This document shows, piece by piece, positions 1 through 64,000 of a stretch of DNA of 64,000 bases. The stretch is from Pyrinomonadaceae bacterium (lineage in GTDB: Bacteria > Acidobacteriota > Blastocatellia > Pyrinomonadales > Pyrinomonadaceae). Each line of letters starts with the position of its first letter. The stretch's first letter is position 1. The stretch is from contig DASQYL010000229.1 of the NCBI GenBank assembly GCA_035639235.1, positions 7 to 64,006 of the forward strand, written 5' to 3'. The notes beneath the pieces are model-generated. The model was not told where the DNA came from and did no database searches. It saw only the letters and a list, made by a program, of their open reading frames with translations. The position numbers and the translations under genes were made by a program.

Positions 1-4
1 CCTG

Positions 5-421
5 GTGAAGGCCGGCGCCCAAACGCAGAACCAAAGCTACAAGGTTGTGGCCACCGAGTCTTTCGAATTTCCCAACCAATGTACGAACGAGTTGATGAGC
101 GTTTCGGACACGACCTATGTCAGTTGTCACGACCAGTTGCGCGCCGACGGTAAGTTCACCGACAAATGTGAAATTCGCCAGGTGGTCACTGCTGTCGGTG
201 AGTCCAGCGGAACCGTCTGGCAGGGCGAGGCGACGTTCAAAGATGAATTCGTGACCGTCGATCCGTGCAACTTTACCTTCAGTAACGTGGGCACAGTTCA
301 TCTGATCAGCCGCGGCCCAGCCGTGAACACAATGATCACTTTCAATGATTTCGTGCGCATGCAGGATTGCGTGATGACCGACAATCAGCATGTCCAGGAT
401 TTCGATTGCCACGGGCGCTAG
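5..421 (+). CDS. hypothetical Cys-containing protein; ORF is still open at the window edge, so this is probably a C-terminal part
   Basis: ORF track 5..421. No stop between base 2 and 5. No recognisable catalytic motif. Confidence 0.4.
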   Translation: MKAGAQTQNQSYKVVATESFEFPNQCTNELMSVSDTTYVSCHDQLRADGKFTDKCEIRQVVTAVGESSGTVWQGEATFKDEFVTVDPCNFTFSNVGTVHLISRGPAVNTMITFNDFVRMQDCVMTDNQHVQDFDCHGR

Positions 422-448
422 TCAGAACCACCTGCGTAAGCGGATGGG

Positions 449-745
449 TTGAATCGCTATTTTGAGATGAAAAAAAGGACCGCCCGCGTCACGATTGAGA
501 CTGAGCGGTTGCTCGTCATCAGCCACTCCAGCCAATCGATTGAAAGTTGGTGTGAGGCATGCGCAGACAGGGTCAGATTCGTCCCGATCGACGAAGCCGC
601 CGCAGTCGCCGGCGTCAGCCAGCGAACGATCTTTCGTTGGGCCGAAGCGGCGGCAATTCATCTGAGGGAAACGCCAAATGGCAAAGCGATGTTTTGTCTC
701 AACTCGATCACTTTGGAATTGAATTCGCGCAGATTACTGCGCTGA
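449..745 (+). CDS. small DNA-binding protein with excisionase/MerR-like helix-turn-helix
   Basis: The segment AAAVAGVSQRTIFRWAEAAAIH resembles an HTH and is preceded by a CxxC (WCEAC). ATG at 467 is an alternative start. Confidence 0.5.
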   Translation: MNRYFEMKKRTARVTIETERLLVISHSSQSIESWCEACADRVRFVPIDEAAAVAGVSQRTIFRWAEAAAIHLRETPNGKAMFCLNSITLELNSRRLLR

Positions 746-759
746 ACTACGACTCGTAA

Positions 760-804
760 CGCAAACTGTTGGTTTGCGAATCATCCGCAAGCTGACAGCT
801 TGCG
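760..804. repeat. two adjacent short hairpins (cgcaaac-tgttg-gtttgcg and cgcaagc-tgaca-gcttgcg)
   Basis: Perfect 7-bp stems read directly. They are related to the hairpins at 3485..3503 and 13264..13333. Confidence 0.7.
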
Positions 805-827
805 CTACCTAAAGAAAGGAACGTGTA

Positions 828-1586
828 ATGAAAAAGATTTGGTTATTGACGATATTGGTCTTTACGTTGCCGGCGATAACCGCCGCGCAAACGTCCGGCG
901 ATTACGACAGGTGGGACTTCTATGGCGGCTATTCGCTGGGGCGTTTCACTTCCAACGTGCGCACGGCGACATTCAATTCCAGTGGCGGCTCTGAGACCTT
1001 CACCGGACTCTGCACCCAGGCGTTTGCAGATCAAAACGGCGCCAACTTTCAAAAATTCTTCTGTAAGCGGCGAAACTTCAGCGGGTTTGACGCATCGGTA
1101 ACGCGCAACGTCAGCCGGGTCGTGGGCATCACGGGTGACGTCACCGGACATTGGAAGAAAAGTACGTACGTCGATGTCTTTAATCCGCCGGGCGTAACCC
1201 AAACCGAAGCCAACGACGAGAAGTTTTGGAATTTTCTCGCCGGCGTGCAGATCAAAGACAACCGCCGCGAGAAAAAGTTAAAGCCGTTCGGGCATGTCCT
1301 CGCGGGATTTGCGCATTACACGAATCAGCAATCGCAGACGCTCGATCTCTTTCCGCAATTCAACTTCGTCATTCAGGATCATGTGACCAGCTTTGCGATG
1401 AAGTTGGGCGGGGGCCTTGATCTGCGCATCGCAAAACGCATCGATATTCGAGTGGTAGGGGTGGACTACAATCCCGTGTTCGCGAAAGATCGAAACGCCG
1501 ATCGTATCTCCGGCCCATTTACGGCCAGCTTCGGCGGAAGATTGATGAACGGGTTCACCGTCGGCGCCGGCATTGTGATTCACTGA
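828..1586 (+). CDS. outer-membrane beta-barrel protein (OmpA-like barrel / porin family)
   Basis: Signal peptide MKKIWLLTILVFTLPAITAAQ. Alternating beta-strand pattern and an aromatic C-terminal strand (GAGIVIH). Confidence 0.7.
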   Translation: MKKIWLLTILVFTLPAITAAQTSGDYDRWDFYGGYSLGRFTSNVRTATFNSSGGSETFTGLCTQAFADQNGANFQKFFCKRRNFSGFDASVTRNVSRVVGITGDVTGHWKKSTYVDVFNPPGVTQTEANDEKFWNFLAGVQIKDNRREKKLKPFGHVLAGFAHYTNQQSQTLDLFPQFNFVIQDHVTSFAMKLGGGLDLRIAKRIDIRVVGVDYNPVFAKDRNADRISGPFTASFGGRLMNGFTVGAGIVIH

Positions 1587-1595
1587 TGCTTGTTT

Positions 1596-1642
1596 GGAGT
1601 CCCGCCTTCAGGCGGAAGATGGCCGCCTAGAGGCGGGACTCC
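1596..1642. terminator. bidirectional stem-loop between convergent genes
   Basis: ggagtcccgcc (1596..1606) pairs perfectly with ggcgggactcc (1632..1642). It lies between the stops of 828..1586 (+) and 1648..2775 (-). No clear U-tract. Confidence 0.5.
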
Positions 1643-1647
1643 GAACA

Positions 1648-2775
1648 TCACAACCTGATGATGCCTGAGTCTGTGAGTTTCTTAATCATGCGCAGCGTGT
1701 CGGCCTCGCGGAATGGGCAAACCGAAAGGATCGATCCGACGTCGGCCTCGCCATTGATGCGCGACAAGACGAAACCTTCCTGCGGTCCGAGCCTTTCGCT
1801 TTCCAATTGTGCCAGACTGGCGGCGAGCTTCGGCACTGCGCGTGGTGAAACTCCGTTTCGATAAAGATGCGCAATGAATTTCTTTTCGGCGTCTTCGCGT
1901 AAACGGAGAGCCTCGCTGCTTTTTGGCTCGAGCTCGAGCGCGCTGTTGATAATGGCGAGAGCATTATCGACGCTGTCGTCTTTCATCTCGGCGCGCGCCA
2001 GCTTCAATAACTCAGGCACCGTTTGCGGCAGACGCAAAGGCGAAAGATCGGCGGGAGGTTCCGTGGGCGGCGCCTCGCCGGCCACTTTGATGACGCCTTT
2101 TTCGACGAGATCGAACAACAATGCGTACGCGTGAAACAGAGACGTATGCATGTTGTAGCAAATCTCGGCGGCCGTCAGGTTCTTCTCGACGTGATACAGA
2201 ATCTCGCGCGTCTCTTTACTGCTGTCGTGCAACGATTGCGTCCATCCGGGTATTAATTCAAAGAACGCTCGATCCGAGGGAATGACCTTGCGATAGCGCG
2301 TCCACTCATCGATGCGATAGATGCCGTCCATGATTACGTTGGTCGCGTCGACGTTGATGCGAATCAAATCAGGCGGCAACGGCTGGCTGTCGAAGAATTC
2401 AAACTCCGCTTCGTCCCAAATGAACAGATCGTAGATTATTTCCAACGTGCGGGTGCGCAGCACGTACATGATGTCGGCCTGGCTCACAAAACCGCGCGCC
2501 GAAAGCACCGCGCCGAGGCGGTCGCCCGATTCGCGGTGTGTCTCCATCGCGTCGCGCAATTGCTCTTCGGTGATCTTGCCGTAATGCAGTAATACCTGAC
2601 CGATGGCCTCTTTCGGGTCATTCGAAGTAGACCCGACAATCGTGCCCTGCTCCAGAAAGATTTGTTTGACGATGCCGGCGCGCGCGAATTTGAGCGTACC
2701 GGTCTTGCGGCCTGCTGCCAGGAACTGCAGCAGGTCAGAGACGGCCATGGATTTCAGAGTTCCGTGAATGCTCAT
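1648..2775 (-). CDS. DUF4388 (PatA-like N-terminal domain) protein
   Basis: The N-terminus GTLKSMAVSDLLQFLAAGRKTGTLKF...GTIVGSTSND is typical of DUF4388. Confidence 0.7.
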   Translation of the reverse strand: MSIHGTLKSMAVSDLLQFLAAGRKTGTLKFARAGIVKQIFLEQGTIVGSTSNDPKEAIGQVLLHYGKITEEQLRDAMETHRESGDRLGAVLSARGFVSQADIMYVLRTRTLEIIYDLFIWDEAEFEFFDSQPLPPDLIRINVDATNVIMDGIYRIDEWTRYRKVIPSDRAFFELIPGWTQSLHDSSKETREILYHVEKNLTAAEICYNMHTSLFHAYALLFDLVEKGVIKVAGEAPPTEPPADLSPLRLPQTVPELLKLARAEMKDDSVDNALAIINSALELEPKSSEALRLREDAEKKFIAHLYRNGVSPRAVPKLAASLAQLESERLGPQEGFVLSRINGEADVGSILSVCPFREADTLRMIKKLTDSGIIRL

Positions 2776-2920
2776 CGGGCGGAAACTGTGATCAGTTCAC
2801 TCTGTGCGGAAGGTGACTGAAGCGAGTCCAGGACAACTGAACCGTGAACTTTGATCCTGAAACAGATTACCTGTTCGGACGCAAAACATTCAAGATCCGG
2901 CAGTGCGGCACTTTACGAGT

Positions 2921-3010
2921 TATTTGCGTCTTCGCGTCTTCGCGTGAGATCGAGGCATCGAAAAGCATTTGAGGTGGAAGCCGCAAAGACACAAAGAATC
3001 GCAAGGCGAA
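2921..3010 (+). repeat. ~90-nt dispersed repeat, copy 1 (second copy at 16343..16434)
   Basis: tatttgcgtcttcgcg...gtggaagccgcaaag.cacaaa.aatcgcaaggc aligns with copy 2 at about 85% identity by eye, in the same orientation. Confidence 0.8.
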
Positions 3011-3033
3011 TCAGGGCACTGTTGGTGACATTC

Positions 3034-4299
3034 TTAGAGAGGCTTCAACGCGCTGCGCGCCAATTTCTTTTTCAGATCGACGTAGCCTTGATCGCCGGCG
3101 ACGAGTTGGCCCAGGACTTTGCGAATGCCGCGATGACCTTTCGCAAAATCGATCATGCGATCGGTGAACGGTGCGCCCCAGAAGTTCCCATAGAATCGGC
3201 GCCGCATCTCGGACGCTCGTTTTAGTTCTGCGCCGAAGTCCGCGCGCCAGAGTGCCTCGTAGCTTTCGGGCTCGCCTTTCAAGTATGCCTCGGCAAATAA
3301 TTCGGCTGAACGCAGCGCGTAATAAATTCCTTCGCCGGTAACGGGATCGGCAAACCCGGCAGCGTCGCCCAACAGAGCCCAAGTGTTGCCGCACGCACGT
3401 CGCGTTTCCCAGGTGCGCGGCGCGAGCCCGGGAATGCGCGCCGCATATCTTTCCGCTGATTGCTCTAATCGGTGACGCAAACTATTAGTTTGCGAGTCGT
3501 CGTTTTGTCTTTTCCACAGCCGCATCTTGATCCGGTCGCTACCGCTCCCGGTTCTGACACGATCGTAATAACTCACCATAAAATCCCAGAGCAACGCATC
3601 AAGCTTCTCATGATCGAAAGCATCCTGCGTGGTGGCAATGCCAAACGAGACATGATCGATCCGCGGAAATGCCCAGGCGTAACCAATCCAGTTCGGCAAG
3701 AAGGCAACTACGGTCGCGGCGTCGTTTGACTCAGGCAGCGGCGCGCGATAACCAAACGCAACTTCCATCTCCGCCGGCGGCAATGGACCAGTGAGCTGCT
3801 TCGCAATCGCGCTGTTCGCACCATCCGCGCCGACCAGGTAATTGCCAGTGAATTGTTCGCCACTCTGCGCGCGCACGATCCAGGGCGTGTCAGCACCCGG
3901 AGTTGCAACAAGATCAAGTGATTCGTTTTGTATGCGCATGAATCCGCGTCCCGAAACTTTTTCTGCGATCACCTTCGCACCTGCCGCCCTCGCCCGCTCG
4001 CGTAAGAAAGTATCGAAAGCTATGCGCGAATAAACTGCGAAGGGCTCGTCCAATTTCAAGTGCAGATGCTTTCCCGAAGGCGAATACATATCGAGCTCAT
4101 CGATCGTACGCCCGACGGCTTCGAGCAAATGCGGCCACGCCTTCAAAGCTTTCGAGGTCACGCCGCCGCCACAGGCTTTCGGCTCGCCGGCGGGCCGCCC
4201 ATCAAACAGCGCGACACCGACACCCGCGCGCGCCAGACGCTCGGCCGCGAACGATCCGGCTGGGCCAGCGCCGACGATGATCACCTCGAAGTGTTTCAC
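3034..4299 (-). CDS. geranylgeranyl reductase-family FAD-dependent oxidoreductase
   Basis: N-terminal dinucleotide fold VIIVGAGPAGSFAAERLARAG, the later GADGANS motif, and a matching length. Confidence 0.8.
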   Translation of the reverse strand: MKHFEVIIVGAGPAGSFAAERLARAGVGVALFDGRPAGEPKACGGGVTSKALKAWPHLLEAVGRTIDELDMYSPSGKHLHLKLDEPFAVYSRIAFDTFLRERARAAGAKVIAEKVSGRGFMRIQNESLDLVATPGADTPWIVRAQSGEQFTGNYLVGADGANSAIAKQLTGPLPPAEMEVAFGYRAPLPESNDAATVVAFLPNWIGYAWAFPRIDHVSFGIATTQDAFDHEKLDALLWDFMVSYYDRVRTGSGSDRIKMRLWKRQNDDSQTNSLRHRLEQSAERYAARIPGLAPRTWETRRACGNTWALLGDAAGFADPVTGEGIYYALRSAELFAEAYLKGEPESYEALWRADFGAELKRASEMRRRFYGNFWGAPFTDRMIDFAKGHRGIRKVLGQLVAGDQGYVDLKKKLARSALKPL

Positions 4300-4417
4300 G
4301 CGCTGCTAATCATAAACTGCGTCACGAGTCAGCACCACTCGCGGCAGTGAATGGTTGATTTCTTATCTCCGCCTATCTGAGTTAATCTGGTAACACTTCT
4401 TCCCTCGGTGGTGAGTC

Positions 4418-5830
4418 ATGGACCACTCGAGCTCTTTAGTATTTGCCGGCATTGCGCCGCATCCGCCAATCATGGTGCCAGAGGTTGGCCGTGATGCGAT
4501 TGCCGAGGTGCGTTCATCGATCGATGCCATGGCCGAACTCACGCGGCGCCTGATTGCCGCCAAAGCCGAAACCGTCGTCATCATTTCACCGCACGCGCCG
4601 CTGGAACGGGATGCGTTCATCGCTTACGACGGGCCGCAACTTCACGGGGACTTTGCGAATTTTCGGGCGCCCACCGCAACCGTCAACTTCGACCTTGATG
4701 ATGAATTGCTTAACGAGATCACGCGCGCTGCAGCGAACGAGCAACTCATGGTGATGCGAATCAGGGGATACGATCTCGATCATGGTACCGCGGTGCCGCT
4801 CTACTTTCTGCAACGCCACGGTTGGCATGGCAAAGTGATCGCGCTCGGCTACAATTTTTTATCTAACGAAGACCACGTGCGGTTTGGCAAATGCATTCGC
4901 GAGGCGATCGAGCGGAGCAGGCGCCGCGCAGCGTTCATTGCCAGCGGTGATCTGAGCCACCGCCTCAAAGCCGACGCGCCGGCTGGATATTATCCCGAGG
5001 CTTATCGTTTCGACCGAGAGGTTGTTGATGCGATTGACAGTTGCGCCACCGAGCGCATCGTCAACATCGATCAGAATCTGCGTCGCGCCGCCGGCGAATG
5101 CGGTTATCGCTCAATGCTCGTTGCTATCGGCGCAGTACCCGAGGACAAACCGAGCTGTGAAGTGATTAGTTACGAAGCTCCGTTTGGCGTCGGTTATCTG
5201 GTAGCGCAACTGGTGAATGTTGCACCGGCGTCGGAATCGAGAGCGGTAGCGACCGGATCAAGTGACTCGTTGGCGGCACGAGATGAATCGGAGAGTACAG
5301 ACCGCGACCCCCTTGGGCAGTTGATTACTGGTCTCGCGCGAAAAACGATTGAGACGTTTGTTGACTCGGGCAGGATCATCGACGCGCCAGGCAATCTAGT
5401 TGACTTCTTCAATGCGCGGGCTGGCTGTTTTGTTTCGATCAAGACTCGTGATGGCGACTTGCGCGGTTGCGTTGGCACGGTTGAGCCTGTTAAGACCAGG
5501 CTCGCGGAAGAAATCATTTACAACGCAATCAGCGCCGCGACCCGCGATCCTCGCTTTGCGCCCGTACAGCCAGATGAACTTCCGAATTTGAAATATTCAG
5601 TCGACGTGCTGAGTGAGCCGGAGCCGTGCAGGTTCTCAGATCTCGATCCTGAAAATTACGGGGTAATAGTTGAGCATCAAAGCGGGTTTCCCCGTGGGCT
5701 GCTGCTGCCAAATCTGCGTGGCGTCGACTCCGCCCGAGAACAGGTTGAAATCGCCGCAAGCAAAGCCGGACTCGATCCGCTTTCTAACCTTAAATTTTTT
5801 CGCTTCCGCGCCGATCGCTATTCGGAGTAA
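4418..5830 (+). CDS. fusion protein: class III extradiol dioxygenase (LigB)/Memo-like N-domain plus AMMECR1 C-domain
   Basis: N-half has GIAPHPPIMVPE, DHGTAVPL and GDLSHRL. C-half has LRGCVGTVEP and the PRFAPV AMMECR1 signature. Confidence 0.75.
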   Translation: MDHSSSLVFAGIAPHPPIMVPEVGRDAIAEVRSSIDAMAELTRRLIAAKAETVVIISPHAPLERDAFIAYDGPQLHGDFANFRAPTATVNFDLDDELLNEITRAAANEQLMVMRIRGYDLDHGTAVPLYFLQRHGWHGKVIALGYNFLSNEDHVRFGKCIREAIERSRRRAAFIASGDLSHRLKADAPAGYYPEAYRFDREVVDAIDSCATERIVNIDQNLRRAAGECGYRSMLVAIGAVPEDKPSCEVISYEAPFGVGYLVAQLVNVAPASESRAVATGSSDSLAARDESESTDRDPLGQLITGLARKTIETFVDSGRIIDAPGNLVDFFNARAGCFVSIKTRDGDLRGCVGTVEPVKTRLAEEIIYNAISAATRDPRFAPVQPDELPNLKYSVDVLSEPEPCRFSDLDPENYGVIVEHQSGFPRGLLLPNLRGVDSAREQVEIAASKAGLDPLSNLKFFRFRADRYSE

Positions 5831-5875
5831 GAATCGCAATGGCTCGCTGACAAGAGAGAGCCAACTTCAAGGTCG

Positions 5876-6180
5876 TCAGGCAACTGCCTTGAACGGACGA
5901 ACTTCTTCAGCGACAGCTTTGCCAATCTCATTTTCGGTTACGTCCATATCGTAACGGGTCTGAAGGTTCAGCCAATATCTTGGGCTCTGCGGAAAATATC
6001 GTCCCAGTCTGAGTGCCAGTTCGGCGGTCACCGCTGTCCTCTGGTGACATGGTGAATGCGCATCTTCGTAACACCAATATCACGCGCCAGGCGATATTGC
6101 GAGATCTCCAGCTCGTCCAATAGCTCTTTCAAATATTGCCCGGGATGTACCGGGTGAATTTTTGCGCCAATGCCTTTCAA
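5876..6180 (-). pseudogene. higA: HigA-family antitoxin (XRE-type HTH) disrupted by a frameshift near 6028..6034
   Basis: TTG start with AGGAG 5 nt upstream. Frame A reads IHPVHPGQYLKELLDELEISQYRLARDIGVTKMRIHHVTRGQR then TGA. A different frame continues VTAELALRLGRYFPQSPRYWLNLQTRYDM, the canonical HigA C-half. Confidence 0.75.
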
Positions 6181-6188
6181 TCGGTCTC

Positions 6189-6959
6189 CTATTTCACTCC
6201 TTCCCAATTACAACTCACCATCTTAGTAGCCTTGCAAGCATCTTCGCATCGGGCTTTGGTCAGCGTTCTTCCCAACGACACTTGTTTCTGCTGGTCATTG
6301 ACTCCCGAGCACGCGCGCGGCGGATGGGCGGAAGATTCGCGACAGATGATGCCTTGATCGACGTTCACCGTCGTCTTGCTCAAACGCCAACGCTGGTTGG
6401 GTGTGTCCTTGCATGTTTCCAAAAAAACCGCGGCGAAATTCCCGGTGCCTTTGCGGTAGATATCGAGGCAGCGATTCGATCCGACATCACGAATCTCGAG
6501 GTTCACACCGAACTGATTCAGCGACCATTTCTGACTGGCTTTGCCGGCGGCGCATTCGGTCTGCACCACCGCCGTGCGATCTACAATTTTGTCCGTCGCC
6601 ACTTCCAAACAAAGATCGCTGTGAACCGGCGAGATGGTGTAGTTACCCGAGCCGTCGCTGACGACATTAAATTTTTGATTGTTGCTGACTTCGCTCTTGT
6701 CACAGTCGAAGATCTGCAGAGGCGTCACGGCCGCGCACGAGTTGCTCGGAATTTCCAGGCAACGATGACTGGCTTCGCCCACGATTGTGTACATGCCATC
6801 GGCGACGTTGCCCGGAGCAACGAAGTTCTCATCCACGGCGCGAGTTGCATCAACACCCCGAGCGAAAGATGCGGTCGCATGAGAGTCGTGGGCCACATTA
6901 GTGATTAGAATCGCACTGAGCAATGACCCTGAAAACAAAATCATCGATGATAATTTCAT
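6189..6959 (-). CDS. secreted ricin-B-type (QxW) lectin-domain protein with Cys-rich C-terminal tail
   Basis: Signal peptide. Three QxW-like repeats (NQKF, SQKW, NQRW) with the conserved Cys pattern. The antisense ORF 6162..6908 has no such features. Confidence 0.7.
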   Translation of the reverse strand: MKLSSMILFSGSLLSAILITNVAHDSHATASFARGVDATRAVDENFVAPGNVADGMYTIVGEASHRCLEIPSNSCAAVTPLQIFDCDKSEVSNNQKFNVVSDGSGNYTISPVHSDLCLEVATDKIVDRTAVVQTECAAGKASQKWSLNQFGVNLEIRDVGSNRCLDIYRKGTGNFAAVFLETCKDTPNQRWRLSKTTVNVDQGIICRESSAHPPRACSGVNDQQKQVSLGRTLTKARCEDACKATKMVSCNWEGVK

Positions 6960-6989
6960 GCTCTCTCTGACGGTTGTTGCTTTGCTCTA

Positions 6990-7514
6990 TTACGCCGACC
7001 TTGACCGTCGACGTTTTTCCTCGCCGAAATCGGCGAGTCGCCGGAGGCGATTGGGATGTTCCTTGGGCTCGCGTGTCACGGCGAGCACCGGTTCGAGTTT
7101 CGCGCCTTTGGCAATCAAGCCGGTGCCTTCGGCCGTTGGCTTGACTCGGGCCAGCAAGACGCGGGCGACTCGTTTGGGCATCAGCATCGGAGCAATCGTC
7201 ACAACTGATTCAGCGAGTTGTACGATGTCTCCGCCGCCACGCCAGTGTTCGCGCACGATGGCGTCGTCCGTGTGATCGATTAATCGCAACAGAGTGAGCG
7301 AAATCAAAAACAAATCGTCGATCTGGCCGACGAATGGAATCATGTCGGGTATGAAGTCGAAAGGAATGATCGCGTAGATCACCGCTGCGGCAAACAACGC
7401 GCGCTCAGTGCGCGGCACACGCTTATCGACCATCAGCTTGGCGCATAGAATCACCATGTTCGGAAGGAACATTAGTAGGTTCTTCATGCGGCTCTTCAAC
7501 TCACTCTTGCGCAT
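6990..7514 (-). CDS. YkvA/DUF1232 family membrane protein
   Basis: DFIPDMIPFVGQIDDLFLISL is the DUF1232 signature. Confidence 0.75.
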   Translation of the reverse strand: MRKSELKSRMKNLLMFLPNMVILCAKLMVDKRVPRTERALFAAAVIYAIIPFDFIPDMIPFVGQIDDLFLISLTLLRLIDHTDDAIVREHWRGGGDIVQLAESVVTIAPMLMPKRVARVLLARVKPTAEGTGLIAKGAKLEPVLAVTREPKEHPNRLRRLADFGEEKRRRSRSA

Positions 7515-7534
7515 AACTGTCTATGGTCGTTCAG

Positions 7535-7693
7535 CGGTGGTCAGTTGTCAGTTGTCCTTGTAATACTGCGTTCACAGTCTAAACGAGCGCAAATTCAGTA
7601 GCAAGCTTCTCGCATCTTCCAGTCTCATGATAAATTGCAGCCTGGCTTAACGATTAACGACTGACCACCGGCCACTGACCACTGACCACTGCC
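7535..7693. repeat. inverted oligo-repeat pair (ggtggtcagttgtcagttgtcc ... gactgaccaccggccactgaccactgaccactgcc) flanking ~100 nt
   Basis: Arms at 7535..7556 and 7659..7693 are near reverse complements built from tgacca/tggtca oligomers. The element ends at the pta start codon. Confidence 0.7.
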
Positions 7694-8704
7694 GTGTCCA
7701 TTCTCGATCAAATTCGCCAGCGCGCTGCCGCAAACCCTCAGCATATCGTGCTGCCCGAGGGCGAAGACCCGCGCACCGTGGTTGCGGCGAGCATGGCGGC
7801 GCGCCAAAGGCTGGCGCGCATTACGATCCTCGGCGATGAACAAAAGGTTCGCGAGGCGGCGCGACAATCGGGCGCGGATCTCGGCGGCGTCGAGTTGATC
7901 GATCACACGCGCGCGAATGATTTTGAAAAGCTGGTCTCCGTGCTTTACGACGCGCGCCGCGCGAAGGGCATGACCCTCGATGAAGCACGGACCGCGCTGC
8001 GCGATCCGCTATACTATGGCAACCTGATGGTGCGCGCCGGCCGCGCCGACGGCTCAGTCGCGGGCGCGACGAACACGACTTCGCACACTGTCAGAGTCGC
8101 GCTGCACTGCATCGGCGTCCGGCCGGGCTTCAAGATCGTTTCAAGCTTTTTCTTGATGGCCCTGCGCGATCCGAACTTTGGGCAGAACGGCGCGATGATC
8201 TATGCGGACTGTGGCGTCGTGATCGAACCCAGCGCGGCTGAACTCGCAGAGATTGCCATCGCTTCGGCTGGTTCGTGTCGCGCATTGCTCGCCGCCGAAC
8301 CGCGCGTGGCGATGCTTTCGTTTTCCACGAAGGGCAGTGCCAAGCATCGCTTGATCGACAAAGTTGTCGAAGCCACGAAGACGGTTCGCGTGCGCGCACC
8401 TGATTTGGAAATCGATGGCGAGTTGCAAGCCGACGCGGCGCTGGTGCCGGCGATTGCGCAATCGAAGACGCCGGGTTCGCCGATTGGAGGCCGCGCAAAC
8501 GTTCTCATCTTCCCCGATTTGCAGTCAGGCAACATAGCCTACAAATTGACTGAACGTCTCGCCGGCGCGACGGCGATCGGGCCGATTCTCCAGGGACTCG
8601 ATCGCCCCGCTAACGATCTTTCCCGCGGCTGTAAGGCTGAAGATATAGTCGACGCGATCGCGATTACGGCGGTGCAGGCGCAAGCGCGCAAAGGCGCATC
8701 GTAG
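7694..8704 (+). CDS. pta: phosphate acetyltransferase (short form)
   Basis: [12 protein letters not shown], the SHTVR region and [13 protein letters not shown] are hallmark Pta motifs. 336 aa. Confidence 0.93.
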
Positions 8705-8793
8705 TTTTATTCATCTGGCTTGGGGCAACGGAAACGTACCTGGGCCGGCATCAAACCTCGCGATCAATCATTTGTCCGACACGGAGTAAACGG

Positions 8794-9921
8794 GTGCGCG
8801 CAGCGTTCTTAGTTTTCGCGATCCTTTCGCTGTCCGGAATCGCAAATGCCCAGAGTGGCGTCAGGCCGTCACCGTCGCCTACACCGAGATCCGACGATCA
8901 GGAACCGGTCCGCGTCTTCACCGAAGAAGTGCGCTTGCCGATCGCGGCGACTGATACCTACGGCCATTATGACCCAACGCTCACCGTTAATGATGTGCTG
9001 ATTTTGGAAGACGGTCAGGCACAACAGATCAGAAGCATCCAGCATCTACCGGGCAACGTTTTGTTGTTACTCGATGTTGGTAATCAATTGGGATTAAAGG
9101 ATACGAACCTCACCCGCGACGTTGCATTACGCGTCGTCAACAGTCTCTTTGCCGGAACGCGGTTCGCCATTATGCAATTCGCGATGAAGCCAGAGTTGCT
9201 GCAACCATGGACCAGCGACAAGTCAGGAATCGAGAAGGTCCTGAAGACGAAGATGCTTTCCGGCAAGAGCAGTCGCCTGGCCGACGCTTTCGCTGCGGCT
9301 GCCGATCAATTCAAAGAAACTGCGCCGGGCACGCGGCATATCGTGATCATAACCGACGGGGTCGATACGCCGGGTGGCAAGATCACTATGGCGAATGCTC
9401 TAAAGCAATTGAATTCGATCCAAGCCAGCCTGCACATTCTCAGTTACACCGTGATGGAGCGACAGGAACTGGGAGAGAAAACGAAAGTCGTAAGCGGCGG
9501 TGACGGCGTTCAGCGTGACGGCAATCCCGGCAGCAATCCAGTCGCCAACGGCGATCCGACGTTGCCGCCGGGAGTTACCCGCACGCCGAGTTTCAAGATT
9601 GGATCGATCGATACAGACATCGCGATGCGCCGCAAGCGAAAGGAATACGAGCGCGCAACGCGTGATAGCGAAAAGCAACTGACTTCAATTGCCGAGGAGA
9701 GCGGCGGCCGAATCTTCTTACCCGCCAACAAAAACGAAATACTCGATCAGGCGGGTCTGATCGCTCGCGACATCGGATCGCAATACGTCGTGACTTATCG
9801 TCCCACCCGTCCGTTGTCGCAAGCAAAAGCGGGTGAATACCGGAAAATTGAAGTGGCGTCTCGACGCGTAGGCCTTTATCTGAGAAGCCGGCGCGGCTAC
9901 GTTGTTTCGAATAATCAGTAA
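8794..9921 (+). CDS. secreted von Willebrand factor type A (VWA) domain protein
   Basis: Signal peptide. VLLLLDVGNQ (MIDAS-like region), IVIITDGVDT and a C-terminal YRKIEV pattern typical of this VWA family. Confidence 0.75.
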   Translation: MRAAFLVFAILSLSGIANAQSGVRPSPSPTPRSDDQEPVRVFTEEVRLPIAATDTYGHYDPTLTVNDVLILEDGQAQQIRSIQHLPGNVLLLLDVGNQLGLKDTNLTRDVALRVVNSLFAGTRFAIMQFAMKPELLQPWTSDKSGIEKVLKTKMLSGKSSRLADAFAAAADQFKETAPGTRHIVIITDGVDTPGGKITMANALKQLNSIQASLHILSYTVMERQELGEKTKVVSGGDGVQRDGNPGSNPVANGDPTLPPGVTRTPSFKIGSIDTDIAMRRKRKEYERATRDSEKQLTSIAEESGGRIFLPANKNEILDQAGLIARDIGSQYVVTYRPTRPLSQAKAGEYRKIEVASRRVGLYLRSRRGYVVSNNQ

Positions 9922-9956
9922 GAATTTTCGCGACCGATCGCGGCTGAGATGCCAAA

Positions 9957-9991
9957 TCCTAAAAAGAAAAAAGCCTCATTGAATGGGGCTT
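9957..9991 (-). terminator. intrinsic terminator of the HD-GYP regulator gene
   Basis: On the minus strand, the hairpin aagcccc-attcaat-gaggctt is followed by ttttttcttttt. Confidence 0.7.
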
Positions 9992-10056
9992 GAATCATCT
10001 CGTCGCTGTCTCTACCCAGGTGTAAACGCCTGGGCTAGGGGAACGCTTTCAATGTT

Positions 10057-11190
10057 TTAACTCGCCGGGGCGTTCAATTGAGATTCGACGGCTGCATTAT
10101 TGATTGATTCCCATTCTGCGTCAGGCGGTTTTGGCAAGAGCGATCGACGACGCAACTCCGCCCAATCTTCCTGCGGCACGCGGTGAAAAGCTTCGACTAC
10201 CTTCGGATCGAATTGCCGTCCGCTCCATTCGTCTAATTCGACGGCCGCGGCCGCATACGATCGGCCCTGGCGATACACGCGATCGCTGGTAATCGCGTCA
10301 AATGCATCGGCGACTGAAAAGATGCGCGCACAAATATCGATATCTTCGCCAGCCAATCCCAAAGGATAACCCGATCCGTCCCACTTCTCGTGGTGCTGCG
10401 CGACGACGCGCGCAGCGCCTTGCAGAAATTTTATTCCGCGCAGAATCTGCTGTCCGTGCAGAGGGTGCTCACGCATGCGCACCCATTCTTCGTCCGTGAG
10501 CTTCGCCGGTTTACGAAGGATTGCGTCGGGAACTCCGATCTTGCCAATGTCGTGAAGCAGCGAACCGAATTCGAGCGCCTTCATCTCCGGCGCATTCAAA
10601 CCGTATTCACGGCCGAGCCGCAAGCTGAAGGTGACGACGCGTTCAGAGTGTCCATGCGTCTCGGCATCGCGCGTTTCCAGGGCCGCGGTTAATGCTTTCA
10701 ATGTCGAGCGATACGCGTTCTCAAGCGAACCGAGCGCTGCGTCCAACTCAGCCGTGCGTTGCGCAACCAGGTCTTCCAACTGGGTTTCATAGAGACGCTT
10801 GGCGACGATCAATTCATAATGGTTGAGCGCGCGTGACACGGCGGCTTCGGCCTGCCGCAGATCGAACGGCTTCATGAGGTAGTCAAACGCACCCAATCTC
10901 AGCGCATTGATCGCGCTCTCAATCGTCTGCATTCCGCTGATCATGACAATAACTGTATCGGGCGAAACGGCTTTTACATGCGGGATCATTTCGAGGCCGC
11001 TCATGCCGCTCATCGTGATGTCACTGATCACTAATTGATAGTCGCTACAGCGCAGTTGCTCGAGGGCTTCTTCGGCAGAAGATGCTTCGACGCAATCGTA
11101 CGAATCGCACAAGAGGTCATTAAGTACGCTGCGGACCTCGGCTTCATCGTCCACAATTAGGAGGTGCGGCTTTGGGGTATTGTCGCTCAT
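10057..11190 (-). CDS. two-component response regulator with HD-GYP (c-di-GMP phosphodiesterase-type) output domain
   Basis: REC domain (LLIVDDE...DITMSGMSGLE). HD-GYP region (HDIGKIGVPDAILRKPAKLTDEEW, HHEKWDGSGYP). Confidence 0.9.
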   Translation of the reverse strand: MSDNTPKPHLLIVDDEAEVRSVLNDLLCDSYDCVEASSAEEALEQLRCSDYQLVISDITMSGMSGLEMIPHVKAVSPDTVIVMISGMQTIESAINALRLGAFDYLMKPFDLRQAEAAVSRALNHYELIVAKRLYETQLEDLVAQRTAELDAALGSLENAYRSTLKALTAALETRDAETHGHSERVVTFSLRLGREYGLNAPEMKALEFGSLLHDIGKIGVPDAILRKPAKLTDEEWVRMREHPLHGQQILRGIKFLQGAARVVAQHHEKWDGSGYPLGLAGEDIDICARIFSVADAFDAITSDRVYRQGRSYAAAAVELDEWSGRQFDPKVVEAFHRVPQEDWAELRRRSLLPKPPDAEWESINNAAVESQLNAPAS

Positions 11191-11388
11191 AGGCCTGAGG
11201 AGGATGATCGATTCGGAAACGAAACTGATCTGGAGGATCGATCGAAGAAAACAGCCGGGGCTTGACCGGCCCGAGCATTGTACAACGTTGCTACGGATAT
11301 GGCAAACATTCTTTTACGTTAGAATTGTTCAGAGAATGCGTTGATTTTTGGTGAGTTTGACGCTTGAGGAGTGTCGCGACAGCGCGGT

Positions 11389-11418
11389 TTGACCGAATTG
11401 ATAGGCGTCGACTAATAT
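11389..11418 (+). promoter_or_regulatory. candidate sigma70-type promoter for tRNA-Leu
   Basis: TTGACC (11389..11394), 18-nt spacer, TAATAT (11413..11418), 22 nt before the tRNA 5' end. Confidence 0.4.
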
Positions 11419-11440
11419 GGCCTCCGCCACCGTACGAGCC

Positions 11441-11529
11441 GCCGGAGTGGCGAAATTGGTATACGCACCAGACTCAAAATCTGGCGAGGTTCACTCCTCA
11501 TGAGAGTTCGAGTCTCTCCTCCGGCACCA
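11441..11529 (+). tRNA. tRNA-Leu (anticodon CAA), encoded CCA
   Basis: Acceptor GCCGGAG/CTCCGGC. Anticodon stem CCAGA/TCTGG with loop CTCAAAA. Long variable arm. T-arm GAGAG-TTCGAGT-CTCTC. Discriminator A then CCA. Confidence 0.92.
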
Positions 11530-11565
11530 AGGCTTGCGAACAAACTTCTTAGTTGCCGTAAGCGA

Positions 11566-11600
11566 AAAGGCCGAGCGTCCTAATCAGACATTCGGCCTTT
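11566..11600. terminator. bidirectional terminator between tRNA-Leu and the convergent permease gene
   Basis: aaaggccga (11566..11574) pairs with tcggccttt (11592..11600). T-rich runs follow on both strands. Confidence 0.6.
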
Positions 11601-11619
11601 CTTGTATTGGTCGATCAAC

Positions 11620-13242
11620 TTACTTGATGTGTGAATCGACTGGACCAGCGGGACTGCCCGGAGGCGAATCTGGATCTGCCACCGCCTGACCTGCCGGCGA
11701 GACGCCGTGGGTTTGTATCTCGTGTTGAGTATGACGCGCCATCACGCTGTGACGGCGACCATACGCAAAGTAGATCACCAATCCAATCACCAGCCAGATT
11801 ATCAGTCGATACCAATTCTCGGCGGGCAGTGAGAACATCAGAAGCAAACAGGTTGCGATGCCGAGAATCGGAACCAGCGGCACTAGTGGCGCGCGGAACG
11901 GCCGGTTTGCCTCCGGGTTTGTTCTGCGCATGACGATCACGGCGCCGCAGACGATCACGAATGCGAACAAGGTTCCGATGCTAGTCATCTCGGCGAGAAT
12001 GCTAAGCGGAATGAAACCCGCCATAGACGCGACGAACAGTCCGGTTAGAATCGTCGACTTCCAGGGCGTGCGCCACTTCGGGTGAACATCCCCGAAGAAA
12101 CTGTTTGGCACGAGACCATCGCGACCAAGCGCCAACATTACGCGCGGCTGACTCAGCATCATCACCAGCAGAACGGATGTGATTCCGGTCATGGCGCCGA
12201 AAGCAACGAGATACTGCATCCAGGTTAGTCCTGCTCGCTTGAACGCCTCGACCACCGGAGCGTTAATGTCGATCTCTTTAGCTGGCACCATTCCCGTCAA
12301 AACCGCAGAGACCGCGATATAGAGAATCGTGCAGATAATCAATGAAGCGATGATGCCAATCGGAACATCTTTGGCGGGCTCACGCGCTTCTTCCGAGTGC
12401 ACCGATACGGAATCGAACCCGATATAAGCAAAGAAGATGATCGCGGCGCCGGCAAACATTCCCAAAGGTTCTCCGCCCGCCGCGTGTTCGCCGAGAATTG
12501 TTTTGCCAAAGAAGCTGACTCCCGTGTAACCGAAGGGCGCGAACGGGTGCCAGTTAGCAGTGCCGAACTTAGTGACCAACAGGTAGCCACCGATTCCAAT
12601 CACGAGAAATACGATGACTAACTTCACCGCGACCATGGCAGCGTTAAAGCTGGCGCTTTCCTTAATCCCCTTTACCAGAATCACAGTCAGGATGAATGTG
12701 ATCAAGACGGCTGGCAGATCAAAATACGCTCCTGTCGCAACAAATCCTGTATGCGGGCATCCTGCTCCGACGCTGACGCAATAGTTAATTGGAGCCGTGG
12801 CAATAATCTGCGGAACATGGAATCCGAATATCGGCGTGAACTCCTGAAAGTGCGCCGACCAACCGTGGGCCACCGTGGCTGATCCGACCGCGTATTCGAG
12901 AATCAAATCCCAGCCGATGATCCAGGCGAACAGTTCGCCAAGAGTTGCATAGGCGTAGGTGTAAGCGGAGCCGGCGACCGGCACCATTGACGCGAACTCG
13001 GCGTAACACAGCGCCGCGAAGACGCACGCGAGACCAGCGAGCACGAACGACAGCATCAGTGCCGGACCGGTGCGATCATGCGCTGCGACGCCGGTCAGAA
13101 TAAAGATACCGGTGCCGATGATCGCGCCCACGCCGAGTGAAGTCAGTTGTACTGGGCCAAGGATGCGACGCAAGCGGTGACTGCCCGCTTCTTCTGCCAG
13201 CAACAGGCTGAGTGGTTTGGTCCTAAACAGTTGGCTAGCCAT
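11620..13242 (-). CDS. APC-superfamily amino acid permease (cationic amino acid transporter-like)
   Basis: LTSLGVGAIIGTGIFILTG signature, 12 or more predicted TM segments, 540 aa. Confidence 0.88.
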   Translation of the reverse strand: MASQLFRTKPLSLLLAEEAGSHRLRRILGPVQLTSLGVGAIIGTGIFILTGVAAHDRTGPALMLSFVLAGLACVFAALCYAEFASMVPVAGSAYTYAYATLGELFAWIIGWDLILEYAVGSATVAHGWSAHFQEFTPIFGFHVPQIIATAPINYCVSVGAGCPHTGFVATGAYFDLPAVLITFILTVILVKGIKESASFNAAMVAVKLVIVFLVIGIGGYLLVTKFGTANWHPFAPFGYTGVSFFGKTILGEHAAGGEPLGMFAGAAIIFFAYIGFDSVSVHSEEAREPAKDVPIGIIASLIICTILYIAVSAVLTGMVPAKEIDINAPVVEAFKRAGLTWMQYLVAFGAMTGITSVLLVMMLSQPRVMLALGRDGLVPNSFFGDVHPKWRTPWKSTILTGLFVASMAGFIPLSILAEMTSIGTLFAFVIVCGAVIVMRRTNPEANRPFRAPLVPLVPILGIATCLLLMFSLPAENWYRLIIWLVIGLVIYFAYGRRHSVMARHTQHEIQTHGVSPAGQAVADPDSPPGSPAGPVDSHIK

Positions 13243-13261
13243 TCAGAAATCCTCCGAGAGT

Positions 13262-13336
13262 GTTCGACAAACTTCAGTTTGTCGAGTGTGATTGGTTCAA
13301 TGTTCGTTAAGAACGACAAACTGAAGTTTGTCGAAC
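13262..13336. repeat. two copies of a 9-bp-stem hairpin in mutually inverted orientation
   Basis: tcgacaaac-ttca-gtttgtcga (13264..13285) and cgacaaac-tgaa-gtttgtcg (13314..13333), between the two permease genes. Confidence 0.8.
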
Positions 13337-13337
13337 T

Positions 13338-14882
13338 TCAATACTCGCCTTCGGCCTTAGCCTCGGCTACCGAAATCGATCCTTCTTCTGCCATTGGCGT
13401 TCCAAATTTGCGCCAAATGAAATAAACCGGAATTCCGGTGATGGCGATAATTAATCCGGGCCACGTGGTGGCTGTTTGATAGACGAAAAGAACGATCAAG
13501 ATTACGGCCGCGCCGATGATGTAGAGAATCGGCACAACCGGATAGCCGAATGCCTTGTATGGCCGCTCGGCATTCGGTCGTTTGTAACGCAACACGATGA
13601 TTCCCAGGATAGTGAGGATATAAAAGATCAGTGCCGCCGAAATGACGTAATCGAGCAGGTTGCTGTAAAGATTTCCGTAAGTAACGCGACCGGCTGCGTC
13701 TGACTTCATGGTGCGCGGCAGCACTAGTAGCGCCGCCCAAATACCCTGAATCACGAGACCCCAGCCGGGAACGTGACGGTGATTCAACTCGCCCGATCGT
13801 TTGAAAAACAAACCGTCGCGCGCCATCGCGTAATAGCAGCGTGCGCCGGCCAGAATCAATCCGTTGTTGCATCCGAACGTCGAGATCATAATCGCGACTG
13901 CCATCACAACGGCGCCGCGCCCGGAAAAAATCACGTTCATCGTGTCGGTGGCCACGCGATCGGCGCCCTGAATTTTTTCGAAGGGCAGCGTCGTCAGATA
14001 GGCCACGTTCGCGAGCAGATACAACGCGATGACGATCATCGTGCCGAAGGCGAGCGAAAGCGGAATGTTGCGCTTTGGATCTTTTACCTCGCCGGCGGTG
14101 AAGGTGATGTTGTTCCAGGCGTCGGCAGAGAACAGGGAGCCGGTTTGCGAAACACAGATCCCGACAAACAACCCGAACGCCGTGAGCGCCGTCAACCCGC
14201 CTCCGAGATCGTCCAGCGAGCCGCGCACCGTCCACAGGTTGCCGAAGTTTGCGTGCACCACTCCGGAATTCCAGCCGATAAAAATTCCCAGCACGATAAG
14301 TCCGAACAACGCGGCCAACTTCGCAGTTGTAAAAGTATTCTGGACGAGCTTGCCGAGCTTCAACCCGCGTGTGTTCATGAAAGTCAGTAACACAATCAAC
14401 AGCAGGCCCACCAGCTGCGCAGTTGAAAGGGACACAGCGTAACTGCCAAAGACGTGTTTCGGCGTGATTAGATATTTGTCTTCGCCAATGCGTGGAACTA
14501 ACACGCCGAGGTAACGTGCGAATCCCACGGCGACTGCGGCAATCGTTCCGGTCTGAATTACCAGGAACAGAGTCCAGCCGTACAGAAATCCCCAGAGCGG
14601 CGAGAAGGCTTCGCGCAGGTAAACATACTGGCCGCCGGCCTTCGGCATCATGGCAGCAAGCTCGCCATAACTCAGCGCTCCCACCACGGTCAGCAGACCC
14701 GTGACGATCCAAACGACCAGCAGCCATCCGGGCGATCCAACGTTCTTTGAAATCCCGCCCGAGACAATAAAAATGCCGGATCCAATCATGGAGCCGGCGA
14801 CGATCATCGTCGAATCGAGTAAACCCAGACCGCGAATAAAGCCGTGCGCTTTCGTGTGTGTCACTGCGGCAGCTTCTGCCAT
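13338..14882 (-). CDS. APC-superfamily amino acid permease (LAT-like)
   Basis: IVAGSMIGSGIFIVSG signature and multiple TM segments. The overlapping 456-aa same-strand ORF is an Arg-rich out-of-frame shadow. Confidence 0.88.
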   Translation of the reverse strand: MAEAAAVTHTKAHGFIRGLGLLDSTMIVAGSMIGSGIFIVSGGISKNVGSPGWLLVVWIVTGLLTVVGALSYGELAAMMPKAGGQYVYLREAFSPLWGFLYGWTLFLVIQTGTIAAVAVGFARYLGVLVPRIGEDKYLITPKHVFGSYAVSLSTAQLVGLLLIVLLTFMNTRGLKLGKLVQNTFTTAKLAALFGLIVLGIFIGWNSGVVHANFGNLWTVRGSLDDLGGGLTALTAFGLFVGICVSQTGSLFSADAWNNITFTAGEVKDPKRNIPLSLAFGTMIVIALYLLANVAYLTTLPFEKIQGADRVATDTMNVIFSGRGAVVMAVAIMISTFGCNNGLILAGARCYYAMARDGLFFKRSGELNHRHVPGWGLVIQGIWAALLVLPRTMKSDAAGRVTYGNLYSNLLDYVISAALIFYILTILGIIVLRYKRPNAERPYKAFGYPVVPILYIIGAAVILIVLFVYQTATTWPGLIIAITGIPVYFIWRKFGTPMAEEGSISVAEAKAEGEY

Positions 14883-15079
14883 TCGTTACTCCGAGCGTCG
14901 AGCTGATCTCGTGAACTGCTTGTTTCTTTACTTCAGGGAGAAGGGGAACGCGAGCGGCATTATACTGAATTGAGGCGCGGTGTCGAGTGATAAAGCAACG
15001 GAACCGATATTGTCATCAAACGTCTGTGGTTTGACACAAAGGCGCTGCGTGGCCAACCGCATTGCAGCGAAGGCGGGCC

Positions 15080-16282
15080 ATGGGCTTAAATAAGTTCACG
15101 ATGAAACACCAAGTCCCCCTGAGTCTCGCAGTAGTCTTAATTATTCTGTCTTTCTCAAGCTGCATCGACAACCGCCAATCGGCTGGAAATAGCAAGAGCG
15201 CCACGTCCGCAGTTAGTCCGGCACCGTCGCCTGAAGCTAAGGAGCAGACGCCATCAGATGCCGAACCGGTGATGTTGAAAGGGCCAAATGCGGTGCCGAA
15301 GGACACGCGCATCATTGTCAACATTCCGGCTTTTCGCATGGATGTTTTTCGCGACGGCACGCTGCTGCGGTCCTACAAGGTCGGAATAGGGTACCAGCAA
15401 TTCCCTTTGCCGACGGGTTTCCGGAAAGCTGAACAGATCATTTTCAATCCAACCTGGACTCAGCCGGACGAAGCCTGGGCCTCGGATCCTGGATCAATTA
15501 CGCCGGCCGGCGCGGCGGACAATCCGCTGGGGCCGATCAAGATTCCAATCGGCGGAGCCAATTTGATCCATGGCGGCAAAGCGCTGGCGAAGATCGGCAC
15601 CTTCGCGTCCCACGGCTGCGTGGGTTTGACTAACGACGAAGTGAAAGATTTTGTGAAGACGCTGGCTGATGCTGCCAAAATCGAATTGACGGACGAGACC
15701 ATTGCCAATTATCTAAAACACCGAACGCGAACGCAGGTCGTGAAACTGCCGAAGCCCGTTCCCGTCGAGTTGCGTTATGAAACGATCGTAATCCAGGACG
15801 GCCAACTGCACATCTATCGCGACGTCTATAACAAAAACACCAATACAGAAGAAAACCTGCGCGCGGCTTTTGAGGCTGCGGGGATCAGCTTCGATAAATT
15901 GTCGGAAGATGAAAAGACGCAAGCGCTCGACGCGGTGAACATGATGTCGCTCCATCCGAAAAGGATGGCGCAGCCAAAACCGAGTTTGCCGGCGAATGCA
16001 AATGCAGAGGACAGGAAAGCGGCTGCTGCCCAAGCCCGAACCGAAGCACAGAGACAAGCGAAGCTGCGCAGTCAAAAAGAAATTGTGATCGACATAAGCG
16101 AGTTGACCGGCAAAGGTTATCCGGCGGCGAAGGATTTACAGACTGGCGCGGGCACGGTGGCGAGTAACGCCGGCGCGCCGCCCTTGCCCAAGAAGCGGCA
16201 GCGCAGTGCTCCAAGTCCTGAGCCGCAAACCACGCCCGCGAAAGCGCAGCCATCGCAAACGAGCGCGCCACCGAAGCTCTAA
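15080..16282 (+). CDS. L,D-transpeptidase (YkuD domain) lipoprotein with Lys/Ala/Pro-rich tail
   Basis: Lipobox-like LSFSSC. YkuD core IVNIPAFRMDVF...IHGG...SHGCVGL. The start is uncertain (15062, 15080 or 15101). Confidence 0.85.
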   Translation: MGLNKFTMKHQVPLSLAVVLIILSFSSCIDNRQSAGNSKSATSAVSPAPSPEAKEQTPSDAEPVMLKGPNAVPKDTRIIVNIPAFRMDVFRDGTLLRSYKVGIGYQQFPLPTGFRKAEQIIFNPTWTQPDEAWASDPGSITPAGAADNPLGPIKIPIGGANLIHGGKALAKIGTFASHGCVGLTNDEVKDFVKTLADAAKIELTDETIANYLKHRTRTQVVKLPKPVPVELRYETIVIQDGQLHIYRDVYNKNTNTEENLRAAFEAAGISFDKLSEDEKTQALDAVNMMSLHPKRMAQPKPSLPANANAEDRKAAAAQARTEAQRQAKLRSQKEIVIDISELTGKGYPAAKDLQTGAGTVASNAGAPPLPKKRQRSAPSPEPQTTPAKAQPSQTSAPPKL

Positions 16283-16342
16283 TTTATTGGCGAGCGGCCA
16301 ACCGAGAAAATTCTTTTTCCGATAGCGCCCCACTTGCCGATC

Positions 16343-16434
16343 TATTTGCGTCTTCGCGGCTTTGCGTGAGGTTGAGCCGTCGAAAGGCGCATTTGAAGTG
16401 GAAGCCGCAAAGGCACAAAAAATCGCAAGGCAAA
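16343..16434 (+). repeat. ~90-nt dispersed repeat, copy 2 (see 2921..3010)
   Basis: Direct alignment to copy 1. Confidence 0.8.
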
Positions 16435-16634
16435 TAGGGCATTGTTTTTCTGAGATAATCCCAGGATTCTGTCCACAACTTCCGGCAGGCATTTGGCATA
16501 ATCCGGCAAACCCGCGATCTGACTACCGCATCCGAATACAGCCTCTGTCTCTTCCTGATGAAAATGGTTCTGGCAAACGAACATTTTGCTAATTGATTTG
16601 TAAATTCTGCTGGAAATCTGAAAGAATTCGAACA

Positions 16635-17903
16635 ATGAAGAATCGAATCCCCAGGCTGCCGAAGATCGCTCTGGTCTCACTTGGTGTCGTACTGGCGTTG
16701 TTTGCCACGATGTCTTCGCAGGCCCAATCGTCGCGGCCGCGGCGAGTCGCGCCGACGCCCACGCCGACACCGGACACGCTCCTGGGTCCTCCACCAAAGG
16801 CTGCACCGCCGGTCGATCGAAATGCGCCCTTGCTCGACGTAAAACCGAGCAAACCAGTCGGCGAAGCGCCGGCAACAACCAACACGGACACGACGCACGC
16901 TTTTCAACTCTTTCAGCAGCGGCAGTACGCGCAAGCGGCGAAGGAAGCAAGGGCGGTGGCCGCGAACGATCCAATGAATGCTGAAGCCTGGAAGCTCGCC
17001 GGATTTTCCGACTTCTATTTAAAGCAATACAACGAAGCGAGCGACGATCTGCAGAAGGCTTTGGAGCTGCAACGTAAGGCCGGTGCGGAAGATCCGCACA
17101 CTCTCGATGCGTTGGCGGAAAGCTACACGCTCGGAGAGAAGTTCGATCTCGCACTGCCTTTGCTCGTAAAAATTACGACGCGCCCAGGTACCACGCCTGA
17201 CGCGCAGTTTCTCTATTACCGTGGCTTGTCCGAATTTAAAACCAACAAGATTGACGACGCCGAAAAGACATTCAACGCCGCGGTGAAAGCAAATCCGAAA
17301 GATGCCGCGTCGCTGCTGTATCTTGGACAAATTGCGTTAACGAAAAAGGATCTCGACACAGCCATCTCAACGCTCAATCGCGCGACGACGAACGATCCGA
17401 AATTGACTTCAGCCTGGTACCTGCTGACTTCGGCTTATTTGCGGCGCGCGACTGGGGAGAGTAGTGATGAATCAAAAGCAGCCGCCGATTATCTCGGCGC
17501 TATTCGATCCGGCGAACAGTTGACGCGCTTACGATCCGATGAAGAAGCTCTGGGACTGTACGCGCGCGCTTTGATTGGCGCAAAGCAATATGCGCGCGCG
17601 GCCACGGTGCTGGAGAAAGCCGCGGCGAGCGACAACGTCGCCGAAATCACGCTCTACCTGCTGGGCCTGTCATATTCGCGCGCGAACAATTTTCCGAAAG
17701 CAATTGCGACGCTCGAACGCGCCGTTGCCAAAACTCCGAACGATATCAACTCGTATCGCGAGCTAGCCTACGACTACGAAAAGACCAAGCAATATCCAAA
17801 AGCGTTCGCGACTTATCAAAAGGCGCTGACGGTGGCGCCCGACGATGCGGATTTCAAGGAAGGGTTGGAGCGCATGCGGCCCTTTGCAAAACCGGGAGCC
17901 TAG
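16635..17903 (+). CDS. secreted tetratricopeptide (TPR) repeat protein
   Basis: Signal peptide after M at 16635. Repeated TPR-like A..Y..AL..xP 34-residue units. Confidence 0.75.
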   Translation: MKNRIPRLPKIALVSLGVVLALFATMSSQAQSSRPRRVAPTPTPTPDTLLGPPPKAAPPVDRNAPLLDVKPSKPVGEAPATTNTDTTHAFQLFQQRQYAQAAKEARAVAANDPMNAEAWKLAGFSDFYLKQYNEASDDLQKALELQRKAGAEDPHTLDALAESYTLGEKFDLALPLLVKITTRPGTTPDAQFLYYRGLSEFKTNKIDDAEKTFNAAVKANPKDAASLLYLGQIALTKKDLDTAISTLNRATTNDPKLTSAWYLLTSAYLRRATGESSDESKAAADYLGAIRSGEQLTRLRSDEEALGLYARALIGAKQYARAATVLEKAAASDNVAEITLYLLGLSYSRANNFPKAIATLERAVAKTPNDINSYRELAYDYEKTKQYPKAFATYQKALTVAPDDADFKEGLERMRPFAKPGA

Positions 17904-17918
17904 ATTAGCATTCGTCGC

Positions 17919-18413
17919 ATGAAGAGACTATCTGAGAGCCGGGCGCGGCTTGCCCTAACCATAATTGCGTCTCTGTTTGCGGCGGGCTTACTTTCATCAA
18001 ATGTCAGCGCCGCATCGTGGAACGGGATCGAACCGCTGAAGACGCATCGCGAAGAAGTAATCAAGATTCTGGGAGCGCCAATAGCCGAGACTACCGACGG
18101 CGTCATGCGCTTCAACGTCATGGGCGGCTCGGTCCAGGTAAGCTTTATCAGTGAACGATTCGTCACCGCCAAGAAGCTGCGACCCGAGCTCGTCGGCGCC
18201 GTGCTCGAAGTAGTGTTGCATCATGAACACTCTTCCGACACGCCGGAAACTTTGAAGCTGGTAAACAATAAATCGTTCGTGCGCGACGATACCAAGGGCA
18301 CCACCATCTTCCGCAACATGAAAGAAGGTCTCATCTATACCTTTATCGACGGCCGGCTTGAGACGACCCGTTACACCTTCGCGGACGAGCAACTGACAAA
18401 GGCGCGGCGGTAA
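17919..18413 (+). CDS. hypothetical secreted protein
   Basis: ORF with signal peptide (LALTIIASLFAAGLLSSNVSAAS). No known motif. Confidence 0.55.
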   Translation: MKRLSESRARLALTIIASLFAAGLLSSNVSAASWNGIEPLKTHREEVIKILGAPIAETTDGVMRFNVMGGSVQVSFISERFVTAKKLRPELVGAVLEVVLHHEHSSDTPETLKLVNNKSFVRDDTKGTTIFRNMKEGLIYTFIDGRLETTRYTFADEQLTKARR

Positions 18414-18515
18414 ATGGGCGCAGATTAAATCGAACCGATCTGGCAACCAGGCGGCACAGAAACAGCGTCTGTAGGATCAACAATTGCCTCGCTTTGAATC
18501 GATGGAGCTAAATCA

Positions 18516-19079
18516 ATGAATAAAATATTTCGCTCAACGTGTGTAATGGCACTCGCGTTTATATTTGCCGCAGTTGCCCAGGCGCAAAGGCCGCGCGCAA
18601 CCACGCCGGACACCACAGCGACTTCAACGGCGACGCCCACGCCCGCGGCGGCGCCCACTTCCGTGAAGGCCAAGTATGAGGGCGGCGTCTTTGGCCACAA
18701 AAAGAGAATGGAAGGCACGCTGAACTTCGATGACGGCAATAGCCGATTCGTCTTTCGCGACGACAAGGGCAAAGAGATTCTCTTTTTTCCGTACAAATCT
18801 TTGACTGGCGCATTTGCCGATACTCACAAGGTCAGACCTGCGGCCGCGACCGTGGCCCAAAACATTCCGTACGGATTTCCCGCCGGCTTCATAAGGACCA
18901 AGGTTCAATATCTCACGCTGCAATATGACGATCCGGACAGCCACGTCTCGGGGGTAACAAGTTTCAGACTCGACAACAAAGAGATCCTCCAATCGGTGCT
19001 GTACACGCTGGCGAATAAGTCGGGGTTAACGCCACGCGGCGATATCTTTGTGCGCAAGAGAGATCAAACGAATCCATAA
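18516..19079 (+). CDS. hypothetical secreted protein with Thr/Pro/Ala-rich linker
   Basis: ORF with signal peptide (ALAFIFAAVAQAQ). No known motif. Confidence 0.55.
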   Translation: MNKIFRSTCVMALAFIFAAVAQAQRPRATTPDTTATSTATPTPAAAPTSVKAKYEGGVFGHKKRMEGTLNFDDGNSRFVFRDDKGKEILFFPYKSLTGAFADTHKVRPAAATVAQNIPYGFPAGFIRTKVQYLTLQYDDPDSHVSGVTSFRLDNKEILQSVLYTLANKSGLTPRGDIFVRKRDQTNP

Positions 19080-19153
19080 AGTGGAATTGATCGAGCGGGA
19101 AAAGAGCACAAAAACTCTAGCGCGCAACTCGCAACCTCGTTACAATCCGGTGT

Positions 19154-20173
19154 GTGCCGGCGCGATTCAAGTGGAGTCTCATCTCTGATGAGCGTTTACT
19201 CGACACTCGCATCTGCGATCTTCCCATTCGCATCAAAGGTTCCTTCATCGAACCTAATATCAAACGACTCTACAGCGAACTGAACGATCGCGGGATTCGT
19301 TATAAGCCGCACGTCTGGCTGTCGGCCGAATGGTTCACGCCCGACGGCGTTCCCGGCTTTGCGATTCCGTTTTATCTGGCGCATCCGCGGCTGATGAAGC
19401 TCGAAAGAAAGTTCATGCGCGAAGTCGAAGGCGGCACTGACGTCGAGTGCATGCGCATCCTGCGTCACGAAGCGGGTCACGCGCTCGACAACGCGTTTCG
19501 TTTGCATTTCAAACGGCAATGGATTCGCACTTTTGGATCGTTCGCGCAGAAGTACCCACCGTCTTACAAACCAAAGCCGAACAGCCGCCGCTATGTTTTG
19601 AATCTCGATGCGTGGTACGCACAGGCGCATCCGGCTGAAGATTTCGCCGAGACCTTCGCCGTCTGGTTGCAGCCGCGCTCGAATTGGCGCCGCCGTTATC
19701 GCGGCTGGCCCGCGTTGCGCAAGCTCGAATACGTCGATGAATTGCTGAACGAAGTCGCCGGCACGCGCCCGCGCAACCACGTGCGGCGCAAAATGGAAAC
19801 GTTGCCGGAAATTAGAATCACTCTGCGCGAGCATTACGATCGCAAGCGCGAGAAATATGCATTCGAATGGCCTGCCTATCTGGACAACGATTTACGCCGG
19901 ATTTTTTCCGGTGATTCGCGCAAACGAGCGCGTGAAACCGCGGCCGCGTTTCTGCGGCGCGTCGGACCTGAGATTCAACAGTTGGTTTCGGAAGGAACAG
20001 GCGTACATGGCTACGCGATCGATCATGTCTTGGAGTTGATGATCGCGCGCGCCGGCCAACTGAAGTTGCGCGTGGCCGGCCGCGAAGAACAACTAAAACG
20101 CCATTTGATGATCATGCTGACCGTACAGACGATGAATGTGGTCCATTCCGGCTATTACCGGATCGCTTTGTGA
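19154..20173 (+). CDS. putative zinc metallopeptidase (HExxH; Peptidase_Mx-like)
   Basis: RILRHEAGHALDNAF contains HExxH. The family is typically adjacent to ATP-grasp genes. Confidence 0.7.
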   Translation: MPARFKWSLISDERLLDTRICDLPIRIKGSFIEPNIKRLYSELNDRGIRYKPHVWLSAEWFTPDGVPGFAIPFYLAHPRLMKLERKFMREVEGGTDVECMRILRHEAGHALDNAFRLHFKRQWIRTFGSFAQKYPPSYKPKPNSRRYVLNLDAWYAQAHPAEDFAETFAVWLQPRSNWRRRYRGWPALRKLEYVDELLNEVAGTRPRNHVRRKMETLPEIRITLREHYDRKREKYAFEWPAYLDNDLRRIFSGDSRKRARETAAAFLRRVGPEIQQLVSEGTGVHGYAIDHVLELMIARAGQLKLRVAGREEQLKRHLMIMLTVQTMNVVHSGYYRIAL

Positions 20174-20179
20174 TTTGGA

Positions 20180-20294
20180 TTCTCCCTCTCTCTTTGGGAA
20201 GAGGGCCGGGTGAGGCGCGAAGCTACGACGGGAAGTAAATTATTAATTTCCTCCGCCCGTAGGCCCTCACCCTAACACTCTCCCAGAGGGAGAA
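20180..20294. repeat. composite hairpin repeat (gggtgagg / cctcaccc family), copy 1
   Basis: Hairpin ccctct...agaggg, then gggtgagg ... cctcaccc, then hairpin tctccc-aga-gggaga. Same architecture and central gc.aagctacg as 49267..49359. Confidence 0.75.
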
Positions 20295-20309
20295 TAAATA
20301 CGCCTGATC

Positions 20310-21395
20310 GTGAAGAACGACGAAACAAAATCCGATCGCAATGCGCAGAAGGTTACCGCTCCCAAAAACGGCGAGGCGTTCAAGAAGCTGCGCGTCATCG
20401 TGCTTTGTCACGAAGACTTGGTGCCGCCTGAAAGCATCGACGGCCTCACACCGAAAGAAGTCGGTCCTTTCAAGACTGAATGGGACGTCATCTCGACGCT
20501 GAAGAAGATCGGTCATGAGGTGAACGCGGTTGGCGTCTACAACAACCTCGGCGTGATCGGCAACGCCTTGCTCGAACACAAACCGCACGTCGCTTTCAAT
20601 CTGCTCGAAGAATTCCATGGCTATCCGCTATACGATCAGCACGTCGTCAGTTATCTGGAATTGATGAAGCAGCCTTACACGGGTTGTAACCCGCGCGGTC
20701 TGACAATCTGTCGCGATAAGGCCCTTTCGAAAATGGTGCTGGCTTATCATCGCATACACGTACCGGCATTCGCGGTCTTTCACATGAATCGCGTGGTGAA
20801 ACGATCGAAGCGATTGAAATTTCCCTTGCTGGTCAAGTCGATCAGCGAGGAAGGCTCAGTCGGCATTGCGCGCGCGTCAATCGTGAACGACGACGAGAAG
20901 TTAGCTGAACGCGTTGAGTTCATTCACCGGCAAACCAAGACGCACGCCATCGCCGAGCAATACATTGCCGGCCGCGAGATTTACGTCAGCGTGATTGGCA
21001 ATCAGCGCCTGCAAACGTACACGCCCTGGGAGTTGGTCATCGAAAAACTTCCCGAAGGCGCGCCGAACATCGCTACGTCGAAATTGAAATGGGATCCGGC
21101 TTATCAGGAGAAGGTCGGCGTCGTTACGAAGGCAGCCGAATTAGATCAGAAGATGATTGACAAGATCGAACGGCTCTCGAAAAAGATTTACCGCACCCTG
21201 TTTCTCAGCGGCTATGCGCGTCTGGATTATCGCGTTACCGACGATGGCCAGATTTATCTGCTCGAAGCCAACCCCAATCCGCAGATTGCCAACCAGGAAG
21301 ACTTCGCTGATTCAGCCATGCATTGCGGCGTCGACTACGAGTCGCTGCTGCAAAAGATCATCGGGTTGGGTTTAAGATATCGAACTGGCGCGTAG
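20310..21395 (+). CDS. ATP-grasp enzyme of the D-alanine--D-alanine ligase family
   Basis: Ddl-like layout: N-terminal Rossmann-like part, then CRDKALSK, LLVKS..EGSSVGI-like and LLEANPNP ATP-grasp motifs. Confidence 0.8.
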   Translation: MKNDETKSDRNAQKVTAPKNGEAFKKLRVIVLCHEDLVPPESIDGLTPKEVGPFKTEWDVISTLKKIGHEVNAVGVYNNLGVIGNALLEHKPHVAFNLLEEFHGYPLYDQHVVSYLELMKQPYTGCNPRGLTICRDKALSKMVLAYHRIHVPAFAVFHMNRVVKRSKRLKFPLLVKSISEEGSVGIARASIVNDDEKLAERVEFIHRQTKTHAIAEQYIAGREIYVSVIGNQRLQTYTPWELVIEKLPEGAPNIATSKLKWDPAYQEKVGVVTKAAELDQKMIDKIERLSKKIYRTLFLSGYARLDYRVTDDGQIYLLEANPNPQIANQEDFADSAMHCGVDYESLLQKIIGLGLRYRTGA

Positions 21396-21413
21396 TTGCT
21401 TAAGGCTATCATT

Positions 21414-21555
21414 GCCGCGTAGCGGCGAAATATTTATAGCAAGCATGTTCCCTTATGATTTCTCGGAGAGCGAATCCCGACGCTTCGGGATTCGCTCACT
21501 CCGAAAGACTAACGGATGGATTCGCGTGCTATAAACATCAAGTGCCTACGGCACT
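21414..21555. repeat. MITE-like element, family copy 1 (terminal hairpins plus gaaatatttatag / ctataaacat inverted termini)
   Basis: Left hairpin gccg-cgtag-cggc followed by gaaatatttatagca. Internal perfect 13-bp hairpin at 21468..21497. Right end tgctataaacatca followed by hairpin agtgcc-tac-ggcact. Confidence 0.7.
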
Positions 21556-21625
21556 TTTCGGATTGCTGTAATATCGATGGTCTCAACTAATCATTTGAGA
21601 CAAAGCGCGAAAACGCCACAACCCG

Positions 21626-22138
21626 ATGGACTCGCCCAACACATCTGATGCAACTTCGTCGTCAAGGCCGCTGGACGCTGACATGTGGCATCGCAGTAAG
21701 TATGCCATCAGCACCGATCCCTCCCGGCTCGATCTCGATCTGATTCACAATTATTTGTGCAACGAATCGTATTGGGCGAGCGGCCGTTCACGCGAAGTCG
21801 TCGCGCGCTCGATTGAGAATTCGCTTCCGTTCGGCATCTATTGCGGCGATGAACAAGTCGGATTTGCGCGGGTGGTCACCGACTACGCAACGTTTGCCTG
21901 GGTCGCTGACGTATTCGTGCTGCCGGAACATCGTGGCCGCGGTTTGTCGAAGTGGCTGATGGAAATCATCATCGCGCATCCGCGCTTGCAGGGATTTCGT
22001 CGTTGGGTTTTATCGACGAAGGATGCGCACGGATTGTACGAACGATTTGGATTTATCAAACTGCATCGTCCCGAACGTTGGATGGAACGGCCCGACCCGA
22101 ATATAAAAGAGAGTCCTGATTATTGGAAGAAAGATTGA
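21626..22138 (+). CDS. GNAT family N-acetyltransferase
   Basis: The acetyl-CoA binding motif region VLPEHRGRGLSKWLM (R/Q-x-x-G-x-G/A). Confidence 0.8.
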   Translation: MDSPNTSDATSSSRPLDADMWHRSKYAISTDPSRLDLDLIHNYLCNESYWASGRSREVVARSIENSLPFGIYCGDEQVGFARVVTDYATFAWVADVFVLPEHRGRGLSKWLMEIIIAHPRLQGFRRWVLSTKDAHGLYERFGFIKLHRPERWMERPDPNIKESPDYWKKD

Positions 22139-22198
22139 TTCATTGATTCATTGATTGATTGACTCAGTCAATGACTCAATGAGCCAATGACTCAATGC
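22136..22198. repeat. imperfect palindrome built from cattgatt / aatgactca oligomers
   Basis: ttgattcattgattcattgattgattgactcagtcaatgactcaatgagccaatgactcaatg, centred near 22165 and ending at the gpmI start. Confidence 0.7.
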
Positions 22199-23739
22199 CA
22201 CATAAAACTCCGCTTACGCTGATCATCCTTGACGGCTTTGGCTACGCGTCGGAACGCGAAGGCAACGCCATCGCGCAGGCGAAAATGCCTTTCTACGACG
22301 AAGTACGAACCAAATATCCGCGCACACTGCTTGAAGCGTCCGGCGAATGCGTTGGTTTACCGAAAGGCATCATGGGCAATTCCAACGTGGGCCACCTTTG
22401 TCTGGGCGCGGGCCGCATCGTGCGCACAGACATTGAGCGGATCAATCACGCGCTTGAATCAGGCCAGTTCTTTCACAATCACGCGCTGAATGCCGCAGTC
22501 GATAACGCCGTCAAACACGATCGCGCGCTGCACATCATGGGGCTCGTGTCGGACGGGATGGTCCATTCTTCACAGGACCATGCCTATGCGTTGCTGCGTC
22601 TGGCGAAGGACAACGAAGTGAAGCGTGTCTTCGTGCATTGCTTTCTCGACGGCCGCGACACGCCGCCGGCTTCGGCAACGAAGTACATGGCAGCGATGCA
22701 GCAGCAATGCCGCGAAATTGGCATCGGCGAAATTGCCAGCATCGTCGGCCGTTACTTCGCAATGGATCGCGACAAGCGTTGGGACAGAATTGAGCGCGCC
22801 TACAAGCTTTTGGTAAACGGTGAGGGCGAAAGGACCGATGACCCGGTTGCCGCGATCAAAAAATCATACGAGCGTAATGTCACTGATGAATTCGTCGAAC
22901 CAATTGTCTGCGTGCGCGACGACGGCACGCCCGTCGGGACGATCGAAAATGGCGACTCGGTGATCTTTTTCAACTTTCGCGCAGATCGCGCGCGGCAGAT
23001 CACCAGTGCGATCGCAGTGCCGGGCTTCGACGAGTTTCCAATTCCAAATCGTCCGCACACGCACTTCGTCTGCTTCGCGGTTTACGACAAGACTTATCCG
23101 TTGCCGGTCGCGTTTCCTCCTGAGAAGCCGCGGAATATTCTGGCTGAAATCTTCGCGGTGAAGACAATTGAAAACTATCGCATGGCCGAAACCGAGAAGT
23201 ACGCGCACGTCACCTATTTTTTTAACGGCGGCACCGAGCGCGAATTCCCGCACGAGAAGCGTCTGCTCATACCTTCACCGAAGGTTGCAACTTACGATCT
23301 CGCACCCGAAATGTCAGCGTTCAAAATCACCGATAAGTTGCTGCGCGCGATCGAAGGCCGCGAAGCCGACGTCTTTATCGTTAACTTTGCGAATCCGGAC
23401 ATGGTCGGGCACACGGGGAAGCTCGATAAGACAATTGAAGCCGTGCAATACGTCGACACGTGTCTCGGCTGGATTACGAAAGCGATGCGAAGTGCCAAAG
23501 GAACGACTTTGATAACCGCGGATCACGGCAATTGTGAATTGATGATCGATCCGAAGACCGGCCAGCCACACACCGCGCACACAACCAATCCCGTGCCGTT
23601 TCATCTTATCGACGAAGATTCAATCGGAGTGAAGTTGCGCGAAGGCGGAGCGTTGGAGGATGTCGCCCCGACGGTGCTGGGATTGCTGGGGATTAAGAAG
23701 CCGGAAGAGATGACGGGAAGAGATTTGCGGGAACTCTGA
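22195..23739 (+). CDS. gpmI: 2,3-bisphosphoglycerate-independent phosphoglycerate mutase
   Basis: LIILDGFG, GNSNVGH, SDGMVHS, DGRDTPP and ITADHGNCE are hallmark iPGM motifs. 514 aa. Confidence 0.95.
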   Translation: MPHKTPLTLIILDGFGYASEREGNAIAQAKMPFYDEVRTKYPRTLLEASGECVGLPKGIMGNSNVGHLCLGAGRIVRTDIERINHALESGQFFHNHALNAAVDNAVKHDRALHIMGLVSDGMVHSSQDHAYALLRLAKDNEVKRVFVHCFLDGRDTPPASATKYMAAMQQQCREIGIGEIASIVGRYFAMDRDKRWDRIERAYKLLVNGEGERTDDPVAAIKKSYERNVTDEFVEPIVCVRDDGTPVGTIENGDSVIFFNFRADRARQITSAIAVPGFDEFPIPNRPHTHFVCFAVYDKTYPLPVAFPPEKPRNILAEIFAVKTIENYRMAETEKYAHVTYFFNGGTEREFPHEKRLLIPSPKVATYDLAPEMSAFKITDKLLRAIEGREADVFIVNFANPDMVGHTGKLDKTIEAVQYVDTCLGWITKAMRSAKGTTLITADHGNCELMIDPKTGQPHTAHTTNPVPFHLIDEDSIGVKLREGGALEDVAPTVLGLLGIKKPEEMTGRDLREL

Positions 23740-23767
23740 GTTCCCCCTTTTGGGAGGGCGAAAGATC

Positions 23768-24883
23768 ATGGCGGCCACCGCTGAGACAATCGATCAATCA
23801 CGTTCGCGAGCGATTTCGCTCCGTTGGATCATCAACGCGCGCGAAGATCTCATCTGGTTCATTGGTTCGGTCGCATCCAGCTACCTGCTGCTGATGCTTT
23901 ATGTCACCGGAATACTGCCGCTCATTCCGATGGTTGCCGGCTGGGCCATCCTCATTGACGCGCCGCACGTCTTCGGAACTTTTTCACGCACCTACTTCGA
24001 CAAATCGGAATGGAAAACGCGCAAGCGGCTGATGCTGGGGTCGCTGCTGTTCTTCGTGGTTGGCCCAACCATGGTCCTGCTCGGCGCCGGTCTTTCGTTC
24101 TTCTTCGTCGCCGCGCTTTGGGCCTATTACCATCTCGTGAAACAGCACTACGGGTTCATGGTGCTCTATAAAAAGAAGAACAACGATCTCGCGCCGATTG
24201 ACAACGCGCTCGATCGTCTGCTTCTGATGTTCGCGTTCAATTGTCCTTTCGTAGCGTTCATCGCTAACGATACCGCGGCGATGGCCCGCGTGCCGATTGT
24301 CTTGCGTGGCGGCGTCAAGGCGGTCGCGCTGATTCTCCTGATCGGAACCATCGTCCTGGGCATTGGCTGGCTCATTCGACAAGTGCAGCGAATGATCTTG
24401 CGCCAGCCGCTCAACATTCCGAAATATCTTCTGTTGGCTGCCGCGATTCCGATGCATTGGATCGCTTTGTTAACGCCGATGCCCGCAAAACCGATTGCGC
24501 TGGTCGCGATTCTGACGATCTATCACAACCTCCAGTATCACCGGCTGATTTGGTTTCACAATCAAAAATATGGCGCGCAGGATGCGCGCGCACCGCAGGC
24601 AGGGATGCCTGCGCTCCGTTACGGCCCGGCAGCTTTCATTTCTCGCCGGCTGATCTATTACCTGGCGTTTGGGATCCTCTTCGGCGTCATCTACCAGGGA
24701 CCACGTCAATATCTCGGCTATCTGAATCTGCACACTGGCGATTCACCCGCCGCCTTAACCCGGTCCGTTCAACTCGGCATCGCTTTTCTCTGGGGCTATG
24801 CCTTCATTCATTATTACCTCGATTCAAAAATCTGGCGCGTGCGTCGCGATCCGGCGGCGGGAGCGGCTCTGAAGATGTCCTAG
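23768..24883 (+). CDS. hypothetical polytopic membrane protein with His-containing motifs
   Basis: GGGAGGG RBS before ATG 23768. Eight or more hydrophobic segments. YYHLVKQHYG and YHNLQYHRLIWFHN motifs. Family not recognised. Confidence 0.6.
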   Translation: MAATAETIDQSRSRAISLRWIINAREDLIWFIGSVASSYLLLMLYVTGILPLIPMVAGWAILIDAPHVFGTFSRTYFDKSEWKTRKRLMLGSLLFFVVGPTMVLLGAGLSFFFVAALWAYYHLVKQHYGFMVLYKKKNNDLAPIDNALDRLLLMFAFNCPFVAFIANDTAAMARVPIVLRGGVKAVALILLIGTIVLGIGWLIRQVQRMILRQPLNIPKYLLLAAAIPMHWIALLTPMPAKPIALVAILTIYHNLQYHRLIWFHNQKYGAQDARAPQAGMPALRYGPAAFISRRLIYYLAFGILFGVIYQGPRQYLGYLNLHTGDSPAALTRSVQLGIAFLWGYAFIHYYLDSKIWRVRRDPAAGAALKMS

Positions 24884-24951
24884 TGGCGAGCGTTTGGTTG
24901 CGCGCCATCATTAACGGTTCTAGAATTCAAATCGCATTGACAACCAAATAA

Positions 24952-25127
24952 GTTTCGGGGGAGCCAAAGTCGACAGCGACCGAGGCTGAGAGTCGGCACA
25001 TTTTCGAATGCCGATTTCCAATTGTCGACTTTTCGCGAGCATTTCAATCGGCAATCGGCAATCACAAAATCGGCAATGTCCGTGACCCCTTGAACCTGAT
25101 ACGGTTAAGACCGTCGAAGGGAGAAAC
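24952..25127 (+). promoter_or_regulatory. TPP (THI-box) riboswitch aptamer, carrying a 93-nt insertion
   Basis: P1 is GTTTC (24952..24956) / GAAAC (25123..25127). Core reads GGGGAGCC..(P3 gtcg-acag-cgac)..GGCTGAGAG, then after the insertion ACCCcttGAACCTGATacGGtTAAgaCCgtcGaAGGGAG. It lies upstream of thiC. Confidence 0.85.
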
Positions 25128-25176
25128 AGCCATCGCCGGGGTCCCCAGCGGGGCAGCCCCGCTGGGGTGGCCATGA

Positions 25177-25211
25177 CCGTTCCGTCCTTTGATGGAGCGG
25201 TTTTGTTTTTT
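25177..25211 (+). terminator. intrinsic terminator, likely the riboswitch expression platform
   Basis: 10-bp stem ccgttccgtc / gatggagcgg (2 G-U pairs), loop cttt, followed by ttttgtttttt. Confidence 0.7.
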
Positions 25212-25337
25212 GGAGTGTAGCGATGTAGTTGTTTGGAAGACCCGCGCGCCGAGCCGCGGAGCGGCGGCGGAATTTAGCCCCGGGTGAGCGAGCGAAGCGA
25301 GCGTAACCCGGGGAACCTGAGGTTATATTTTTCCTGA

Positions 25338-27395
<2,058 letters not shown>

Positions 27396-27396
27396 A

Positions 27397-28938
27397 ATGA
27401 TTTTTCGCGAACAATTCGAGAATCTCCGTCTCGGGCCTCTACGAGGTTTGAAACGATGCGATCTGTTGAAGCTCGGTCGAATCAACGTCCTATGCGGAAA
27501 GAACAACACCGGTAAATCGACGCTGCTAGAAGCGGCGTCCAATAAAGCAACGCGAGCTAACGGCCTAACGCCAAGCGATGATTTCGTTGCAGATCTAGTA
27601 AAAGCAAATAACGACCATTTGGATAGACAACACGGGCATTTTGCGCGTGGCCGTCATCTTCGACACTTACTGCCTGACTTATTTCGCGAAGTTATACAAG
27701 CTCGCATGGCTTGGTTCGCGGGGGAAGAGAAAGAATTAGTCGAACTAATAAACAAAAAAGTGGCGGGTCCCAATCACGCCGAACTCCGACAAGCTATTCA
27801 TTCCACAGCCATAGTTCAGGATCTTGAATCCAGTTTCACGTACCCGACCGTCGAAGCTATCTACATTCCTCCAATTCGTAGGATTGAGGTCTCAGGAAAG
27901 ATCGCTACGGCTGAAGAACCTCAGCCAGAGGGTAAAGGGGTCGTGAATCGTCTATTCCATCTACGCAACCAGCCTCCCGGTAGCGATGGATTGAAGCTGG
28001 CTGCGTCCATCGACAATTCTTTTAAAGAGATTACAGATGGCTTTAGGTTTGGAGTCTTCAGCGAAAAAGAGAATAATTATGCGCTCAAGTTTTCCACGGA
28101 TGAAAAGACTTGGATTCCAGCCGAACACTGCGGCAAAGGGCTGCAAGATCTACTTGTGATTCTCTATTTTGCTCTTTCGAAGACCCGCGGCCTTTTGCTA
28201 ATCGAAGAACCCGAAGTTCATTTGCACCCGGAAATGCAACGCCGTCTTCTGGCGCATCTTAGATCGAATACGGAATCGCAGTACATTTTCTCAACGCACT
28301 CAAATGTCTTCTTGGATGGGGCTTTGACGGACCGCGTGTTTCTGACGAGATTTGACGCAGAGGTTCTCGTGAGCGATGCAACGTCCAAGACGACGTTCTT
28401 GCACGATCTTGGGTATTCTCCAGTCGATAACCTTGTTTCAGATCTCATTATTCTCGTTGAAGGACCATCCGATGTTCCGGTGATCGAAGAGTTCTTAAAG
28501 AAGCGGGGTCTTTATGAGACGTACAGCATAAAGTTGTGGCCCCTTGGCGGCGATATAATGGCAAAAGCTGAAATCGACCTGACCGTTTTTGCACAGTCCC
28601 ATCATGTTTTGGCTCTAGTCGATGGCGATCCTGGAAGTGGCAAAGTGCGCAAGAGATTTCAAACGAAATGTTCTGACCTAAACATTGAATGCGCACGCCT
28701 AAAACGCTACTCGATTGAAAACTACTTCTCGCTTCGCGCGCTGCGCCAGGTTTTTGGTTCTCAAATTCCAGATGCGATTACGGAGATTCTTGGAAATGAA
28801 AAGCTTGAGAGTCAGATCGGTATCAACGTGAAGTCCAACAACCGTTCTATAGCGCGAGAAATGAACTTGGAAGAAATCGCAGGCACAGACTTGGGTAAGT
28901 TTTTCGACCGAGTCGAACAAGTGCTGCGAGGTGTTTGA
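27397..28938 (+). CDS. OLD-family / PARIS-like nuclease: ABC-type ATPase fused to a TOPRIM domain
   Basis: Walker A GKNNTGKST. Walker B LLLIEEPEVHLHP. H-loop FSTHS. TOPRIM E (LIILVEGPSD) and DxD (LVDGDPG). RYSIENYF. ATG lies 1 nt after the thiC TAA. 60-nt samples give 43-47% GC against 57% in thiC. Confidence 0.8.
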   Translation: MIFREQFENLRLGPLRGLKRCDLLKLGRINVLCGKNNTGKSTLLEAASNKATRANGLTPSDDFVADLVKANNDHLDRQHGHFARGRHLRHLLPDLFREVIQARMAWFAGEEKELVELINKKVAGPNHAELRQAIHSTAIVQDLESSFTYPTVEAIYIPPIRRIEVSGKIATAEEPQPEGKGVVNRLFHLRNQPPGSDGLKLAASIDNSFKEITDGFRFGVFSEKENNYALKFSTDEKTWIPAEHCGKGLQDLLVILYFALSKTRGLLLIEEPEVHLHPEMQRRLLAHLRSNTESQYIFSTHSNVFLDGALTDRVFLTRFDAEVLVSDATSKTTFLHDLGYSPVDNLVSDLIILVEGPSDVPVIEEFLKKRGLYETYSIKLWPLGGDIMAKAEIDLTVFAQSHHVLALVDGDPGSGKVRKRFQTKCSDLNIECARLKRYSIENYFSLRALRQVFGSQIPDAITEILGNEKLESQIGINVKSNNRSIAREMNLEEIAGTDLGKFFDRVEQVLRGV

Positions 28939-28990
28939 GTTCATCTGAAGGACAGAATGTAAGCAAGGCAATCCGTGAAACGGACGGATG

Positions 28991-29086
28991 AATCTGTCGC
29001 CCGCTAAAGCGGGCTTTTGATTTGTGGTGGGCTTGGTTTCCCAGCACTGAAGTGCTGGGCTATTTTCAAGCGTCCGCTACGCGGAC
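28991..29086 (+). repeat. ~96-nt three-hairpin direct repeat, copy A
   Basis: aatctgtcgcccgctaaagcgggc..cccagcactgaagtgctggg..gtccgctacgcggac. The first hairpin plus tttt may also terminate the OLD gene. Copy B is at 30691..30786. Confidence 0.85.
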
Positions 29087-29131
29087 GAAATCAGCTTGTC
29101 AGGGGACATCGGCCGAGCGTAATTTTTCCCC

Positions 29132-29443
29132 ATGGCCACATCCCAAGAGATTTTCCGCGAAGCAATGGCGCTCTCGCCTGAGGTTCGCGCTGAATTGGCC
29201 GAGCGATTGATTGGCAGCCTTGTCGAAGACATTTCGCCAGAGATCGCGGCAGCACAACTGACCGAAGTGAAGCGACGGATCGCCGAAACTTAATCCGGCG
29301 AGGTTGAATTGATCGCGGGTGATGAAGTACTCGCGGACGTTCGACGCCGGCTCGATGTGCGATTGGCTGACATGGAAGCGCATCCTCACGATCAGTCTCC
29401 ATGGCCGGAAGTTAAGGCTCGCCTTGAACGGATGACTCCCTGA
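29132..29443 (+). pseudogene. addiction-module antitoxin-like gene (Unstab_antitox-type) interrupted by an in-frame TAA at 29291..29293
   Basis: MATSQEIFREAMALSPEVRAELAERLIGSLVED...EVKRRIAET, then a stop, then SGEVELIAGDEVLADVRRRL in the same frame. No toxin gene follows. Confidence 0.6.
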
Positions 29444-29680
29444 ATCAAACAGATTCGTTGCCCAGCGAACGTTTTTGGAGTGCGCCGGCTTGACGACGCT
29501 TTTTCATTTCTGCGAGCCAATAATTCGAAGCTCTGAAGGCGCGAGATAAATCGCGATATGCCAATCATGCGTTTTCGTTTCCCACGACTGAAGGGGTGGG
29601 GGTATTATCTCCGCCTGTCGGATAGGCTATCTTTGCGTGTCAACCGGAGCCTTATCAACATCATTCTGGAAGGAGCTGAA

Positions 29681-30511
29681 ATGATTCCACTAGAAGAGCC
29701 GATTTTTATCGACGTCGATAATGTCGTTTTTGTAGATCAGGTCGGTAACAACTTTTTGTTTCGCGGGCCGCTTCCGTTGACTCCCACCTCTGATCCGAAG
29801 CAGCCTTTTCTCTTTAATTACGATGGCCTCAGAGGAGGAATGGAGAACGCGCTTCGCAACACCGGCCACGAACTGCCGTGGCCATACCGTCTGATCGACA
29901 TCAATCTGTGTCAATGGGAAAACGTTAGTAACATTCCATGGATCGAGACGGAATATAACTACTTTCAAGATCATCCGGATGCAGGAGAGTTCCAGTTTTG
30001 GGAAACAAACGGAACCGGACTCTGTCCCCTGTCACCGCCGCTCAATGATCCGGAGGTGCAGACCTATCTCGCCACGAACCTGTGGTATTGGCTCACTGAT
30101 AGACTTGCTGACTCGCCGCCTGGCGTGTACCCCCCGGGAAGAATGGACCAATTGCGCGAGTGGCTTGCGACTGATACCGATCCGCCCACAGTAATCTACG
30201 CCCACTGCCAAGGCGGAATTGATCGCACCGGCGAACTGATCGGCGCTTACTATCTGCGCTGGATGGGAAAGACGTGGGCCGAGATGAACTGTCTGAACTA
30301 CCAGATTACCGAACCTAATCCGCGACCCTTTGGTTGTAACAACTACCGCGCGACTCTTTGGTACGCCATCTATTTAAACGTGGTCCATGGCTTCGATCTC
30401 AATTACAACGAAGCCTTTCCCTGCGCGGATCCGGGTGGGCCGGCGTACAAGTGCGGAGAGGCATCGTCGAATCCCGACCCCGATAATCCATGGACGTTTT
30501 GCGTAGGTTAG
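29681..30511 (+). CDS. Cys-based (CX5R) protein-tyrosine/dual-specificity phosphatase-like protein
   Basis: Active-site loop HCQGGIDRTG. GGAG RBS 6 nt before ATG 29681. No signal peptide. Cys-rich C-terminus. Confidence 0.7.
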   Translation: MIPLEEPIFIDVDNVVFVDQVGNNFLFRGPLPLTPTSDPKQPFLFNYDGLRGGMENALRNTGHELPWPYRLIDINLCQWENVSNIPWIETEYNYFQDHPDAGEFQFWETNGTGLCPLSPPLNDPEVQTYLATNLWYWLTDRLADSPPGVYPPGRMDQLREWLATDTDPPTVIYAHCQGGIDRTGELIGAYYLRWMGKTWAEMNCLNYQITEPNPRPFGCNNYRATLWYAIYLNVVHGFDLNYNEAFPCADPGGPAYKCGEASSNPDPDNPWTFCVG

Positions 30512-30690
30512 GACCACTATCGTCGCGACGTGAATTTAGCCCGACGTTTCAACGCCGGGATCACGCGGGATCAATCGAACCTTGTCGCATCAGCGACAAA
30601 TGAATCTCTCGCGACGAACAATTCATTCGCCCTTTCTTTCCGGCCTTGAAAGGCCGGGCTAGATTCAATCGTCGCTTCGCGACGACAATC

Positions 30691-30786
30691 AATCTGTCGC
30701 CCACTAAAGCGGGCTCTTGTTTTGTGGGGGCTTGGTTCCCAGCACTGAAGTCCTGGGCTAAATTAAGCGTCCGCTGCGAAGCGGAT
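30691..30786 (+). repeat. ~96-nt three-hairpin direct repeat, copy B
   Basis: Aligns with 28991..29086 over its full length with a few substitutions and a 1-nt indel. Confidence 0.85.
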
Positions 30787-30913
30787 GGGTGCGCTACGCC
30801 TGTTCAGCGGACTAGTCCCGAGGCATCGGAGAACGGGGGCTAAGAAAAAACGCGATTTCGAGCCAAAATCCTCGTATTTCCTCAAGAATTTGACTGATTT
30901 GGCTTTCGAAAAC

Positions 30914-31186
30914 CTGCATTTCCAATCGATCCAAATGCATTTTCCCTTGATGGAAATACACCGCAAGTCGATGGAAATTCATTTCTAATTGATGGGAATG
31001 CATTTGGAATTAATCTGAATGCAGTCGGAATTGATAGAAATGCATTCTGAATTGATTGGAATGCAGCGCGAATCGGTTCGGATGCACTTCTAATCGATCC
31101 GAATGCAGCCCGAATCGATCAAAACGCATTCAGAGTTATTCAAACTCCAGTCCGAATTGACCAGTGTCGATTCTGCGCGGTTCAAC
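30914..31186 (+). repeat. tandem array of 13 exactly phased 21-bp units (weaker periodicity back to about 30848)
   Basis: Unit starts fall at 30914 + 21n with no indels. Consensus is ATGCAttcnGAATCGATnnA. See the findings. Confidence 0.9.
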
Positions 31187-31267
31187 TCCACACCGCCCGC
31201 TCGCGCTCCGGCCGGTGGACAGATCGTTGATTTGCTTCATTCGTCGCACACATGTAACGTAAACTTC

Positions 31268-32077
31268 ATGTCTGAAAATCACGCCGCCTTTGTTGGATCG
31301 ATTCCGGAGAATTACGATCGCTATTTGGGCCCGCCGATGTGCCGGCCGAACGCAGAAGATTTAGCTGCGCGTTTGCGCGTAGCACCAAACGCGTCAGTGT
31401 TGGAACTCGCTTGTGGCACCGGCATCCTGACGCGATGTTTGCGCGATCGGCTGCCGGCCGAGGCGAAGTTGACCGCGACCGATCTGAACCAGGACATGAT
31501 CAATTATGCGATCGCGAAATTTGGTTCAGGATCGGTTGAATGGAAGCAGGCTGATGCCACTGAATTGCCTCTCGCGGACGAATCGTTCGACGCAATCGTG
31601 TCTCAGTTCGGCGTAATGTTCGTTCCCGACAAAGCCCATGCGTTTGCCGAAGCGCATCGCGTGCTCAAGCGCGGCGGACAATTGCTTTTCAATGTTTGGG
31701 ACTCGCTGGAGTACAACGATTTCGCTCGCACGGGCCGTGAAGTCGTCAACGGTTTCTTTGAGGACGACCCGCCGACGTTCTACAACGTGCCATTCTCTTC
31801 GTATGAGCGCGAGCCAATGCGGGAACTGCTGGCCGGCGCTGGGTTCACCGACATTCAAGTTGCAACCGTTCCAAAGGATGCGACGGCGCCGTCCGCCGCA
31901 GAGTTGGCGATTGGTCTGGTGGAAGGCAATCCAATCATCACCGCGATTAAAGAGCGGATGCCGGAAAAAATTCCCGCCATCAGGACGGCTGTCACTCGCG
32001 CGCTGGTCGATCGATTCGGAGACGCGCCGGTGCGGGCAAAGATGCAGGCAATAGTCTGGTCAGCGCGAAAGAATTAA
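31268..32077 (+). CDS. class I SAM-dependent methyltransferase
   Basis: Motif I VLELACGTGILT and post-I TDLNQDM. The tracked ORF start at 31103 lies inside the repeat array, so ATG 31268 is preferred. Confidence 0.8.
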   Translation: MSENHAAFVGSIPENYDRYLGPPMCRPNAEDLAARLRVAPNASVLELACGTGILTRCLRDRLPAEAKLTATDLNQDMINYAIAKFGSGSVEWKQADATELPLADESFDAIVSQFGVMFVPDKAHAFAEAHRVLKRGGQLLFNVWDSLEYNDFARTGREVVNGFFEDDPPTFYNVPFSSYEREPMRELLAGAGFTDIQVATVPKDATAPSAAELAIGLVEGNPIITAIKERMPEKIPAIRTAVTRALVDRFGDAPVRAKMQAIVWSARKN

Positions 32078-32204
32078 CGGCACGCCCAAGCTGGGTTCGA
32101 GAGGTCTGACTGGCCGGCTGATAATCGAACGACCTTTCGTTGCTATAATTTCTTGCCCATTCCTCATTTAATTCAGACAAGGACTAGCTCCAATCTAACA
32201 TTCC

Positions 32205-33074
32205 GTGAAATTCGTTAGTGCTTCAATATTCCTGCTGCTCTTATTCGCGGCTTCAATCACGGCGCAGGATTCGACCGCCGTGACTGCGCCGATGCAGATG
32301 CGCGGACTGATGCCGGTGGTGGAAGTAAAGATCAATGGTCAGGGGCCCTTTGTTTTCTTGATTGATACCGGAGCCGGCCTGCAAGCCGACATCGATACCG
32401 CGGTCGCGCAGCGATTACGGCTACGCATGAGCGGTCGCGCGATCAACGGCGATCCATCCGGCGAAAACGACCGCGACGTGGCGACCACCACGATCGATTC
32501 CATTACGATCGGCAAGGCAGACTTTCGAAATGTGACGGCGATTGTCAGGCCGCAGCGGATAACAAAAGATTATCCGGAGATCGACGGCATTCTCGGGTTC
32601 GCGCTCTTTACCGATTACCTCCTGACGCTTGATTATCCCGCGATGCAACTGAGGCTGGCGCGCGGCGCATTGCCAGCGGCGAATGGATCTGATGTTCTGA
32701 ATTTCGAGATCGAGAATCGCATTCCGGTCGTGCAAGTGGCCATCGGCAAGATTCGCGTGAAGGCGCACCTTGACTCGGGCAATTTTGTGGCCGGTTTCAT
32801 CTTGCCCGAAGAGATCGTCGCGCAGCTTCAGGTACTCTCGCAACCAGTGACGGCCGGCGGCGCGCGCTCAGTCAGCAACCGCATGGAACTCAAACAGGTC
32901 CAATTGCGTGACACAATTCGCATCGGCCATTTCGAATTTGCTCAGCCGACAGTCACTTTTCCCGCCTTGTCCGATTCGAACGTTGGGTTTAAGGTGCTTC
33001 GCGATTTTGTCTTAACCTTCGATCAGCAGAACCGCCGCGTCAAATTCGAAACAAAGCCGAAGCATGATGCGTAG
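32205..33074 (+). CDS. secreted retropepsin-like aspartic protease (two-lobed)
   Basis: Signal peptide. Two catalytic motifs, LIDTGAG and HLDSGNF. Confidence 0.7.
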   Translation: MKFVSASIFLLLLFAASITAQDSTAVTAPMQMRGLMPVVEVKINGQGPFVFLIDTGAGLQADIDTAVAQRLRLRMSGRAINGDPSGENDRDVATTTIDSITIGKADFRNVTAIVRPQRITKDYPEIDGILGFALFTDYLLTLDYPAMQLRLARGALPAANGSDVLNFEIENRIPVVQVAIGKIRVKAHLDSGNFVAGFILPEEIVAQLQVLSQPVTAGGARSVSNRMELKQVQLRDTIRIGHFEFAQPTVTFPALSDSNVGFKVLRDFVLTFDQQNRRVKFETKPKHDA

Positions 33075-33114
33075 TCAGTTCGTCATTTATTACGCGACAG
33101 TGAAACCGATCATC

Positions 33115-33867
33115 ATGCTCAGATTAAGTTTTTGTATTCTGATCTTGTCTTTCGCATTCTCGATCTGCTTTGGCCAGGATCTGGAAAAGACCCTTACACC
33201 TAAGACATTCGCGAGTGAAAAAGGCGAGCTGCCATATCGTTTGTTTGTCCCGTCGAATTACGATCGCGCGAAAAAATATCCGCTGGTTGTTTATCTCCAC
33301 GGCAGCGGCGGGTTGGGAAACGATAATCTCAAGCAGCTTCAGCTCGGCAATGTTTATCTGATCAGTTTCTTCACTTCAAGCGAAACGCAGTCGCGCTATC
33401 CGGCTTTCGTTGTAGCGCCGCAGTCGCTGAACGAAGGCTGGGTCGCCGCAAGCGATCGCGTCACACCGACGAATCAATTGCGACTGTTGGCAGATTTGAT
33501 TCGCGAGCTGGAACGAACCTTTAGCATCGACCGCGGACGCGTGTATGTTACGGGACAATCTTTGGGAGGCTTTGGCGCCTTTGCGATTGTCGCGGCTTAT
33601 CCGAATCTATTCGCCGCCGGCATACCGTTGTGCGGCGGCGGCGATGAATCGAAGGCCGCGCAATTCAAGCACACGCCTCTCTGGGTTTTTCACGGCGATC
33701 ATGACGAGGCCGTACCGGTTGAGCGCTCGCGCACCATGGTCGCAGCGATTCGCAAAGCCGGAGGCCAGGTTAAATACACGGAGTATCCTGCTGCGGGCCA
33801 TGACATCTGGACCAAAGTCGTGAAAGAGTCCGATTTGTTGTCGTGGCTCTTTGCGCAGCACCGGTGA
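33115..33867 (+). CDS. secreted alpha/beta hydrolase (carboxylesterase / prolyl oligopeptidase-fold)
   Basis: Signal peptide after M at 33115. Nucleophile elbow GQSLGG. Followed by HGDHDEAVP and AGHD. Confidence 0.75.
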   Translation: MLRLSFCILILSFAFSICFGQDLEKTLTPKTFASEKGELPYRLFVPSNYDRAKKYPLVVYLHGSGGLGNDNLKQLQLGNVYLISFFTSSETQSRYPAFVVAPQSLNEGWVAASDRVTPTNQLRLLADLIRELERTFSIDRGRVYVTGQSLGGFGAFAIVAAYPNLFAAGIPLCGGGDESKAAQFKHTPLWVFHGDHDEAVPVERSRTMVAAIRKAGGQVKYTEYPAAGHDIWTKVVKESDLLSWLFAQHR

Positions 33868-34017
33868 GATGTTTGAAGAGACCGCTACCTACAAACTAAC
33901 CATTCGTCGCAGCAATCAAACTTTGCAAGTGTCGTTGAAACCGCGAAAACTAATCTGACGGGTCTTCCTGTAAGGGCAGGCTTGTCCTTGCCCCGACAGA
34001 ATTGTAAATCTCATCAT

Positions 34018-34902
34018 TCATCGGGGAGTATCGCGAAACAACGAATTCAGCTCGAAGGTCGCCGCATCGGCAAACGATTGAAACGATCCTGACGTTTGAA
34101 TTTCTTCTGCCGCTCGAATTAAACCACCCCAGGCAGCTCGCGCCAATGTACTGCCGACTGAGATTCTTCGCACGCCGATATCTCTAAGTTGATTTATGGT
34201 TAACTCACAATTCTGCGCAAACACGAGCACGTTGATCGGCTTCGGTGAAACGGCTCTGACAATCTCAACGATCTCTTCCGGTTTGGTTACGCCCGGTGCG
34301 TACAAGCAATCGGCGCCGGCGTCCGCGAAAGCGACCAGTCGTTTGAGTGAGGTTCGCAAAGGATCGGAATCGCCCACCAGATAAGCTTCGCAACGCGCTG
34401 TCAGAATCACGTTAAGAGCACCTGATTCGGTCGTTATCGCTCCCGGTTCGGGCACGACGGCCTTTGTTTGCGGCACCGACTGGATCGCTGCGCGTGCGGC
34501 CTTGATTCTTTCTACGGCCAAATCAAAATCGTAAAGCGGCTTTGCCGAATCGCCCGTTGAATCTTCGATGGATAATCCGGCAACGCCGGTTGCGACACAC
34601 AGTTTCACGTTCTCGGCCACAGCTTCCGGCTCGTCGGCATATCCATTCAGGAAATCCGCATTGACCGGCAAATCAGTCACCGCGGAAATTTCGCGAAAAT
34701 GATCCAGCATCATCTCACGCGAGACGAAGCCGTCGGCGAGACCTTTGGTGAATGCAAATCCGGCCGACGTAGTCGCGAGCGCCCTGAATCCGGCATGCGC
34801 CAAATAAACGGCCGAACCAATGTCCCAGGGGTTCGGCAAAACGAAGCATCCCTGCTCGTGCAGCTCGCGAAACTTTTCGATGGCTAATGATTGCTTACTC
34901 AT
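34018..34902 (-). CDS. isocitrate lyase / PEP mutase family protein
   Basis: FVLPNPWDIGSA...ALATTSAGFA and GLSIEDS motifs. Confidence 0.8.
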   Translation of the reverse strand: MSKQSLAIEKFRELHEQGCFVLPNPWDIGSAVYLAHAGFRALATTSAGFAFTKGLADGFVSREMMLDHFREISAVTDLPVNADFLNGYADEPEAVAENVKLCVATGVAGLSIEDSTGDSAKPLYDFDLAVERIKAARAAIQSVPQTKAVVPEPGAITTESGALNVILTARCEAYLVGDSDPLRTSLKRLVAFADAGADCLYAPGVTKPEEIVEIVRAVSPKPINVLVFAQNCELTINQLRDIGVRRISVGSTLARAAWGGLIRAAEEIQTSGSFQSFADAATFELNSLFRDTPR

Positions 34903-34957
34903 CTGATCGTGTCTTTCGCTTGAGCGTGTCCTTAAGTGTCTCTGGGTCTCGGTGCAT

Positions 34958-35014
34958 CCTCCGTGTCTCTGTGGTGAAAATATCTCGGGAAACGTTCACC
35001 ACAGAGGCACAGAG
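34958..35014. repeat. inverted repeat cctccgtgtctctgtggtgaa / ttcaccacagaggcacagag
   Basis: Near-perfect 20-nt arms separated by 16 nt, in the intergenic region between 34902 and 35051. Confidence 0.75.
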
Positions 35015-35050
35015 AATCACCAAGACACCGAGGGAATGAATTTAATCCTA

Positions 35051-35512
35051 CTACTTTCGTTTTGCGAAGAACTCCTCAGCAGCGTCGTTGGTTTCGGCTT
35101 CGCTCTGTTCCTTCAGTTGCTGATTAATTCCCCACACATGGCCGAACGGATCGCGGAACTGTCCATAGCGCGCGCCCCAGAACATGTCCTGAAGCGGCAT
35201 CAAGACTTCGGCGCCGCGTTCGATCGCACGCTGAAAGACGCCGTCGGCATCGTCAGTCATGAAAGTGATCCGCACGCTGGTTCCGCTCAACGTCTGCGGG
35301 GTCTGACACATGCCGCCTTCTGCGCGAGTAAACTCGTCGCTGACAAACAAAAGGTGACCGTCGCGCTTCAGTTCGCCGTGCATGAGCCGCTTGCCGTCGC
35401 CCGCCATCATCCGGTGGCCCTCTTCGGCGCCGAATACTTCCTGGTAGAATTTCAGCGCCGCCAGGCCGTCGCTGACGATCAGATGCGGAATAAATTGATC
35501 TGCTCGAGGCAT
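35051..35512 (-). CDS. VOC (glyoxalase/bleomycin-resistance, PhnB-like) family protein
   Basis: IPHLIVSDGLAALKFYQEVFGAEE...DMFWGARYGQFRDPFGHVW. AGGAG sits 7 nt before ATG 35512. Confidence 0.8.
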   Translation of the reverse strand: MPRADQFIPHLIVSDGLAALKFYQEVFGAEEGHRMMAGDGKRLMHGELKRDGHLLFVSDEFTRAEGGMCQTPQTLSGTSVRITFMTDDADGVFQRAIERGAEVLMPLQDMFWGARYGQFRDPFGHVWGINQQLKEQSEAETNDAAEEFFAKRK

Positions 35513-35531
35513 AACTAGTCTCCTGAGAAGA

Positions 35532-35921
35532 TTACTCACCCGCGACCACAGCTGGTACTGACTGTAGTTTCCTGGGCGCGATCATTCGCCACGCTTCTTT
35601 GATGTGCAGTGCCAACTCTTTATCGCTCACGCGGTCGAGTTCAATTCCAATCCAGCCGCGGCAACCAACATACGGCGGCGAATAAAATTTCTTCGGCGAT
35701 TTCTTGATCAGCATCTCCTGGATTCCGATCGCCGCCGGCATAGTGACCGCGATGTGTCCATCGTGATGATGATTGTTCGAGAACATGGCGAAGACTTTCT
35801 TGCCGACGAACCACGTCGGCTCGCCGTGCGAGAGCTTTTCCCATGTGCCCGGCAGCGCCAGGCAGATACGCCGCACGCGCTCGATTGCTTCGTCGCCTTT
35901 TACGCGTGTCTTTCGCTTCAT
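35532..35921 (-). CDS. MmcQ/YjbR family DNA-binding protein
   Basis: [25 protein letters not shown] is the family signature. The start is 35921 (ATGA overlap with the upstream ORF) or 35960. Confidence 0.75.
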
Positions 35922-36061
35922 GCGTTCCAAATGGCCGCCGGCTTTGCCAGCCACATCCATACGATGTAGTCGACCGTCGGCGGCTCGCCGCCAATTTCGC
36001 GCAACCGCGCGTTGATTTGTCCGCGATGATAAAGACTGTCCAGCGGCTCGACTAGATTCAT
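35918..36061 (-). CDS. 47-aa ORF equal to the C-terminal helix of a DinB-family protein (possible gene remnant)
   Basis: [35 protein letters not shown] resembles the DinB C-terminus (HRGQ...LR..G....DY). ATGA overlaps occur at both ends. Confidence 0.35.
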
Positions 36062-36585
36062 AAGACAGTGTCCGCAGTCTGACTCGAAGAAAACAATTTC
36101 ACTTCGGGAGCATCTTCGGTCAGCCGTGTCACACGATCAAATCGAAACCCGAGCTTCGTTAACAATTTTCCCGAAGCGTCATTGTCTGGCGTCGTGATTG
36201 CGAGCATCCGCTCTAACCCGAGAACTCCTCGCGCATGATCCATCACCGCCGCCGCTGATTCGAATGCGTAGCCTTTGTTCCAATATGCGGGCAGAAAGGC
36301 AAAGCCAATATCAGGATCGGGCAGCGTATCTCGCTTCAATACGCCGCAGATGCCGATCGGAGTCCGATCGAATTTCAACTCCACCAGATTCAAACCAAAA
36401 CCGTAAGTCTCGTAACTCTTAACGGGACCGTTCACCACGTACGCTCTCGCATCGTCGAGCGTCCGCACCTGCTTATCGCCGATGTAGCGAATGAAGGACG
36501 GGTCATTTAATAATTCAAGAATGAACTCTGCGTCGTCGGTCGTCAGCCAACGCAGCCTCAGTCGTTCTGTTTCTACCACGATCAT
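36058..36585 (-). CDS. GNAT N-acetyltransferase (RimJ/RimL-like)
   Basis: [33 protein letters not shown] is typical of the Acetyltransf_3 family. Start taken at M51 of the tracked ORF. Confidence 0.8.
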
Positions 36586-36753
36586 GTCGAGACATGATAC
36601 GTTTGCCAAACCGCGCTGCCAAATTTCTGATTGCCACGATTGCATTTCATTCGATCTATGCAGACAGGATAAATCGCAGTAGAATGCGCCCACTCCGCGG
36701 ATCGATAAGCACGGCGTCGGGCCGCCGCACTCCAAAACAAACGAAGGAGCTTT

Positions 36754-38862
36754 ATGACTGTGAAACGAATTCTGTTCCTGCTGTTGGCGCTAGGCGCCGT
36801 TTCTTTCGCCGTTAGCGCGCAGACGAAACATCCGCTGCGGCTCGACGACCTGATGCGTTTCCGCAACGTCGGTGATCCGCAATGCTCGCCGGACGGCGGG
36901 TCGGTCGCTTACACCGTCTCGACCATCGACGCGAAGGAAGACAAAAGCAGTACGCACGTCTGGATGATTGGCTTTGACGGTAAGAATGATCGGCAGATTA
37001 CTTTCAGTAGCGATAGCGAAGGTGCGCCGCGTTGGAGTCCGGATGGAAAATATCTTTCATTCACTTCCGGCCGCCCGGGGAAACAAGGCGTGCGCGGCAG
37101 CCAAATTTGGTTGTTGGATCGCAGCGGCGGTGAAGCCTATCAACTCACGGATTTCAAAGGCCGTCTGCAAGGCTACGAATGGTCGCCTGATGCGAAGCGC
37201 ATCGCCGTTTTGATTGGCGATCCTGATCCTGATGCGCCCGATCCGAGCGCGACGCCAACGCCGGGCACGCCGCCAAAACCTCCGAAGCCAATCGTAATCG
37301 ATCGTTATCACTATAAGCAGGACGTGCAGGGATATTTGTTGTCGGGCCGTCACACGTACGTCTACATCTACGACATCGCGACGAAGAAACTCGAACGGCT
37401 GACCAAGAGTAAGTGGGACGAGTCGTCGATCTCCTGGTCGCCGGACGGCAAGTGGATCGCGTTCATGAGCAATCATGCCGACGATCCCGATCGCGAGCCC
37501 GCGGCGCAGTTGTATGTCGCCGAAGCGCAACCCGGCTCAACCGAAAAACTTCTGACGACCGCCGACGATCGCGCGAGCCGCACGCGTCCCGAATGGTCGC
37601 CGGACGGAAAATGGATTGCTTTCCTCGAAGGCGATGAAAAGAAGTACGGTGCTTACGGCATGGAGCATCTCGCGATTGTCGCGAGCGACGGCGCATCGCC
37701 GGCAAAACGCGTGGCGGCGAGCGAAGCCTTGGATCGCAGCGTTGGAAATCCGCGCTGGAGCGACGACGGCAAGGCAATTTTCGCGACCGTCACCGACGAC
37801 ACTTACGTCTACGGCATGCGCATTCCAACGGCCGGCGGCAGTGCGACGATGATCACCGACCGAAGCATCACGATCGGGCAGCGGCACAGCGCTGGACAAT
37901 GTGCGGTCGCGATCTCAGGCGACGACAATCACACGAACGAGATTTATTCTGCGAAGCTCGTCAACAATAAATTGAAGTTCGATCAGCTTACGCATCAGAA
38001 CGACAAATTATTCGCCGAATTGGAACTGGGCCAGACCGAAGGCGTCAGCTTCAAGAGTAAAGACGGCACTGAAGTGCACGGCCTGCTGACCTATCCCGTC
38101 GGTTACGTGAAAGGAACCAAGGTGCCGTTTCTGCTGCGCATTCACGGCGGACCCAACGGACAGGACCAACATTCGTTCAGCATCGAACGCCAGGTCTTTG
38201 CGGCGAATGGTTACGCAGTGCTGGCCGTGAATTATCGCGGCAGCGCCGGTCGCGGCCAGAAATATTCACGCTCGATTTTTGCCGACTGGGGCAATTACGA
38301 AGTGCAGGATCTCGAAGCCGGCGTCAATCATATGATCGAGATGGGCGTCGCCGATCCGGACAAGATGGGTGTCGGCGGTTGGAGCTACGGCGGCATCCTC
38401 ACCGACTACATGATCGCCACCGACACGCGCTTCAAAGGCGCTACCAGCGGCGCGGGCACAGCGTTCACGGTCGCCTTCTACGGCACCGATCAATACATCA
38501 TTCAATACGATTACGAGATTGGCCCGCCGTGGAACCCGAAAGCCTGGGAGACCTATGTGAAGATCTCATACCCGTTCCTGCACGCCGATCGCATCAAGAC
38601 GCCGACGCTGTTCCTCGGCGGCGAACGCGACTTCAACGTGCCGGTGCAAGGCGGCCAGCAGATGTATCAGGCGCTGCGCAGTTTGGGGATCGAAACGCAA
38701 CTCGTCATCTATCCGAACGAGTTTCACGGCATCACGCGACCGAGTTACGTGAAGGACCGCTACCAAAGATATTTGGATTGGTACGACAAGTACGTGAAAG
38801 GCAACAAACAGCCGGTGAAGAACGTGGCGGAAGGCGGGCACGAAATGAGTAACGGAATATGA
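36754..38862 (+). CDS. S9 family serine peptidase (beta-propeller plus prolyl oligopeptidase catalytic domain)
   Basis: Signal peptide. Repeated SPDGK propeller motifs. Catalytic GGWSYGG. Followed by GERDFNVP and EFHG. Confidence 0.9.
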   Translation: MTVKRILFLLLALGAVSFAVSAQTKHPLRLDDLMRFRNVGDPQCSPDGGSVAYTVSTIDAKEDKSSTHVWMIGFDGKNDRQITFSSDSEGAPRWSPDGKYLSFTSGRPGKQGVRGSQIWLLDRSGGEAYQLTDFKGRLQGYEWSPDAKRIAVLIGDPDPDAPDPSATPTPGTPPKPPKPIVIDRYHYKQDVQGYLLSGRHTYVYIYDIATKKLERLTKSKWDESSISWSPDGKWIAFMSNHADDPDREPAAQLYVAEAQPGSTEKLLTTADDRASRTRPEWSPDGKWIAFLEGDEKKYGAYGMEHLAIVASDGASPAKRVAASEALDRSVGNPRWSDDGKAIFATVTDDTYVYGMRIPTAGGSATMITDRSITIGQRHSAGQCAVAISGDDNHTNEIYSAKLVNNKLKFDQLTHQNDKLFAELELGQTEGVSFKSKDGTEVHGLLTYPVGYVKGTKVPFLLRIHGGPNGQDQHSFSIERQVFAANGYAVLAVNYRGSAGRGQKYSRSIFADWGNYEVQDLEAGVNHMIEMGVADPDKMGVGGWSYGGILTDYMIATDTRFKGATSGAGTAFTVAFYGTDQYIIQYDYEIGPPWNPKAWETYVKISYPFLHADRIKTPTLFLGGERDFNVPVQGGQQMYQALRSLGIETQLVIYPNEFHGITRPSYVKDRYQRYLDWYDKYVKGNKQPVKNVAEGGHEMSNGI

Positions 38863-39341
38863 GTAAGAGTGAAGTTCTTTTTTCTCTCGCTCAGGCTTTG
38901 GCAGGTGAGCGACCGACTTTGTTTCAAGTTAAGGGTCCTGGTGTCGGAGATCATGATACTGGGAGTTTCATCCGAGAGTTAAGAAATCGCGCGCTAGAGG
39001 CTTTTGGTATGGACTTCGCCGAAAAGAACATATGCGGCGAGAACAATCTGCGCGTCGACTATCATTTTCCAGACGAAGAAACCATTGTTGAGGTTGCTTT
39101 CGGCCTACGCAACCCGCTCAGTGAATACGAACGCGATATATTGAAAGCAATCATATCCAGAGAATGTGGATATGCCGTCAGCCGTTTATTGTTCATCAGC
39201 AAGCCGGGAGCACAAAAAAGGCTTTCACAACCAGGAGCCAGCGCGATTAACAGATGGGCGGCACAGCAGGGAATTACGATCGAGGTTCGCGAGCTTTCCT
39301 CAAATAGCCAAACGTTTTACCCACAGCGCGACGAACGTTAG
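38859..39341 (+). CDS. hypothetical protein (160 aa)
   Basis: ORF whose ATG overlaps the peptidase stop (ATGA). No family recognised. VDYHFPDEETIVEVAFG...EYERDILK is vaguely PD-(D/E)xK-like. Confidence 0.5.
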   Translation: MSKSEVLFSLAQALAGERPTLFQVKGPGVGDHDTGSFIRELRNRALEAFGMDFAEKNICGENNLRVDYHFPDEETIVEVAFGLRNPLSEYERDILKAIISRECGYAVSRLLFISKPGAQKRLSQPGASAINRWAAQQGITIEVRELSSNSQTFYPQRDER

Positions 39342-39352
39342 AATGTAATCGT

Positions 39353-39538
39353 ATGACCAGCAAAGAGATTGTCGAAGACTTGCTCCAACGAATTCCCGAA
39401 GGCGCTTCGCTGCACGATATCGCCCGCGAGATTGAATTCATCGCGGCTGTGCGTCAAGGAATAGACGAACTGGACCGCGGCGAGTCCATTTCTCTTGAAG
39501 AGGTCGAACGCGAACTCCCATCATGGATTATCAGGTAA
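39353..39538 (+). CDS. type II antitoxin (small ParD/RelB-partner type) of the downstream ParE-like gene
   Basis: 61 aa. The LQRIPEGASLHDIAREIEF...GIDELDRGESISLEEVE pattern is common in antitoxins preceding RelE/ParE toxins. It overlaps the toxin start by 16 nt. Confidence 0.65.
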   Translation: MTSKEIVEDLLQRIPEGASLHDIAREIEFIAAVRQGIDELDRGESISLEEVERELPSWIIR

Positions 39539-39825
39539 TCCTTTCAGACTCCGCACGCACTGATCTCCGAGACATCGTCCGCTACATTTCGCTTGATAAT
39601 CCAGACGCCGCAGTTCGATTCGGTTAGTTTTTGATTTCGCGGACCAGATTGCTAGTCCGATCGCCTGAGCTTGGCAGGATGGTGCCGGAGTTTGAAGATC
39701 CGCTGATTCGAGAAATTATTGTTCGCTCTTATCGGGTTGTATACCGGCTGAACCACGCGGAAAGGACTGTGGAAGTGATTCGCTTTTGGCATTCGGCCCG
39801 TGATGTGCCGCAAATCGATATCTGA
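39523..39825 (+). pseudogene. parE: ParE/RelE-family toxin with in-frame TAG at 39625..39627
   Basis: MDYQVILSDSARTDLRDIVRYISLDNPDAAVRFG, then a stop, then FLISRTRLLVRSPELGRMVPEFEDPLIREIIVRSYRVVYRLNHAERTVEVIRFWHSARD, all in one frame. Confidence 0.75.
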
Positions 39826-39834
39826 GATAGTCAA

Positions 39835-40299
39835 TCACCCAGGCACACCAAAAATCTTCGGCACTAAATCGGGCGGAAAATTGAATTTCAATTCACGCTG
39901 CGGAAATTGATCGAGCTGCTGATCGGTCAATTCCACCCTGAAGTGCATTTCAATTTCGCCGGTGCACCGGGCATTGACGCTGGCGTCGATCTTCGCATGC
40001 AGGCCGTCTTCCTTGAGTGAGAGTATCGCGGCTTTCTCATCGACGATCTGCGCGCCGTAAGCGGCATCGATCATCGTGGTGTTGGAAACTGTCGCGACGA
40101 TGCCTCGGTCGGTGATCGCCAAGGCTCCGGAGAATTTTCCGGTCGCACTGCCGCTGAATCCTGGCGCGGTCCCTCTGCGGCGAATCGTTACCGCGATGCC
40201 TTCATCAAAAAATAGAATTTGCTCCCGACTAAGCTGATCCCGCACAGACTCGGGCACGGCGCCCACCTTGAACAAACGATAGCGCAGCGTCTTTGACAT
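39835..40299 (-). CDS. hypothetical protein, paralogue A of 40867..41283
   Basis: Shares M.KT..YRLF.VG..P ... DEGIA ... F.GA.A.T with paralogue B. Confidence 0.6.
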   Translation of the reverse strand: MSKTLRYRLFKVGAVPESVRDQLSREQILFFDEGIAVTIRRRGTAPGFSGSATGKFSGALAITDRGIVATVSNTTMIDAAYGAQIVDEKAAILSLKEDGLHAKIDASVNARCTGEIEMHFRVELTDQQLDQFPQRELKFNFPPDLVPKIFGVPG

Positions 40300-40445
40300 G
40301 GCGCAAAACTATAGCGCGAGCAATCCTCAAAAACGAGTGCCGACGACGAGCGCGAAACGAACAGTCTTCTACCGACACCCGAGATATTTGAATCTCTGGC
40401 GGCTCACTACCCGATTCAGTGCTGCGATTAGTCAGGCGGCCGAAC

Positions 40446-40679
40446 TTACTTCTTAGTTCTGGAAGAACCGCTGCAAGCCAGAATGCATCTTTGCAATCGG
40501 TTCATGCACTTCTGCGCAGGCACGCCGCTCTTGAGGCAGGCCTGATAATTGGTGACGCAGGCTATTATGCATCGCAGATTAGGAGGCGGAAACGTAGCTT
40601 TGGTGGCCGACTTTTTCGCCGACTTCTTCGCGGACTTCTTTGAACCTTTCTTTGCAGACGCTGAACGTTTAGTTGCCAT
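40446..40679 (-). CDS. 77-aa Lys-rich miniprotein with symmetric twin-CX3C motif
   Basis: N-terminal KKGSKKSAKKSAKKSATKA, then C-X3-C-X6-C-X9-C-X6-C-X3-C. No signal peptide. Confidence 0.5.
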   Translation of the reverse strand: MATKRSASAKKGSKKSAKKSAKKSATKATFPPPNLRCIIACVTNYQACLKSGVPAQKCMNRLQRCILACSGSSRTKK

Positions 40680-40866
40680 CTTGTTGACTCCTTAGCGTAG
40701 AGTGTGCGAGATAGTAATAGACAGAGCTCAGGACATTGACAGAAACTTGCTACTTCCAGAAAGCTCTTTCATTCCTGGCAATGCCCCCTTGTAAACGCGA
40801 GCGATGCCGACAATATTCCGTTCCGGCTTATTCGTCAATAGATTTAATTTGGCGATCATCGATTAG

Positions 40867-41283
40867 ATGGCTAAAACTTTTCTGTATCGTTTGTTCGGCG
40901 TCGGCAAAATGCCGCCGCAGTGGCGCGCCACGATTGAATCAGAAGGCGTCGTATTAATGGACGAGGGCATTGCGGGCTCGCTCACCTATCGCGATTTTCG
41001 CTCGTCGGGAAAACGATTCGGCTGGCGCAAGGTTGCGTTCACCGGCGCGATCGCTTTGACCAGAAGTCGGCTGCTCGCGCTGCAATATGCGAATCCGGCG
41101 ATCAATGTTCCGTTTAGCGACGAGCGATTCAAGCAACTGCGAATCTCGGTCGAGGGCGAGGAGACTCTGGTCGTCGCATTCGACCCCAGTCTCTTTCACA
41201 ACGATTGGTCAGGCACGATGGAATATCGATTTCACACATCGGAAGCCAAAGCCTTCCAGAAAGCGTTGAGCGATCCTCAATGA
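40867..41283 (+). CDS. hypothetical protein, paralogue B of 39835..40299
   Basis: See paralogue A. 138 aa. Confidence 0.6.
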   Translation: MAKTFLYRLFGVGKMPPQWRATIESEGVVLMDEGIAGSLTYRDFRSSGKRFGWRKVAFTGAIALTRSRLLALQYANPAINVPFSDERFKQLRISVEGEETLVVAFDPSLFHNDWSGTMEYRFHTSEAKAFQKALSDPQ

Positions 41284-41484
41284 GAATGGTTTGCGTCAAA
41301 AGTATTTGCTTAAGGATGCAAACGCTGTTGGCCTCATTAACACTTGGCCTTAGCCAGGTGCGAAGACGCTGGAATTTCAAAGGAAACCGTTTTAAACGGT
41401 TTCCCAACGTCGCCGCTTCCCGATTCCCGGCCAAAGCCGGGTGTGAATAAGAAGACCGAAGGAACTTTTGAGGCATCAAAACCA

Positions 41485-41907
41485 ATGAGAACACTAATCA
41501 TTCATTTAGTGATCGTGATTTCACTGGCAGCGTGTGGCGAAGCGCATGCTCAAGCAACGTCGCTTGCCGGCGATTGGAGCGGTGAATCGCTTTGCTTCGG
41601 CGACAACCCAAGCTGTCACGACGAGAAAGTTGTCTATCACATCTCCGTCGATCCGGCGGACTCAACGAGGGTAAAGATCGCTGCCGACAAAATCGTCGAC
41701 GGTAAACCGGTGCCGATGGGGGACGTTTATCTGAAATACGACACCGCCAAACAGACCCTGACGGGAAAGTTGGAAACTGCGAGGTTTCAGGGTGTCTGGG
41801 AATTCTCCGTCAGAGGAAACGTAATCCAAGGCAGTTTGAGCATTCTTCCCGACAAAGCGATGGGGCGAAAAATCCGGGTGCAGAAAAACGAATCGATCAA
41901 GAAATAA
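41485..41907 (+). CDS. hypothetical secreted protein
   Basis: Signal peptide MRTLIIHLVIVISLAACGEAHA after internal ATG 41485. The upstream part of the tracked ORF runs through a repeat region. Confidence 0.55.
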   Translation: MRTLIIHLVIVISLAACGEAHAQATSLAGDWSGESLCFGDNPSCHDEKVVYHISVDPADSTRVKIAADKIVDGKPVPMGDVYLKYDTAKQTLTGKLETARFQGVWEFSVRGNVIQGSLSILPDKAMGRKIRVQKNESIKK

Positions 41908-42429
41908 TCAAGGCCGGCCCAGAGACTGTTCTGCTTGCCGCAAGTATTTGTGTGCCTGGCGCCAGTGGATCGCGACCGTGTAAGGAATTGTCGCGCGAAG
42001 TGCCGCATCAGCCGCTGTTGGTTCGCGCGCGGTGTAGCTGAGCGCCGCCACGTTCACGACGTGCGGATCATCAACTTGTCGCCACCAAAACAGCCCATCG
42101 CGATAAGAATCCATAGCATTGGTTAACTGATTCTTGAGTTTTCCCGCGGGCAATTTGTTGAGCACCGGCATCACCTCCGCAGAGACTTCGGACAGATGCT
42201 GCTCAAAAACGGCAACGGGCACGCGCGCGAGTCGGCCGGCTTTTTCGAAATCGCCGATCGAGCGATAGACGATTACATCGTTGTCGAGCCGGTCAAGGGC
42301 CGCAACGGCGCGCGCAGTTGCGTCGGTAACCTCGGTGGGCGGGCCGGCCTTAAACGATGATTGCCCGAATGTCGTCGACGCGAAGAAGAGCAACGCCGCT
42401 GAAGAAAAAATTGTCAGGCGATTGATCAT
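41908..42429 (-). CDS. hypothetical secreted protein
   Basis: Signal peptide MINRLTIFSSAALLFFASTTFGQ at internal ATG 42429. Confidence 0.55.
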   Translation of the reverse strand: MINRLTIFSSAALLFFASTTFGQSSFKAGPPTEVTDATARAVAALDRLDNDVIVYRSIGDFEKAGRLARVPVAVFEQHLSEVSAEVMPVLNKLPAGKLKNQLTNAMDSYRDGLFWWRQVDDPHVVNVAALSYTAREPTAADAALRATIPYTVAIHWRQAHKYLRQAEQSLGRP

Positions 42430-42681
42430 TTGGTTTTCTGCCCTCACCCTCGATGCGAGATGGCAATGAGTGTGCCTGCTTTCAAGTCCCATAACTTCGT
42501 GATGACACAGCGCGGCCTTGCCTCGTTTGCCCCGGCAGATCGGAGCAGACGGGACGGCTGCCACATCAGCCGCGTCCCTTATGCGAGTGCGCGGCCGGTT
42601 AGATGTCGCATCAGTATTGCAAGGTGTAGAAACTCGCAATATCATGCGCCTTCCCGAGCCTGATCATGTGGAGGAGAACTA

Positions 42682-43197
42682 ATGAACCGTCCCGGAGAAA
42701 CCGAATACGCGCCTTACTATCAAAGCTATGTCGATCAAGTCAGCGAAACAGATATTATGAGCGTGCTGCGATCCGAGCTTGACGATCTCGATGTGTTGCT
42801 GGGCCGCGTGGCGGCGGAGAAAGAGACTTACTCGTACGCGGACGGCAAATGGACTATCCGCGAAATCGTCGGTCATTTGATCGACGGCGAGCGCGTCTTT
42901 GGTTATCGCGCATTCTGCATCGCGCGCGGCGAACAACAGAACCTGCCGGGATTTGAGCAGGACGATTACCTGCGGACGGCGCCTTACAACAATATCGACC
43001 TGGAGGATTTATTGAGCGAGATGCGTCTGGTGCGGCTGTCGAACATCGCGATGTTTCGCACGCTCGATGAAGAATCTTGGAGCCGCACCGGGCTCGCCAA
43101 CAACAACGAGGTCAGTGTGCGGGCGATTGCTTTCATCATGGCCGGGCACGTGCGGCATCACATGAACGTGTTGCGTGAACGGTATTTGCCGAATTGA
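42682..43197 (+). CDS. DinB family protein
   Basis: WTIREIVGHLIDGERVFGYRA ... MAGHVRHH: the typical DinB_2 His triad context. Confidence 0.8.
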   Translation: MNRPGETEYAPYYQSYVDQVSETDIMSVLRSELDDLDVLLGRVAAEKETYSYADGKWTIREIVGHLIDGERVFGYRAFCIARGEQQNLPGFEQDDYLRTAPYNNIDLEDLLSEMRLVRLSNIAMFRTLDEESWSRTGLANNNEVSVRAIAFIMAGHVRHHMNVLRERYLPN

Positions 43198-43204
43198 AAT
43201 TCAG

Positions 43205-43295
43205 CCACGGATGAACACAGATAAGCACAGATCAAGACAAAGGGATTTACCGACAATCCTTGGTTGTTTTTTATCTGTGTCAATCCGTATTCATC
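43205..43295. repeat. inverted-repeat element (ccac.gat..acacagataag family), left of the M20 gene
   Basis: cagccacggatgaacacagataagcacagatc ... ttatctgtgtcaatccgtattcatc. Homologous to 44832..44969. Confidence 0.7.
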
Positions 43296-44833
43296 TTCGG
43301 CTGATTTCGATCTTGTTGTTCTCGACGGTCGTGGCCGGGCAATCCGTTCGCGATTATCGCCGCGCTCACGAACGGCAGATCCTCGATGAGTTCACGCGTT
43401 TGCTCGCAATCCCAAACGTCGCCTCTGACAAACAAAACATTCGCCGTAACGCGCAATTCATTCTTGAGATGATGCAGCGACGCGGGTTGAATCCGCAGTT
43501 GCTCGAAGCGAAATCGAAAGATACTCCACCCGCGGTTTACGGCGAATGGAACGTCGGCGCGACGCGCTCGATTATTTTTTACGCGCATTACGATGGGCAG
43601 CCGGTCGATCCTAAGGCGTGGACTGCTTCGCCGCCATTTCAGCCCACCCTGCGATCGGGGCGATTCGATCAAGGCGGTCAAATTATATTGCTTTGGCCTG
43701 AGAGTAGGGAGATCAATCCGGAATGGCGCATCTACGCGCGCGGAGCTGCGGACGACAAAGACGGCGTGATGGGAATCCTCACAGCCTATGATGCCTTGGA
43801 AGCGCTCAGTCATGCGCTGAACGACACGGTTCCAAAGATGCCCCTGACACCGTCATTCAATATCAAATTCCTGTTTGAAGGCGAAGAGGAAGCCGGCTCG
43901 CCGCATCTCGGCGAAATCATCGATCTGCACAAAGACCTTTTGCAATCCGACGCCTGGATCATTTGCGATGGGCCGGTGCATCAATCGGGGCGCAAGGAAG
44001 TTGTCTTCGGCGCGCGTGGCGATCAGAATGTCGATGTGACCGTCTATGGACCAAAGCGGCCGTTGCACAGCGGGCACTACGGCAACTGGGCGCCGAACCC
44101 GGCAATGACTCTCGCGCGTTTGCTGGCGACGATGAAAGATGAGACGGGCCGCGTGACGATCGCCGGTTGGTATGACGGCGTTGAGCCGCTCGGCGATGTG
44201 GAGCGACGCGCGATTGCCGAAGCGCCGGCATACGACGATCAAATTCGGGCGGAACTCGGCCTGGCGCGTACCGCGAACAACGGCAAGCTTTTGATGGAAG
44301 TAATCAATCAGCCATCGCTCAACATCAATGGCATCAGCAGTGGCGACGTAGGCGCGCTGGCGCGCAACGTCATTCCGACAACGGCGACAACGGTGCTCGA
44401 TCTGCGGCTGGTTAAGGGTAACGACTATCGAAAGCAGACTCAGAATTTGATCGAACACATTCGCAACCAGGGATTCTACGTCATCGATCACGATCCGTCT
44501 GACGATGAAAGAAAGGGCCACGCATTGATCGCCAAGGTCAATGCCCGCGCCGGCGGTTACAACGCAGAACGCACGCGGATGGATTTGCCAATCTCGATCG
44601 CCGTTATCAAAGCGGTGCAATCAACGTCCGAAGATCCGATCGTCAAGTTGCCCACCTCGGGCGGCAGTCTGCCTTTATCGATCATCACGGATCATTTGCG
44701 CACTGTTACAATCAGCGTGCCGATTGCGAATTATGACAACAACCAGCACGCCGAGAACGAGAACTTACGTCTGCAGAATCTTTGGGACGGAATTGAGACG
44801 TTAGCGGCCGTGATGATGATGAAGGTGAATTAG
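43211..44833 (+). CDS. M20 family metallopeptidase (dipeptidase-like)
   Basis: IIFYAHYDGQPVD, ARGAADDKDG and FEGEEEAGSP motifs. The start is uncertain because the 5' end runs through the repeat element. Confidence 0.88.
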   Translation: MNTDKHRSRQRDLPTILGCFLSVSIRIHLRLISILLFSTVVAGQSVRDYRRAHERQILDEFTRLLAIPNVASDKQNIRRNAQFILEMMQRRGLNPQLLEAKSKDTPPAVYGEWNVGATRSIIFYAHYDGQPVDPKAWTASPPFQPTLRSGRFDQGGQIILLWPESREINPEWRIYARGAADDKDGVMGILTAYDALEALSHALNDTVPKMPLTPSFNIKFLFEGEEEAGSPHLGEIIDLHKDLLQSDAWIICDGPVHQSGRKEVVFGARGDQNVDVTVYGPKRPLHSGHYGNWAPNPAMTLARLLATMKDETGRVTIAGWYDGVEPLGDVERRAIAEAPAYDDQIRAELGLARTANNGKLLMEVINQPSLNINGISSGDVGALARNVIPTTATTVLDLRLVKGNDYRKQTQNLIEHIRNQGFYVIDHDPSDDERKGHALIAKVNARAGGYNAERTRMDLPISIAVIKAVQSTSEDPIVKLPTSGGSLPLSIITDHLRTVTISVPIANYDNNQHAENENLRLQNLWDGIETLAAVMMMKVN

Positions 44834-44969
44834 CCACAGATTTACACGGATAAGATCAAAAAATTCTTCTAGACCGAAAAATAAACTGAAAAGGAACCAC
44901 CAAAAATGACCCGACGACAACACCGCATTAAAGTTCTTCATCTGTGTAAATCTGTGCTCATCTGTGGCT
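44832..44969. repeat. inverted-repeat element, right of the M20 gene
   Basis: agccacagatttacacggataagatc ... cttcatctgtgtaaatctgtgctcatctgtggct. The termini gccacagat / atctgtggc pair. Confidence 0.7.
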
Positions 44970-45346
44970 GCTCCCTCTTTTTGACAGCGGCGACCACCCC
45001 CATTTTCGCGCAGCACGGCGGCAAGGCCGAACCCAACCGGATCGAATTCAAGCGCGGTACGACCAGCACCACCGTCAGCGGCAGCGTGCGCAACGATGAA
45101 GAATACGAATACGTGCTCGGCGCGAAGAAGGGACAGCGCCTCACGATCAAGATCACTTCGATGCCGGTGAAGTCGTCCGTTTTTCAATTGCTCGGCGAAA
45201 ATCAGGACACGCTCGGTCTCGAGCACGACGCGAACTTCGATATCTCGATCGTGCTGCCGAAGGACGGTGATTACTTCATCAATGTAACCCGGCCGACGAT
45301 GACGAAAGGCACATCGAGATTTACCTTGGCGATTTCAATCAAGTAG
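44906..45346 (+). CDS. hypothetical secreted protein
   Basis: The ORF has a hydrophobic N-terminus partly encoded by the repeat arm. The start is uncertain. Confidence 0.5.
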   Translation: MTRRQHRIKVLHLCKSVLICGCSLFLTAATTPIFAQHGGKAEPNRIEFKRGTTSTTVSGSVRNDEEYEYVLGAKKGQRLTIKITSMPVKSSVFQLLGENQDTLGLEHDANFDISIVLPKDGDYFINVTRPTMTKGTSRFTLAISIK

Positions 45347-45360
45347 AGACATTTCCAAAA

Positions 45361-45915
45361 ATGGCTAAACGAAAAATTATTGTCATGATCGCTACCAGCG
45401 CCGATGGTTTCATCGCGCGCAAAGATGGCGCCGTCGATTGGCTTAATCGGCCGCGGCCCAAAGGCAACTACGGCATGGCTGCGTTCTGGAAGTCGATCGA
45501 CACGATCGTGATGGGCCGGAAAACTTATGACATGGCTGCGAAGTTCATAAAGGAAGGCAAAGCTACGCCGGGAATGTCCCGAGGGATTAAGCACCATGTG
45601 TTCTCGCGCAAGCCGCGCCAGACGGCGTTCGAGGGCTTTGAATTCGTTAACGAACCGATCAAGAAGTTCGCCGGAGCGCTGCGCAAACAAAAAGGCAAGA
45701 ATATTTTCATGCTGGGCGGCGCCGGCATCATCGGATCCTTCCTCGATGAAGACGAGATCGACGAATTCATTATCAACGTGATCCCTGTTTTCATCGGTGA
45801 AGGTATTCCACTAATTGCCGCGAAGCGGCGCACGGCGCCGCTGCGGTTGATTTCGACGAAAAAGTTTTCCGACGGCGTGGTGCAATTGCATTACGAAGTC
45901 ATGCGAGGAAAATGA
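45361..45915 (+). CDS. dihydrofolate reductase-family (RibD C-terminal domain) protein
   Basis: IIVMIATSADGFIARKDGAVDWL ... IVMGRKTYD ... LGGAGIIGSFL. Confidence 0.8.
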   Translation: MAKRKIIVMIATSADGFIARKDGAVDWLNRPRPKGNYGMAAFWKSIDTIVMGRKTYDMAAKFIKEGKATPGMSRGIKHHVFSRKPRQTAFEGFEFVNEPIKKFAGALRKQKGKNIFMLGGAGIIGSFLDEDEIDEFIINVIPVFIGEGIPLIAAKRRTAPLRLISTKKFSDGVVQLHYEVMRGK

Positions 45916-46763
45916 AAATCAGAACGACACCGATCGCATTATTCGCGGCTTTGCTGTGTTGCGGTTATGCGCATTCGACGGCAGCGCAAACAAAGACGAC
46001 GTATGAAGTGTACGCCTTGAGCTACGGCGTTTATCCCAACTTTCCCGTCTCAGGTTTGCTGGCCGGCGCGGACAAGACACGCCGTGTCGATTTGCAGATG
46101 ATGATTTGGTTGGTGCGCGGCGGCGGCAAGAACATTCTCGTGGATACCGGTTGTTATCACGATAACGTGGTCAGGGGAAAAGGTGTTCAGAACTTGATCA
46201 AAGCCTCCGATGCAATCGCCAAGCTTGGTTTGAAACCACCGGATATTACCGACGTGATCATTACGTACATGCATTGGGACCACGCCGATGGCGTGGATTT
46301 GTTTCCCAACGCGCGCGTTTGGATCCAGAAAGACGAATACGGTTATTACACCGGCGCGGCCTGGCGCGCAGGCGGCAAGCACGGCGGCATCGAGCCGGAC
46401 GATGTGCTGATGCTGGTGAAATTGAACATCGACGGCAAAGTGAATCTCGTCGATGGCGATAACGTCGAGATCATCGATGGCATAAAGGTCTACACCGGTG
46501 GCCGCCACACGTATGCATCGCAATATGTGAGCGCTAACACAGCCAGCGGCACGATCGTAATTGCCTCAGACAACATGTACCTTTACGAGAATCTCGAAAA
46601 GCACGCGCCGATCGCGCAGACCTTCGACGCTGATTCAAATCTCAAGGCCCAGGATCGCATGAAACAGATAGCGTCGCGACCGGACTTGATCGTACCGGGA
46701 CACGATCCATTGGTCTTCGTGAAGTTTCCGAAACCGGGAAATGGTGTGGCGAAGATTGAGTAG
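45912..46763 (+). CDS. secreted MBL-fold metallo-hydrolase (N-acyl homoserine lactonase-like)
   Basis: Signal peptide. HMHWDHADG (HxHxDH). C-terminal PGHD. Confidence 0.8.
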   Translation: MKIRTTPIALFAALLCCGYAHSTAAQTKTTYEVYALSYGVYPNFPVSGLLAGADKTRRVDLQMMIWLVRGGGKNILVDTGCYHDNVVRGKGVQNLIKASDAIAKLGLKPPDITDVIITYMHWDHADGVDLFPNARVWIQKDEYGYYTGAAWRAGGKHGGIEPDDVLMLVKLNIDGKVNLVDGDNVEIIDGIKVYTGGRHTYASQYVSANTASGTIVIASDNMYLYENLEKHAPIAQTFDADSNLKAQDRMKQIASRPDLIVPGHDPLVFVKFPKPGNGVAKIE

Positions 46764-46900
46764 GGTCAGAAGCCCGACCGCCAGGAAGGTCAAGTGAAGG
46801 TGCGCGGCGCTCATGACCATAAAGTCTCAAGATTAAGTTGTCAGATAGTGACAAGAGCATCAACAGGCGCTAAGATCGCGCCAAGATTTAGGAGGTAGCT

Positions 46901-47059
46901 ATGGCTAAGTCGAGGCGTCATCGAGTGACATTCAAAGCCACCAAAACCGTAAAGAAACCAACGGAAGTAAAATTCAAAACGAAAGACGGCGAAGTGGTCG
47001 ATTTTAAAGCGAAGAAACCTGTAAAGAAGCGAGTCAAGGTTAGCTTTCTGGCGAAATAA
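46901..47059 (+). CDS. 52-aa lysine-rich small protein with internal repeat
   Basis: AGGAGG RBS 6 nt upstream. MAKSRRHRVTFKATKTVKKPTEVKFKTKDGEVVDFKAKKPVKKRVKVSFLAK. The KKP..VKF / KKPVKKRVKVSF motif is duplicated. Confidence 0.5.
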   Translation: MAKSRRHRVTFKATKTVKKPTEVKFKTKDGEVVDFKAKKPVKKRVKVSFLAK

Positions 47060-47067
47060 ACTTCTTT

Positions 47068-47213
47068 GTCCCGTAGGGACGAAATATTTATAGAACCAAC
47101 CCGAGCCCCAATCACCTGAGCCCGTTTACGGGCGACATAACATGCCGCTCCTACGGAGCTCCAAACAATTATTTATCAGCCGGTTTCTATGAACATTCGG
47201 CCGCTACGCGGCC
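47068..47213. repeat. MITE-like element, family copy 2
   Basis: Hairpin gtcc-cgtag-ggac followed by gaaatatttatagaa ... ttctatgaacattc followed by hairpin ggccgc-tac-gcggcc. Confidence 0.7.
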
Positions 47214-47282
47214 CGGCGTTTGTCACGCGAAACTTGTCACTGTCTCGGTTATTGGTGCAGTTGTGGCAGACGATCTCAAACT

Positions 47283-49229
47283 TCAAGCCGCTGCTGTCTT
47301 TAATTTCTTTGCCGGTTTCTTCTTCGCTGCCTTCTCATCGGGTGGCGGTGTTTCTTCCGTGGTCAGCTTATTAATCAACATCTGCTGTAGAAAACCGACG
47401 ATGTTGCCGACTAACCAGTAAAGCAGCAGACCTGCCGGCGCGCTCCATAAAATGTAGAGCATGAAGAGCGGCATGCCGACCGCCATCATTTTTCTTTGCA
47501 GCGGATCGGCAGAGGGTGCGGGCGTAAGCAATTGCAAAACGATCATCGAGCCTGCGAAAAGAATCGGCAACATACGAAGACCGACGCCGAGAATCGTTAA
47601 CCCAAAGAGAAAAGGCTCTGGTCCCGACAAATCAGGAATCCACAGGAACGAGGCCTGGCGGAAATCGATCGAGATCGTAATCGCTGTGTAGAGCGCAAAC
47701 AGGAATGGCATCTGAATCAGCAGAGGCAAACACCCGCCGAGCGGATTCGCCTCTTTCATCAGCCGCAGTTGCTCCATCTGCAATTCTTTCAAACGCGGAT
47801 CGCTCTGCTTCATTCCCTTCAATTGCTCTTGCAGCTCTTTCATGCGCGGCGCGTACTTCTGCGCCTTCTTCATCTTGCGCGACGACTGCCACTTGAGCGG
47901 GAAGAAGAGCGAATAGATAAAAATCGTGAAGAGAATGATCGCGATGCCGTAGCTGCTGGTCAGGCGTTGCAATTTCGAGATGGACCAGAGAATTGGCACG
48001 GCGAGCGCGCGCCGCATGCTGCCGAGAAAGCCGTAGTTGATGACTTCGCCAAGATCGACTTGTGGGCCGCCGAGCTGCTTCACTTCCTCGCTCGCCGCGG
48101 CCAGCAGCCGGTGATCTTTCGGGCCGACATAGATAAGCGTCTTCGATCCGTCGACCGCTACCGGAACGAATCCGGTGACGAGGTATCGCGGGTCGGGTTT
48201 GCCGTTCGTCTTGTGTTCGTAAGGAACGGTGCGGTATTCGAGACCGCTCATGGGACGCGCTGCGACCGCAACCATGCCGAAATACGTATCGTCGACTCCG
48301 GCCCACTGAACTGGACCATCGACTGCATCGCGATCGGCCGGTTTCATCGTCGGAGCTTTCGCACCCACCCATTCGAATATCGAACTGAAAAATCCGTTGT
48401 TGCGTCGATCGGCATGAATTTGCAGTGCGTTAAAACGATTGACGGCGCCGTTCGCCTGCGCGATGCCTTCCGGCGCGTACAGATAAAAGCTGTAATGGTC
48501 GATAGTCTGATCGCCGATGTTTGGACCGATAACAATTTTCGCGTCGGGTACGGCTTGATTGTTCCGCGTGAGCTTCAGTTCGAGCTGCGTCATGTATCGA
48601 TCGGCAAAGAATGTCAGGCGCTTCGTAGCGTCGAGACCGGTCGCGTCGTCATGAATCACGAAATCTATCTGCTTCGATCCAGTGGGCACATTGATCGTCT
48701 CGTCGCCGGCTTCCGCATTTGGCCCGAAGGTTCGGTAGTTTCGATTTGCGAGCGTCGCATCGACTGCCGCGTCTCCGGTTGTCACTTGAAACGGCCGCGC
48801 GAATTGATCCGGCTGCACGCCTTCCGGCAACGTCGGTATTAACTCCAGCGGCTGCGGATTGGTTTTCGTCGACGAAGCCCCGTAAATGTCGCGACCTGTG
48901 TCGCGATTTTTCTTGATGATCCAACTCGTCGCGACTGCTCCGTGCGTGTCGAAGGTCGCCGTGTAAAGCGGCGTCACGATCGTTAACTTCCGCTGCGGCA
49001 TCGCGTCCGGGGACGATTCCGCTACCGGCGATTGCGCGGGCGCAGGCGTCGCCGTGGTTTGAACTTGGGCAGTTGATGATGCGGAAGGTGAAGCGGATTG
49101 TTGGACGTTTGCGTTCGTGTTGGCATTTGCATTCTGCGGCGGCTTAGGTGGGGGGAAGAGATAATTCCAGATAATGAGGATGGCCGCCGAAGCGACCAAC
49201 GCGAGGATGAATCGTTGCTGATTTTTCAT
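47283..49229 (-). CDS. yidC: membrane protein insertase YidC
   Basis: Long periplasmic domain and the conserved C-terminal core (GIAIILFTIFIYSLFFPL, NPLGGCLPLLIQMPFLFALY). The extended start at 49265 would read through a dispersed repeat. Confidence 0.93.
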   Translation of the reverse strand: MKNQQRFILALVASAAILIIWNYLFPPPKPPQNANANTNANVQQSASPSASSTAQVQTTATPAPAQSPVAESSPDAMPQRKLTIVTPLYTATFDTHGAVATSWIIKKNRDTGRDIYGASSTKTNPQPLELIPTLPEGVQPDQFARPFQVTTGDAAVDATLANRNYRTFGPNAEAGDETINVPTGSKQIDFVIHDDATGLDATKRLTFFADRYMTQLELKLTRNNQAVPDAKIVIGPNIGDQTIDHYSFYLYAPEGIAQANGAVNRFNALQIHADRRNNGFFSSIFEWVGAKAPTMKPADRDAVDGPVQWAGVDDTYFGMVAVAARPMSGLEYRTVPYEHKTNGKPDPRYLVTGFVPVAVDGSKTLIYVGPKDHRLLAAASEEVKQLGGPQVDLGEVINYGFLGSMRRALAVPILWSISKLQRLTSSYGIAIILFTIFIYSLFFPLKWQSSRKMKKAQKYAPRMKELQEQLKGMKQSDPRLKELQMEQLRLMKEANPLGGCLPLLIQMPFLFALYTAITISIDFRQASFLWIPDLSGPEPFLFGLTILGVGLRMLPILFAGSMIVLQLLTPAPSADPLQRKMMAVGMPLFMLYILWSAPAGLLLYWLVGNIVGFLQQMLINKLTTEETPPPDEKAAKKKPAKKLKTAAA

Positions 49230-49266
49230 TTTGGAGTGCGCCGGCTTGACAGCGCTTTCGCTCATG

Positions 49267-49359
49267 CCCTCTCCCTTTGGGAGAGGGTTGGGTGAGGGCT
49301 TGTTCGCCGCAAGCTACGCTCCCTCATCCCCTGGCCCCTTCTCCCAGCGGGAGAAGGGG
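49267..49359. repeat. composite hairpin repeat (gggtgagg family), copy 2
   Basis: Hairpin ccctctccc-tttg-ggagaggg, then gggtgaggg..ccctcatccc, then hairpin ccccttctccc-agc-gggagaagggg. It lies in the yidD-yidC spacer. Confidence 0.75.
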
Positions 49360-49361
49360 AA

Positions 49362-49571
49362 TCACTTCACCGGATCGTAACCGCCGGCGCAAAACGGTTG
49401 ACATCGCAGCAAGCGCCAAATTGCCATGCCAGTGCCGCGCAACGCTCCATGCTTCTCGATCGCTTCACGCGCATATTCGGAGCAAGTCGGAACAAAGCGG
49501 CAAGACGGCGGCAACCACGGCGAGATTACTGCTTTATAAAACTTCAAAAGCGAAACTAAAATCGTTCGCAT
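49362..49571 (-). CDS. yidD: membrane protein insertion efficiency factor YidD
   Basis: [31 protein letters not shown]...GGYDPV. Confidence 0.9.
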
Positions 49572-49580
49572 TGGCGTCGC

Positions 49581-49657
49581 GGGGCAGTAGCCCAAGCGTC
49601 AGCGCGGCCGTCGCTCTTTCGTAATTGCGCCCTCCCTCACGGTCGGGCTACTGCCCC
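49581..49657. repeat. 13-bp perfect inverted repeat ggggcagtagccc / gggctactgcccc straddling the rnpA stop
   Basis: Arms at 49581..49593 and 49645..49657. The right arm and adjacent gcgccctccctcacggtc lie inside the rnpA 3' coding region. Confidence 0.85.
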
Positions 49658-50048
49658 GATCTCCTTCGCGCTCGTCTTGCGCGACCTGCTCGACAATTCT
49701 ACGAAACTCTTTAAAGCGAAGTTCTTCGTTTGAATTCAGCAGAGATCGCTTCGCATTGATCACCCAATCGTACTGTTGCCGCAATTCAGTCAATTCTTCG
49801 CCGCTGCGGCGGAACACTTCGCGTAACAAACGCCGCGCCCGATTTCGATCGACGGATTTGCCGACCGCTTTTGTCGTTGCCGTCAATCCCAGACGGTGAA
49901 ACCCCAATTCATTCCTGCGTAAAAAAGCGGCCATCAAGCGGCCGTCATAACGTTGCCCTTCGGCGTAAACTTTTTGGAATTCGGCGCGCGCGCTGAGGCG
50001 GCATCGCTTTGGCAACGCCTCGGTTCGTTTCGCTGGCGTCGCAGTCAA
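49599..50048 (-). CDS. rnpA: ribonuclease P protein component
   Basis: Position between rpmH and yidD. RLSARAEFQKVY...FHRLGLTATTKAVGKSVDRNRARRLLRE. The C-terminal ~25 aa are encoded by the repeat. Confidence 0.88.
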   Translation of the reverse strand: MTATPAKRTEALPKRCRLSARAEFQKVYAEGQRYDGRLMAAFLRRNELGFHRLGLTATTKAVGKSVDRNRARRLLREVFRRSGEELTELRQQYDWVINAKRSLLNSNEELRFKEFRRIVEQVAQDEREGDRGSSPTVREGAITKERRPR

Positions 50049-50064
50049 TCCTCAAATACTCCGA

Positions 50065-50211
50065 TTAATAGTGCGACGGGGTCAGACGCTTGCGGCCCTT
50101 GGCGCGGCGCCGTTTCAGCACCAAGCGGCCGTTCTTGGTCGCCATGCGGGCGCGGAAGCCGTGCGTCTTCGCGCGGCGACGATTGTTCGGTTGGAAGGTT
50201 CGCTTCGGCAT
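50065..50211 (-). CDS. rpmH: 50S ribosomal protein L34
   Basis: Translates to [48 protein letters not shown]. Too short for the ORF track. Confidence 0.95.
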
Positions 50212-50244
50212 TGTCAACTATTCTCCACTTCAACGAAAACACCT

Positions 50245-50273
50245 AGCCTAACGGCGCGCGAAAGTGATGTCAA
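50245..50273 (-). promoter_or_regulatory. candidate sigma70-type promoter of rpmH operon
   Basis: On the minus strand: TTGACA (50268..50273), 17-nt spacer, TAGGCT (50245..50250). GGAG RBS sits 11 nt before the ATG. Confidence 0.35.
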
Positions 50274-50445
50274 GGCACGCCCGAACCATGCTTGACGCTG
50301 TGCAAAATCGCATGTTAGCCTTCAAGGCTTTCTTAAAGGATACGAGTTGGGTCACTGATAACTGAAGTCCCCGTCGGTCTTCGAGTGAGACGACCAGTTC
50401 GGACCAGAGGATCGCGATCCGAACTAAACCCCAGCGCAACAATCT

Positions 50446-50922
50446 ATGCCTTTGATACTCGGCTTTGCCGGAGACTCAATTCAACTTGTGCCCGACGGCA
50501 CGTTGGTGCTGCACGTCATCATCATTCTCGTCATGGTATATGTGCTGAATGCGACGCTTTATAAACCCATTAACAACATTCTCGCGTCACGCGAAAAGCG
50601 CACCCGCGGCCGGCTGACTGAAGCGCAGGAAATCATCCAGAACGTCACGGCCAAGGCTAACGAATACGAACAGTCTTTGCGGCAAGCCCGCGCTGAAGCT
50701 TACGCCTTCACTGAAGCGCAGCGAAATGAAGCCATGAAGGATCGGGAAGCGCGATTGAACGAGATGCGAGGCCAATTGGCCGAAGTCTTGGCGCAGGAAA
50801 AGAAAACGATCGAAGCGCAATCGGCCGCGGCGCGGGCGACACTGGAGAGCGACGCGCGCCGTATCGCCAGTGAAATTGGTGCTCGCGTTCTTAAACGTCC
50901 GATCAGCGAATCTCTCAACTGA
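50446..50922 (+). CDS. atpF2: F0F1 ATP synthase subunit b' (second b-type stator subunit)
   Basis: Single N-terminal TM helix, then a long charged helix (REKRTRGRLTEAQ...). It immediately precedes a second b-type gene. Confidence 0.8.
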   Translation: MPLILGFAGDSIQLVPDGTLVLHVIIILVMVYVLNATLYKPINNILASREKRTRGRLTEAQEIIQNVTAKANEYEQSLRQARAEAYAFTEAQRNEAMKDREARLNEMRGQLAEVLAQEKKTIEAQSAAARATLESDARRIASEIGARVLKRPISESLN

Positions 50923-50926
50923 CCAT

Positions 50927-51457
50927 ATGTTTGCGCTCTTCCTAATTTTCGCGTCCGAGTCGCCGAAATGGTGGGACTATCCCGGCTTCGAGTTATGGAA
51001 ATTTTTCAATCTCGCGCTGTTCGTCGGGCTGATGGTTTACGTGCTGAAGCGCGCCAACCTGGGCCAGGCATTTCGTACGCGCGGCGAGACGATCAAAGCC
51101 GAACTCGAAAAGGCGCGGAACGAACGGGACGCCGCGCTCGCGAAATTGAAAGAAGTGGAAGAGCGTCTGGCCGGCTTGAACGATCAAATTTCTACCATCA
51201 AACAAAAATCAAAGACTGAGACGGAGCAAGAGCGCGAGCGAATCGCGCAATCGACGCAGGAAGAGATTTCCAAGTTGTCGGCCCAGGCGCAACGCGAGAT
51301 CGAAAACGCCGCCAAGGCCGCCAAAAGCGAGTTGCGAAGATTCGCGGCGGAGCAAAGCGTGCGCCTGGCTGAAGATCTGATCAGCCGCGATATTCGGCCC
51401 GAAGACGACGCCAAGTTGATGAGCGAGAATATCCAGCAAATGGGGGCGGCGCGATGA
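50927..51457 (+). CDS. atpF: F0F1 ATP synthase subunit b
   Basis: TM helix (LALFVGLMVYVL) followed by an extended Glu/Lys/Ala-rich helix. Start taken at ATG 50927, after the stop of the preceding gene. Confidence 0.85.
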   Translation: MFALFLIFASESPKWWDYPGFELWKFFNLALFVGLMVYVLKRANLGQAFRTRGETIKAELEKARNERDAALAKLKEVEERLAGLNDQISTIKQKSKTETEQERERIAQSTQEEISKLSAQAQREIENAAKAAKSELRRFAAEQSVRLAEDLISRDIRPEDDAKLMSENIQQMGAAR

Positions 51458-52020
51458 GCGTGCAAACCGTCGCACGTCGTTACGCTTCAGCGCTCGCCGA
51501 CGTGATTCTGGAACGCCGCGAAGCGCGCGAAGTGCAGCAGGAGTTGGCGGCGTGGGAAGAGATGATGCGATCAAATCCGAACCTGCGCGAGGTGTTTGCC
51601 AACCCCACGATCGCGCTCGACAAAAAGCGCAAAGTTCTGAACCGCGTAATTGAATTGAGCAGGCCCCGCGCGACTACGGTAAATTTTCTGAAAGTGCTCG
51701 TGCAAAACCAACGCCTGACAGAATTGACCGAGATCAATCAGAAACTGGTCCAACTGCTGGACGAACGCGCCGGTTTGGTTGCGGCCACGGTCACGACAGC
51801 ACGGCCGATTCCGAAAGAGGTGCACGATCGTCTGAGCAGCACGCTGACGTCGTTGACCGGGAAGAAGGTGCGCATCGATTTTGTCACCGATCCGAACTTG
51901 ATCGGCGGCGTGGTGACGCGCATCGGCTCAACTGTCTATGACGGCTCAGTGCGAAATCAGTTGGAGCAATTGAAACATAGAATGGCGGAAGGTGGTACTG
52001 GTGTGAAGTTTGAATTGTGA
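51454..52020 (+). CDS. atpH: F0F1 ATP synthase subunit delta (OSCP)
   Basis: VARRYASALADV ... DPNLIGGVVTRIGSTVYDGSVRNQL. Confidence 0.9.
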   Translation: MSVQTVARRYASALADVILERREAREVQQELAAWEEMMRSNPNLREVFANPTIALDKKRKVLNRVIELSRPRATTVNFLKVLVQNQRLTELTEINQKLVQLLDERAGLVAATVTTARPIPKEVHDRLSSTLTSLTGKKVRIDFVTDPNLIGGVVTRIGSTVYDGSVRNQLEQLKHRMAEGGTGVKFEL

Positions 52021-52104
52021 TCTTGGCACTTTGTACTTTGATGTGATTCGAGTTACTCGCTTTCACACAACAAAGCACAAAGTACTAAGCACAAAGAATT
52101 AACC

Positions 52105-53637
52105 ATGGAACCAATCAAAGCAAACGAAATAAATGAAATCATTCGCCAGCAGATCGAGAACTTCGAAGCCGGCGTGACCGTTGCCGAAGTCGGCTCGGTC
52201 ATCAAAGTCGGCGACGGCATCGCCGAAGTGCATGGCCTCGAGAAAGTTATGGCCGGCGAGTTGCTCGACTTTCCGCATGAGGTGCGCGGACTCGCCCTGA
52301 ATCTCGAAGAGGACAAAGTCGGCGTCGTGCTGTTCGGCGATTTTCAGAAGATCAAAGAAGGCGATACCGTCAAGCGCACCGGACGCGTCATGCAGGTTCC
52401 GGTCGGACAGGCATTGGTCGGCCGCGTCGTCGATGCGCTGGGAAACCCGGTCGACGAGCGCGGGCCAATCATCACCGAAGAATACAACGCGGTCGAGCGC
52501 ATCGCTCCCGGCGTCGTCGATCGCCAACCTGTGCGCGAAGCTTTGCAGACTGGCTTGAAAGCGATCGATTCGATGGTGCCGATTGGCCGCGGGCAGCGCG
52601 AATTGATCATCGGCGATCGTCAAACCGGCAAGACCGCGATCGCGGTCGACACGATCATCAATCAGCGCGGCAAAGACGTGATTTGTATTTACGTCGCGAT
52701 CGGCCAGAAGGCTTCGACCGTCGCGCAGGTGGTAAAGACGCTCCAGGATTACGGCGCGATGGATTACACGATCGTCGTCAAAGCGACCGCGTCCGATCCC
52801 GCGGCGATGCAGTATCTCGCGCCGTACGCGGGCGCGGCGATTGGCGAGTACTTCCGCGACCGCGGCCAGCACGCGCTGACGATTTACGACGATCTTTCGA
52901 AGCAGGCTGCGGCGTATCGTGAAATTTCTCTGCTGCTGCGACGCCCGCCGGGCCGCGAAGCATTCCCCGGTGACGTTTTCTACCTGCACTCGCGTCTGCT
53001 CGAGCGCGCGGCGAAACTTTCCGACGCCAAGGGCGGCGGTTCGCTGACCAGCCTACCAGTAATCGAAACGCAAGCGGGTGACATCTCGGCTTACATTCCG
53101 ACGAACGTAATTTCCATTACAGACGGCCAGATATTTTTGGAGTCCGATTTATTCAATGCCGGCATCCGTCCGGCGATCGACGTCGGCAACTCAGTCTCGC
53201 GCGTCGGCGGTTCGGCCCAGATCAAAGCGATGAAGCAGGTCGCCGGTGGCTTGCGTCTGTCGCTGGCCCAGTATCGCGCGCTGGCCGCGTTCGCGCAGTT
53301 CGGATCGGATCTGGATAAAGCGACGCAGGCACAGCTCGCCCTGGGAGAACGTCTCACTGAAATTCTGAAGCAGCCGCAGTATCAGCCGATGGACGTCGAG
53401 AAGCAGGTGGTGAATATTTGGGCGGCAAACAATGGTTACACCGATGACGTACCGGTCGCCGAGGTGCGAAATTTCGAAGCCGAGCTGCTGCGTTTCATCG
53501 AGAACTCGCATCCGGCAGTGTTGCATGCGCTGCGAGACAAGAAAGCCGTTACCGATGAAATCGAAAAGGATTTGCATCAGTCATTGAAGGATTTCAAGGA
53601 AGTGTGGGCGGATAAGGCGAAAGCCGCCGCCGCATAA
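52105..53637 (+). CDS. atpA: F0F1 ATP synthase subunit alpha
   Basis: GDRQTGKTA (P-loop), [21 protein letters not shown], 510 aa. Confidence 0.97.
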
Positions 53638-53666
53638 GTTACTTAATCCGATAAGGAGACAAAGCG

Positions 53667-53837
53667 ATGAAGACCATCACTTGCAGCGATGTTGGACCAG
53701 ACTGCGCGTTCACTGCCAGCGCGGAAACCGAAGAAGAGTTGATGCAGAAAGTTGCAGCGCATGCATCGGAACACGGAATCACGGAAGTGACACCGGAGTT
53801 GATGGAAAAAGTGAAGTCAGCAATTAAGGACGAATAG
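53667..53837 (+). CDS. DUF1059 family small protein
   Basis: MKTITCSDVGPDCAFTASAETEEELMQKVAAHASEHGI matches the DUF1059 pattern (C.D.G.DC.F...). AAGGAG RBS. Confidence 0.7.
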   Translation: MKTITCSDVGPDCAFTASAETEEELMQKVAAHASEHGITEVTPELMEKVKSAIKDE

Positions 53838-53910
53838 CGAGTGATACGTAAATGTTGATGGGTGGTTGCAAACAGCCCATTACTTATCGCCTGTCACGCA
53901 TCACCGTTCA

Positions 53911-54786
53911 ATGGCCAATCTTCTAGACATTCGCCGGCGCATCAAGTCGGTCAAGAACACACAGCAGATCACCAAGGCGATGAAGATGGTGTCTGCTTCG
54001 AAGCTGCGGCGCGCGCAGGAACGCGTGGTCAATGCACGTCCGTTCGCGAACAAGATGGCGGAGGTGCTCGCCGATCTCGCTTCACAGACGACGGAAGATT
54101 TTCATCACCCGTTGTTGGACCACCGCGGCGATGAACGTTATCTGGTGGTTTTGGTCACTGCCGACAAAGGATTGTGCGGCGCCTTCAATGCGAACCTGAT
54201 CAAGGCCGCGCAGGTGTTCATCAAAGAAAATACGGACAAGCAGATTGAATTCCTTACCGTCGGGCGCAAAGGCCGCGACTTCTTGCGACGCCGAGCGAAT
54301 GTCGTGGGCGAGTATATCGGTCTCACCGGCAAAGGGCGCGTCGAATTTTCGGAAGCGGTCGAAGTCGCACAGGACATCATCAAACGATTCACCGAAGACG
54401 AGACGCTGGACAAGGTATTTCTCATCTTCGCCGAGTTCAAAACTGTGCTGACCCAGCGGATCGTCGTCGATCAACTGCTGCCGATCTCACAAACGAAAAC
54501 TGATGACGCTGGTGCGGCGAAGGCTGAAGCAATCGATTACATCTATGAACAGCCGCCGGCCGAAGTCTTCACGCGTTTGTTGCCGCGCCTGGTGGTAACG
54601 CAAATCTTCCGAGCTTTGTTGGAATCGATTGCTTCAGAACAAGGCGCGCGTATGACCGCGATGGACGCCGCGTCAAAGAACGCCGGCGAACTGATCTCCA
54701 CGCTCACGCTCAACCTGAACCGCGCGCGTCAGGCAGCCATCACCCGCGAAATAATCGAAATCGTTTCCGGCGCCGCGGCGTTGTAG
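53911..54786 (+). CDS. atpG: F0F1 ATP synthase subunit gamma
   Basis: MANLLDIRRRIKSVKNTQQITKAMKMVSASKLRRAQ ... ITREIIEIVSGAAAL. Confidence 0.95.
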   Translation: MANLLDIRRRIKSVKNTQQITKAMKMVSASKLRRAQERVVNARPFANKMAEVLADLASQTTEDFHHPLLDHRGDERYLVVLVTADKGLCGAFNANLIKAAQVFIKENTDKQIEFLTVGRKGRDFLRRRANVVGEYIGLTGKGRVEFSEAVEVAQDIIKRFTEDETLDKVFLIFAEFKTVLTQRIVVDQLLPISQTKTDDAGAAKAEAIDYIYEQPPAEVFTRLLPRLVVTQIFRALLESIASEQGARMTAMDAASKNAGELISTLTLNLNRARQAAITREIIEIVSGAAAL

Positions 54787-54788
54787 TT

Positions 54789-54936
54789 TCGCTCCGTTAG
54801 GAGCGAGATGTTTATAGCCGGCCCGCACCAACAAACAAATGTGCGAGAGGCGAATCTGAAATTTCGATTTCACATTCGCCTCTCGCAGTCTCTAATAATC
54901 TATTACTTCTATAAACATTTCGGCCCGACGGGCCGA
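54789..54936. repeat. MITE-like element, family copy 3
   Basis: Hairpin tcgctcc-gtta-ggagcga followed by gatgtttatagcc. Internal 14-bp hairpin tgcgagaggcgaat/attcgcctctcgca. Right end cttctataaacattt followed by hairpin tcggccc-gac-gggccga. Confidence 0.7.
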
Positions 54937-54944
54937 ACCCTCCC

Positions 54945-55325
54945 TTATCCGTTCGGCGCGCCGCTGCTACGTCGCGTTCGCATGTCGTCTCTCATCTGCT
55001 GAAACTGTTTCCATTGATCGGGAGTCAGCACGTCCTTTAGTTTCTGATCGGTTTGCTGCCGAATATCGTTCACGCGCGGTTCTGATTCCTTGCGCAGGCT
55101 CTGCAACTGCTGGCGCGTATCGCCAAAAATCGCCTGCACCTTCGTCTTCTGATCGGCGTTCAATTGCAACCGCGTCGCCAATTGATTAAATCGATCCGGT
55201 GGCGCAGCGTGGCGGGCCCACGCGCGATAAGCCCCCAGCGCCAACATTCCCGCGGCAAAACCCAAAACGAAAATTAGCACCGCGACGCCGCGAACCTGCC
55301 ATTTATTTCGTGATGCAGTGTCCAT
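54945..55325 (-). CDS. membrane-anchored Spy/CpxP-like (LTxxQ) periplasmic protein
   Basis: TM anchor, then LQLNADQKTKVQAIF and LTPDQWKQFQQM repeats. ATG lies 1 nt after the anti-sigma stop. Confidence 0.7.
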   Translation of the reverse strand: MDTASRNKWQVRGVAVLIFVLGFAAGMLALGAYRAWARHAAPPDRFNQLATRLQLNADQKTKVQAIFGDTRQQLQSLRKESEPRVNDIRQQTDQKLKDVLTPDQWKQFQQMRDDMRTRRSSGAPNG

Positions 55326-55326
55326 C

Positions 55327-55821
55327 TCATTTGCCCTCGTCATCGTTGTCGTAGATCGCGCTGATGACTTGATCATTCGTCAATTGATTGTTGTCGTTCT
55401 GTTCGAGCACGACGGTTTCCGCCGAATAGGGCACGAGCACCGCGGTTTGTTGATCCGTGGAATTCGTGGCCGGCGCCGCGAACATCAAGACGGCGAGCGC
55501 CGCTGTGGTTGCGGCCATAGACGCGACGATCGCGCCAGTCGCATTCCAAAGACGTCGCAAATTCGACGAGCCCACGGACGATTGCTGCTCACGCCACGCG
55601 GCCAGCACGCGTGTCTGGAAAAATGGATTGGCGCTGACGGTTTGCTCCGCGGCTTCGGCGGTGCGCTCGTGCAGCAGCAACGAAGCAAGCTGCGCAGCTT
55701 CAAAGGCGTCGGCACACTCGCGGCAACTCGCCGCGTGTGCGCGAATCGTGTTCAATTCCGTTCCCGTTAAGTTCGCGAACGGCGTGTTGTCAAGAATGTT
55801 CGTAATGTGATTTTGGTTCAT
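55327..55821 (-). CDS. anti-sigma factor (zf-HC2 type) with one TM segment
   Basis: H..C.ECADAFEAA motif near the N-terminus. Central TM helix. Located downstream of the ECF sigma gene. Confidence 0.7.
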   Translation of the reverse strand: MNQNHITNILDNTPFANLTGTELNTIRAHAASCRECADAFEAAQLASLLLHERTAEAAEQTVSANPFFQTRVLAAWREQQSSVGSSNLRRLWNATGAIVASMAATTAALAVLMFAAPATNSTDQQTAVLVPYSAETVVLEQNDNNQLTNDQVISAIYDNDDEGK

Positions 55822-55842
55822 GGTCTCGTCTCCTCAACCATC

Positions 55843-55873
55843 GCGCCCTCCCTAACGGTCGGGTTACTGCCCC
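55843..55873. repeat. copy of the gcgccctccct.acggtcggg.tactgcccc repeat
   Basis: Near-identical to 49627..49657. It overlaps the last codons and stop of the sigma factor gene. Confidence 0.8.
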
Positions 55874-56469
55874 GTTTTCCCGAGTAGCTTCTCCAGAGCT
55901 TCTCGCGCTTTTTTACGCGCCCGAAACGCGCGAACTTTAACTTTCGATTCCGACCAGCCGGTCACTTGGGCGACCTCATTCACCGAAGCTCCTTCCCCAT
56001 CGATCATCGTCAGCGCCAAACGATCTTCCGGCGACAAAGTCTCTAACAACCGTTCCGCAAGATCAGCCGCAATCACTTTCTGTTCAGCGTCGAGCGCGTG
56101 ACCACCTGATCGGCTAGACACCTGTTCGAGAAATTCCGTTTCATCGTCGCCTAAATCCGAAGTCAGAAGTTCCGGCCGCCGTTTCGCGCTGCGCAACATA
56201 TTCAAGCAGGTATTGGTCGCGATGCGCGTCAACCACCCTTCCATCGAGCCGCGGCCTTCGAAGCTTTTCAATTGCGCGAAGGCTTTCAAAAAACTTTCCT
56301 GCGCGGCTTCTTCGGCGTGGCCGCGATCGCGAAAAAAGCGATGGGCCACATGGAAAACTCTGGGGCTGAACCGTCGAAGAATTTCAGCGAACGCAGCTTC
56401 ATCGTCCGCGCGGGCTTTGCGCGCCAGTTCGAGTTCGGAGGCTTGTTCGTAACCGTTCGACAGAAGCAA
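55864..56469 (-). CDS. ECF-type RNA polymerase sigma-70 family factor
   Basis: Region 2 (FAEILRRFSPRVFHVAHRFF...AEEAAQESFLKAF) and region 4 (EVAQVTGWSESKVKVRAFRARKK). Confidence 0.9.
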   Translation of the reverse strand: MLLSNGYEQASELELARKARADDEAAFAEILRRFSPRVFHVAHRFFRDRGHAEEAAQESFLKAFAQLKSFEGRGSMEGWLTRIATNTCLNMLRSAKRRPELLTSDLGDDETEFLEQVSSRSGGHALDAEQKVIAADLAERLLETLSPEDRLALTMIDGEGASVNEVAQVTGWSESKVKVRAFRARKKAREALEKLLGKTGQ

Positions 56470-56525
56470 ACCTCAAACGCAGTAGCGGATCGCTGGGGAA
56501 CCGGTCCGCCACTTCGGTTGGGGGA

Positions 56526-57047
56526 CTATTCGTCTCCACGCGGTCCACCGGGTCCACGGCGCATGCCGTGATTGGCTTTGAACTGCGCTTTCAACTGATC
56601 GAGCTGGGTCTTCTGCTCAGGCGTCAAAACGGAGAGCATCTGCTGACGGAGTTGAAATCTCGCACCCATCAGCTTGGCTTGCAAGCCCGCCATGTCCGTT
56701 AACTTCTGAGTAGCCAGCGCTTCGTTGAACGTACCGCCTTCACTCGCCTGGCGCAACTCCTGCCGCTTCGACTTTAATTGATCGAACAGCGGTTTGTTGC
56801 TTTCCATAAAGCTCTGACGGATTTGGTTGATCTTTGCTTTCTGATCGTCAGTTAAATTAAGACGAGCAAAAATTCGCTCGGGGCCGAAGCCACGTCGCAT
56901 GCCCTGGCCCTGCCACGCGCCCCGACGGCCTTGCCTGTCGCCCTTCCCGTTTTTCACAGTCTGCGCGACCGCAATCGAACCAATTACCAAAATAACCGCG
57001 GAGAGAGAAGCTATTACCAACCACTTAAACTTCCCTAGTTTTTTCAT
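56526..57047 (-). CDS. periplasmic Spy/CpxP family (LTxxQ) protein
   Basis: Signal peptide. LNLTDDQKAKINQI and LTPEQKTQLDQL motifs. Confidence 0.75.
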   Translation of the reverse strand: MKKLGKFKWLVIASLSAVILVIGSIAVAQTVKNGKGDRQGRRGAWQGQGMRRGFGPERIFARLNLTDDQKAKINQIRQSFMESNKPLFDQLKSKRQELRQASEGGTFNEALATQKLTDMAGLQAKLMGARFQLRQQMLSVLTPEQKTQLDQLKAQFKANHGMRRGPGGPRGDE

Positions 57048-57336
57048 TCCAATTACTCCTTGTTCTAAGTATGAGGCTGCATGCCTCTCAGTGGGCCAGA
57101 CACCGAACGGGACGCGTCGGTTACGTCGATGGAGTCAGTACCATCTGCGTCAGCAGATGGAATAAAGGTCATCACGGCTGACGCTCTTGGTCCCACCCGC
57201 TGACGCGGGCGGTACTGACCTCATCCCAATGTGGTTCGCAGACTTGTAACGAGATTCAGATTCCTGGTGTCTAGCCGATTGAGCGCCGAATTTCCTGAGA
57301 TTTTGCGGCGCATTTTCAACAAGAACAGGAAAGATC

Positions 57337-59031
57337 ATGGCAACTGAATTCGTAGTACAGAGGCCGGTCGTAACCGGAGTTAATTTCGGGCGAGTCACTA
57401 GTTGGATTAAATCCGCCGGCGCGAAACTCCTTACTAAGAAGAAGCATTTAATGTTCGGCGGCGCGGCCATAATCGCTTTGGCGGCGGCTGGCTTTTATTT
57501 TTGGGGCGGCAGTGCCAGCGCTGCGCAATATCTGAGCGCCAAAGTCGAACGCGGCAATCTCCGCAACACGGTCACCGCAACGGGAACATTACAAGCAGTG
57601 ACGACCGTCCAGGTTGGCAGCCAGGCATCGGGAACGATTTCTGAACTGGATGCTGATTACAACTCGGTAGTAAAGAAAGGCGAAGTCATCGCACAACTCG
57701 ACCCGGCAGTTTCGAAGGCCCAAGTCGAGCAAGCGAAAGCCAATCTGCAACAGGCCCAGGCAAGTCTTCAACAAGCGAAGGCGGCCGTGGCAAATTCACG
57801 CGCGGGAGTTAGCGATGCGCGAGCTCGCGCGCAGGCGGCTGCTTCGACGGCGCAGAACAATCAGGCTGGCGTTGCGGGTGCGCAAGCCAATCTCGCAGTG
57901 CTTAAAGCGCAGGAAGACGATGCGGTGAGTTATCTGCAACAACAGCAATCGTTACAGAAGAACGGGGTCGTCGCGCAACGCGATGTTGATGTCGCGCAGA
58001 CGGCGTATCAAACAGCCAGGGCGAAATACGATCAGGGTGCGGCGCAATTGAATCAAGCCGTGCTAAGTCAACAAATGGCTGCCGGTTCCGGCATTGCGCA
58101 ATCGCAGGCGCAGGTGCAGCAATCGCAGGCGCAGGTCGGGCAGACGCAAGCACAGGTGCAAGCTGCCGAAGCGCAGGTGCAACAGGCGCAAGCCGCGTTA
58201 CAACTCGCTGAAGTTAATCTCGCGCATACGACGATCACCTCGCCGATCGACGGCGTCGTCGTATCTCGCGACGTGAACGTCGGCCAAACTGTGGCGGCGA
58301 GTTTGTCGGCGCCGACTTTGTTCACGATTGCGAACGATCTGACCAAGATGCAGGTCATCGCGAACATCGATCAAGCCGACATCGGTCTGGTTGAGAACGC
58401 AAAATCAGTAAAGTTCAGCGTCGATGCTTTTCCCGGCAAAGACTTCGACGGCAAGATCGAACAGATGCGTCTGAATCCGCAGAACGTGCAAAACGTCGTG
58501 ACTTATAACGTCGTAATCGACGTCGACAATCCCGACCAGAAATTGAAGCCAGGGATGACGGCGAACCTGACGATTACAATCGACGAACGCAGCAATGTTT
58601 TGAAGGTGCCGAACGCGGCGCTGCGATTTACGCCGGCGGATACCGGCACGCAGAAGGCCAGCGGTGGAAATGGAAACTCGCAAGGTCGCCGTCAGCAGAA
58701 TAGCAACGGTGCGACGGATGCATCGGCTAAGAGTCCGAATGGTGACGTGCAGTTTGCGCGCGCGACCGATCCGGTGCTCGCTGGTCAGACGCGAACCGTC
58801 TGGGTGTTAGGCCAGGATGGTCAGCCGCAACGACGGCGCATCAGGATTGGTTTGACTGACGGCGCTGCGACCGAGGTAGTTGAAGGAAACCTGGTCGAAG
58901 GCGAGATGGTGATCACGGGTCAGACGCTATCGAGCAGTGCTGCGAAGTCGAATGCAAATGCTAGTTCAGCGCCCGGATTCGGTGGAGCGCCGCGAACGGG
59001 TGGCCCGCCAGCCGGAGGCAGAGGTCGGTAA
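57337..59031 (+). CDS. efflux transporter periplasmic adaptor (MacA/HlyD family) with very long Gln/Ala-rich hairpin
   Basis: GTLQAVTTVQVGSQASGTI, ITSPIDGVVVSRDVNVGQTV and KPGMTANLTI motifs. Confidence 0.88.
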   Translation: MATEFVVQRPVVTGVNFGRVTSWIKSAGAKLLTKKKHLMFGGAAIIALAAAGFYFWGGSASAAQYLSAKVERGNLRNTVTATGTLQAVTTVQVGSQASGTISELDADYNSVVKKGEVIAQLDPAVSKAQVEQAKANLQQAQASLQQAKAAVANSRAGVSDARARAQAAASTAQNNQAGVAGAQANLAVLKAQEDDAVSYLQQQQSLQKNGVVAQRDVDVAQTAYQTARAKYDQGAAQLNQAVLSQQMAAGSGIAQSQAQVQQSQAQVGQTQAQVQAAEAQVQQAQAALQLAEVNLAHTTITSPIDGVVVSRDVNVGQTVAASLSAPTLFTIANDLTKMQVIANIDQADIGLVENAKSVKFSVDAFPGKDFDGKIEQMRLNPQNVQNVVTYNVVIDVDNPDQKLKPGMTANLTITIDERSNVLKVPNAALRFTPADTGTQKASGGNGNSQGRRQQNSNGATDASAKSPNGDVQFARATDPVLAGQTRTVWVLGQDGQPQRRRIRIGLTDGAATEVVEGNLVEGEMVITGQTLSSSAAKSNANASSAPGFGGAPRTGGPPAGGRGR

Positions 59032-59068
59032 CATCGAGGACGGAGCGACTTGGTAAGTCGAAAAAGTT

Positions 59069-59884
59069 ATGCAAGCACTTCAGGAAATCACAGCAGTCAA
59101 TCCGGCGGTCATTGGATCGATTCAAGTTACCGAACCGCGAGCCGTGATTGAGCTCGAGAATATTCACAAGACCTACACGATGGGTGATGTGCAGGTGCAT
59201 GCGTTGCGCGGAGTGTCGTTGACGATTCGCGAAGGCGAGTTTGTGGCGATCATGGGCGCATCGGGTTCGGGCAAATCGACGACGATGAATATCCTGGGCT
59301 GCCTCGATCGCCCGACGAAGGGAACGTACGTGCTTGACGGTCAGGATGTATCGGAGATGACGAAGGATGAACGCGCCGACATTCGTTCTCGCAAGATAGG
59401 TTTTGTGTTCCAGGGATTCAACCTGCTCTCGCGGACGTCGGCACTGGAGAATGTAGAACTGCCAATGCTCTATGCAGGCGTGAGCAGCGCGCAGCGTCAT
59501 CAGCGCGCGATGGAAAGTCTGGCCGCGGTAGGTCTTGCCGGCCGCGAACAGAACCACCCGAACCAATTATCAGGTGGTCAGCAGCAGCGCGTCGCCGTCG
59601 CGCGCGCGTTGGTCAACGATCCGGCACTGATTCTGGCCGATGAACCAACCGGTAATCTCGATTCGCGCACCTCGATCGAAGTGATGGAAATTTTTCAGCG
59701 TTTGAATCGGGACCGCGGCATTACGCTGATACTCGTAACGCACGAACCCGACATCGCGCAATATGCGCAGCGGGTCGTCGTTTTCAAAGACGGCAAGATC
59801 AAGAAAGATTCTCGCGTCGAAAATCAGCGTGATGCCGCGGAAGAGCTGAAGAACCTGCCGGCAGTTGAAGAAGATGAGGAATAG
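59069..59884 (+). CDS. ABC transporter ATP-binding protein (MacB/LolD type)
   Basis: [24 protein letters not shown] and [11 protein letters not shown]. Confidence 0.93.
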
Positions 59885-59964
59885 TCATGTCCCATCGGTC
59901 GCTTGTGCCCCATTCGTCGTTTGGGACAGAAGGGACCAATAGGACAAATAGCACAGATGCAACC

Positions 59965-61188
59965 ATGGATATCTTGAACATCATTCGGGTCGCTTTTAGA
60001 GCTTTGCAGCGTAACAAGATGCGCGCCGCGTTGACCATGCTCGGCATCATCATCGGCGTGTCAGCGGTGGTGGCGATGGTCAGCATCGGGCAGGGAGCAC
60101 AGGCAACGGTGCAGGCGCAAATCGACAGCATCGGCACGAACCTTTTGTTTGTGACGGCCGGTGCGCAGAACGTCGGTGGCGTGCGCAGTGGCACCGGTGA
60201 CACCGGCACGAACACTCTCACGGTCGACGATCTTGACGCGATCAAACGCGAGGTGCCCAGCGTCTCAATGGTCACGCCCGCTGTTAATTCGCGCGGCCAA
60301 CTCGTCGCCGGCAACATGAACTGGAACACTTCGATCCAGGGCGTCAGCGAAGAATATCCGGAAGTTCGCAAGTGGACAGTGCAAAGCGGCGCGTTCTTTA
60401 CCGATTCAGACGTACGCACCGCCGCGCGAGTGCTGGTAGTGGGCCAAACGATTGCCGACAATATGTTTGCCGGAACGGATCCGGTCGGTCAGACGATTCG
60501 CGTACAGAATCTGCCGTTCAGAGTTGTCGGAGTGATGGCGCGCAAAGGACAGGACCCACAAGGACGCGATCAGGACGACATCGCTTTTTCGCCGTATACG
60601 ACGGTGCAAAAGAAAATCCTGGGCAGCCCGCGTCTGCAGATCGCGTACGTCTCGGCCGTTTCGCCGGATGCAACTTATGCGGCGCAACAGCAGATCAGCG
60701 ATTTACTTCGGCAGCGACACAAGCTTGGTCCGAACGAGCCGGACGATTTCACTGTACGAAATATGAGCGATATCGCCGAAGCTGCGAATCAAACTAACAG
60801 CACCATGACAATGCTGCTCGCATGCATTGCCGGCGTGTCGTTGCTGGTCGGCGGGATCGGCATCATGAACATCATGCTGGTTTCGGTTACCGAACGAACG
60901 CGCGAGATCGGCATTCGCATGGCTATCGGAGCGCGCTCGTCCGCAGTGCGCAGTCAGTTCTTAATCGAATCGGTGGTGTTGAGTCTTACCGGCGGTCTAT
61001 TCGGGATTGTCCTCGGCATCGTCGTATCACTTGCGATTCCAAAGATGCTTGGCTGGCCCACGCTGATCTCAACTATGGCGATAATCGGTTCGGTGATCTT
61101 CTCAGTCGCAGTCGGAATCTTCTTTGGGTACTATCCGGCACGCAAAGCCGCTTCGCTCGATCCGATTGATGCGTTGCGATACGAGTGA
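59965..61188 (+). CDS. ABC transporter permease (MacB periplasmic domain plus FtsX domain)
   Basis: RNKMRAALTMLGIIIGVSAVV ... ERTREIGIRMAIGA ... YYPARKAASLDPIDALRYE. Start taken at ATG 59965; the ORF is open from 59887. Confidence 0.9.
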   Translation: MDILNIIRVAFRALQRNKMRAALTMLGIIIGVSAVVAMVSIGQGAQATVQAQIDSIGTNLLFVTAGAQNVGGVRSGTGDTGTNTLTVDDLDAIKREVPSVSMVTPAVNSRGQLVAGNMNWNTSIQGVSEEYPEVRKWTVQSGAFFTDSDVRTAARVLVVGQTIADNMFAGTDPVGQTIRVQNLPFRVVGVMARKGQDPQGRDQDDIAFSPYTTVQKKILGSPRLQIAYVSAVSPDATYAAQQQISDLLRQRHKLGPNEPDDFTVRNMSDIAEAANQTNSTMTMLLACIAGVSLLVGGIGIMNIMLVSVTERTREIGIRMAIGARSSAVRSQFLIESVVLSLTGGLFGIVLGIVVSLAIPKMLGWPTLISTMAIIGSVIFSVAVGIFFGYYPARKAASLDPIDALRYE

Positions 61189-61237
61189 GCACGCGCAGGT
61201 GGTGGTGAATTGCCATGTGGGCTAAGCTGCTATCTTC

Positions 61238-61753
61238 ATGATCGAGAAAGAAGAACCCAACCGATCGCGACAGACTAAAACCATTTCGCACATTGCCAGG
61301 AACCGTTTCTCACGTTACGCTCCGCTACTCGTCTGGGCTGCCCTGATCTTCATTGGATCGGGAAACGTTCTTTCGGCGGAACACACGTCGATCTTATTGG
61401 CGGCGGTCAGGTGGTTATTTCCGTCAGCCAGTGAAGCCTTCCTCGCGTCTCTTCATTTCGTAATCCGTAAAGCCGGACACCTGATCGAATATGCGATCCT
61501 CGCCATCCTGGCTGCCCGCGCGTTTCGCTATTCGTTCCATGCGTTCATCAAATCGCACTGGTTCGCGTTTGCATTGTTGGTGGCCGCCGCTTACTCGCTG
61601 ACCGATGAATTCCATCAGAGTTTCGTACCTGCGCGCACGGCTTCGATCTATGACTGCATGATCGATTCCGCCGGAGCGCTGATAGGGTTGATTATTATCT
61701 GGTTTTGGTATCGCGGCAGGCCGGCGGAGGTTGCAGAGCACGCGATGTCTTGA
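61238..61753 (+). CDS. VanZ family membrane protein
   Basis: KAGHLIEYAILAIL ... TDEFHQSFVPARTASIYD. Confidence 0.8.
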   Translation: MIEKEEPNRSRQTKTISHIARNRFSRYAPLLVWAALIFIGSGNVLSAEHTSILLAAVRWLFPSASEAFLASLHFVIRKAGHLIEYAILAILAARAFRYSFHAFIKSHWFAFALLVAAAYSLTDEFHQSFVPARTASIYDCMIDSAGALIGLIIIWFWYRGRPAEVAEHAMS

Positions 61754-61815
61754 ACATTGATTCGGCGTTCCGCGTATAATACCCAGGCCAGCAGGCTAAG
61801 GAGATCAAAAACAAA

Positions 61816-62883
61816 ATGGGAATTCTTGACCGGCTCAGTCCCAGCGCACAATTCATCGAAGTCATTGAATGGCTCGACAATACCGGCGACACGATGATGT
61901 ACCGGTTTCCGGTGCGCGATCAGGAAATCAAAAACGGCGCGCAGTTGATTGTGCGCGAATCGCAGGCGGCGGTGTTTGTGCACGAGGGCCAAATTGCGGA
62001 TGTGTTTGGCCCGGGCCGCTACAGCGTCGACGGCGGGAACACGCCGATTCTTTCGAAGCTCGGCGCGTGGCGGACGGGTTTCAACTCGCCGATGAAATCG
62101 GAAGTCTATTTCGTTAACACGAAACAGTTCACAGATCTGAAATGGGGAACGTCGAATCCCGTGATGATGCGCGACGCAGATTTCGGCATGGTGCGTTTAC
62201 GCGCCTTCGGAATTTATTCAATGCGAGTTGCCGACCCGCGCGAGTTGATCAAACAGATCGCCGGCACGAATGCACGCTTCGTCACCGAAGACATCGAGGG
62301 CCAGTTGCGACGCACATTGGTCAGCGGATTTTCCGATGCGCTCGGCGAATCAAAAATCGCCGCGCTCGATCTCGCTTCGAATTATGACGAGTTGGGCACG
62401 TTTGCCAGGAACAAACTTCAGGATGAATTCAAGACCCTGGGCCTCGAACTGACAAAGTTCACTGTCGAAAATATTTCGCTGCCCGAAGAAGTTGAGAAGG
62501 CGATGGATCAAAGGACGCAGATGGGCGTGCTCGGAGACATGGGCAAGTTCACGCAGTTTCAGGCGGCGCAAGCGATGCGCGATGCCGCACAAAATCCGGG
62601 CGGCGGAGCAGGACTCGGCGCCGGTCTCGGCGCAGGTTTCGCGGTCGGCGGCGCGATGGCCAACGCGATGAGCGACGCCATGCGTCCGCGGAACACGGCC
62701 AACGAATCTGTAGCCGCACCTTCGACGCAGAAGTGCGTGAAATGCGGCGCGTCTCTGCAAGCCGGCGCGAAATTCTGCAGCGAATGCGGGACCTCGCAAC
62801 TTCCCGCAAAGTGCCCGAACTGCCAGCACGAAATTTCTCCCGGCGCCAAGTTCTGTAACGAGTGCGGGACGAAGGTTGGATAA
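61816..62883 (+). CDS. SPFH-domain protein (YdjI / virion-core-like) with C-terminal double zinc ribbon
   Basis: FIEVIEW...YRFPV...I.NGAQLIVRESQAAVFV N-terminus. Gly/Ala linker. Two CxxC...FCxxCG ribbons. Confidence 0.8.
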   Translation: MGILDRLSPSAQFIEVIEWLDNTGDTMMYRFPVRDQEIKNGAQLIVRESQAAVFVHEGQIADVFGPGRYSVDGGNTPILSKLGAWRTGFNSPMKSEVYFVNTKQFTDLKWGTSNPVMMRDADFGMVRLRAFGIYSMRVADPRELIKQIAGTNARFVTEDIEGQLRRTLVSGFSDALGESKIAALDLASNYDELGTFARNKLQDEFKTLGLELTKFTVENISLPEEVEKAMDQRTQMGVLGDMGKFTQFQAAQAMRDAAQNPGGGAGLGAGLGAGFAVGGAMANAMSDAMRPRNTANESVAAPSTQKCVKCGASLQAGAKFCSECGTSQLPAKCPNCQHEISPGAKFCNECGTKVG

Positions 62884-62919
62884 GAGATCATAGTCGACTC
62901 GTGACAGCGATTAGACAGG

Positions 62920-62948
62920 GCCGGATGCCAATGGCGTCCGGCTTTTTT
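62920..62948 (+). terminator. intrinsic terminator after the SPFH gene
   Basis: Hairpin gccggatgcc-aat-ggcgtccggc followed by tttttt. Confidence 0.75.
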
Positions 62949-63289
62949 CTGGAAGTGGTTTCGCAGCTTTGTGCAACTTGCCTCGACGCGCGGCTTTGCT
63001 GCCTGCTTCCATCCAGCTTTCGTTCACGGTTTCAGGGCTTTGCCCGAGAATGGGCGTAGCCCTAATTCCATCGAGGCACTTGCCGGAAGGCCGAAGGCCT
63101 TCCGCACATCGGGCGGCGGAGCCGAATGAGCCTTGTAGAACTCCTTTCGTTCTATCAACGATCGAGTCTTTCAGCCGCAGATACCCAAATTCGCGCAAAT
63201 TGACCTCACCACCTGAGAGTTTTTCTCTTATACTGATCATCCCCGCTTCACCTGCCCTAACCTCTCAAAGATCCACAAGGAGGCATTCA

Positions 63290-64000
63290 ATGCAGGTTAC
63301 CCCTGAGTTCACGCGACGCGTGAAACGCATACCCTTAACGCTGCCCATTCAAGTTTTCTGCCGCGAGAGCCACGACTATGAATGGACCGAAACATCGCGA
63401 CTCATCGATGTCAGTCATTTCGGAGCGGGATTTACTTTGACGCGGCCGGTCGACGTCGGGCGGCTGATTCAATTAACAATTCCGATGCCGCAAAAACTGC
63501 GCTGCTTCGATCACAATGAAGCGGCGTACTCGGTCTGGAGTCTGGTGCGCCACGTGTCGCCGCTCTCAAAGGTGAATGGGCATGCGTCAACGTTGTTTCG
63601 CGTCGGCGTTGGTTTTATTGGGAAGGAAGCACCGGCCAGTTATCAGCAAGAGCCGACCGCCAGATACGAACCCGTGCCAGTTAAGATCGGGCAGAGTTCG
63701 AGTTGGCGTCTGGGCAAACTGGTCGCGGCCACCGAACGACGGGAGTCACGTCTGATCATTCCACTCGAAGTGCTGGTGGAAACACTCGATCAAGCTGGTA
63801 AGCCGGCGACGCAGGAATTTACCGTCACCGAAACGATCAGCAGTCTGGGAACCTGTGTGCCTACTAATCTTGGTGTGGGAGTGGGACGGATAGTGAAGGT
63901 CAGCAGCATCCGCGATCCCGTTTCGGTGTTCGCGGCAATCCGTTCACGCAAAGTTGCGAGTGACGGCATCGCGCGTCTGGGATTGGAATTTATCGCCGGC
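63290..64000 (+). CDS. tandem PilZ-domain protein (3' end beyond window)
   Basis: AAGGAGG RBS. RRVKRIP...DVSHFGAGF (RxxxR / DxSxxG), and a second RRESR...ETISSLG unit. The ORF is open to the window end. Confidence 0.65.
   Translation, partial: MQVTPEFTRRVKRIPLTLPIQVFCRESHDYEWTETSRLIDVSHFGAGFTLTRPVDVGRLIQLTIPMPQKLRCFDHNEAAYSVWSLVRHVSPLSKVNGHASTLFRVGVGFIGKEAPASYQQEPTARYEPVPVKIGQSSSWRLGKLVAATERRESRLIIPLEVLVETLDQAGKPATQEFTVTETISSLGTCVPTNLGVGVGRIVKVSSIRDPVSVFAAIRSRKVASDGIARLGLEFIAG

What the first reader, a model, noticed from the sequence alone, without database searches (positions are those of the whole stretch)
24952..25211. TPP riboswitch aptamer split by a 93-nt repeat-derived insertion between CUGAGA and ACCC
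**What the sequence shows**
- All conserved aptamer blocks are present: P1 GTTTC/GAAAC, GGGGAGCC, GGCTGAGAG, ACCC, GAACCTGAT and AGGGAG.
- CUGAGA (24986..24991) and ACCC (25085..25088) are normally a few nucleotides apart. Here they are separated by 93 nt.
- The insert contains its own hairpin, tcggca/tgccga at 24993..25014.
- It contains a segment tgtcgacttt (25023..25032) that can pair with aaagtcgaca (24967..24976) inside P3.
- It also contains three copies of aatcggcaat (25046..25077), which is typical of dispersed oligo-repeats.
- A clean terminator follows at 25177..25211.

**Possible interpretations**
- The aptamer tolerates a large insertion at J3/2-P2.
- The insert provides an alternative pairing that changes the switch.
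- The riboswitch is compromised.
Basis: partly seen in the sequence, partly recalled or inferred. Interest (0 to 1): 0.62.

Follow-up and report, generated by a model that had tools for sequence, protein, structure and literature searches.

The report
TPP riboswitch with heptad-repeat P3a extension
This is an intact thiamine-pyrophosphate riboswitch in front of thiC whose optional side stem (P3a) has grown into a ~90-nt hairpin built from 7-nt repeats, a feature shared by many related soil Acidobacteria and not a disruptive one-off insertion.

Summary
All TPP aptamer blocks are present, and CUGAGA and ACCC lie 93 nt apart. Rfam RF00059 scores 56.8 bits (cut-off 54.3) over 24947-25139 and puts the extra sequence in the loop of P3a, the known optional peripheral stem. 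It does not split a junction.

The segment is an imperfect hairpin.

It is not private to this genome. In the window's own clade of soil Blastocatellia-like leaders, 41 of 63 thiC aptamers have a 52-122 nt P3a of this heptad-armed type. Twelve of them align at 80% column identity. All 34 aptamers outside the clade have 43 nt or less at this site.

Arm sequence types match between arms within lineages, and relatives differ by indels of about one or two heptads. Both fit growth by slippage with compensation.

Hairpins with the same unit also occur outside riboswitches, so "repeat-derived" is partly right.

A conserved antiterminator/terminator pair follows the aptamer, so this is most likely a working TPP OFF switch. 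The 10-nt P3/P3a complementarity is real but unique to this sequence.

It is a new variant of a known kind, of moderate interest.

The parts
24921..24926 (+). -10-like hexamer TAGAAT of the likely thiC-leader promoter (inferred)
   Evidence: The same TTCTAGAAT motif lies about 25-30 nt upstream of P1 in the L142 and L116 leaders and in L098, L160 and L100 (sequences printed). The simple sigma-70 scan did not report it, so this rests on inference only.
24952..25127 (+). TPP riboswitch aptamer, from the P1 5' strand GUUUC to the P1 3' strand GAAAC
   Evidence: RF00059 scores 56.8 bits against a gathering score of 54.3, E = 1.5e-10, covering model positions 1-105. All conserved blocks match the model consensus.
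24993..25082 (+).
   Evidence: The covariance model places 85 extra nt in the P3a loop. On its own the segment folds as a single imperfect hairpin: -25.9 kcal/mol, 29 bp, z = -2.05. It is orthologous to the P3a of L123, L090, L116 and others (A1, 80% column identity).
25000..25027 (+). 5' arm: four heptads ATTTTCG, AATGCCG, ATTTCCA, ATTGTCG (clade consensus ATTGCCG-like)
   Evidence: Shown by alignment A1. Lag-7 self-identity is 0.40 in the window and 0.47 on average in the clade, against a background of about 0.18.
25046..25078 (+).
   Evidence: Found. An inverted repeat pairs 25001-25024 with 25045-25068 at 79% complementarity.
25115..25191 (+). Antiterminator helix: the aptamer 3' strand (25115-25138) pairs with the terminator 5' arm region (25168-25191)
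   Evidence: A fold of the partial transcript gives this helix, and the pairs are listed. Duplex energy is -15.5 kcal/mol against -11.0 for the terminator arms. The same alternative pairing appears in L116, L106, L094, L083 and L001.
25138..25170 (+). GC-rich palindrome GGGGTCCCCAGCGGGGCAGCCCCGCTGGGGTGG at the tip of the antiterminator (a second, separate repeat-type insertion)
   Evidence: It occurs once in the window. L114 and L124 carry an identical 33-nt copy at the same site and L088 a close copy there. L001, L090 and L140 have it after the terminator, and L139 has it about 650 nt upstream of the aptamer.
25175..25212 (+). Intrinsic terminator: 12-bp stem followed by a T-run
   Evidence: Reported by the terminator scan. 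The fold gives -19.9 kcal/mol. The motif CCGTTCCRTCC-loop-GGTGGAGCGG-T-run is found in 60 of 63 clade leaders by the pattern search, and the other three have near matches.
25368..27395 (+). thiC (phosphomethylpyrimidine synthase), the regulated gene
   Evidence: Pfam ThiC_Rad_SAM scores 613.5 bits and ThiC-associated 102.6 bits. The protein is 86% identical to ThiC of a Blastocatellia genome assembled from a metagenome.

Best explanation
**What it is**
- The region is an intact TPP riboswitch controlling thiC in a soil acidobacterium related to Blastocatellia and Pyrinomonadaceae.
- The 93 nt between CUGAGA and ACCC are the optional peripheral stem P3a.
- In this lineage P3a has expanded into an imperfect hairpin of about 30 bp, with about four AUUGCCG-type heptads on the 5' arm and about four complementary CGGCAAU-type heptads on the 3' arm.

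**Why the ligand pocket should be unaffected (inferred)**
- P3a is predicted to stack on P2 and project away from the ligand pocket (PMC2258182).
- The extension should therefore leave TPP sensing intact.

**How the switch most likely works (inferred from sequence and folding)**
- With TPP bound, P1 and P4 hold the strand CGAAGGGAGAAAC, and the conserved terminator (25175-25212) stops transcription.
- Without TPP, that strand pairs with the terminator's 5' arm as an antiterminator, and thiC is transcribed.

**Origin of the extension**
- It is inherited within the clade and is not a recent insertion.
- It behaves like an expansion segment. It changes length by about one or two heptads at a time (indels of about 9 and 16 columns), its two arms keep matching sequence types, and it has been lost or collapsed to 12-15 nt in some close relatives.
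- It belongs to a wider type of heptad-armed hairpin that also occurs outside riboswitches. The ancestral event may therefore have been acquisition of such a hairpin at the P3a tip, followed by slippage and compensation.
- Its most likely role is neutral or mildly modulatory.
For: **Identity and placement**
- RF00059 scores 56.8 bits, above the 54.3 cut-off, with the extra sequence in the P3a loop.
- The placement is the same in L001 and L002 and in all 20 of 20 metagenome relatives tested, which score 49.5-66.3 bits.
- P3a is optional in the family and there is room for it in the crystal structures (PMC2258182).

**Conservation**
- In the clade, 41 of 63 aptamers have a P3a of 52-122 nt, median 95. 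All 34 aptamers outside the clade have 43 nt or less.
- Twelve orthologues align at 80% column identity.

**Structure**
- In the corrected extraction, nearly all the long P3a segments fold as one hairpin of about 17-46 bp. Three fold with two or three hairpin loops.
- z-scores run from about -1 to -10. The median over all rows is -4; that set includes eight mis-extracted rows, corrected.
- The nested structure pairs 87.5% of cells, against 15-45% when partners are slid.

**Repeats**
- Lag-7 identity is 0.47 and lag-14 is 0.44, against a background of about 0.18.
- Arm sequence types match within sequences: GCC/GCC in 10, GCG/GCG in 3, TTT/TTT in 3.
- Native arm pairs fold better than chimeric ones: -0.405 against -0.313 kcal/mol per nt.
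- L084, L123 and L100 carry one-armed gaps of about 9 and 16 columns.
- L141, L120 and L126 form a graded series of 37, 58 and 64 nt.

**Expression platform**
- The terminator is conserved in 60 of 63 leaders.
- The antiterminator appears in the window and in 5 relatives.
- thiC is intact.

**Non-riboswitch copies**
- L142 469-560 holds one.
- A second contig in the only metagenome run that holds the window carries one.
- 23 IMG/VR contigs carry the array.
Against: - No experiment or RNA data is available; no RNA-seq run holds the locus.
- The window's hairpin is one of the weaker ones: z = -2.05 with dinucleotide shuffles, -2.6 with simple shuffles, and a looped-out heptad.
- Within the 12 orthologues there is almost no classical covariation, only 2 pairs with changes on both sides. 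Support for the helix therefore rests on comparison between subfamilies and on complementarity.
- The GAUU/AAUC core is shared by lineages whose ThiC N-termini are only about 70-80% identical. The same unit also occurs in unrelated contexts. Both are more than pure neutral slippage predicts and hint at a constraint I cannot name.
- The hairpin folds about equally well on both strands, -35.8 against -35.0 kcal/mol. Selection at the RNA level is therefore not demonstrated.
- The ThiC tree is a neighbour-joining tree on 267 residues and is poorly resolved. Ancestral gain with repeated loss cannot be separated from repeated gains.
Confidence: 0.78

Rival explanations
1. The heptad-armed P3a helix is a functional module and not tolerated ballast. 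It could be a long double-stranded RNA platform recognised by a trans-acting factor, such as RNase III or a sequence-specific RNA-binding protein. That factor would control turnover of the leader or add a second regulatory input to thiC.
For: - The GAUU/AAUC core and the layout of about four heptads per arm are kept across lineages whose ThiC N-termini are only about 70-80% identical.
- Lengths cluster between 80 and 110 nt.
- Several relatives have near-perfect helices of 36-45 bp, such as L112 and L145. RNase III typically cuts helices of that size (my own knowledge).
- The same hairpin type recurs outside riboswitches, as would be expected of a recognised motif.
Against: - 21 of 63 clade members, including the window's nearest ThiC neighbours L094 and L083, have only a 12-15 nt P3a with the same platform. 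The module is therefore dispensable.
- The window's own helix is interrupted by bulges.
- No candidate factor has been identified.
- The fold shows no strand asymmetry.
Confidence: 0.15
2. The heptad arrays act at the DNA level. Direct and inverted 7-bp repeats would form an operator or centromere-like array bound by a DNA-binding protein, as ribbon-helix-helix proteins such as omega of pSM19035 bind heptad arrays (from memory). Bound protein would give a roadblock inside the thiC leader.
For: - Contiguous heptads occur in direct and inverted orientation.
- One-armed arrays with no inverted partner exist elsewhere, for example L116 228-252 and many IMG/VR contigs.
- The palindrome is equally good on both strands.
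Against: - In 41 leaders the arrays always sit exactly at the tip of an RNA stem, and the two arms stay complementary through changes of sequence type.
- No neighbouring regulator gene is conserved with them.
- Presence and absence vary among close relatives.
Confidence: 0.04
3. In this particular organism the extension rewires the switch. The 10-nt stretch 25023-25032 pairs with the P3 loop 24966-24975, unfolds P3 and creates a ligand-incompetent alternative state.
For: - There is a perfect 10-bp complement of -12.5 kcal/mol.
- Shuffling gives p of about 0.005.
- The alternative fold lies only 4.1 kcal/mol above the minimum free energy fold.
Against: - It is not conserved. All 40 relatives have complements of 6 nt or less, at chance level.
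- Pair probability in the ensemble is about 1%.
- GUCGAC is self-complementary, which inflates such matches.
- P3 is transcribed and can fold before the competing strand appears (inference).
Confidence: 0.03
4. The riboswitch is compromised or decaying because of the insertion.
For: - The bit score is low, 56.8 against 67-75 for the short-P3a Pyrinomonadaceae relatives L004-L010.
- The 5' arm heptads are degenerate.
- A second palindrome is inserted in the expression platform.
Against: - The score loss is the model's insertion penalty. All conserved positions match.
- 41 independent lineages keep the same architecture together with an intact thiC and terminator.
- The inserted palindrome sits at the tip of the antiterminator, where it does not break either alternative helix.
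Confidence: 0.02

Closest known systems
TPP riboswitch (THI element, Rfam RF00059) with the optional P3a stem-loop
   Same: - It has the same P1-P5 architecture and conserved nucleotides, and it sits upstream of thiC.
- The extra sequence lies at the known optional P3a site. That stem is present in 552 of 907 sequences and is predicted to stack on P2 (PMC2258182).
- The terminator-type expression platform is also typical.
   Different: - P3a here is 52-122 nt long (about 90 nt in the window), against the usual 12-30 nt.
- It is built from complementary tandem heptads.
- The insertion penalty pushes many members to or below the Rfam cut-off: 7 of 20 relatives score under 54.3 bits, and the window's copy was missed in the default whole-window scan.
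rRNA, SRP RNA and RNase P expansion segments that grow by 'compensatory slippage' (Hancock & Dover 1990, as described in PMC1888808)
   Same: - It is a helix-tip extension of a conserved structured RNA.
- It is made of short low-complexity repeats on both strands, and relatives differ by short indels of about one or two repeat units.
- The core fold is untouched.
   Different: - It occurs in a bacterial riboswitch aptamer, not in a stable RNA.
- The repeat unit is a well-defined heptad shared across lineages and also found in non-riboswitch hairpins. Pure local slippage does not predict that.
Dispersed bacterial palindromic or short tandem repeats: REP/BIME-type elements and the cyanobacterial STRR heptanucleotide repeats (both from memory), and the tandem heptanucleotide elements of Geobacter metallireducens (PMC2700814)
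   Same: - These are small intergenic elements that form hairpins or consist of tandem heptamers.
- Copies occur at unrelated sites (L142 upstream copy, a second contig in the metagenome run, IMG/VR contigs).
- A separate GC-rich palindrome in the same leader behaves like a REP element.
   Different: - Copy number per genome is unknown and looks low. There is no second copy in the 64-kb window, and only 2 non-aptamer arrays in 244 kb of clade DNA.
- No associated transposase was examined.
- Here the element is embedded in, and co-inherited with, a functional RNA stem.

Membership tests
TPP riboswitch (RF00059) | Covariance-model score at or above the curated gathering score | tested here: met
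   The score is 56.8 bits against 54.3, E = 1.5e-10, covering model positions 1-105. The whole-window search at the default gathering threshold did not report it.
TPP riboswitch (RF00059) | Conserved ligand-contact and junction sequences (CUGAGA; ACCUGAU; CG-AGGGA) and helices P1-P5 | tested here: met
   All of these align to the model consensus with posterior probabilities at the maximum outside P3 and P3a. The sequence was read directly.
TPP riboswitch (RF00059) | Located in the 5' leader of a thiamine biosynthesis or transport gene | tested here: met
   thiC starts 240 nt downstream of P1. Pfam ThiC_Rad_SAM scores 613.5 bits.
TPP riboswitch (RF00059) | An expression platform with mutually exclusive structures coupled to P1 | tested here: met
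   There is a terminator and an antiterminator that uses the P4/P1 3' strand. The terminator is conserved in 60 of 63 relatives. This is computational evidence only.
TPP riboswitch (RF00059) | Binds TPP and represses the downstream gene in response | not testable with these tools
   This needs in-line probing or ITC and transcription or reporter assays. No RNA-seq run holds the locus.
Expansion segment evolving by compensatory slippage | Tandem short-unit repeats on both strands of a helix at the periphery of a conserved RNA | tested here: met
   Lag-7 and lag-14 identity are 0.47 and 0.44 against a background of 0.18. The commonest 7-mers of the two arms are reverse complements of each other.
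Expansion segment evolving by compensatory slippage | Indels of repeat-unit size and matching changes of both arms among relatives | tested here: met
   Alignment A1 shows one-armed gaps of about 9 and 16 columns, roughly one and two heptads. Arm sequence types are matched. Native arm pairs fold better than chimeric ones. L141, L120 and L126 form a graded 37/58/64-nt series.
Dispersed palindromic repeat (REP- or MITE-like element) | Multiple copies at unrelated intergenic sites of the same genome | tested here: inconclusive
   L142 has a second copy about 250 nt upstream of its aptamer. One further contig of similar depth occurs in the only run that holds the window. There is no second copy in the 64-kb window. 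No complete genome was available to count copies.
Dispersed palindromic repeat (REP- or MITE-like element) | Insertion signatures (target-site duplication, empty sites) or an associated transposase | tested here: inconclusive
   The short P3a GTCCATTAGGAG of L083 and L094 equals the two ends of the long L088 P3a. That fits an empty site or a deletion equally well. No duplication longer than 1 nt is visible. Transposases were not searched for.

The most novel reading that the evidence does not exclude
The heptad-armed hairpin (CATTGCCG-ATTGCCR-...-loop-...-YGGCAAT-CGGCAATG, about four units per arm) may be a discrete, sequence-constrained genetic element. It would colonise or grow at hairpin tips in soil Acidobacteria and some phage-like contigs, and it would be recognised by an unknown trans-acting factor. 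Its capture in P3a would then give a whole clade of TPP riboswitches a second, protein- or RNase-mediated input, or a built-in leader-decay site.
Probability: 0.15. Interest if true: 0.65.

Novelty: new variant of a known kind. Interest (0 to 1): 0.42.

Why it matters
- **Tolerance of the aptamer.** A riboswitch aptamer can carry an expansion-segment-like helix of 30-45 bp at P3a across a whole bacterial clade. That gives a natural series, from 12 to 122 nt, for testing how peripheral helices affect TPP riboswitch folding, kinetics and leader turnover.
- **Annotation.** These riboswitches sit at or below the Rfam cut-off: 7 of 20 relatives fall under it, and the window's copy was missed by the default whole-window scan. 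thiC regulation in soil Acidobacteria is therefore probably under-annotated.
- **The repeats themselves.** The recurring heptad-armed hairpins and the REP-like GC palindrome in the same leader point to repeat families in these little-studied genomes. I found no description of them in the papers searched.

Tried and rejected
- **RNAalifold on A1.** It returned only an out-of-register 11-bp helix, pairing heptad 4 with the last 3' heptad, because the heptads are interchangeable. I used a nested structure mapped from the L116 fold instead.
- **G-U against A-C mismatch asymmetry and plus/minus strand energies.** These were meant to separate RNA-level from DNA-level constraint. The result was inconclusive: G-U exceeds A-C on both strands, and the energies are nearly equal.
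- **A looser aptamer pattern.** It over-extended eight matches. I corrected this with a stricter shortest-match extraction.
- **A fuzzy-pattern search for the GC palindrome.** It timed out and was replaced by blastn-short.
- **Constraint fold enforcing P1 and P2.** I set the P1 partner one base off, so I do not use that energy (-46.8).
- **RNA-seq or metatranscriptome evidence.** None is available. Only one DNA run holds the locus.
- **Literature searches.** I looked for the heptad sequence, for riboswitch with heptanucleotide repeats, and for riboswitch expansion segments. None described this feature.
- **Mechanical ORF context of the 23 IMG/VR hits.** Many arrays lie at gene boundaries, but the high-GC contigs give too many spurious ORFs to say more.
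- **Dispersed oligo-repeat within the window.** This is rejected for the 64 kb examined: there is no second copy.
Full report
**1. What is in the sequence**

The region 24947-25139 (+) contains every conserved block of a TPP riboswitch aptamer:
- P1 is GUUUC (24952-24956) with GAAAC (25123-25127).
- GGGGGAGCC is at 24957-24965, CUGAGA at 24986-24991 and ACCC at 25085-25088.
- GAACCUGAU and AGGGAG (25118-25123) are present.

A whole-window Rfam scan at gathering thresholds reported only a tRNA and two Acido-Lenti-1 RNAs. A scan of 24850-25400 alone gave RF00059 at 56.8 bits against a gathering score of 54.3, E = 1.5e-10, over the full model 1-105.

The model places 85 unaligned nucleotides inside the loop of the stem that follows CUGAGA. 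That stem is P3a, and the placement does not fall within a junction.

P3a is a known optional stem-loop. It is present in 552 of 907 TPP riboswitches, is predicted to stack coaxially on P2, and fits the crystal structures (PMC2258182).

The P3-side decamer AAAGUCGACA lies at 24966-24975, one base from the position given.

The downstream gene 25368-27395 is thiC: Pfam ThiC_Rad_SAM scores 613.5 bits.

**2. The 93-nt segment is a heptad-armed hairpin**

- On its own the segment folds into a single imperfect hairpin: -25.9 kcal/mol, 29 bp, z = -2.05.
- Tandem Repeats Finder reports a period-7 array at 25045-25063.
- AATCGGCAAT occurs three times here and nowhere else in the window, against 0.4 expected.
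- Read against relatives, the 5' arm is four heptads: ATTTTCG, AATGCCG, ATTTCCA, ATTGTCG (25000-25027).
- The 3' arm is the complementary series AATCGGC, AATCGGC, AATCACAA, AATCGGC, AATG (25046-25078).

**3. Relatives**

ThiC-guided searches brought in two sets of loci:
- 80 genome loci, the best being Blastocatellia and Pyrinomonadaceae genomes assembled from metagenomes, at up to 86% identity.
- 80 soil-metagenome loci at 67-81% identity over the N-terminal 300 residues.

cmscan found TPP aptamers upstream of thiC in 13 of the first 14 genome loci. L001 and L002, the closest two, carry 39 and 80 extra nucleotides in the same P3a loop.

A pattern-based extraction over all loci recovered 97 aptamers. 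The CUGAGA-to-ACCC distance falls into two groups, 3-43 nt and 52-122 nt.
- Within the window's clade, 41 of 63 aptamers have the long form (median 95 nt), 21 have 20 nt or less, and one has 37 nt.
- All 34 aptamers outside the clade have 43 nt or less.
- cmscan confirmed RF00059 with the insertion in P3a in 20 of 20 long-form metagenome loci, at 49.5-66.3 bits. Seven of these fall below the gathering score.

Features of the long segments:
- In the corrected extraction, nearly all fold as one hairpin of about 17-46 bp, and three fold with two or three hairpin loops. z-scores run from about -1 to -10. The median over all rows is -4; that call included eight mis-extracted rows, corrected.
- Mean self-identity is 0.47 at lag 7 and 0.44 at lag 14, against about 0.18 otherwise.
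- The commonest 7-mers are GCCGATT, TGCCGAT and ATTGCCG in the 5' arm, and AATCGGC, ATCGGCA and CGGCAAT in the 3' arm.

Twelve P3a segments of similar length, including the window's, align at 80% mean column identity. The shared layout is CATTGCCG-ATTGCCA-ATTTCCG-ATTGCCG-ATTTGA-loop-TTC-AATCGGC-AATCGGC-AATCGCA-AATCGGC-AATG.

The window's segment is therefore orthologous to those of relatives.

**4. Is the helix maintained?**

- On alignment A1, a nested structure pairs 87.5% of cells, against 15-45% when partners are slid by 1-3 columns. The sequences are too similar for classical covariation: only 2 pairs change on both sides.
- Between subfamilies the arms change together. Sequences with GCC in the 5' heptads have the matching GGC in the 3' heptads (10 cases). 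GCG goes with GCG (3 cases) and UUU with UUU (3 cases).
- Native arm combinations fold better than chimeric ones: -0.405 against -0.313 kcal/mol per nt. The native partner ranks in the top 4 of 35 for 16 sequences.
- Relatives differ by one-armed gaps of about 9 columns (L084) and 16 columns (L123, L100), roughly one and two heptads.
- One small subclade shows a 37/58/64-nt series with one to two heptads (L141, L120, L126).

These are the hallmarks of compensatory slippage, described for rRNA expansion segments (Hancock & Dover 1990, as summarised in PMC1888808).

I could not show that the constraint acts on RNA and not on DNA. The segments fold about equally well on either strand, -35.8 against -35.0 kcal/mol.

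**5. Is it repeat-derived?**

Partly.
- In the 64-kb window there is no second copy.
- In 244 kb of clade DNA, 50 of 56 heptad arrays lie inside extracted aptamers. Of the other six matches, two are aptamer-associated (L099, and L155 at a contig end). The remaining four mark two loci that are genuinely elsewhere.
- At one of those loci (L142 469-560), a hairpin with four heptads per arm and the same unit sits at the tip of a different, larger palindrome, about 250 nt upstream of that genome's riboswitch.
- The only public run that holds the window is a soil metagenome. It contains one further contig of similar depth (4.8 against 5.37) with inverted arrays of this heptad and flanks that are not a riboswitch.
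- An exact scan of IMG/VR for ATTGCCGATTGCCRATTKSC found 23 contigs. My rough expectation by chance is about 1. Several carry complete heptad-armed hairpins (L165, L182, L183, L174), mostly at gene boundaries.

So the P3a extension belongs to a broader type of heptad-armed hairpin. Whether the ancestor acquired such a hairpin at the P3a tip or grew it in place cannot be decided here.

The short P3a of L083 and L094 (GTCCATTAGGAG) equals the two ends of the long L088 P3a. That fits either an empty site or a clean deletion.

**6. How the switch most likely works**

Downstream of P1 lies a conserved intrinsic terminator, CCGTTCCRTCC-loop-GGTGGAGCGG followed by a T-run.
- The pattern search finds it in 60 of 63 clade leaders, and the other three have near matches. 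In most it lies 14-19 nt after the aptamer.
- In the window it is at 25175-25202 plus the T-run.

Folding the transcript up to the terminator's 5' arm gives an antiterminator.
- The strand 25115-25138 (CGAAGGGAGAAACAGCCAUCGCC, the 3' strands of P4 and P1) pairs with 25168-25191.
- Duplex energy is -15.5 kcal/mol, against -11.0 for the terminator arms.
- The same alternative pairing appears in L116, L106, L094, L083 and L001.

Inference: TPP binding locks the P4/P1 strand into the aptamer, the terminator forms, and thiC is switched off. This is the standard transcriptional OFF design, and P3a plays no part in the strand exchange.

In the window a 33-nt GC-rich palindrome (25138-25170) sits at the tip of the antiterminator.
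- L114 and L124 carry an identical 33-nt copy at the same place, and L088 a close copy there.
- L001, L090 and L140 have it after the terminator, and L139 has it 650 nt upstream.

**7. The alternative-pairing idea**

- The 10-bp complement between the P3 loop and heptad 4 is real: -12.5 kcal/mol, shuffle p of about 0.005.
- None of the 40 relatives has more than a chance match of 6 nt or less.
- The fold that contains it lies 4.1 kcal/mol above the minimum free energy fold and has about 1% pair probability.

I regard it as incidental to this sequence.

**8. Verdict**

- The interpretation "aptamer split by an insertion" should be replaced by [quoted passage not shown].
- The riboswitch is most likely functional.
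- The extension is dispensable, because close relatives lack it. It is probably neutral or modulatory.
- The conserved heptad unit and its recurrence elsewhere leave room for an unrecognised function or a mobile origin.
- I found no description of such a P3a in the papers searched.
- It is a new variant of a known kind, of moderate interest, with a practical consequence for riboswitch annotation in soil Acidobacteria.

Noticed in passing
window 25138-25170; also L114/L124 1086-1118, L088 849-875, L001 1346-1380, L090 1136-1166, L140 1073-1105, L139 150-180: A GC-rich palindrome, GGGGTCCCCAGCGGGGCAGCCCCGCTGGGGTGG, sits at the tip of the antiterminator in the window. In relatives it recurs, up to 33 of 33 nt identical, at the same site or at different sites around thiC. 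It looks like a REP-type dispersed element.
   Followed up: partly
L142 441-600: This is a composite palindrome upstream of the riboswitch. The outer arms are GAGGTCAGTACCACCATGCGGTAGCGGGTGGGTC and its complement, and they enclose a four-plus-four heptad hairpin with the same ATTGCCG unit as P3a. The window has a similar outer-arm palindrome at 57128-57225 (GATGGAGTCAGTACC...GGTACTGACCTCATC).
   Followed up: partly
window 7537-7561 and 7659-7693: Inverted arrays of a different heptad, GGTCAGT/TGTCAGT against ACTGACC, lie about 100 nt apart. They flank the intergenic region between the divergent ORFs 6990..7514 (-) and 7694..8704 (+).
   Followed up: no
window 22133-22197: A palindrome whose arms are tandem 8-nt repeats, (ATTGATTC)x4 and (ACTCAATG)x4, abuts the ATG at 22195 of a cofactor-independent phosphoglycerate mutase gene (Pfam iPGM_N). 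It is another repeat-armed hairpin in a 5' leader.
   Followed up: no
window 25432-25463: A perfect 14-nt tandem repeat, AACTCAGAACTGAA x2.3 (period 7 also detected), lies inside the poorly conserved N-terminal extension of thiC and encodes ..[13 protein letters not shown]...
   Followed up: no
window 30987-31120: A tandem array of 21-nt units (3 x 7; consensus AATTGATCGGAATGCAGCCCG), about 6 copies, has inverted partners at 30914-30941 and 31126-31153. It lies near two Acido-Lenti-1 RNA hits.
   Followed up: no
window 29040-29087, 30639-30684 (+) and 25252-25284 (-): There are two Acido-Lenti-1 RNA (RF01687) matches above the gathering score, at 40.6 and 37.5 bits. A sub-threshold partial match (27.2 bits) lies on the minus strand, inside the thiC leader between the terminator and the start codon. 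L001 also has one, at 419-463.
   Followed up: no
window 27358-28938: An ORF overlaps the end of thiC and encodes an AAA_15/AAA_21 ATPase, similar to AbiEii or OLD-family proteins. It may be a defence-related gene.
   Followed up: no
window 24947-25139; L081, L095, L098, L106, L112, L116, L123: The long P3a costs enough covariance-model score that the window's riboswitch is missed by a default whole-window Rfam scan. Seven of 20 relatives fall below the RF00059 gathering score.
   Followed up: yes
L161-L183 (IMG/VR contigs): Exact ATTGCCG-type heptad arrays occur in 23 virus-classified contigs with GC content of 45-69%, mostly at gene boundaries. Some have inverted partner arrays (L165, L182, L183, L174) and others have a single arm only.
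   Followed up: partly

Follow-up and report, generated by a model that had tools for sequence, protein, structure and literature searches.

The plus-strand gene at 27397..28938 of the window, by which we mean the whole 64,000-nt stretch of Pyrinomonadaceae DNA that was analysed, encodes a protein of 513 aa (plus stop) which, judged by its predicted fold and conserved residues, is an enzyme of the OLD family that joins an ABC ATPase, carrying a helical, dimerisation-like insertion, to a TOPRIM nuclease domain. It is lodged directly behind thiC, and therefore probably on the thiamine-controlled transcript of that gene. The joint explanation that we favour, with moderate confidence, is a single-gene OLD enzyme of defence type that was horizontally acquired and is expressed by read-through. 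All features given with coordinates below are on the plus strand.

A first-pass annotation had described this ORF as an ATPase-TOPRIM protein, and reading of the translation confirmed all the motifs it quoted. The N-terminal ABC-type ATPase contains a Walker A motif (GKNNTGKST, aa 34-42, 27496..27522), a Walker B / D-loop (LLLIEEPEVHLHP, aa 266-278, 28192..28230) that aligns with VIIEEPEMYLHP of the Thermus scotoductus (Ts) OLD structure 6p74, and an H-loop (FSTHS, aa 298-302, 28288..28302). A helical insertion within the ATPase fold (aa 61-146, 27577..27834) sits where Ts OLD has its dimerisation domain (PMC7049728); the AF2 model places five helices at this expected site, and their role in dimerisation is putative. 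The C-terminal TOPRIM domain (aa 348-445, 28438..28731) is supported by ligand spacing, invariance, weak matches to the Pfam TOPRIM clan and Foldseek matches, and its motifs are VEGPSD (aa 354-359), DGD (aa 409-411) and IENYF (aa 440-444). Residues E355/D409/D411 fit the metal A set (E, DxD) and D359/S439/E441 the metal B set (D, S/T-x-E), with the same residues and spacing as E377/D431/D433 and D381/S478/E480 of Ts OLD (PMC7049728). In a 40-sequence family alignment K40, E270, E271, E273, H301, E355, D359, D409, D411 and E441 were invariant. The protein ends in a helical tail of about 70 residues (aa 446-513, 28732..28935; AF2 helices 446-512) with an invariant Lys, K479 (28831-28833), which is a candidate for the catalytic Lys/Arg. 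Ts OLD has instead an Arg seven residues past the metal-B Glu, and R447, six residues past E441, is variable in the family alignment.

Profile and structure comparisons gave a consistent picture. Pfam returned AAA_15 (75 bits) and AAA_21 (72 bits), as the check proposed in the first-pass annotation had anticipated. OLD-like_TOPRIM reached 17.9-20.5 bits, under its cut-off of 23.2, and was the best TOPRIM-clan match of the ORF; 23/40 family members matched it at E<=0.01. The AF2 model had a pLDDT of 88.3, and its top Foldseek matches, all full-length, were GajA, the retron-Eco8 OLD protein and Ts OLD (E 7e-10 to 1e-8, about 590-650 columns). Of the solved structures, the Class 1 protein Ts OLD (6p74) was the closest in sequence. 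The ORF belongs to a divergent environmental subfamily, and no PADLOC model spans its full length.

The earlier label of "PARIS-like", or a fused AriA-AriB protein, was rejected. If the gene were a fused PARIS system (Class 4 OLD), a phage trigger would release or activate a tRNA-cleaving TOPRIM domain. Fused AriAB forms are known (PMC12392090), the ORF reaches 76-78 bits with PADLOC AriA models, and its ATPase region resembles AriA structures. These AriA matches are nevertheless confined to the ATPase part, and the AriAB fusion model covers aa 262-316 only. The isolated C-terminal domain matched neither DUF4435/AriB, even at E<=10, nor any PADLOC model at E<=1, its best clan match is OLD-like_TOPRIM, and GajA, Eco8 OLD and Ts OLD rank at the top structurally. 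With no AriB-type DUF4435 TOPRIM present, either separate or fused, we regard a PARIS system as extremely improbable.

Its genomic context places the ORF in Class 1 of the OLD family, the single-gene class. The claim that the gene is solitary was upheld: neighbouring genes in the window encode no helicase, reverse transcriptase or AriB domain, an Rfam scan found no retron RNA nearby, and no partner is common to 85 other family loci, in 4 of which a tyrosine recombinase recurs. Like the Class 1 proteins P2 Old, Ts OLD (PDB 6p74), Vibrio cholerae Vc OLD and E. coli YbjD/OldB, the protein is the product of one gene that lacks a conserved partner, and it falls near their length of about 510-530 aa. 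At its N-terminus it has an ABC ATPase, into which the model places a helical domain, and at its C-terminus a TOPRIM whose two-metal set reads E / D / DxD / SxE. It differs from them in sharing only about 14% identity in structural alignments, in that the PADLOC 'Old' model covers only part of its ATPase (52 bits), in having a TOPRIM under the Pfam threshold, and in that searches of cultured phages and plasmids gave remote matches only, at 22-36% identity, and no close relative. Gabija GajA (Class 2) has the same two-domain architecture, with PADLOC GajA models reaching 58 bits on the ORF, but GajA is longer, and neither the window nor the 85 family loci have a UvrD/PcrA/Rep-like gajB downstream. 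The effector of type I-B retrons (Class 3, Retron-Eco8) also shares the ATPase-TOPRIM fold; Eco8 OLD is the second-best Foldseek match, and PADLOC ATPase-Toprim_I-B gives 57 bits over aa 225-448. Eco8 OLD is, however, about 230 aa longer, and the window locus has no adjacent reverse transcriptase gene or msr/msd ncRNA.

The transcription unit in which the gene appears to lie begins with a TPP riboswitch aptamer (THI element, 24947..25139) with an 85-nt insert in P3. The riboswitch proposed earlier was recovered by Rfam RF00059 over the full model 1-105 with an E of 1.3e-9 and a score of 56.8 bits, above the gathering score of 54.3, under laxer filters, the default filters having missed it; a minus-strand gene call overlaps it. 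A terminator-like hairpin plus T-run at 25175..25212 (12-bp stem, hairpin 25175-25202, then TTGTTTTTTG) is likely the expression platform, so that both parts of a THI-element riboswitch stand upstream of thiC. The thiC gene itself (25368..27395, 675 aa; Pfam ThiC_Rad_SAM 613 bits, ThiC-associated 103 bits) starts at an ATG served by its own AGGAG, 6 nt upstream.

At the junction TAAaATG (27393..27399) the thiC stop (27393-27395) is followed by one A and then by the OLD ATG at 27397, exactly as first reported. Because the GGAG closest to this ATG ends 19 nt upstream of it, the OLD gene has no properly spaced Shine-Dalgarno (SD) sequence. A consensus scan found no convincing terminator between the two genes, only a weak 5-bp stem at 27239-27251, and its match count in the thiC 3' end equalled the shuffled expectation; the scan and the GGAG distance agree with the earlier remark that neither a terminator nor an obvious ribosome-binding site intervenes. 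RNA folding gave no significant start-masking hairpin at the junction (z = -0.73; z +1.65 in L007, a related lineage described below). Downstream, 60 nt after the OLD stop, a terminator-like hairpin (GCCCGCTAAAGCGGGC plus TTTTGATTTG, 28999..29024) likely ends the thiC-OLD unit, and the region beyond the gene also holds an Acido-Lenti-1 motif and an Unstab_antitox ORF, the latter truncated. The relatives L012, L013 and L015 have a strong hairpin directly 3' of thiC; hairpins in the relatives' thiC flanks were found by direct folding, the terminator scan having missed long-stem hairpins. Since nothing resembling a terminator or promoter separates thiC from OLD, a terminator follows OLD, and relatives carry their hairpin right after thiC, the two genes are likely co-transcribed. 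With stop and start a few nt apart and no SD of its own for the downstream gene, they have the form of a coupled pair, and reinitiation is putative.

OLD orthologues of 71-78% identity stand behind thiC in three other metagenomic lineages, L007, L004 and L098. The L007 junction, TGAatATG, is equivalent to that of the window and likewise lacks a spaced SD. In L004 and L098 an insertion of about 0.5 kb separates OLD from thiC; in L004 the thiC remnant before OLD has decayed, OLD starts with GTG, a GGAG lies 5 nt before it, and no conserved upstream ORF ends just before OLD as a sign of kept coupling. In all four lineages thiC (or its remnant) and OLD are co-directional with no terminator between them.

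These arrangements bear on whether OLD has a promoter of its own in the thiC 3' coding region, together with its own start, in which case expression would be riboswitch-independent and the 1-nt spacing mere compaction. Some 0.5 kb separates the L004 and L098 orthologues from intact thiC sequence, yet they are maintained, and the L004 gene has the GGAG just mentioned. The promoter scan, moreover, knows the sigma-70 consensus only, and because acidobacterial promoters are poorly defined an unconventional one in the thiC 3' end is possible. Yet that scan found no promoter motif on the plus strand between 24700 and 29578, nor a promoter-like site upstream of OLD in L007, L004 or L098; the window and L007 lack a spaced SD; and the co-directional order without a terminator is kept in all four lineages. 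We consider an independent promoter rather unlikely.

The regulatory coupling had been singled out as unusual, and the same orthologues indicate that it is probably incidental: OLD was kept after the insertion in two lineages, and tight coupling to thiC is therefore dispensable. The linkage could alternatively be adaptive, with OLD made to follow either thiamine status or the translation of an essential gene; the benefit could be, for instance, more defence in starvation or a gene that is hard to lose. A junction that is stable across lineages with saturated synonymous sites, and a stop-start spacing of 1-2 nt in both the window and L007, would fit such a link. However, OLD survived the insertion that uncoupled it from thiC in the L004/L098 lineage, none of the 85 other family loci adjoins thiC, a beta-lactamase-like gene and RNase J form the closest paralogous contexts, and the differing defence and toxin-antitoxin (TA) genes found in the same flank of other Pyrinomonadaceae fit an insertion hotspot better. 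Adaptive linkage is in our judgement distinctly unlikely, and the thiC-operon context of OLD is most likely incidental.

The composition of the gene is foreign. Its GC content is 47.7% (GC3 48.1%) against 57.6% (GC3 69.5%) for thiC, making it the lowest-GC 1.5-kb stretch of the 64-kb window (mean 54.9%, sd 2.0); the low GC noticed earlier was thus real, although the first figure of 43-47% was slightly low for the gene as a whole. Family members average 9.7 GC points under their flanks and were lower in 28/29 loci. OLD was absent 3' of thiC in 9/9 related Pyrinomonadaceae/Blastocatellia genomes with a 3' flank (a tenth relative, whose contig stops 112 nt past thiC, was left out of this count), so that the gene is not clade-wide in the comparison of thiC 3' flanks, and it adjoined thiC in 0/80 GTDB thiC loci. 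Horizontal acquisition is consistent with both the composition and these absences. The acquisition was nevertheless not recent, since the 71-78% identical orthologues also lie behind thiC, their synonymous sites are saturated (pS 0.75-0.83 vs pN 0.13-0.19), and their branching agrees with that of the thiC tail. They are under purifying selection, with a dN/dS of 0.12 for the L004-L098 pair. The low GC3 persists past synonymous saturation, which one old transfer does not account for.

The strong purifying selection and the long retention by descent seen here would also be expected of a housekeeping or genome-maintenance ATPase-nuclease, acting in repair or the cell cycle rather than in immunity. 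The neighbourhood is of housekeeping character, as it is for E. coli ybjD (PMC13261556), and an archaeal OLD-family ATPase, Cran1, has a non-defence, cell-cycle role (PMC12796447). Against this stands the patchy distribution, with OLD missing beside thiC in those nine family-level relatives and a search of 1.84 billion representatives yielding no more than 237 50%-identity clusters at E<=1e-30. The GC is also consistently foreign, and contexts vary: homologues at 59-62% identity occur in unrelated contexts, integrases are occasional neighbours, and one homologue lies within a prophage-like region. A housekeeping role is for these reasons very unlikely.

The thiC 3' flank holds varied cargo in relatives, namely OLD, a type IIG R-M enzyme, a SIR2-TPR protein, a DUF1016/PDC-S02 protein and an antitoxin pair. 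This resembles defence-gene hotspots by core genes, in which a conserved gene, here thiC, is followed by different cargo in each relative, but at this divergence both thiC flanks are without synteny. The antitoxin-like ORF after OLD and the antitoxin after thiC in L009 share no similarity, and a shared ancestral TA module was rejected. No integrase was found at the window's OLD locus, searches for att-like direct or inverted repeats between 27000 and 29600 gave short chance matches only, and none of the 80 GTDB thiC loci offered an empty site, only thiC itself being syntenic. Because nothing beyond thiC is syntenic, the insertion boundaries are not definable. That the flank is a defence-gene insertion hotspot is suggestive only, as the comparison covers 10 lineages, flank synteny is lacking, and no empty site, att repeats or integrase were found. 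A stronger version, in which the flank is a recurrent landing site for defence and TA genes in Pyrinomonadaceae, and cargo placed before the thiC terminator comes under the TPP riboswitch and reinitiation, so that immune-gene dosage tracks thiamine, seems to us unlikely.

In the explanation that we favour, OLD came from a low-GC, horizontally circulating gene pool and would have entered downstream of the thiC stop codon but ahead of the terminator of that gene, in the ancestor of a narrow Pyrinomonadaceae sub-lineage, to be inherited vertically thereafter under purifying selection. As there is no promoter motif or spaced SD and the start lies 1 nt past the thiC stop, the gene probably depends for its transcription on read-through of the thiC mRNA, which the TPP riboswitch gates, and for a low level of translation on termination-reinitiation; the earlier placement of OLD within the apparent thiC transcription unit agrees with this. 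Thiamine control of OLD would then be a side effect of the insertion site and not a designed link. By analogy with P2 Old, Vc OLD and YbjD, the protein most likely serves as a nuclease in anti-phage defence or abortive infection; its ATPase dimer, on binding or hydrolysing ATP, would gate the cleavage of DNA (nicking) or tRNA by the TOPRIM domain. Since the C-terminal domain escapes every PADLOC defence model, an anti-phage function rests on analogy with these proteins, and they differ among themselves: P2 Old cuts tRNA (PMC12445682), Vc OLD nicks DNA (PMC12392090), and the TOPRIM domain of YbjD is dispensable (PMC13261556).

Class 1 is the least understood of the OLD classes, and its known substrates disagree; its frequency, about 0.45% of bacterial genomes, is ascribed to Patel and Seed in PMC13261556. 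To this class the locus adds a divergent subfamily from uncultured soil bacteria, of about 240 50%-identity clusters, which current defence-finding models would miss as a system. For annotation, the label of the gene should read OLD-family ATPase-TOPRIM protein instead of "AAA family ATPase", and the TPP riboswitch should replace the overlapping minus-strand gene call. Had thiamine gating been selected for, the locus would represent a metabolite-riboswitch-controlled immune gene; the operon context is most likely incidental, and the general significance is therefore modest. The locus illustrates the capture of a mobile gene into a riboswitch-controlled housekeeping transcript.

The 513-aa ORF (window 27397-28938, + strand) was separated from thiC (25368-27395, +; 675 aa; Pfam ThiC_Rad_SAM 613 bits, ThiC-associated 103 bits) by the single base between the thiC TAA and its own ATG. 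Every motif quoted for it in the first-pass annotation was present in the sequence, and the proposed identity as an OLD-family ATPase-TOPRIM protein was borne out. Pfam matched the OLD-type ATPase families AAA_15 (75 bits) and AAA_21 (72 bits), and an alignment of 40 homologues (A1) revealed invariant K40 (Walker A), E270/E271/E273 (Walker B) and H301 (H-loop) in the ATPase, and E355, D359, D409, D411 and E441 in the TOPRIM domain. The OLD-like_TOPRIM profile itself stayed below its cut-off of 23.2 bits (17.9 bits for the full protein, 20.5 bits for the isolated C-terminal domain). The TOPRIM assignment is backed by three other observations: 23 of the 40 family members matched this profile at E<=0.01, the acidic residues are spaced as in Thermus scotoductus (Ts) OLD, and an AlphaFold2 model returned OLD proteins from the PDB. 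[quoted passage not shown] The AlphaFold2 model, built on A1 (pLDDT 88.3, pTM 0.80), best matched GajA, the retron-Eco8 OLD nuclease and Ts OLD (E 7e-10 to 1e-8; alignments of ~590-650 columns). Five helices are inserted at aa 61-146 of the model, at the position of the OLD dimerisation domain, and its helical C-terminal tail has the invariant lysine K479.

OLD proteins are sorted into classes by the genes around them (PMC10568477; PMC12392090). The window neighbours of the ORF were a phosphoglycerate mutase, an unknown 377-aa protein, thiC, a truncated Unstab_antitox ORF, an unknown 317-aa protein, a methyltransferase and an aspartyl protease; no helicase, reverse transcriptase or AriB was found among them. 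Clustering of flanking ORFs across 85 family loci yielded a tyrosine recombinase, in 4 loci, as the only recurrent neighbour. Since both searches failed to reveal a partner, the ORF is Class 1 by context, and solitary as first described. The label "PARIS-like" did not hold: PADLOC AriA models and the fused AriAB model matched the ATPase part only, and the isolated C-terminal domain matched neither DUF4435 nor any PADLOC model. No PADLOC model matched the ORF end to end (best NsnB, 84 bits, ATPase only); within-family matches reached 420-900 bits. In an exhaustive HMMER search of 1.84 billion representatives, 237 clusters (50% identity) passed E<=1e-30; cultured phage genomes and PLSDB plasmids yielded no close relatives. 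With this ORF the single-gene OLD class gains a new and divergent member. On an IMG/VR contig (L088; region 4720-7494) a family member at 44% identity lies 27 nt after the gene for a 402-aa HNH-domain protein and near cI-like HTH, YqaJ and RecT genes; from this context, the OLD subfamily is occasionally carried on prophage-like elements.

The source of the window is a Pyrinomonadaceae (Acidobacteriota) MAG, and identical thiC and OLD genes were present in two other assemblies. The low GC content noted for OLD relative to thiC was confirmed (GC 47.7% vs. 57.6%; GC3 48.1% vs. 69.5%), and no other 1.5-kb stretch of the whole window is as low in GC (window mean 54.9%, sd 2.0). Family members averaged 9.7 GC points under their own flanks and were lower in 28 of 29 loci. 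Comparison of thiC 3' flanks, as proposed at first pass, revealed no OLD homologue in the available flank of any of 80 GTDB thiC loci; ten of these were from Pyrinomonadaceae or Blastocatellia (ThiC identity 75-86%), one of them (L008) uninformative with a 3' flank of only ~112 nt. Homologues of 59-62% identity were located downstream of a beta-lactamase-like gene or opposite RNase J. Patchy thiC linkage, varied contexts and low GC fit a mobile gene, so the claim of horizontal acquisition stood in this respect.

The arrival was nevertheless not a recent event. In the metagenomic locus L007 (78% identity) the junction after thiC is TGAatATG, and the same Unstab_antitox gene then follows OLD as in the window. 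In L004 (71%) and L098 (73%) the last 60-170 nt of thiC recur in degenerate form immediately before OLD; the order in L004 is intact thiC, ~570 nt with a decayed DUF5615 (toxin-like) gene (263-830), thiC remnant and OLD, and in L098 the DUF5615 ORF (1-525) is intact at the equivalent position. Non-synonymous distances gave ((window, L007), (L004, L098)), in agreement with two thiC tail types, and synonymous sites were saturated (pS 0.75-0.83, pN 0.13-0.19). Together with the orthologous junctions, these data show that the tight thiC-OLD junction is ancestral to all four lineages. The low pN, a dN/dS of 0.12 for L004-L098 and retention in both loci argue for a functional OLD that was kept after an insertion uncoupled it from thiC. 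GC3 of the four orthologues remained ~0.48-0.50 despite synonymous saturation (host genes 0.66-0.70), which could reflect a gene-intrinsic compositional constraint. Repeated allele replacement at the locus could also keep GC3 low, but the congruent branching argues against it.

The TPP control element proposed before thiC is real (24947-25139, +; RF00059, 56.8 bits vs. a gathering score of 54.3); default filters missed this riboswitch because of an 85-nt P3 insert. A terminator-like hairpin with a T-run lies 3' of it (25175-25212, +). An 84-aa minus-strand JGI/ENA call overlapping both (24920-25174) is most probably not a true gene. Between aptamer and terminator lies a 35-nt palindromic element (CCGGGGTCCCCAGCGGGGCAGCCCCGCTGGGGTGG; 25136-25170), whose only other copy in the window (83%; 25962-25996), in frame within thiC, adds ~14 aa to a variable loop of ThiC; an insert there is missing from nearly all aligned relatives, and L009, a relative's thiC locus, has an unrelated one. 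The 5' part of thiC also carries a perfect 14-nt tandem duplication (AACTCAGAACTGAA x2; 25432-25459), giving a repeated N-terminal peptide segment of 12 aa.

Consensus scans of the + strand, running from the riboswitch to beyond the end of OLD, gave no sigma-70-like site and, as first reported, nothing convincing as a terminator in the thiC-OLD interval; the same was true of L007, L004 and L098. Sixty nt beyond the OLD stop is a terminator-like, GC-rich hairpin with a T-run (+). In the relatives' loci L012, L013 and L015 a strong hairpin lies ~10-30 nt after thiC (whole-segment folding energies of -58, -63 and -26 kcal/mol), and OLD therefore seems to occupy the stretch between thiC and the site of the thiC terminator. 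An AGGAG precedes the thiC ATG by 6 nt; the nearest GGAG to the OLD ATG is 19 nt away, which agrees with the earlier remark that no obvious RBS is present and points to translation by termination-reinitiation at a low protein level. From sequence, we infer that thiC and OLD would be co-transcribed, translationally coupled and responsive to thiamine. Two Acido-Lenti-1 motifs (RF01687; 29040-29087 and 30639-30684; 40.6 and 37.5 bits) are intergenic, one just 3' of the OLD terminator and the other one gene further, with weaker look-alikes at 29574-29600 and, on the minus strand, 25252-25284. The Unstab_antitox ORF (PF09720; 29132-29443) encodes 53 aa up to an in-frame TAA (29291-29293), and the frame runs on to 29443. 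A search for its toxin partner came up empty, and the ORF is probably what is left of a decaying toxin-antitoxin module.

Characterised Class 1 OLDs suggest, by analogy, that the ATPase dimer would respond to a signal of infection and thereby switch on the two-metal TOPRIM nuclease. P2 Old cleaves the anticodon stems of tRNAs (PMC12445682), Vc OLD introduces nicks into DNA and stops phage replication (PMC12392090), and YbjD phenotypes are ATPase-dependent (PMC13261556). A non-defence function, as described for Cran1 (PMC12796447), is less probable for OLD.

The regulatory coupling, regarded as unusual at first pass, is probably incidental, because the L004/L098 lineage lost it and because the gene 3' of thiC varies among other Pyrinomonadaceae. 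Directly after thiC and co-directional with it were a type IIG restriction-modification enzyme in L015 (7009-10473; PADLOC 270 bits), a 1362-aa SIR2_2-TPR protein in L016 (7023-11111) and a DUF1016/PDC-S02 protein in L012 (7075-7587); in L009 an Unstab_antitox ORF and a small partner ORF (7402-8003) lay two ORFs downstream. Synteny was lacking on both flanks of thiC at the divergence compared. Across ten lineages with non-syntenic thiC flanks, this suggests that defence and toxin-antitoxin genes collect in a variable 3' flank of thiC, which may be an insertion hotspot. It would be the insertion site that placed OLD in a riboswitch-controlled housekeeping transcript.

Follow-up and report, generated by a model that had tools for sequence, protein, structure and literature searches.

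A 21-bp tandem array with two helically phased boxes upstream of a methyltransferase gene in an uncultured Pyrinomonadaceae bacterium: a probable VNTR-type minisatellite

Here, we describe a tandem array of 21-bp units on the chromosome of an uncultured bacterium of the Pyrinomonadaceae (Acidobacteriota). The array lies within a window of 64 kb (by which we mean the whole stretch of DNA that was analysed, 64,000 nucleotides), where the gene order is ddl, an acetyltransferase gene, gpmI, thiC, a small accessory islet (27.36-31.27 kb), a methyltransferase gene, and genes for an aspartyl protease, a hydrolase and a PEP mutase. The neighbouring genes are all on the + strand, and the flanking context is chromosomal and of a housekeeping kind (ddl, gpmI, thiC). 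The array sits at the 3' edge of the islet, between a stop codon at 30511 and the methyltransferase ATG at 31268, and ends 100 bp upstream of that ATG. Across 21 kb, the window and the ENA contig L120 are identical in sequence. The gene downstream of the array (31268-32077, + strand) had been called a methyltransferase in an earlier note on this DNA, and Pfam and NCBIfam agree, assigning its 269-aa product to the class I SAM-dependent methyltransferases of the UbiE/BioC-like type; the protein is identical to NCBI HYX28804.1. It is thus an enzyme acting on small molecules and not a DNA methylase.

The islet itself encodes an AAA_15 ATPase that matches OLD/GajA-type ATPase-Toprim profiles (PADLOC); it is an OLD/GajA-like AAA_15-Toprim protein and not a ParA. 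It also contains an Unstab_antitox fragment and a 317-aa phosphatase-like ORF which has no Pfam match and carries the motif HCQGGIDRTGE, which we take to be the CX5R signature of protein tyrosine phosphatases. A cluster of short, G+C-rich, REP-like hairpins (30520-30850) separates the upstream gene from the array. Here three matches to Acido-Lenti-1 (Rfam RF01687) were found, at 30528-30559 (- strand), 30639-30684 (+ strand) and 30738-30770 (+ strand), of which only the second reaches the Rfam gathering score. Within the same cluster, positions 30688-30790 form a direct copy (about 100 nt, approximately 85% identical) of positions 28988-29090. The absence of an adjacent Rep, Par or regulator gene, remarked upon in the earlier note, extends further than the immediate neighbours: no gene for a Rep, Par, integrase, regulator or DNA-binding protein was found within about 10 kb on either side of the array, the check for Rep families covering the ORFs at 25.3-35.5 kb and the called genes at 21.1-42.1 kb.

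The core array (30914-31165, + strand) consists of 12 head-to-tail 21-bp units with the consensus ATGCATTTCGAATTGATCGAA, as established by register printout, autocorrelation and column counts. The exact 21-nt register first described for it is borne out over the whole core, with not one insertion or deletion among the units. Autocorrelation within the array is 0.57 at lag 21, 0.56 at lag 42 and 0.53 at lag 63, against approximately 0.15-0.3 at neighbouring lags, and the lag-21 value lies at z = 14 relative to shuffles of the array itself. When the 64-kb window was scanned, the best 252-nt stretch reached a lag-21 value of 0.65 (window mean 0.27, sd 0.04), and the array is the sole such lag-21 array in the window. 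Its units are well diverged, with 12-17 of 21 positions matching the consensus in each core unit and a mean pairwise identity among units of 61%; the consensus columns C4, A5 and T13 are invariant.

At both its 5' and 3' edges the array decays, as is typical of tandem arrays. Three decayed 5' units (30851-30913, + strand), with the common sequence nnnnATTTCnnnnnAAAnnnn, match the consensus at 8-9 of 21 positions, and a single decayed 3' unit (31166-31186, + strand) does so at 9 of 21. The previous count of at least 13 units therefore stands for 12 solid units and becomes doubtful beyond them, since the unit at 31166 and the three at 30851-30913 match so poorly. Even so, a 252-nt stretch starting at 30850 still has a lag-21 autocorrelation of 0.58; detection by Tandem Repeats Finder was limited to 30987-31120. 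The array is also AT-richer than its surroundings, with a G+C content of 39-41% versus approximately 55% in the surroundings and the genome.

Each unit carries two conserved boxes, ATGCA (positions 1-5) and AATyGAT (positions 11-17), whose core centres alternate 11 and 10 bp apart, so the proposed spacing of about one helical turn is correct. Describing these boxes as two palindromic cores per unit was, however, an overstatement: the exact palindromes ATGCAT and ATCGAT each occur in 3 of the 12 units, dyad symmetry is confined to the inner 2-5 bp, and no compensatory changes outside these inner base pairs were found in the 12-unit array. A hairpin or cruciform with compensatory changes was rejected for this lack of covariation in the dyads. 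With a weight matrix of the unit, every unit is matched on the + strand only, and hence the array is a directional direct repeat. Conservation is unevenly distributed among the unit columns (P=0.0004). The two half-units are related to each other, having GAATnnAT in common and a conservation profile that recurs at lag 10. In addition, the 10.5-bp periodicity of AA steps in the array is the strongest of the window (power 2.22 versus a 99th percentile of 0.48).

A 21-bp unit corresponds to seven codons, and the array had been reported to lie in codon phase with the ATG at 31268 and to be broken in that phase by TAA at 30986, TGA at 31016 and TAA at 31091; both statements hold. Gene calls in ENA and JGI begin the methyltransferase at the ATG of the tenth unit, giving a 324-aa ORF with an in-frame 55-codon extension (31103-31267, + strand). 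The best 120 methyltransferase homologues listed are almost all of about 269 aa and cover 81-83% of the 324-aa ORF, and for that reason the extension, which is without conservation in the homologues, is probably untranslated and an annotation artefact. This comparison, together with the 269-aa length of HYX28804.1, places the true start of the methyltransferase at the ATG at 31268.

Within the array, five of the six frames contain stops, and the sole open frame, on the minus strand, has no start codon. The +2 frame is nearly open, with a single stop, and it is the third codon positions that are most conserved there. Mismatches fall on the three codon phases as 19/21/27 (P=0.62), i.e. without 3-nt periodicity, and the corresponding figures for two of the arrays discussed below (L130 and L134 together) are 22, 23 and 25; a further array (L152) likewise shows no 3-nt periodicity of variation. 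No Pfam match was found in the array in any frame. When the open minus-strand frame was compared by HMMER with 1.84 billion representative proteins, 15 matches at E <= 0.001 were obtained, mostly short ORFs of similar heptad repeats, and three of the matched ORFs proved on inspection to be gene calls over similar DNA arrays. Three other matches are very large repeat proteins with 21-26% identity and, these being left aside, none of the others is a clear homologue with a recognisable domain. The putative ORFs called over the related arrays L151-L155 are short, and the gene tables list no Pfam hit for them; when the L130-array ORF was used as query in a protein search, no match came back. The array is non-coding.

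How stable is the array among relatives? Two orthologous methyltransferase loci, with 79% (L121) and 71% (L122) protein identity, have no upstream array. A sister strain (L156, JGI 3300039655) shares the gene order and, over approximately 20 kb, is 99.8-100% identical to the window. In this single strain comparison, on which the evidence for whole-unit copy-number variation rests, the sister strain lacks positions 31032-31115 (+ strand; BLAST of L120 against L156, register printout), a segment of 84 bp or exactly 4 units, and thus carries 8 units versus 12 in the window, the rest of the retained units being identical. Its deletion junction is a hybrid unit, ATGCAGTCGGAAT followed by CGATCAAA, with a breakpoint that falls within a shared GAAT and may be placed up to approximately 4 nt further left. 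The four absent units are not copies of any retained unit, so the 8-unit allele arose by deletion of old units; it is not an ancestor that preceded a duplication, nor did the 12-unit allele arise by recent duplication. Judging from the junction, the deletion appears to have occurred through the few bases of shared sequence (GAAT), by recombination or slippage. Assembly collapse is an unlikely source of the 84-bp difference because, in our reading, the units share no long identical stretches.

The sister strain has a second deletion, of 189 bp and in frame, which removes the CX5R motif of the phosphatase-like ORF. This suggests that constraint on the entire islet has relaxed in that strain; the whole islet may be decaying, and the array would then be without function. 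According to the earlier note, the array would be reduced to a neutral minisatellite if it proved absent or variable, without an associated binding protein and without effect on expression or replication; on the first two counts this is the pattern observed, with the array missing at the two orthologous loci, 12 versus 8 units in the two strains, and no associated binding protein.

Similar arrays do occur elsewhere. Three short ENA contigs from other soil metagenomes (L151, L152 and L153), reached via a spurious ORF (P0129/P0136), contain one and the same array, of at least 12 units and with the consensus ATGCATTTCCAATTGCTCGAA, which is identical to the window consensus at 19 of 21 positions. 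The flanks of these arrays are unrelated to those in the window, and in L152 the array starts 92 nt after the stop codon of an ORF. (Pfam did not confirm the L152-flanking gene as a pectinesterase or a Cys-rich ORF as a metallothionein, and both assignments were dropped.) There is no unit-by-unit correspondence between the window array and the L152 array; their per-column mismatch profiles are correlated (r=0.57), a correlation that may stem from inherited unit variants common to both and not from selection. Two loci of one JGI soil metagenome (L130 and L134, 62% G+C) contain similar degenerate arrays, ATGCAATCGAAATCGATGGCC, that start 30-63 nt past the stop codons of genes for a DUF2914 protein and a polyprenyl synthetase, their likeness to the window array being partly forced by the search pattern and not evidence of homology. 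The arrays also differ in the box that is conserved, which is TGCA in L152 and AAATCGAT in L130 and L134, a difference that is hard to reconcile with one protein requiring both boxes.

Two more arrays resemble that of the window in period, in degeneracy and in having a GGAAA..TTTCC-like box, and are treated here as lookalikes and not as members of the same family. One is a 21-bp array with the unit CAAkrTTGGGAAAnCATTTCC (L154), and the other is a 16-unit array with the unit ATAAGGAAAnnGTTTCCTGAT on a 442-kb contig, where it adjoins a DndB / D12-methylase / DUF4357 operon (L155). Since a single reading frame was used for finding arrays, the family is probably under-sampled. Pattern scans added little: ATGCA-N5-AATYGAT-N3-AATGCA is too loose a pattern, giving at least 119 single chance matches in genome contigs, and no locus with three or more matches was seen among the matches listed. 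A two-unit pattern applied to metagenomes retrieved mostly unrelated, near-perfect coding heptad repeats (e.g. DAGQMGQ in phage-like contigs), and among its matches only L130 and L134 resembled the array. The scans of viral contigs returned unrelated 21-bp repeats only, or nothing. A similar consensus is present at an unrelated locus elsewhere, with no second copy of the array within the 64-kb window, and our search of the literature found no description of such arrays.

In light of these observations, what is the array? We propose, with a probability that we put at roughly two in three, that it is a VNTR-type minisatellite, intergenic and non-coding, on the chromosome of an uncultured Pyrinomonadaceae bacterium. 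This is based on the array being non-coding, on its absence at two orthologous loci, on the strain difference in whole units, and on the recurrence of similar arrays at unrelated loci. Its 21-bp unit, repeated head to tail in non-coding DNA, falls in the 10-100-bp class of minisatellite units. The arrays are best described as a new, uncharacterised family of 21-bp intergenic minisatellites of uncultured soil bacteria, with a two-box, helically phased unit.

Mycobacterial MIRU loci, which are bacterial VNTR minisatellites with units of 40-100 bp, offer a close comparison in several respects: they too are intergenic head-to-tail repeats of tens of bp, they differ between close strains by whole units (as do the 12- and 8-unit alleles here), and the repeat family is found at unrelated loci. 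We draw a distinction, however, in that the unit of the array is 21 bp, that its copies are strongly diverged (61% pairwise identity) yet keep two fixed boxes, and that it has no small ORFs coupling the flanking genes. MIRU have multiple loci per genome; for the array, the 64-kb window was covered and contains one copy. A neutral reading alone leaves unexplained both the column conservation (P=0.0004), which is common to an independent array, and the 10.5-bp phasing.

It is these two features that keep alive, as a possible though clearly minority explanation, the view that the array works as a platform for cooperative binding, be it a long operator or an upstream activating array, and controls the methyltransferase operon, with its regulator or nucleoid-associated protein encoded elsewhere. 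Dimers would sit on one face of the helix, e.g. one ribbon-helix-helix dimer or one head-to-tail response-regulator dimer per 21 bp. The 10-11-bp spacing of the boxes, the position-dependent conservation, the GAATnnAT common to the half-units, the strong AA periodicity, the retention of 19 of 21 consensus positions in an independent array and the location 100 bp upstream of the methyltransferase ATG are all consistent with such binding, as is the loss of units in whole 21-bp steps, which preserves helical phase. Thus, where the earlier note spoke of a cooperative protein-binding array, its two boxes one helical turn apart stand, together with the conservation of columns, but no binding gene is linked to the array, none being present within about 10 kb on either side. 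Further points weigh against a platform: the orthologous methyltransferase genes do without the array, the arrays in L152, L130 and L134 lie just 3' of genes and not in promoters, placement relative to genes is inconsistent, different boxes are conserved in different arrays, and four units have been lost in the sister strain at no visible cost.

A consensus promoter scan of 30400-31400 found no promoter. Outside the array, the best site found by weight matrix in the 64 kb scores 13 bits versus 16-27 bits for the units, so that isolated strong sites are lacking, and the idea of a regulon motif that would have such sites outside the array was rejected for the window. Nor is any of the motifs of Fur/Zur, ArgR, IHF, FNR and H-NS known to fit the unit consensus. 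Still more tentatively, degenerate, helically phased 21-bp arrays could make up a class of binding platforms, so far undescribed, on the chromosomes of soil bacteria, in which a putative small protein cooperatively coats one face of the DNA. The members of this class would be the window array, L152, L154 and L155, and they would have in common a GRAAT-N3-4-ATTYC-like box and an AT-rich second box; they would serve as nucleoid-anchoring, silencing or centromere-like elements whose strength is tuned by unit number. A cooperative binding function for the array is, in sum, possible, at odds that we consider low.

Appreciably less probable is a role at the RNA level, in which the array would be a transcribed REP/BIME-like element of a 3' UTR or intercistronic RNA whose numerous short self-complementary stretches fold, so that it stabilises or terminates the upstream transcript or sequesters an RNA-binding protein. 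The array directly follows the REP-like hairpin cluster with its Acido-Lenti-1 matches, the neighbouring genes are all on the + strand, and the arrays of L152, L130 and L134 begin 30-92 nt past a stop codon, much as REP/BIME elements and Acido-Lenti-1 are dispersed, intergenic and often found at the 3' ends of genes. The array RNA also folds better than shuffled sequence (z = -3.8), but the opposite strand folds equally well (z = -4.0), the dyads show no compensatory changes, and no terminator-like site was found on the + strand. Unlike the REP and RF01687 elements, the units of the array are not hairpins, and neither RF01687 nor any other Rfam family matches the array at E<=1; the array thus has neither the covariance-model match nor the compensatory changes of a structured RNA family.

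The earlier note had also raised an iteron-like origin, an incompatibility site or a partition centromere (such as parC or sopC), which here would be the relic of an integrated plasmid or phage, and this we regard as highly improbable. Iterons are direct repeats of 17-22 bp (R6K has 7 x 22 bp, and P1 incA has 9 x 19 bp), and like them the array has tandem, helically phased units of about two helical turns, each with two contact boxes. The ParR-bound centromeres (R1 parC with 10 x 11 bp; pSK41 parC with 4 x 20 bp, each of two 10-bp halves) likewise consist of contiguous direct repeats with a 10-11-bp sub-periodicity and sites on one side of the helix, and a 20-21-bp unit built from two related halves is common to pSK41 and the array, which moreover lies in an AT-richer accessory islet.

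What these elements have and the array does not is a partner. There is no rep gene and no parA/parM with parB/parR operon beside it, and the islet and the sequence within 10 kb proved free of genes for Rep, ParA, ParM, ParB, ParR or an integrase. Clustered DnaA boxes do not accompany it (the nearest DnaA-like 9-mer, with one mismatch, is at 29652, and the count of such sites is not above chance), nor does an adjacent unwinding element. A BLAST search of 72,556 plasmids and 50,697 phages found no similarity to the array. With its 12 units it also exceeds the iteron sets just cited, and unlike a centromere it is chromosomal, absent from relatives and variable in length. Finally, the housekeeping flanks are in the same order in the second strain, and a similar consensus is present at an unrelated locus just 3' of a gene.

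Equally hard to sustain is a decayed heptad-repeat coding sequence, be it a pseudogene or an N-terminal extension that the methyltransferase once had. The unit length, the codon phase with ATG 31268, the one open minus-strand frame, the plus-strand frame with a single stop and the readiness of gene callers to place ORFs on such arrays all invite it. Against it, variation lacks 3-nt periodicity in the window array (P=0.62) and in L130, L134 and L152, conservation in the nearly open +2 frame is highest at third positions, Pfam is silent in all frames, HMMER gives no clear homologue with a domain, and the methyltransferase homologues begin at 31268, without the extension. PARCEL repeats, tandem repeats in which DNA dyad symmetry likewise leaves several frames open on both strands, differ in being protein-coding, with units of 25 residues (75 nt) and a detectable profile; the array has a 21-nt unit and no coding signal.

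We return, then, to the array as a VNTR-type minisatellite, and to how it may have come to look as it does. Its units are old and diverged copies that have kept the two boxes, ATGCA and AATyGAT, one helical turn apart. As the one strain comparison shows, its length changes when whole 21-bp units are lost in register, by recombination or slippage between a few shared bases. Because the boxes are one turn apart and AA steps recur each 10.5 bp, what persists may be a helically phased DNA surface, most plausibly DNA with intrinsic curvature or a row of adjacent sites for a small dimeric protein whose gene lies elsewhere. Where units are gained or lost whole, in steps of two helical turns, that surface would stay in phase with the methyltransferase promoter region. 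Any function of the array would have to tolerate 8 to 12 units and to be dispensable in relatives.

Even if the array is only a minisatellite, it provides a strain-typing marker for an uncultured Pyrinomonadaceae lineage. It also serves as a warning for annotation, as gene-calling programs run the methyltransferase 55 codons too far, into the array, and predict spurious heptad-repeat ORFs in arrays of this kind. To our knowledge, almost no cis-elements have been experimentally characterised in the Acidobacteriota. Should a protein bind the conserved, phased boxes, the family would be a sign of an as yet undescribed DNA-organising or regulatory system in this phylum, and the natural 8- and 12-unit alleles would be a ready dosage series.

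The length of the methyltransferase gene that follows the 21-bp array differs between gene calls. In ENA and JGI the protein is 324 aa, starting at an ATG within the array and thereby gaining window 31103-31267; at NCBI it is 269 aa, with about 120 homologues in agreement. The extension over 31103-31267 is an annotation artefact, which arises because each repeat unit has an ATG.

At an orthologous locus (L121, a contig with a 79%-identical methyltransferase), positions 1830-1990, 5' of the gene, hold two direct repeats of about 75 bp, both ending in TGTAAATCCTGT, with the inverted complement ACAGGATTTACA lying upstream of them. This is a different repeat element from the window array, at the equivalent position.

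Other 21-bp arrays, less like that of the window, were found in metagenome contigs. About 16 degenerate units of ATAAGGAAAnnGTTTCCTGAT occupy 6300-6660 of a 442-kb contig (L155, JGI 3300064041), and a divergent operon (a 180-aa ORF, DndB, a D12 DNA methylase and DUF4357) has them roughly 300 bp upstream of it; this array and the window array both adjoin defence-type genes. On a 748-bp contig (L154, ENA ERZ27249731; reverse complement 64-400), units CAATATTGGGAAAnCATTTCC and CAAGGTTGGnAAnCGnCTnAC alternate in an array that follows a pair of short G+C-rich hairpins (GGCGGAAACCCGCC and CCGGAAAGCCGG), an arrangement of hairpins and then array that recalls the window. Degenerate arrays of ATGCAATCGAAATCGATGGCC, in which AAATCGAT is almost invariant, were present in two contigs of one metagenome (JGI Ga0190275, 62-63% G+C; L130 1-226 and L134 2714-2905), each starting 30-63 nt past a stop codon on the one flank covered, as both sequences stop within the array.

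Elsewhere in the window (35000-37000), the cumulative GC skew of the window has its minimum, near 36-37 kb, and then rises. Neither a dnaA gene nor a DnaA-box cluster was seen near this minimum, and gene orientation alone may be its cause.

The accessory islet that holds the array begins with a stand-alone AAA_15/AAA_21 ATPase (27358-28938, + strand), whose listed ORF overlaps the end of thiC (27395). Its top PADLOC matches are NsnB, AriA and GajA, the ATPase-Toprim_I-B and Old profiles also match, and its C-terminal part looks to us like a Toprim domain; no partner defence gene was recognised for it. Further along, a 317-aa phosphatase-like ORF (29558-30511, + strand) had no match in Pfam, NCBIfam or PADLOC. 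It contains HCQGGIDRTGE, which we read as the CX5R signature of protein-tyrosine/dual-specificity phosphatases; this motif is missing from the sister strain L156, where 189 bp have been deleted in frame (window 30106-30292).

This ORF and an antitoxin fragment form a cassette flanked on both sides by a direct repeat of about 100 nt (28988-29090 and 30688-30790; 80-88% identical). The islet's intergenic DNA carries several copies of the Acido-Lenti-1 hairpin motif (Rfam), at 29040-29087, 30528-30559 (- strand), 30639-30684 and 30738-30770; of the last three, only 30639-30684 reaches the gathering score. In this islet, the behaviour of Acido-Lenti-1 is that of a dispersed REP-type element and not of a lone sRNA gene.
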